Assembly: GCA_010015585.1 (NCBI GenBank)
Contig: ML975156.1
Reading direction: 5' to 3' (one strand)
Length of the DNA stretch: 20,000 nucleotides
DNA from: Eremomyces bilateralis CBS 781.70
Lineage: Eukaryota
Part shown: positions 1 through 20,000 of the stretch, one piece after another
Numbering within the stretch: the first letter of the stretch is position 1
Layout: every line of letters starts with the position of its first letter
Translations under genes and position numbers: made by a program
Notes under the pieces: generated by a model
The model's input: the letters and a program-made list of their open reading frames with translations, nothing else
Database searches by the model: none
What the model was told of the DNA's origin: nothing

Positions 1-333
1 CTTCCCATCCAAGATTTCGAACAGCGCTGCGGTGCCCTGTGTTGTGTACAGTACGTCGCCCCAGCTGCTGTGACCGCGGGTTCTGCCGCCGAAGTTCTCG
101 TAGTTGTACCCGTATCGCTCGTAGATTTCGACTAGCTCTGTTGCCACTGGAGATTGATGTACATCGACCCAGGTAAGCTTGTCAACAAGTTTGGCAAGGT
201 GAGCAAGCTCTGCCAGGCTAGTTTGGGCGAGAAATTTGGCGACATCGAAGGCGAGGTCGTAAGAGTCATAGTGGTTATAAGAACCTTTGCGTTGGTCTTT
301 CTTGCGAAAGCCGAGGATGCCGCTAGTTCCCAT
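1..333 (-). CDS. Hypothetical protein, 5' part (runs off window start)
   Basis: ATG at 333-331 opens 111 stop-free codons to the edge: MGTSGILGFRKKDQRKGSYNHYDSYDLAFDVAKFLAQ...LTWVDVHQSP...WGDVLYTTQGTAALFEILDGK. Not in the ORF track because there is no stop in the window. Resembles, from memory, an uncharacterised MGTRG..YNHWDSYP family. Confidence 0.7.
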   Translation of the reverse strand, partial: MGTSGILGFRKKDQRKGSYNHYDSYDLAFDVAKFLAQTSLAELAHLAKLVDKLTWVDVHQSPVATELVEIYERYGYNYENFGGRTRGHSSWGDVLYTTQGTAALFEILDGK

Positions 334-414
334 AGTTGATGAATCGTTGCTAGAAATGAAAGCCGTCTCTAGTATTTCACTTGTCCTAATCCTACGGACT
401 GGACTCCTGGAGCA

Positions 415-725
415 ATTCCGGTCAGTCCCATCCACAGTACTCAAATACACATAGCGAAGAGGAGTGATTAACGGTATATAGAAGCAGAGGAGGGCCAGGA
501 AAGGCCTGACAAGTATATAGATGTAGAGCAGCTAACCGAGCTATTAGTAAGGTGCAGCGGTTCAGAGCAGAGGAAGCGGAAGCAGCTCTGACGGGAGCGG
601 CTTGATTTCTGAAAGCGAAGGGCGGGAGCACCCTATTTATAGCTGTACACTGCCTGCCACTAGAGTAAGGCGGCTGGGACTGTCCATGAATTAACCAATC
701 AGTCAACCAATTAATCAATCAATCA
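415..725 (+). mobile_element. 5'-truncated LINE 3' end or SINE-like insertion
   Basis: Ends in ATGAAT plus an (AATC)n-like tail (about 691-725), preceded by a GCCTGCC..GGCGGC stem. Flanked by a near-perfect 9-bp direct repeat, cctggagca (406-414) and cctgaagca (726-734). Confidence 0.55.
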
Positions 726-965
726 CCTGAAGCACCGGGACACCTGAGAGACCGGAACACTTTTTATACTGACACCCGACGTACTATGACGTCCCCTGCA
801 CCCTATCCTCGCCAGACAGGACCCGTTCGTGGCGGTGCTCGTATATTCAACATGGACGCTCGAATTCAAAAAGGGTCAGTTTCCTGGTGTCCCAATTGTC
901 GGAATCCGCGGCTATTACTTAGTCACCGCATCTTGTAGATTACATAAGATTACATAAGCCTGGGT

Positions 966-1112
966 ATATATACCCGTCAAGGTAAAATATGTACTTCTGA
1001 CCGAATACAAGCATCTCACTGCCTCTGAATAGGTATCCTATTGTTTCCGTGATTGATTGACACGCCAAAACGATCAACATATATACCCTCCAAGGTAAAC
1101 TATGTACTTCTG
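966..1112. repeat. Two ~34-bp imperfect direct repeats
   Basis: atatatacccgtcaaggtaaaatatgtacttctg (966-999) vs atatataccctccaaggtaaactatgtacttctg (1079-1112). A tandem agattacata repeat lies at 937-958. Confidence 0.85.
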
Positions 1113-1771
1113 TCGCAGACCAAGGTTTCATCTAACGGAGCCCGAGGCTACAAACTGCATTATAAACTTGCCACGAATCTCATATATCTGGAGGGCCAGG
1201 GGACCAGGCATTGGCATAAGAACACGCAACTTGAACGCAACTTTCAGATACCTAACTAGTTAGAACAACTTAGTTACACAACTTTAATGTCACACGGAGG
1301 TCACCTGACTTCAGTGTGTGTTGGGTCACGTGGTTTAGTGTTTGCTCGGAGATGTCTATCTCTATCTCTTCACGCTGTATTTTAGACAGGAGATGCGAAC
1401 CCGCAAGCGGGTTTCGCTCAAAGAGAGCCTGGAGGAACGAAGCTAGAGTTCGCAGTCTTCGAATCTCCCTTAAAAGAGTACTCGAATTATATTCACAGAA
1501 GCATCATAAAAGGCTTATTTTCCATTGTTCTAGGTTGGTTTTAAGACATGATGCTACGGCAGTCATATGATAGGCCAAAGAGTCAACATATTGTATACCA
1601 TAAAGCAACAAAGCAAGGAATGAATTCGCTATTTTGGATGCGATGATCCTACATAGAATGATATAGTTTATATTCCCAATTCAATTGTTTTTAGAATAAT
1701 AGCGACTTGCCTAGTCCGGTTCGAATTTCACTACGACGACGAATCCCTCGAATTTATTCATAATACCTCTA

Positions 1772-1816
1772 AGTCAAAGCACCCAGTTTCCGGTCATCCC
1801 AGTTTCCGGCCACCAC
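1772..1816. repeat. Fot1-like terminal inverted repeat (one end only)
   Basis: TA (1770-1771) then AGTCAAAGCACCCAGTTTCCGGTCATCCCAGTTTCCGGCCACCAC, with an internal tandem CCCAGTTTCCGG. Resembles the Fot1 TIR start AGTCAAGCACCC and lies about 65 bp past the transposase stop. Confidence 0.75.
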
Positions 1817-1882
1817 AAACAATCCATTTGATCCACGTATTGCCCTAGAGTTACACAAATAGAACAGCCACCATATATATTT

Positions 1883-3500
1883 CTATACATCTAGTTCAAA
1901 TACAGAGCATAAGTGCTCGAATCTAGATTTGCGTGCTCTGAAATCCTCTCCGCCTTTTCCGCAGCTTTCCGCTCCGCTTCTTTGGCCGCCTCCTGCAACG
2001 CAACGATTTGCTCAATTGTAGCAAATCTTTCGTTCAAATCAGGCTAGACTCGTTTCCTTTTCCTCGTAGTCGAACCACCTAGATCTTGAATAGTTTTTTC
2101 AAGTTGTAGAACGTGTGCTTTAAGTGCAGCGATTTCGGTATTCTTCTCCGCCAGGGACTTGGCCAACTTCCCCTAGAATCCCCCGAAGTCTCGCGATGAT
2201 ATTCCCTCAAACTTTTGCTTATATATGTCCTGTAGCCCCTTTAGTATGCTATAGGTATACGGAATTAGTTTAGGGGTCACACGACTGGGCATTACGGTGT
2301 GAATTTCGTTCAATTACGAAACTATTTAATACTTTGGCTGGGTTAAAGGGCACCATTCCTGTTCCACGAAACCCTGCACGTATGTTATGCGAATTTAGAG
2401 CCGTATTTCGAGATTTATAATATATTTCTATAAAATTATGCTTCTTAACTGGTGCAGAGTCATCAAGCGAAGATAGGCGGCTCAGTTCTTTATGATATCT
2501 TGATTTCAGGGGCGAAAAGCATGCAATATCTAAAGGCTGGAGGACATGGGAAGAATGGGCTGGCAAACATAAAATAAATACCTTACTATCTTTCGCCGAC
2601 TTCATGAGCTGGATCTTAGCATGCGTACCGTGCCCGGCGCATACCAAAAAGCGCTATTCTCGGGAGTCTTCTCCTCCATTTTGGTTCAGGGGTTTGGCCT
2701 CCCGTAAGAACTTTTTCTCGAGCCATTATAAGCCAATTTCGTTGGATGTCTAGGCAATTTCTGAGGACGTATAATGCCAGTTCGGGATATCGCGAGAAGG
2801 GAACTACGTCGACTGCAGAGATTTGCCTTTAAGGATAATCAGGGGCGTAATTGATCGGCCATCTGCATATATGTATTCTAGGATAGAGACCCATTCTCTA
2901 TCTTTAGGAATCTTCACGTATATCGTGTTCTTCTTCCTCTTTTGCTTCTCCTAGACTGGTGTAATTACGCGGCCATTAATTCCGCACCCTAGGGCGATGC
3001 TATGCTCATTAAAATTCCACTGGTTATTGGTTTTAATGTTATACCTTTCGATAATGCGTGTATAAGCCGAAAAGAACTCCGAAATAACATCTTTTGTGGC
3101 AGAATTTATTCTAGAAGCCTCGATCGTCCGTCCGATAATCGTTTCTTACCTCAGGATTCCGGAGTAGAAACCCGTCGGTCTAATTTGTGCCGCAGGGAGT
3201 GTTATCTCTATTTTCTTTCGCAATCAGTTCTGCCATTTAGCGAACCTGGGCATGCGAAGGGGCCCTCCCGCAAAGGTCTTCTTCCGTAATCCACTAGACC
3301 AGCCATTTTTCTTGATCTTTTGACAACTTTTGCAACTTCTCGGCCCCTTTTTGATAGGATTCGGTGCCCTTTTAGATATGTTCTTAGAGAGTAGAGTACT
3401 TAACGCCATAAGCCTCCGCAAATTTGTGAATCGATGGGAATTCTCGATCTCAAAAAGCTTATATAGCTTCAGCAATTGCACTTTCATTTATAGGAGGCAT
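1883..3500 (-). pseudogene. Fot1/pogo DDE transposase pseudogene
   Basis: ATG at 3500 gives MPPINESAIAEAI*AF*DREFPSIHKFAEAYGVKYSTL* (HTH-psq-like), then KLSKDQEKWLV*WI (CENP-B HTH) and the DDE_1 region GHGTH...LPAHSSHVLQPLDIACFSPLK. Ends ...LCSVFELDV* at 1883. Many TAA/TAG/TGA codons are consistent with C>T/G>A transitions. Confidence 0.9.
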
Positions 3501-4386
3501 ATTGAAAAAGAATCCATCGTTGTTGGATTTATTTGCGTTATCAAATTAGTCAGTCTCGATAATCAGAGGGAAGTCTCGACCATTAGAGTCCGTCTTAACC
3601 ATCCGAGCCAGACTCAACGATCGGACTCAGTCAGGCGCAAGGTCAGAATCCGGCAGTGTCTGCGGACGCGAAGTGGACGCCGCGGAGCGTGTAGTTTTAT
3701 AGTTCGTTCCAATCATATCACAGGGGCTAAAGCGGGGGGGCCGATCGCGATGTCGACGAAGGCGTGTCAACGACGGCTGTGGTTGAGGGGGACAAATCAC
3801 GTGAAACTCACGTGAAAATCATGTGATTTAAGGTTGGGTTGTGATTTTGTGTCTGTCCCTCGTGCGTCCACAAGGACCTTACGGAACTACGTTCCTCCAG
3901 GCATACATCCAATACATCGCTCTTCTCTCTTATACGTGATCTTTGCTCGATTGGAGTATTCTCCACAGATAAGGTTTGGGGGAAATCTACTTTAAAGTGA
4001 CCCGTTAAGGATGTCTACGAAGTCATATAACTTGATGAAGCCGGTAGCTCCATTAGAAATAATTCGAAGATGATTCCCAGCTAATCAGAGATAGCTCGCC
4101 ATAATTCACAAAATAATGTTGTACTGCTGCGCTATTGTGCTAAGTTACTGTAAGGAAATCGTGGCGTGGATGAGAGGGTGGTGACGTTATCCCCGTTCGT
4201 GCTGTTGATGGAAACTGTTCCAGACATCACAGTCACCCTATCCTGTAATCACGGCTCCTGTAGTGCTTCTCCTATGAGGATGTTTTTGACACGAACTAAA
4301 CATAATGGAACCGCATTCGCACTAAACACATTAAGATGTCTTTATCAACCACCACGCCCATCACAAGTATGTCCTAACCGAAAATA

Positions 4387-4494
4387 GATGCGCTGATATC
4401 GGGTGAGACCAGAAATGGATTCGGGCGGCAGTTCGCCGGGACTCTGAGGTGTCCGGAAACGGATACGCTGATATCGGGTGGGCCTAGAAATGGA
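4387..4494. repeat. Two ~33-bp imperfect direct repeats
   Basis: gatgcgctgatatcgggtgagaccagaaatgga (4387-4419) vs gatacgctgatatcgggtgggcctagaaatgga (4462-4494). Confidence 0.85.
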
Positions 4495-5981
4495 CTACTC
4501 GAGGGAATTGCAAGGGCCTATTGCTGGAACTTTTTAGATCCACTTCTGGCTCCCAAAAATGGGGAAGCTTGTTGGACGATGTTTTGGGACAAAATCTGTA
4601 CCCGACAGCAAGCAAGGAAACACAGTCTTGTTACATGACTGATATTGGCCTGATCCGTGTTATTATGCGCCGCCTCTCTAAAGGTTACCACTTGCGCTTC
4701 GTCTTGGTCTCGTTGCCGCAGTCCTCCTCATTACCGTATAGCTATTGTCGCCGGTGCCATTACCATCAGAGGCGTCCGAACTCTCGCCTCTCTCTGAATC
4801 GAAGGGTTGCTGATGAAACCGTCGGCACAAGCGATTGCGCAGTACTGTTGCAACTCCAAGCAGGGCCAAGGTAATATCCTTTGCTGCTCCCCGGCAACGC
4901 AAGAAATTCGCCAACCAGACTCCCGCAAATACAGCTTCAACCTCGTCTGCTTCGAGCGGAACGAGAAGCTCTGTGTTCTTTCCAGTTTTAGCACCCGAAT
5001 TTGGCAGGCAGCTCATTCACCATCGCCGCGTTTGCGAGCGATTTGAAAGAGACGGACACTTGCTGCGTCATGCGCCATGATGGTGCCTACTACCGCTGTC
5101 AGCTCTACTATGAAGCAAGAAAATAAGATATGGCCATAGAGTGCCCCTAGCGGAGCCCTCGAAGTTGAAACCCCCGACAACCTCAATGATCACTCCAGTG
5201 CAGTGGACGGGATTCAGTCTGTTAGCTTGTCGTCCTCTGATCTAAAAGAGAAGAGCCGGGACGCTTTCATACCAAATCCATCAATCTCCAAACCCCGGCT
5301 GTTGCTCCGTTTGATTGCGTTGGTTGACAGCTCTGCTCGGCCAGCCTCTGGCCGTTGGTCCTCTACAACACGGTTCGTCGCTTCAAACGTATTTACCTAA
5401 TTACAAGCCTGACTGATCGGCATTTCTATCTAGAAAGAGCCTAGTACCGGTCATGCTTCTATAGAATGCTTATCAAATCTCTAAACTCCGACAATTTCAG
5501 CGGTAAGTTGCCGGCTTCGTTTCAATGCCTCAGCGATGACGGGTACGGTCTCGGAAGTGACCATAGAAAAGGGCAGCAAGATGGTTTTCTAATAAATCTA
5601 TGCCAGTTCCCGCCGCTCGCCGAAAGTGCATTTCCTATTTCGGAGTTACCAGCCTCTGTGTGTAAACGGATCACCTCACCGCTACTGCGCTCTCCCTTTC
5701 GCTAGGCGACGGAATTAGTTATTCCAGAGATTTGGGCCGATAATTCAAATCAATAGAACAAACGGAGCAACGTGCAATCCCGTTTTTCACTCTGCTTCCG
5801 TTCAACACTTTGGGAGGCTAATCATGAATCTAGCTTGTAACCCTATGATATAAAGGTCACCTGCTGGAAGGAAGACCAATTCTCATGGCGTAAATGGGAG
5901 CTTTCATGATTCTTAGCCGTTGACCTAATCGGCCTCGTTTTCCCTGATCAGTTTCCACATTTGGTTTTCAATCACCCCAAC

Positions 5982-8260
5982 ATGACGGGCCCAGGGTCAA
6001 AAATCAGCGGTATAGCCGATCCGGCGCTCCTGAACAAAGTTGACAAACTGTTTGCGAGCGGAGTTGGAGAATACGTATCTCTTCCGCAGATTGTAGCCGT
6101 CGGAGACCAGTCCAGCGGTAAAAGTTCTGTTCTTGAAGCATTAACCGGCCTGCCTTTCCCAAGGGACAGTGATCTCTGCACCCGGTTCGCGACGCAGATC
6201 AGGTTCTGCCGGGCACCAAAACCGGAGATTTCGATCTCCATCATTCCGGCCAGTGGTAGTAGCGGGGAGCACGTCGAAGCATGCACCGCCTGGTCAAAGT
6301 CCGGCCTCGAGGACCTGGACCCAGAAACATTCTCTAGCATCATGAGAGAGGTTCGCATATCCATCTGGGTTCTATCCACGGCTAACGTCTTTAGGCACAT
6401 ACAATTATGGGAATCGATGGCGGAATCACCTTCTCCGACGACGTGCTCCGCATTGAAATATACGGGCCGGATCAAGAGCACTTTTCGGTTGTTGATGTCC
6501 CCGGAATCTTCAGAAAGACCACCGAAGGGGTCACGACCAAAGCGGACAAGAAAAAGGTCGAAGCGATGGTCCGGCGATATATGGAGAATCCCCGGTCTAT
6601 CATTCTGGCGGTCGTTCCTGCCAATGTGGACATTGCAACACAAGAGATCCTGACAATGGCCGAGGAGGTGGATCCAGATGGACACAGGACACTTGGGGTC
6701 CTGACCAAGCCAGACTTGGTCGACAGAGGGGCTGAATCGGCGTTGATTTCCCTTGTTGAGGGCAAAAGGCACAAACTGACCTTAGGATGGTGCATTGTTC
6801 GCAATCCTGGACAAAGTCAGCTCGAGAATTCATCTGTCAACCGAGAAGCAATTGAGACGGCCTTCTTCCAGGACAACCTTCCTTGGAACACTCTTGAGAA
6901 GGACAGAGTTGGCATCAGTTCTTTGCGGCTTCGACTGCAGGAGATCCTCGCCAGTAACATCCGTCGCGAGTTTCCAAAGGTGCGTCGAGCCCCCGGCGTT
7001 CTGAAGCGATGCTAATCCTGCCGCAGGTCAAATATGAGATCCATAAGAAGCTCAATGCCCGCAGAAAGCTTCTCGACAACCTGGGCGCAAAAAGAGAAAC
7101 GGCGGACGAACAGCGTCAATACCTTTTGGGTATAAGTGAACGGTTCCAAAAATTCGTGATGTCCGCACTCTCCGCAGATTACGTGGGCGATGATTGGTTT
7201 GATAAGTTCCCAAACCTTCGTTTCGCTACTGCGGTTGTGAACCGCAATGAGGCTCTCGCGAAAATGCTGGCACAATACGGTCACTCGTATATTTTCGACA
7301 GAGAACGACGCGTCAGCGCAGAGGACGGAGATCAATGCGACAGCTCAGAGGACGGAGATGAAAATGACGAAGAAATCGAACGGCAAATTTCAGTCCGAGC
7401 CCAGGAGGACCCCGAGGGCTTGGACGAGCTGCCGCCCGGAGAGAACACGATAGTCAGCCAAACTCCTCGGGGTATTTTTAAGTGGCTATCAAGAGTCTAC
7501 GAGACGTCGCGTGGTTTTGAGCTCGGTACCTTTGATGGTTCACTTCTTGCTATGACGATGAAGACTCAGTCGTCTAAATGGGAGCCAATCGCCGTCGGTT
7601 ACATCAATGATATCATCAGTATGGCGCATACGTTCGTCCGAGACTTATTGCATCTGGTCTGCCCGAATCTCCGCGTGTGGGAAGGTCTCATGTCGGTCCT
7701 CATGGATGAGCTCTTGGCGAAGTATAAAGCTGCGCTCGGCTATGTCCGTTTCCTCCTCCATGTCGAGAGGACCGGAACGCCAGCGACTCTGAATCACTAC
7801 TTCGCCGATAACCTGGAAAAGTGGTAAGTCTATACATCCCGTTTTTGCATCAGCCGCTTATGATTTTACCAGCCGCCAAAAGCGCATTCGCGCCGATCTG
7901 CAAGAGAAAACCTTCGCCGATTGCAGCCACGGCGAAGTTGTCCGCCTCGAAGACATTGTGCAGAACCATCACACGTCTAATGTCGAGCATGTCGTCCAAG
8001 AGATCCATGACATCCTCGAATCCTACTATAAAGTCGCTCGTAAGCGCTTCGCGGATAATCTGTGCATGCAAGCAGCGGACTACCACCTCGTGACAGGGCC
8101 TTGCTCCCCGCTGAGATTCTTTGGCACGGCTTTCGTGAGCAACCTGTCCGAAGAACAATTGATGGATATCGCCGGGGAAGATGCCGCCTCACGAACGAAG
8201 CGTGCTGCTCTGACCAAGGAGATTGCAGATCTTGAAGCCGGAAAGAAAATCGTATCCTAA
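5982..8260 (+). CDS. Dynamin-family (Mx-like) large GTPase, ~712 aa, 4 exons (5982-6350, 6395-6979, 7027-7823, 7873-8260)
   Basis: G1 LPQIVAVGDQSSGKSSVLE, G2 LCTRFAT, G3 VVDVPG, G4 TKPD, and a GED-like C-terminus YYKVARKRFADN. Three 44-49 nt GT..AG introns join the frames into one stop-free ORF. Confidence 0.93.
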
Positions 8261-8680
8261 TTTTGGACTGCATGTACTGTAGCAAGGCAGTTCGGTGTTT
8301 GAGTACTCCGTAAGTTAGCATTAGTTATCCCTTCTTTTGGTAGTTTTTGCTTGGATGGACCGCCTGTTGTGAATGGCGCATATTTAGCCAATCATTTGTA
8401 GCAGACTATCTTCCCCGCTCTCCGCCAACCGGTCACGACTTCCTTGCTCCTGCACAGTTTGTATTGACATGTTCCGGTGCAATGTCAGTTCTAGTTGAAC
8501 CAAACCTACCACGCTCTGGTTTAGTACACCATAACGGGCGCCTTGCAGATTAAAGATAAAGGAGTGGCATCCAATGGCAGCTATCCACGTTACTCATTAC
8601 CCTTATATTTCCAATTTATACAAGACATTTAGCTGGCAATCCTTTCGCAGTGCTTCTCACGACCATTTCCTTCATTTGCC

Positions 8681-10013
8681 ATGTCTAGTCAACCCGCAAT
8701 ATCACCAAAGTTTCTAGAACGCTGGAAAGATGTTCATAATGCTGTCACCACATTCTCCCAAGTTGCAAAGTCGTTAAATGAGGTCGAAGAGGTTATGATC
8801 GAGAGGAGAACACTGGGTGATCAAGTAAAGCGGCTGGAGACGGAAAGGTCCGAGAGTGCTGGGGAGGTCGCCTCTCTTAAAACAACACATACCGTCCTGA
8901 TCCAGCAATTTGAGTTAAGGTACAATAGCTGGGAGCTTGAACGCAAGGAATTACGAGAGCAATACGAAGACGGGAAGCGAAAAGGCCAGCAAGAGCTTGA
9001 TGATATTAAAAGAGAATTAGCTGCAAGGGAAGGCCAGCTTCGAACCGCGCAGTCTAGTATAGTAGAGAAGGATGTAAAAATTCTAGGTTTGGAGAGGAGC
9101 CTACATGAGGCACTGAACGAACTACGAGATATTAGAGGCGCTATCGGGTTAATAGATCTGGACGAGAGTTTGTCAGTATCGGACTCCCACGATATGCGCA
9201 TTTACTAACGTTAGGGGTTGGCAGTTCCGGCCAACTTTCGGAGATATCGAGCACGCTGCGGGCGATAGCGCAAGATTTTTTCTTTACAACCCTTCCAGAG
9301 AAAAATATGGTACGCGAACCCTTTATGTGATATCTTTAACTAACCTCGTCAAGGATACACTGTATCGCCAGCTTCGACAATCTCGTTTCATTGCTCGTCC
9401 ATTCGTGATACCAATATCTAACAGCATTCCTTCTCAGCACCTCAGGATGGTCGCCGCACAAGCTCTTATTGCCCGGCAACTTTCAAACAAGATCTTTCGC
9501 ACTATCCACGTTTCAGAGTCTCCCACACCCCGAGACTTGGACAAGATGTCGACCGAGTACCCCCTACGTGGCACGGTGTTTCGTGCTATGCACGCGACTG
9601 CATTTAATGAACAAGAGAAAGAGCTGATAGACAACGATATTGAAGAAATCACAGACAATCTCATTAGAAGTACTCAACCTCTTGTTTCTGACAGCGAAAA
9701 CCTTAAAATGAGGCTTCGAAAGCTTTTCAAGGATGCGTTATGGCTTTGGCAATACGCGAGAAGAAACATAGAGAGAGTCTATTGCTCTATAGACAGTGTA
9801 AACTGGAACCATTGCGAAGAGTATCAGAGTCCCACCATTACCAAAGAACGCGACTTACCAAAGGTGCGGACTTCTGATATAGTTTTGTTCCCTTGCATAC
9901 ATTTGCGGTCAGGTCGCAAGCCTTTCCATCCTGGCTATGTTCTTCGGTCTGACAATCCTCTTCTGATGCTAGGTGCGATAGAGGCTACGGAGCAGGATTC
10001 TCATGTATCGTGA
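8681..10013 (+). CDS. Coiled-coil protein of unknown function, ~411 aa, 3 exons (8681-9171, 9225-9309, 9354-10013)
   Basis: Exon 1 is E/K/R/L-rich with heptad character. Introns gtcagt..ctaac..cag and gtacgc..ctaac..aag keep the frame. The C-terminal domain PISNSIPSQHLRMVAAQALIARQLSNKIFR resembles, from memory, fungal proteins loosely annotated as MEI5-like. Confidence 0.75.
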
Positions 10014-10229
10014 TCTCCTTTGGGCACACAGGGTAAGGGAAAGTTAAGACTAGCTTCGAGGGCATATTCAAGGGACAATGCAGCTTTGGCCAGACATCTA
10101 TTATGTATTTATCTACTATTCTAGGCTCTCCGTTTCAGGGTAACAGTATGTAAACGTCGGCTCCGAGATACACTTTAAGAGCCATGCAGCGCAGGTTCAC
10201 AATATATCCTTCTGGATATCACTGTCTCA

Positions 10230-10417
10230 TGTCATGGGCCCAAACCACGAAGGATTTGGTAAGCTGGTAACGCTGTTGAATTGCTAAAGAGAGAAGGAGA
10301 AGATCTCTCTTACTGCGATCTGCTATTTACATCTGTGGGCAAACGGTCTACCCATCCCTTCTGCCTTAGGCTGCAAGGCCACAACACACAGACTGGGCGA
10401 AGCCCAAGACTGTCACA
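10230..10417 (-). mobile_element. Solo LTR family A, copy 1 (188 bp)
   Basis: TGTCA...TCACA termini with a perfect 5-bp TSD TCTCA (10225-10229, 10418-10422). Differs from copies 2 and 3 at about 5 positions each. Strand inferred from motif order. Confidence 0.93.
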
Positions 10418-10937
10418 TCTCATCCACATATGTCAAAGAAAATGAGACTTGCACGTCCGCGTTTAGGTCGCACGACAATCAAGTCTTGCCGCTTCTAGAT
10501 GATTTATAACTGTTGCATCAACTACTCCAGATCTTAACTTGAAGGGCAGTTGACGAGGATAAGAATCGGATAATTAAACCTTGGGGGACTGGCCGTCCAG
10601 GGGCAGCGGGGTAAAGGATGTGTTCCGAAATCCATTAACCTAACAACCAGTTTCCTGGATTCTGAAAATGGTAATTTACAGACTCCTATTTATTTCATTT
10701 ATTTCTTACATCCACCCTAGCCATGCGGTCGCGTCCTACAGTGACGAGCAGAGTCGGTTTCCAGTTTTACGCTTCAATATGATCTCGACGTACTGTCGCA
10801 TTACGCGGGGGTGATGATTAAGCAAGTTCGCTGCTTAAGCTCAGTTACCGTACTGTATAGACACAACGCATGTTGATATTGACGATTCCCATTGTATCCC
10901 CGAGTGTGTTTTCGCTAGCTAAACCGTTGAAAATAGG

Positions 10938-11109
10938 TGTGATGGATCAGAGGTCCGCAGACCTGGATGCCTTGTGGCCTTGTGGCCCGTTTGCTCTGTA
11001 AACACCAGAACAGATAAACGCCTCGCACACCTTAGATAGATTCCTCCTTCATAGCAACAATTCAATGTTTGCCTCACGATTGGAGATTCCCGACAGTGAG
11101 ACTCTTACA
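10938..11109 (+). mobile_element. Solo LTR family B (172 bp)
   Basis: TGTGA...TTACA with a perfect TSD ATAGG (10933-10937, 11110-11114). Contains GCCTTGTGGCCTTGTGGCC and TAGATAG plus a pyrimidine tract. Confidence 0.85.
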
Positions 11110-11513
11110 ATAGGCAAATACATAGGAGAAGAGTGAGCAGTCCTAAATAGGCTTAGCCTAGGGGTAATGGGCAGAGAAAGGAATATTGCGTGGTAGTAGA
11201 AACGAACAGGGACATCCTGCGACACATACAGTCCTCCTGGCAAGGGATACGCATCCTATTTCGTATTAGTGCATTGCAGGGTGAGACTGCGCCATCCGCT
11301 GCGCCATGAGCTCTTTTGCACCTTCACACCAGTCCTTGTGTGGACGATGCCAACAGGTAATAGAACCAATAATGTGGAAGCTGCGTTTTCCCTTTTTCAT
11401 CACACTATCCCCCCACGTAGTACCAGTAATTATATCCTTTCGCTGAAGATATTCTTGAGAGAACTCAATCCCCCTAGCGACTTACGTTCGGTTCTTTAAA
11501 ACCTACCCTCGCT

Positions 11514-13550
11514 ATGCGGCAGCTTAGCAGTGGCCCCAGCGGCAGCTTCCGCCTGACCCACTTCCCCAGCGACAGTATTCCCAGCTATGCAATCCTTTCG
11601 CACACCTGGGACGCGGATGACCAGGAGGTTACATTCCAAGATATTACGAATACCGTGGGAACCAGCAAGACAGGCTATAGAAAGATCGAGTTTTGTAAGG
11701 AGCAAGCAAAGAAACATGGGCTTCAGTATTTCTGGGTGGACAGCTGCTGCATCGACAAGTCAAGTAGCGCCGAGCTCACAGAGGCTCTTAACTCGATGTT
11801 TCGCTGGTACGGGGATGCAGCAAAATGCTATGTGTATCTCTCAGACGTTTCAACAGGAAAGCACACCCGGTCTTCTGAGCTCCCATGGGAACCGGCGTTT
11901 AGGCGGAGTCGATGGTTCACCAGAGGCTGGACACTACAGGAGCTTCTTGCTCCGCGATCAGTCGAGTTTTTCTCCCGAGATGGCAAGCGACTTGGTAACA
12001 AAAAGTCGTTAGAACAGCAAATTCACGAGATTACTGGGATTGCAATTGGCGCACTTTAAGGACATCTGTCTCAATTCAGCAACGATGAGCGAATGTCATG
12101 GGCAAAAGAGCGAGAGACCAAGAGGGAAGAGGATCAAGCATATTGCCTCATGGGAATCTTTGGCGTCTACCTACCGGTCATCTATGGCGAGGGGAAAAGA
12201 AACGCACTCCAACGGCTTCGAAAAGAGATCGAAGAGGGTTCAGACGATACGCGAGGTAATTCAACCGCAAGTTTTTATGGTTAGCGGACTAATCTGCAAA
12301 GTGAAATGGAACGACAAGGAACTAAACTGTATGCAAGCCCTGCGTAATTCAGCTTCCGACTACGAGCAGTTCAAGGACCGGAACTCTAGCCGACTTAGAG
12401 ATACCTGCCAGTGGGTTCTCCGTCATGACCATTTCCGAAACTGGAAAGACAGCAGCTCCTCAAGTCTTCTTTGGATATCTGCGGATCCTGGATGCGGAAA
12501 ATCAGTTTTCTCTAAATCTCTTCTCGACGAAGATTTCAAAAACACGGACGCTGGCACAACTTGCTACTTCTTTTTCAAAGATGACAATGACGTACAGAAA
12601 AGTGCAGTTGCAGCGCTTGCGGCACTACTCCACCAGCTCTTTCGGCAGAAACCAACACTTATCAAACACGCTATGCCGGATTTCGCCGCTAATGGACATC
12701 AACTTTCTCAATCATTTCATATACTCTGGAGTATTCTAATAAAGACGGTGGCTGACCGGAATGCCGGGGAAGTCTTTTGCGTCTTGGATGCCCTCGACGA
12801 ATGCGCAGAAGGAGGGCAGTATCAGATTATTAACGCTCTCAGTTCATTCTACCAGCAAGCAAGCTCCGGAAACAATGCATCTCGACTCAAAATATGTGTC
12901 ACTAGTCGTCCTTACCCAGGCATTGAACGGCGCTTCACCGATCTTACTTCTAACTTTCCTACGATTCGGCTGCACGGCGAGCAAGAATCAGATATAATCA
13001 GTCATGAGATTGATCTAGTCATCAAATGGAGAGTATCTCAACTCGGATCTGAGCTCAAACTCAATAATTCAGAACAGTCAAATCTCGAAACAGAGCTGTT
13101 GAGCATGAGCCACCGAACATACCTCTGGTCAACACTCATTTTCGATATCATTCGCAAAATGATTCGACCGACAAGTCGGAAACTAAAGGCAGTTATTAGT
13201 GGCCTTCCGTCCACAGTTGATGAAGCATACGAAGCGATTCTTACAAAAATCGAGGAGGACGATCGACCACAAGCACGGAAATTGCTCTCTATCGTTGTTG
13301 GAGCAACCAGGCCTCTTACACTAACAGAAATGAACATCGCTCTAGCTATAGAAGACCGCCATCGCTCCTTCGACGACCTTGAACCTGACCTTGACGATGA
13401 AGCGAGGTTTGAAGCGTCGGTGAGACACCTCTGCGGGCTCTTTGTGACTGTAGTGGATCGAAAGGTCTATCTGATCCATCAAACTGCAAAAGAATTCCTT
13501 CTCGCGAAGAGTGAGGCCGCTGCTATTGGATATAAATATTCTCTTGTTCT
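11514..13550 (+). pseudogene. HET-NACHT NLR-like gene, nonsense codon at 12057-12059, 3'-truncated by LTR (exons 11514-12255, 12302-13550)
   Basis: HET motifs YAILSHTW, YFWVDSCCIDK, NSMFRWY and SRWFTRGWTLQELLAP. The frame continues past TAA into RMSWAKERETKREEDQAYCLMGIF. A 46-nt intron precedes the NACHT Walker A WISADPGCGKS, Walker B VLDALDEC and winged-helix LIHQTAKEFL. No repeat/sensor domain is present before the LTR. Confidence 0.9.
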
Positions 13551-13738
13551 TGTCAAGGGCCCAAACCACGAAGGATTTGGTAAGCTGGTAACGCTGTTGA
13601 ATTGCTAAAGAGAGAAGGAGAAGGTCTCTCTCACTGCGATCTGCTATTTACATCTGTGGGCAAACGGTCTACCCATCCCTTCTGCCTTAGGCCGCAAGGC
13701 CACAACACACAGACTGGGCAAAGCCCAAGACTGTCACA
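13551..13738 (-). mobile_element. LTR family A, copy 2 (188 bp), no TSD
   Basis: Near-identical to 10230-10417. Flanks GTTCT and CAAAG do not match. Truncates the NACHT gene. Confidence 0.93.
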
Positions 13739-14267
13739 CAAAGTAGAGTTTGTAGAGGTTGACTTTGATGCGGATCGATTTGATACGGGAAATTCCAGCA
13801 GTCCTCGATATCCGTTACTGAATATATGATCGAGAGTTAGTTTCGTCCTGTGGTTCGGCGCCATATTAGAGGACTGCGTTAAAATGTGACTGCACGCGAT
13901 CGTGAATGTCCCAGCGCCTCTGCGTGGATCACGAGACTTGATGAGATTAGTGAGATCAATCCCGACTAGAACGCCTCGTCACTTGTGATTCGACGCCATT
14001 AATCGGCAACAGCCGTAGTTCTGTCCAACCGACCAGCCAGACGCATGCATTAGCGCCTGGTCAGGTCGCAAAGCGCAAGGCTGAGGTCGCGGAGAACAAG
14101 CTGCGAAGTGACCGGAAAACGAACGCAGCCTTATAATGGCCTTTCTCTGCCGTTACGGTCGTCGTCCTTGTCCGACTCAACTCTAGCTTCTTCGTTGACC
14201 TAGGCGAACCGCACAACCTGTCATTCTACCCGCCCATCTGCTGGCCTAGCGCGCTTCCCTCCACACC

Positions 14268-15296
14268 ATGGCATCCCGCAACTCTCTCGACAGCCCCGAC
14301 TCCTATGCGGTCGCCTGGATCGCAGCTCTTCCCATCGAGCGGGCCGCTGCAGAAGCAATGTTTGACGAGGAACATGCTCCTCCAACTGGCTTCACTAGGC
14401 ACCAAATCGACGCGAACCGTTATACATGGGGTCGTATGGGAGAGCACAACATCGTTATCGTCTCCCTTGCCGCCGGAGACTATGGAACCACCTCGGCTGC
14501 GTCCACGGCCTCGAGCCTGCTTGCCTCTCTGCCATCCATCCGTGTTGGTCTTCTGGTCGGCATAGGCGGTGGCATCGCACGACCGGACGATGACCGCGAT
14601 ATCCGGCTCGGCGACATTGTCGTGAGCCAGCCCGATGGGACTGCAGGCGGCGTCTGCCAGTACGACTTGATTAAGGCAAAGCCTGGTAACAGGCGTGAGC
14701 GCAAAGGCTTCCTCGGACGGCCTCCGACGGTTCTCCTCAACGCGCTTGCCAGCATCCAGGCCGATCACGAGCGGAAAGACTCCAAAGTTCCCTACTTCCT
14801 TCAACAGATGTTAGAGAAATACCCGAAGATGGGCAAGAGATCCAAGACAAGTCCTGGCTATACTCACCAGGGCTTCGACAAAGACCGCCTCTTCAAAGCT
14901 TCTAGTGGCCACGTCTCCGGGTCGGACTGTCGGGGCTGCGACGCGGCTGGCGACGTTCAACGCGATCCTCGAGACACCACCGACCCCGATATCCACTACG
15001 GGACTATCGTATCCGGCAACACGCTGGTCAAAGACGCCGCTGCGCGCGATCGGATTATTGCCGACGTCGGCGAGGATTGCATCTGCTTTGAGATGGAAGC
15101 AGCCGGCCTGATGAACCACTTTCCCTGTCTTGTGATCCGAGGGATCTGCGACTACGCCGATTCCCACAAGAACGATCGATGGCAACGTTACGCCTCGGCC
15201 ACCGCCGCTGCGTATACTAAGGAGCTCCTGGCGTACGTGCCGGTCGCGGAGGTCCAGGAGACCAAGAAAGCGCTGGAAATGCTTCAATCAGGTTAG
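14268..15296 (+). CDS. Purine/uridine phosphorylase (PNP_UDP_1, Pfs) domain protein, N-terminal effector of a truncated NLR
   Basis: YAVAWIAALPIERAAA, GLLVGIGGG, DIRLGDIVVS, IHYGTIVSGN, CFEMEAAGLMNHFPCLVIRGICDYADSHKNDRWQRYA. 342 open codons. The stop lies just inside a predicted intron (15292-15385). Confidence 0.88.
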   Translation: MASRNSLDSPDSYAVAWIAALPIERAAAEAMFDEEHAPPTGFTRHQIDANRYTWGRMGEHNIVIVSLAAGDYGTTSAASTASSLLASLPSIRVGLLVGIGGGIARPDDDRDIRLGDIVVSQPDGTAGGVCQYDLIKAKPGNRRERKGFLGRPPTVLLNALASIQADHERKDSKVPYFLQQMLEKYPKMGKRSKTSPGYTHQGFDKDRLFKASSGHVSGSDCRGCDAAGDVQRDPRDTTDPDIHYGTIVSGNTLVKDAAARDRIIADVGEDCICFEMEAAGLMNHFPCLVIRGICDYADSHKNDRWQRYASATAAAYTKELLAYVPVAEVQETKKALEMLQSG

Positions 15297-15385
15297 TAAT
15301 CCATATCCTCCGACAGGGCCCTGGCCTGGCGAATAAATAAGGCGGAGTAATAATATCACGTCGAACATATTCTGACCTGCCTTAG

Positions 15386-15493
15386 TTGAATAAAAAATCG
15401 ATAGTATGCAGTAGACCATAGGTGTAGCGAAAATAGCCACTGATTCTATCCAGGCCGACCTTCGTACCGAGAAGATCGAGCGCTGGCTTCGCC
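15386..15493 (+). pseudogene. Degenerate exon 2 of the PNP-NLR gene
   Basis: After gttagt..ctgac..ttag the frame reads VE*KIDSMQ*TIGVAKIATDSIQADLRTEKIERWLR(P), a typical pre-NACHT linker with two stops. It is cut at 15494 by TGTTA. Confidence 0.75.
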
Positions 15494-15826
15494 TGTTATG
15501 GTTCCAGGCCTGTGGCCTGTCTCCTGAATGATAGTCACGTGACTAAGTCAACTGTCGAAGTCTTGGACATTGCGCACGCGTCGTAGATAGCTCTTCTTCT
15601 TTAGCTTTGCAATAAATGAAAGTGGTTCTCGTAACTTCTGCGATCAAACCGTCTCATCTAGGTCCAAATATGCTATTGAGCCGCTAGGTTCGTCCTTAAG
15701 GGTTGCCCTTTATAAGGAAGACGAACTCTAGTTCCTTGCTGGCGCCAGCGTTCTATTTATAATTCGGCCAACAGGCTGTCACTTCGTTATTATTGGCGCG
15801 GCGCGTGTAGCATACTTCTGTTAACA
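15494..15826 (+). mobile_element. Putative LTR family C (right boundary uncertain), no TSD
   Basis: Starts TGTTA exactly where the coding exon stops. Contains GGCCTGTGGCC, palindrome TAGTCACGTGACTA (15532-15545), TAGATAG plus a pyrimidine tract, and AATAAA. Possible end TAACA at 15822-15826. Confidence 0.55.
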
Positions 15827-16023
15827 AGATCTACTCGGCGCTGGGAGTCTTGGTTACATTAATCCTGGAGCCCAGGTTGTTAAGGCAATTGGGAACGGAG
15901 TTTTACGATGGACCGAGGTGTCTTTGATCTAGTTATAGAAACTGGAGAGCTATAAGTCAATAAGCGGAGCATGTTTGATATTGAAGCTTGGAAGTTCAGA
16001 ATCTTGAAGTAATGGCTAGTTCC

Positions 16024-16211
16024 TGTCGTGGGCCCAAACCACGAAGGATTTGGTCAGCTGGTAACGCTGTTGAATTGCTAAAGAGAGAAGGAGAAGGTCT
16101 CTCTCACTGCGATCTGCTATTTACATCTGTGGGCAAACGGTCTACCCATCCCTTCTGCCTTAGGCCGCAAGGCCACAACACACAGACTGGGCGAAGCCCA
16201 AGACTGTCACA
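16024..16211 (-). mobile_element. LTR family A, copy 3 (188 bp), no TSD
   Basis: About 4 differences from copy 2. Flanks GTTCC and CAGGC do not match. Abuts the truncated LINE. Confidence 0.93.
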
Positions 16212-17925
16212 CAGGCAGATATTTACAGCGACGGTCGCGCCAACCACCGACTATGGTGCTCCGATCTGGTTCCCAGGCTCCGCAGGGACAGTAGCCCGTC
16301 ATATCGAGAGGGCCACCAAACTGGGGGCGAGCGCAATCACGGCCATCTTCAGGTCCGCGGCGTACGACGTGGTAACTGGCGAGGCCGGGATCGAATCAGT
16401 CCAGGATAGGCTCTACGAACTAACGAGGAAACACTGGATTAAGATGCATACGAAACCACCGAACCACTATAGCTGGCGACTTATCCGACGCCTACACAAA
16501 ACTGAAAGGCATAGGTCACCTCTAGAAGCTACAGCGGAGATCTTCCAACACGTCAAGCTAGATACGCTCGAGAAGGTAGAGGCGTTTGTTAAGCCGCCAT
16601 GGCAAGATCCACCTTGCGTTGTAATCAACGAGGAGACGATTGCAATCGGGAAGGTCACCCAGCTCGGCCTTAGAACCATTTTCACCGATGGATCATATCG
16701 GAACGGCCTGGCGGGTATCGGGATCTATGCCCCGAATATCCCACGTCTCCGTAAAGCTCGCACAATAGGACTAACACCAGGCGTCGATGCCCTTTATGCA
16801 GAACTGACCGCCATCTCGGAAGCCATCTCGGAAGCAGCCGTTAATATCCCCGCGCTAGGCCTCGGCCTCGACCACTGTTATATCTTATCGGACTGTAAAA
16901 GAGCCCTCGACACGATCAAGACGCCATAGTAGAAAAGGAGTAGAACCCTCCAAGAGATCTTCCGGAAACTTGCAGAGACAAAGGAAAAGGGATTCACGTT
17001 CACCTTCCATTGGGTGCCGGCACATAAGGGCGTCCCCGGCAATGAAGAGGCACACTCCCTTGCCCAATCCGCTACCTCTGCGGGATCGCAGCCGGAGGGG
17101 TACACTGAAGTACTTCGACACCTAATCCGGCAAGGGCGAAGACAGCAGGGAGCGAAACGCACGGCTTTCCTGGCCGGGAAGACAGGGCGCTTCGGAAAGA
17201 CACTCGACAACGCACTCCCAGGCAGACATATAAGGAAACTTTACGATAACCTAACAAGAGTCCAAGCGGCGCTCCTCGTCCAAGTCCGATCAGGTTACAG
17301 CCGCCTTAACGGCTATCTCCACAGGATCACGATGGCCGAAAGCAGCGCCTGCGAGTGCGGAGTAACTGAGACCGTCCGTCACTTTATCCTTGAATGCCCG
17401 ATATGGGAATCTCAGAGGCGGCAGATAAGGACAATAGCTGGACCCCGAGTAGGAGACTTGGCGTATCTCGTCGGCGCATACGAATCCGAGGCCAAAGACG
17501 GACCGATCAAGCGGTGGTCTCTAGACCTAAAAGCAGTGATGGCGATGATACAGTTTGTTAAAGATACAGGAAGACTAGACCCGGGGGCTTAGCTACCCCT
17601 TTCCTCTCTAACTAACTTTCTATTCTACTAACTACACGGTCTCCACCCTCTGACCCGACGCTGTGCCCGAGTAAGAGCAGCGTCACTCTAGAACACAACC
17701 TAGAAAGACAGAAACGTCCAGGAAATGGACCGTTTTCATACACTACCCTTGTAATACTCTCCTTTGTTTAACAGACGCGGAAAATGGAAAGCGGCAGGAA
17801 AGAAATATATTGACAAGGCCATAAGGACACAAGGCAACCATCATGTAATTAGTCATCCTAGCTAGTTCCCCACATGGGCCTCGCAGAGAGGCCTGGCGGG
17901 CGTATGAATCTCTCTCTCTCTCTCT
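16212..17925 (+). mobile_element. 5'-truncated LINE (Tad1-like non-LTR retrotransposon): RT tail, RNase H, CCHC knuckle, 3' UTR, (CT)n tail
   Basis: QIFTATVAPTTDYGAPIW (post-RT), RNase H IFTDGS..AELTAI..ILSDC..HWVPAHKGVPGNEEAHSLA, and CECGVTETVRHFILEC. In-frame TAG TAG at 16927-16932 and stop at 17592. A GGCCTC..GAGGCC hairpin is followed by ATGAAT(CT)n to 17925. Confidence 0.92.
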
Positions 17926-17945
17926 AAGATCTTTTCCGTCCTTTG

Positions 17946-18700
17946 CTAAGCACCGCCAAAGACTAAAAGGCTTTGAATATTGATTCTGCCAAACCCACGC
18001 CGGCGCAATAGTTCCCGGCCACGGTGAACCGGAAACTCGGCCACGGTCATTATGCTGACATCATCGGAGCCGATTCCATCTTTATCCAGAAGCTGTAACA
18101 CCGCACAGAGCGTCTTCCCGGTGGAGAGTACATCGTCCACCACTACCACGAAACCCCCCCTGGGTAGGACATCCCGTTCCATTTCGATCCGCTTCTCCGT
18201 CGAATCGTTGGATTCCAAAGAAGAGATATGCGATGAGAGCTTGATAACCGACACGGTGGGTGGAGGGAGCTTGCCAGCGTCCCGAGTCAGCACCAATGGC
18301 ACATTGACCCACGAGGCCAACGCCGACGCATAGACAAACCCGCCGGCCTCGCAACACACCACCGCATCGACTTTGGCCCAGTCACCGGCGAAGTGGGTTT
18401 TCAGCAGCGACGTACACAGGGCCAGCCCACCGGGCTTCTGGGAGATGCCGAGCACGTGACAGAACTCGATGCCGAGCACGTGACAGAACTCGATGCCTTG
18501 GCGCGGGTAGTCGGGTATCTGGCGCACCATGTCGGCCAGTCGCTGCAGGTCCTCGTGGAGGAAGGGAAGCAGGTATCGTTCGGCAAACTGTGTTGCCGCC
18601 TTATTCCCGGTCGTGTCGTTGTCGATGGTGAAACTGTGACAGTAATCCCAAGCTGTTGAACTCGACTTGCGACTGTTGTTGTCCTTGTTGTCCAGGATGC
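17946..18700 (-). CDS. Type I phosphoribosyltransferase (APRT-like) domain, probably the 3' fragment of a larger gene
   Basis: IPDYPRQGIEF, CCEAGGF, AGKLP and the PRPP-binding loop VVVVDDVLSTGKT. The frame is open upstream of the first ATG (18530) to about 18707, with no ATG there. Confidence 0.8.
18444..18497. repeat. Perfect 24-bp in-frame tandem duplication in the PRTase gene
   Basis: gatgccgagcacgtgacagaactc x2 plus gatgcc, which duplicates GIEFCHVL. Confidence 0.95.
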
Positions 18701-18818
18701 AGCTCACCTGAGGTAGGGAAAACTTCGGATGAGTCGGGTAAACCTCGGCACACCCACAAATAGTTCCACCGACTTCAAATTTACTCTCCCCACCTTTTCA
18801 CTAGATTGATCAACAACC

Positions 18819-19993
18819 ATGGCATCGACATTGAAAAACAATGTGAGTATATCGTGTTTAAAACGTGTTTAAAACGTGTTTAGATTATGCTAATGTCATA
18901 TTAGAAGCTATACCAGGAGTACCTGGAATTATGTGAGGCCCCTCTGGGTCTCACCGCATACGACGAGGTGGAAATTTTCCTCCTATTATGAACATGAGCG
19001 TAACCGGTTCTGAACGTGTTAGGATGACGACGTGGTGGTGGTGATGGGAGAAATTTTTTGCCGCGCAAACGACGGGGACGACGGAGTGTGTGGGGTAAGA
19101 TATATTTAGTACTAGTTGGTATTGTGAAGGAACGAAGACTGAATTCAGTTTGATGCCTGGGGGTGTGGGTGCCTTGTGGCCTTACGATGTGTTATGTTCA
19201 CCCCCAAGGCCTACTTATCACTCCCTCACACAGCGGATTGTATTTTAGATCCTTCTTCCCCCTTTGTAGATTGATTCTAGTATATCACGAATCACAGAGT
19301 TTTGCCTCATTCTTCGTACCCTGACAGGTATCATGTTCTAATCATGTTCGAATCATGTTTAGAAACGGTTCGCTGAAACAGGGGCACTACGCACGCATCT
19401 CAAGAAGCACAAGTTGAAGGTTGCGTCCGCGACGAACACGAAAGGCGGAGCGCCGTCGATTCAGAAGCAGACCGAAGCAATTTGTACGAGGTTCGGAACT
19501 CGTTCTAAACACGTTCTCATCATTATAGGTTACTTTCGAGATATCATGAAGACCCACAAAGCAGCCAAGCCACAACATGTTCAAAATACGTTCGTAACTG
19601 CATCTACGTCGAGCAACACCGTGCCAAATCCGCCAATGCCGACAACTAACAATGTTCCGAACGGGTCCCGAGCAAGTTCAGAACCAGCTCCTGCTACCAA
19701 TGTCACCTTCCGACCGATATATTTCAAGAGTGGCAAGAACAAGGGAGAGGTGCGTAACCTATTCTAAACATTGTCCTAACATGTTCTGAACGTATTAGTT
19801 CAATTGGACACTTATGAATAAGCAGCTGAAGAAGAACAACTTGCCTGTCCCATGCGAAGAATGCATAGGCAGTGGAAACAGAGGTTGTATCCGGATCCTA
19901 CCCTGTTTGTAACACGTTCTAACATATTTAGGCTGTTGGACTAAGGGTGAACGGGTTGGTCTAGATTGCTTTTATATACACGAGGCAGATTGA
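18819..19993 (+). CDS. Small zinc-finger protein, ~216 aa, 7 exons (18819-18842, 18905-18967, 19023-19094, 19363-19483, 19529-19749, 19799-19886, 19932-19993)
   Basis: Splicing at GT..AG gives a stop-free MASTLKNN-KLYQEYLELC..-GEIFCRANDGDDGVCG-KRFAETGALRTHLKKH (C2H2), a P/T/N-rich linker, and PCEECIGSGNRGCCWTKGERVGLDC* (Cys cluster). The exon 6 donor is ambiguous by 3 nt. Confidence 0.75.
19123..19326 (+). mobile_element. Solo LTR family D (204 bp) inside intron 3 of the zinc-finger gene
   Basis: TGTGA...TGACA with a perfect TSD GGTAT (19118-19122, 19327-19331). Contains GCCTTGTGGCC (19171-19181). Confidence 0.9.
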
Positions 19994-20000
19994 TTTATTA

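Follow-up and report, generated by a model that had tools for sequence, protein, structure and literature searches.

A candidate fungal Mx-like dynamin and its coiled-coil neighbour in Eremomyces bilateralis are most likely independent genes

Introduction

Do two intact genes that lie side by side among relics belong together? Within a 20,000-nucleotide stretch of contig ML975156.1 of Eremomyces bilateralis CBS 781.70 (assembly GCA_010015585.1), which we call the window, a dynamin gene, apparently of the MxF type (5982-8260, plus strand, 4 exons, 712 aa), is followed by a coiled-coil gene, gene 2 (8681-10013, plus strand, 3 exons, 411 aa), across an intergenic spacer of 420 bp (8261-8680, plus strand) read directly from the sequence. 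The initial annotation proposed that the pair may be a conserved, mobile module of GTPase and adaptor. Fungal Mx-like dynamins received their name only in 2025, when MxF1 and MxF2 were presented as fungal Mx orthologues of patchy distribution, uncharacterised, present in 0-5 copies and often misannotated (PNAS 2025; PMC11789081, in its accessible parts), the one source on MxF in the literature searched. The reading that we favour, and hold to be probable though well short of certain, is that the window carries a catalytically competent MxF dynamin and a separate coiled-coil gene of a sparse family, independent neighbours in a relic-rich region.

The two genes and their transcripts

The dynamin gene runs from an ATG at 5982 to a TAA at 8258-8260 and encodes a 712-aa product without internal stop; its introns of 44, 47 and 49 nt are all GT..AG with a CTAAC/CTAAT-like branch site. 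Exon 1 (5982-6350, plus strand) carries the N-terminus and the G1 P-loop GDQSSGKS at residue 41 (Pfam Dynamin_N, 7.4e-12), and exon 2 (6395-6979, plus strand) the remaining G domain and the beginning of the middle domain (Dynamin_N 3.5e-19, Dynamin_M 8.4e-11), with G3 DVPG at residue 157 and G4 TKPD at residue 227. Exon 3 (7027-7823, plus strand), which had no Pfam match when searched alone, is collinear with an annotated 712-aa homologue, P0001, and covers the stalk (middle) region, where residues 415-458, approximately, make up an acidic loop; exon 4 (7873-8260, plus strand) encodes the GED (Pfam 7.1e-5). The G1, G3 and G4 motifs are all intact, and Pfam matched only Dynamin_N, Dynamin_M and GED, with no PH domain on any dynamin exon.

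Gene 2 extends from an ATG at 8681 to a stop at 10011-10013, and its RNA-supported exons give a protein of 411 aa. Exon 1 (8681-9171, plus strand) encodes a long coiled-coil-type helix with only weak coiled-coil matches in Pfam, exon 2 (9225-9309, plus strand) a linker whose GT..AG joints maintain the frame, and exon 3 (9354-10013, plus strand) a 219-aa C-terminal domain of unassigned family. An alternative first intron at 9168-9214 was discarded as two codons off; the intron with RNA support is 9172-9224.

Three sequencing runs bear on transcription: X1 and X2 are DNA runs, and X3 is probably an RNA run, its label 'RNA?' being a guess. Spliced X3 contigs cover both genes, and the GT..AG joints are seen in X3 and not in X1 or X2. 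In the dynamin, an X3 contig stops at 6351 and goes on with the opening letters of exon 2, and the joint 7822>7872 (GT..AG, 49 nt) occurs in X3 only, on a contig bearing the letters of a paralogue; in gene 2, the joints 9171>9225 and 9308>9353 (cut +1) are again GT..AG and confined to X3. No X3 contig lies over 6485-7426. One 3854-nt X3 contig spans 7988-9171 unbroken, including the entire spacer, which is not proof of a single transcript. Both window genes are expressed, as read from this probable RNA run. The picture of two co-oriented, open genes about 420 bp apart is borne out, with both on the plus strand, both open after splicing and their coordinates confirmed.

The neighbourhood

The same annotation described nearly everything around the pair as broken or RIP-damaged. 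Breakage is confirmed for three features: a DDE_1 relic (2273-2653, minus strand, 127 aa, Pfam); a HET-NACHT NLR-type gene (11514-13605, plus strand; NPHP3_N, DUF7069 and WHD by Pfam); and an RNase H frame (15985-17589) interrupted by in-frame stops. The HET-NACHT gene has an in-frame TAA at 12057-12059 within its HET domain, an intron at 12256-12301 that links HET to NACHT in frame, and a frame that terminates within a repeat copy, with no repeat domain following the WHD. However, a PNP_UDP_1 frame (14250-15293, 348 aa) and a phosphoribosyltransferase frame (17949-18797, minus strand, 283 aa) are open. Nor do the surroundings look RIP-damaged, with GC at 43-59% and a composite RIP index that is mostly negative and exceeds zero in just 2 of 20 one-kb windows (0.10 and 0.16). 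The 31 other small flank frames had no Pfam match.

The 3' boundary of the gene pair is a high-copy interspersed repeat of about 190 nt (10231-10418, strand unassigned; repeat family D1, with alignment), which has further copies at 13534-13740 and 16007-16213 and a summed contig depth about 400-980x that of the flanking unitig in the DNA runs X1 and X2. Many loose ends lie at 10230 in these runs; the 25-nt loose-end motif of a second copy of 9888-10230 is absent from the window. Scanning the window for Rfam families and tRNAs gave no match, so the repeat is no recognised tRNA-derived element. No terminal repeats frame the gene pair within the window.

A recently duplicated dynamin

The window dynamin aligns without gaps to P0001, with 648 of 712 residues identical. 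Variant contigs in X1, X2 and X3 differ from the window dynamin at 16 coding sites, 6 of them non-synonymous, each yielding the P0001 residue, and 10 synonymous; all 16 agree with P0001. A second dynamin copy at 91% protein identity is thereby detected in the same DNA runs and in X3 as well: the window dynamin and this second copy are paralogues of recent divergence, and the organism transcribes both. The lineage-specific duplication and variable copy number that mark the MxF family are seen here too. How the copies differ is uneven along the protein, residues 1-320 holding 16 of the 64 differences and the remainder (321-712) holding 48, with the densest cluster (16) within residues 401-480, encoded by exon 3.

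A sparse family for gene 2

AlphaFold2 models the N-terminus of gene 2 as a single helix of 146 residues (residues 9-154, pLDDT 93.2), whose hydrophobic 3.5-residue periodicity was matched by 33 of 2000 shuffles; a helix of this kind should form a coiled-coil oligomer. The C-terminal domain is predicted with confidence (pLDDT 88.7, pTM 0.85) and, in the model, is a compact alpha/beta domain without known fold: Foldseek against the PDB returned nothing at E<=1e-3, and a wide structure comparison gave a best Z of 6.0, to generic helical hairpins. Pfam matched neither this domain nor any of 59 family members at E<=1. A full protein scan found 54 relatives of the domain at E<=1e-3, distant ones from Pezizomycotina and at most 36% identical, and a word-index comparison of the domain with longer proteins found none. 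Gene 2 is collinear with one relative, P0124, over its full length, and named homologues occur in Penicillium, Aspergillus nanangensis, Xylona, Helotiales, Xylographa bjoerkii, Icmadophila, Lineolata and Scytalidium. Judged by these matches, gene 2 is a member of a sparse, uncharacterised Pezizomycotina family, and its product would most likely serve in scaffolding or binding.

Two named families were considered for it. Mieap proteins combine a coiled coil with a C-terminal domain, and gene 2 has a layout similar to that of Mieap (PF16026) and plant GIL1_IRKI_C (PF24994) proteins. These were the nearest named clusters in a language-model search, at 0.79 and 0.84, both under the 0.9 lead threshold; the top 30 clusters were all unnamed Ascomycota proteins. 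With no Pfam match in the family, both assignments were rejected.

Do the two genes form a module?

Might the coiled-coil protein be an adaptor or regulator of the Mx-like GTPase, co-expressed with it in tandem and retained by selection as a unit? The genes are co-oriented and closely spaced; they are intact beside broken NLR, transposase and RNase H frames; spliced X3 contigs cover both, and X3 sequence runs on unbroken from exon 4 of the dynamin, across the spacer, to gene 2; and a long coiled coil joined to a globular domain is a layout that an adaptor could plausibly have. Intact, expressed genes amid relics, with continuous X3 coverage of the spacer, are what a co-regulated pair would also look like. 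Nevertheless, a gene-2 profile that recovers the window itself at 4e-80 found no gene-2 relative at E<=1 at any of the 11 loci in metagenomes where the closest relatives of the dynamin lie, a small sample of two independent long contexts plus short contigs whose dynamins have a full-length identity to P0001 of only 55-63% and may belong to other paralogue lineages. At L003, the locus of the best complete relative, the neighbours are SPT16, a pof12 F-box gene, SAE2 and a Na/Ca exchanger.

Comparison of the two families points the same way. No fusion of dynamin and gene 2 occurs among the best 120 of 1136 dynamin matches or among 60 gene-2 relatives, and P0001 matched none of these 60 at E<=10 by phmmer. 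The families are of very different size, 1136 dynamin matches (E<=1e-3, protein search) against 54 gene-2 representatives. The named gene-2 homologues and the named entries of the best 120 dynamin matches have no species in common, and only the genera Aspergillus and Xylographa occur in both; the 13 matches of a gene-2 profile search likewise include no species of the best-120 dynamin list. The library with the 91% paralogue of the dynamin contains no gene-2 relative more than 36% identical. A complex prediction for P0001 and the gene-2 C-domain, run with no alignments and no controls, scored 0.00 and is evidence neither way. We regard such a two-gene module as unlikely. The conserved, mobile module of the initial annotation also goes without support from these comparisons or from any framing terminal repeats, although the tests are weak, and its expectation that homologues would be neighbours elsewhere failed on the dynamin side. 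Most likely the dynamin and gene 2 are neighbours independent of each other, and not a conserved two-component system.

A second version of the idea is a little less likely again. Here a young, lineage-specific defence module would have arisen when a duplicated MxF GTPase recruited the gene-2 protein as an oligomeric adaptor or regulator, with tandem co-expression in an NLR-rich accessory island. If true, gene 2 would encode the first known partner protein of any fungal Mx-like dynamin; the accessible parts of PMC11789081 report no MxF partner gene and no neighbourhood analysis.

In the bacterial dynamin-like systems (DynA, DLP1/DLP2, LeoABC), two dynamin-like GTPases work together, as separate partners or in fused form. 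The gene pair resembles these in that a GTPase of the dynamin superfamily has a co-oriented gene next to it and that a role in defence has been proposed, but gene 2 has no GTPase domain by Pfam and no similarity to dynamins. Antiviral bacterial dynamin-like proteins are mentioned in the accessible parts of PMC11789081.

An immune island?

A different connection would tie the dynamin, with or without gene 2, to the adjoining NLR-type genes as effector or guardee in allorecognition or anti-mycovirus signalling. HET-NACHT and PNP_UDP_1 domains are typical N-terminal or core parts of fungal NLRs, and both lie 1.5-4 kb downstream of the pair; the metagenomic loci L007-L009, an independent context, have a frame with a HET domain some 1.2 kb upstream of the dynamin relative. 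However, the window NLR is disrupted and the dynamin at L007 stops short at residue 411; both have the look of accessory DNA rich in relics. HET genes abound in Pezizomycotina, and L003 and L004 have housekeeping-type neighbours only. By word occurrence, 'dynamin' is absent from two fungal-immunity reviews in a listing-level search, the literature search returned no paper on Mx together with mycovirus, and the listings searched held nothing relevant on dynamin with NLRs or heterokaryon incompatibility. We consider such a functional tie improbable, more so than either form of the two-gene module.

An Mx-like rather than a housekeeping dynamin

What kind of dynamin is it? Against PDB chains, P0001 scores highest with Mx2 (165.6 bits) and Mx1 (162.7 bits), in alignments spanning residues 17-365, followed by the GTPase-BSE of Chaetomium thermophilum Vps1 (140.9 bits) and Drp1 (about 132), with C. 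thermophilum Mgm1 (about 83-84) and OPA1 (about 84) far below. Some of its homologues carry the source name 'Interferon-induced GTP-binding protein Mx2'. A putative placement in the Mx clade draws on PDB score ranking and on the source names of homologues. The Vps1, Drp1 and Mgm1 scores fall below those of vertebrate Mx and are too low for orthology to these single-copy genes, whose genuine Pezizomycotina orthologues should score several-fold higher. That the GTPase is a Vps1, Dnm1 or Mgm1 orthologue acting in vacuolar, mitochondrial or peroxisomal membrane dynamics is scarcely credible, for although the Dynamin_N, Dynamin_M and GED architecture is common to both and one homologue (P0118) bears the source name 'vacuolar sorting protein VPS1', the Vps1 and Mgm1 scores, the existence of a 91% paralogue and the frequent misannotation of MxF proteins (PMC11789081, accessible parts) all argue against it.

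The GTPase fits membership of the fungal Mx-like dynamin family MxF, and the earlier description of it as non-housekeeping and Mx-like is upheld by these scores and by the NLR-type relics that it adjoins. As described in the accessible parts of PMC11789081, MxF1 and MxF2 are large dynamin GTPases with middle domain and GED and no PH domain, as is the window dynamin, whose best scores are also against Mx; and they form a multi-copy, patchy Ascomycota family, consistent with the recent duplication at this locus. The 12 of 19 supplement files of that paper that were covered (accession tables and trees) contain no entries for Eremomyces, Aureobasidium or Zymoseptoria.

Discussion

Taking the dynamin as a probable MxF protein, what might it do? 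Vertebrate Mx1/MxA and Mx2/MxB, its best-scoring solved structures, share its three-part architecture and intact G motifs. Vertebrate Mx proteins are antiviral, and the window dynamin is likened to them by sequence alone; unlike the vertebrates that have Mx, fungi are not known to possess an interferon system. By analogy with dynamin and Mx biochemistry, the protein would bind and hydrolyse GTP through a dimerising G domain and self-assemble through its middle/GED stalk. The Mx L4 loop evolves rapidly, and the concentration of differences between the window dynamin and P0001 in the stalk and loops recalls it, although correspondence of the acidic loop (residues 415-458) to L4 is putative. The fast-changing stalk loops would be the likely target-recognition surface, and we propose that the role of the protein is most likely of a defence type or one of organelle or membrane surveillance, in a family that is itself uncharacterised. 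The dynamin and gene 2 both appear to have persisted in accessory DNA that is rich in repeats and full of NLR and transposon relics.

The claim of a two-component system is not supported. Gene 2 marks out a small family in Pezizomycotina, whose C-terminal domain is modelled with confidence yet has no counterpart in Pfam or among solved structures. On the dynamin side, the locus fits the MxF family described in 2025 (PMC11789081, accessible parts): it holds one of a young pair of 91% paralogues, both transcribed, with differences in the stalk and loops, and it does so among NLR relics. This combination of a paralogue pair, stalk and loop differences and NLR relics makes the locus a reasonable place to test the role of MxF in fungal immunity.

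Two neighbouring genes and their transcripts

The window DNA is fungal and Pezizomycotina-like, with short GT..AG introns, and the two genes at issue lie exactly where the initial annotation placed them, both read on the + strand across a 420-bp spacer and both open. The Mx-like dynamin gene runs from an ATG at 5982 to a TAA at 8258-8260 (+) in four exons (5982-6350, 6395-6979, 7027-7823 and 7873-8260) with introns of 44, 47 and 49 nt, and yields a 712-aa product with zero internal stops. Its neighbour, gene 2, extends from an ATG at 8681 to a stop at 10011-10013 (+), and spliced contigs give exons 8681-9171, 9225-9309 and 9354-10013, encoding 411 aa; the first intron as drawn in a preliminary model (9168-9214) is ruled out by these contigs, which set it at 9172-9224.

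The stretch is present in three of five listed runs, two of DNA from one sample (X1, X2) and X3, whose label 'RNA?' is a guess, and the runs were compared over 5700-10400. Three GT..AG joints (7822>7872, 9171>9225 and 9308>9353) occur in X3 only, and an X3 contig stops at 6351 and then runs on with the first letters of dynamin exon 2, which is the pattern of spliced RNA. The 7822>7872 joint lies on a contig with the letters of the dynamin's paralogue, and X3 contig coverage has a gap over 6485-7426. One 3854-nt X3 contig is unbroken from 7988, in dynamin exon 4, via the spacer and on through gene 2 in spliced form; the spacer is thus covered end to end by RNA-run sequence, which is no proof of a single transcript. 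Being contigs, these data are silent on transcript ends, strand and expression level.

What kind of protein does gene 2 encode? Exon 1 is predicted to form a single helix (residues 9-154, pLDDT 93.2) with a 3.5-residue hydrophobic periodicity equalled in 33 of 2000 shuffles, so the earlier label of coiled coil is reasonable. The C-domain (exon 3, 219 aa) matches no Pfam family. When 1.84 billion representatives were scanned exhaustively, 54 relatives emerged at E<=1e-3, of which 7 reach E<=1e-10; identity never exceeds 36%. Relatives with a named source, all hypothetical proteins, come from Aspergillus nanangensis, several Penicillium species, Xylona heveae, the Helotiales Acephala, Leptodontidium, Leptodophora and Cadophora, and Xylographa bjoerkii, Icmadophila, Lineolata and Scytalidium. 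Where relatives are full-length they align collinearly with gene 2, as P0124 does (its residues 12-424 against 11-412 of the preliminary model), so the layout in two parts is conserved. The predicted C-domain fold, a helical bundle plus a small sheet and a terminal helix (pLDDT 88.7, pTM 0.85), found no PDB match with Foldseek or with an exhaustive structural aligner (best Z 6.0, on generic hairpins). In a language-model atlas it falls among Ascomycota clusters without names (the three best shown score 0.94-0.96), and the named leads are confined to two weak ones (GIL1_IRKI_C, 0.84; MIEAP, 0.79). Gene 2 is expressed and belongs to a coiled-coil family that is uncharacterised; its product is most likely a scaffolding or binding protein.

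Neighbourhoods of dynamin relatives

The closeness of the two genes had led to the proposal that they form a conserved, mobile two-component module. A metagenome scan with the dynamin recovered 11 loci encoding relatives 65-84% identical to exon 2, and a gene-2 family profile found nothing at E<=1 in their six-frame translations; on the window itself it scored 4e-80 and 1e-18 on two gene-2 exons. Five long loci among the 11 represent two independent contexts. In L003/L004 a complete dynamin lies amid SPT16, a pof12 F-box gene, SAE2 and a Na/Ca exchanger, and in L007-L009 a dynamin truncated at residue 411 lies behind a Tc3-type transposase, DUF7587 and a HET-domain frame. No dynamin/gene-2 fusion occurs in the best 120 dynamin matches or in 60 gene-2 relatives, and no species is common to the named gene-2 relatives and the named entries of those 120 matches, which have only the genera Aspergillus and Xylographa in common. 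The library containing P0001, an annotated paralogue of the dynamin, holds no close gene-2 relative, but this counts for little, as neither of the two window proteins is in it. The pair also lacks flanking direct or inverted repeats such as would mark a mobile unit. Coming from the dynamin side, this evidence against a conserved module is real but thin; we consider a two-gene module unlikely and regard the dynamin and gene 2 as probably independent neighbours.

In L007 the HET-domain frame (7009-8262) lies ~1.2 kb upstream of the truncated MxF-type dynamin (9484-10978), as it does in L008 and L009; with the Tc3-type transposase next to it, this recalls the HET/NLR and transposon surroundings seen in the window.

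Genomic setting

The initial annotation described nearly everything around the pair as broken or RIP-damaged. Much is indeed broken. A DDE_1 relic (2273-2653, -) retains the last 100 residues of the transposase domain in a 127-aa frame, and an RNase H frame (15985-17589), a mobile-element relic, is split by in-frame stops at 16927-16932. A disrupted NLR-type HET-NACHT gene (11514-13605; NPHP3_N, DUF7069 and WHD by Pfam) has an in-frame TAA at 12057-12059 within its HET domain; a good 46-nt intron (12256-12301) links HET to NACHT in frame, no ANK, WD or TPR repeats follow the WHD, and the frame terminates within a repeat copy. The description was overstated in that a 348-aa PNP_UDP_1 frame (14250-15293) and a phosphoribosyltransferase frame (17949-18797, -) are open, and RIP damage is not evident, the composite index exceeding 0 in just 2 of 20 one-kb windows at a GC content of 43-59%. 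The PNP_UDP_1 frame begins with the N-terminal domain typical of NLRs and no nucleotide-binding domain follows; it encodes either a truncated NLR or a PNP_UDP protein that stands alone. A link between the dynamin and this NLR island, in place of gene 2, strikes us as very unlikely.

The repeat, of ~190 nt, is interspersed in three copies in 20 kb (10213-10419, also delimited as 10231-10418; 13534-13740; and 16007-16213; 91-95% alike), and its summed contig depth in the DNA runs is ~400-980x that of the flanking single-copy unitig. It has no Rfam or tRNA match and is likely to be a short non-autonomous element of very high abundance. Contigs break in number at 10230. The ~340 nt at 9888-10230, spanning the end of gene 2 on its 3' side and the adjoining flank, have a second copy elsewhere in the DNA runs, ~7% different and with unrelated sequence upstream of 9888; from 9989 onward the X3 contig over gene 2 carries the letters of that second copy. 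The locus sits in an accessory region rich in repeats and NLR relics.

The dynamin and its paralogue

Pfam finds Dynamin_N (exons 1 and 2), Dynamin_M (exon 2) and GED (exon 4) in the dynamin exons, and no PH domain; the G motifs are intact (G1 GDQSSGKS, G3 DVPG, G4 TKPD). A search with exon 2 returned 1136 proteins at E<=1e-3, the best 120 of which are nearly all from Pezizomycotina and ~700 aa long, with source names including 'dynamin GTPase', 'GED domain-containing' and 'Interferon-induced GTP-binding protein Mx1/Mx2'. The gene model is gaplessly identical at 648 of 712 residues to P0001, a 712-aa hypothetical protein annotated in Eremomyces bilateralis. P0001 was compared with the sequence of every solved structure and scored highest on Mx2 (165.6 bits) and Mx1 (162.7), ahead of Chaetomium thermophilum Vps1 (140.9), Drp1 (~132), Dynamin-1 (~105) and fungal Mgm1/OPA1 (~83-84). 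A true single-copy Vps1 or Mgm1 orthologue would be expected to score several-fold higher against the Chaetomium protein; by score ranking the GTPase therefore does not appear to group with core Vps1/Dnm1, its non-housekeeping character holds, and a housekeeping dynamin, at these Vps1 and Mgm1/OPA1 scores, is scarcely credible.

In X1 and X2 the dynamin region is broken up into short unitigs, and alternative contigs of similar depth differ from the window gene at 16 coding positions. All six non-synonymous changes give the residue of P0001, the other 10 being synonymous, so the organism carries two dynamin copies; both variants are present in X3. The 10:6 ratio, biased by pieces at least 95% alike, suggests purifying selection on the paralogues. 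The two proteins differ at 64 residues, 16 of them in the G-domain half (1-320); the stalk/GED half (321-712) has 48, a threefold excess, and the differences cluster in an acidic loop at 401-480 and again at 561-680. Like Mx, the paralogues appear to change faster in stalk loops.

Langley and colleagues gave the name MxF (MxF1, MxF2) to orthologues of animal Mx in fungi that are uncharacterised, number 0-5 per genome and are frequently misannotated (PMC11789081), and by score ranking the window dynamin would fit the family as described there. It thus appears to add to MxF, a known family whose function is unexplored, a new member that is recently duplicated and expressed.
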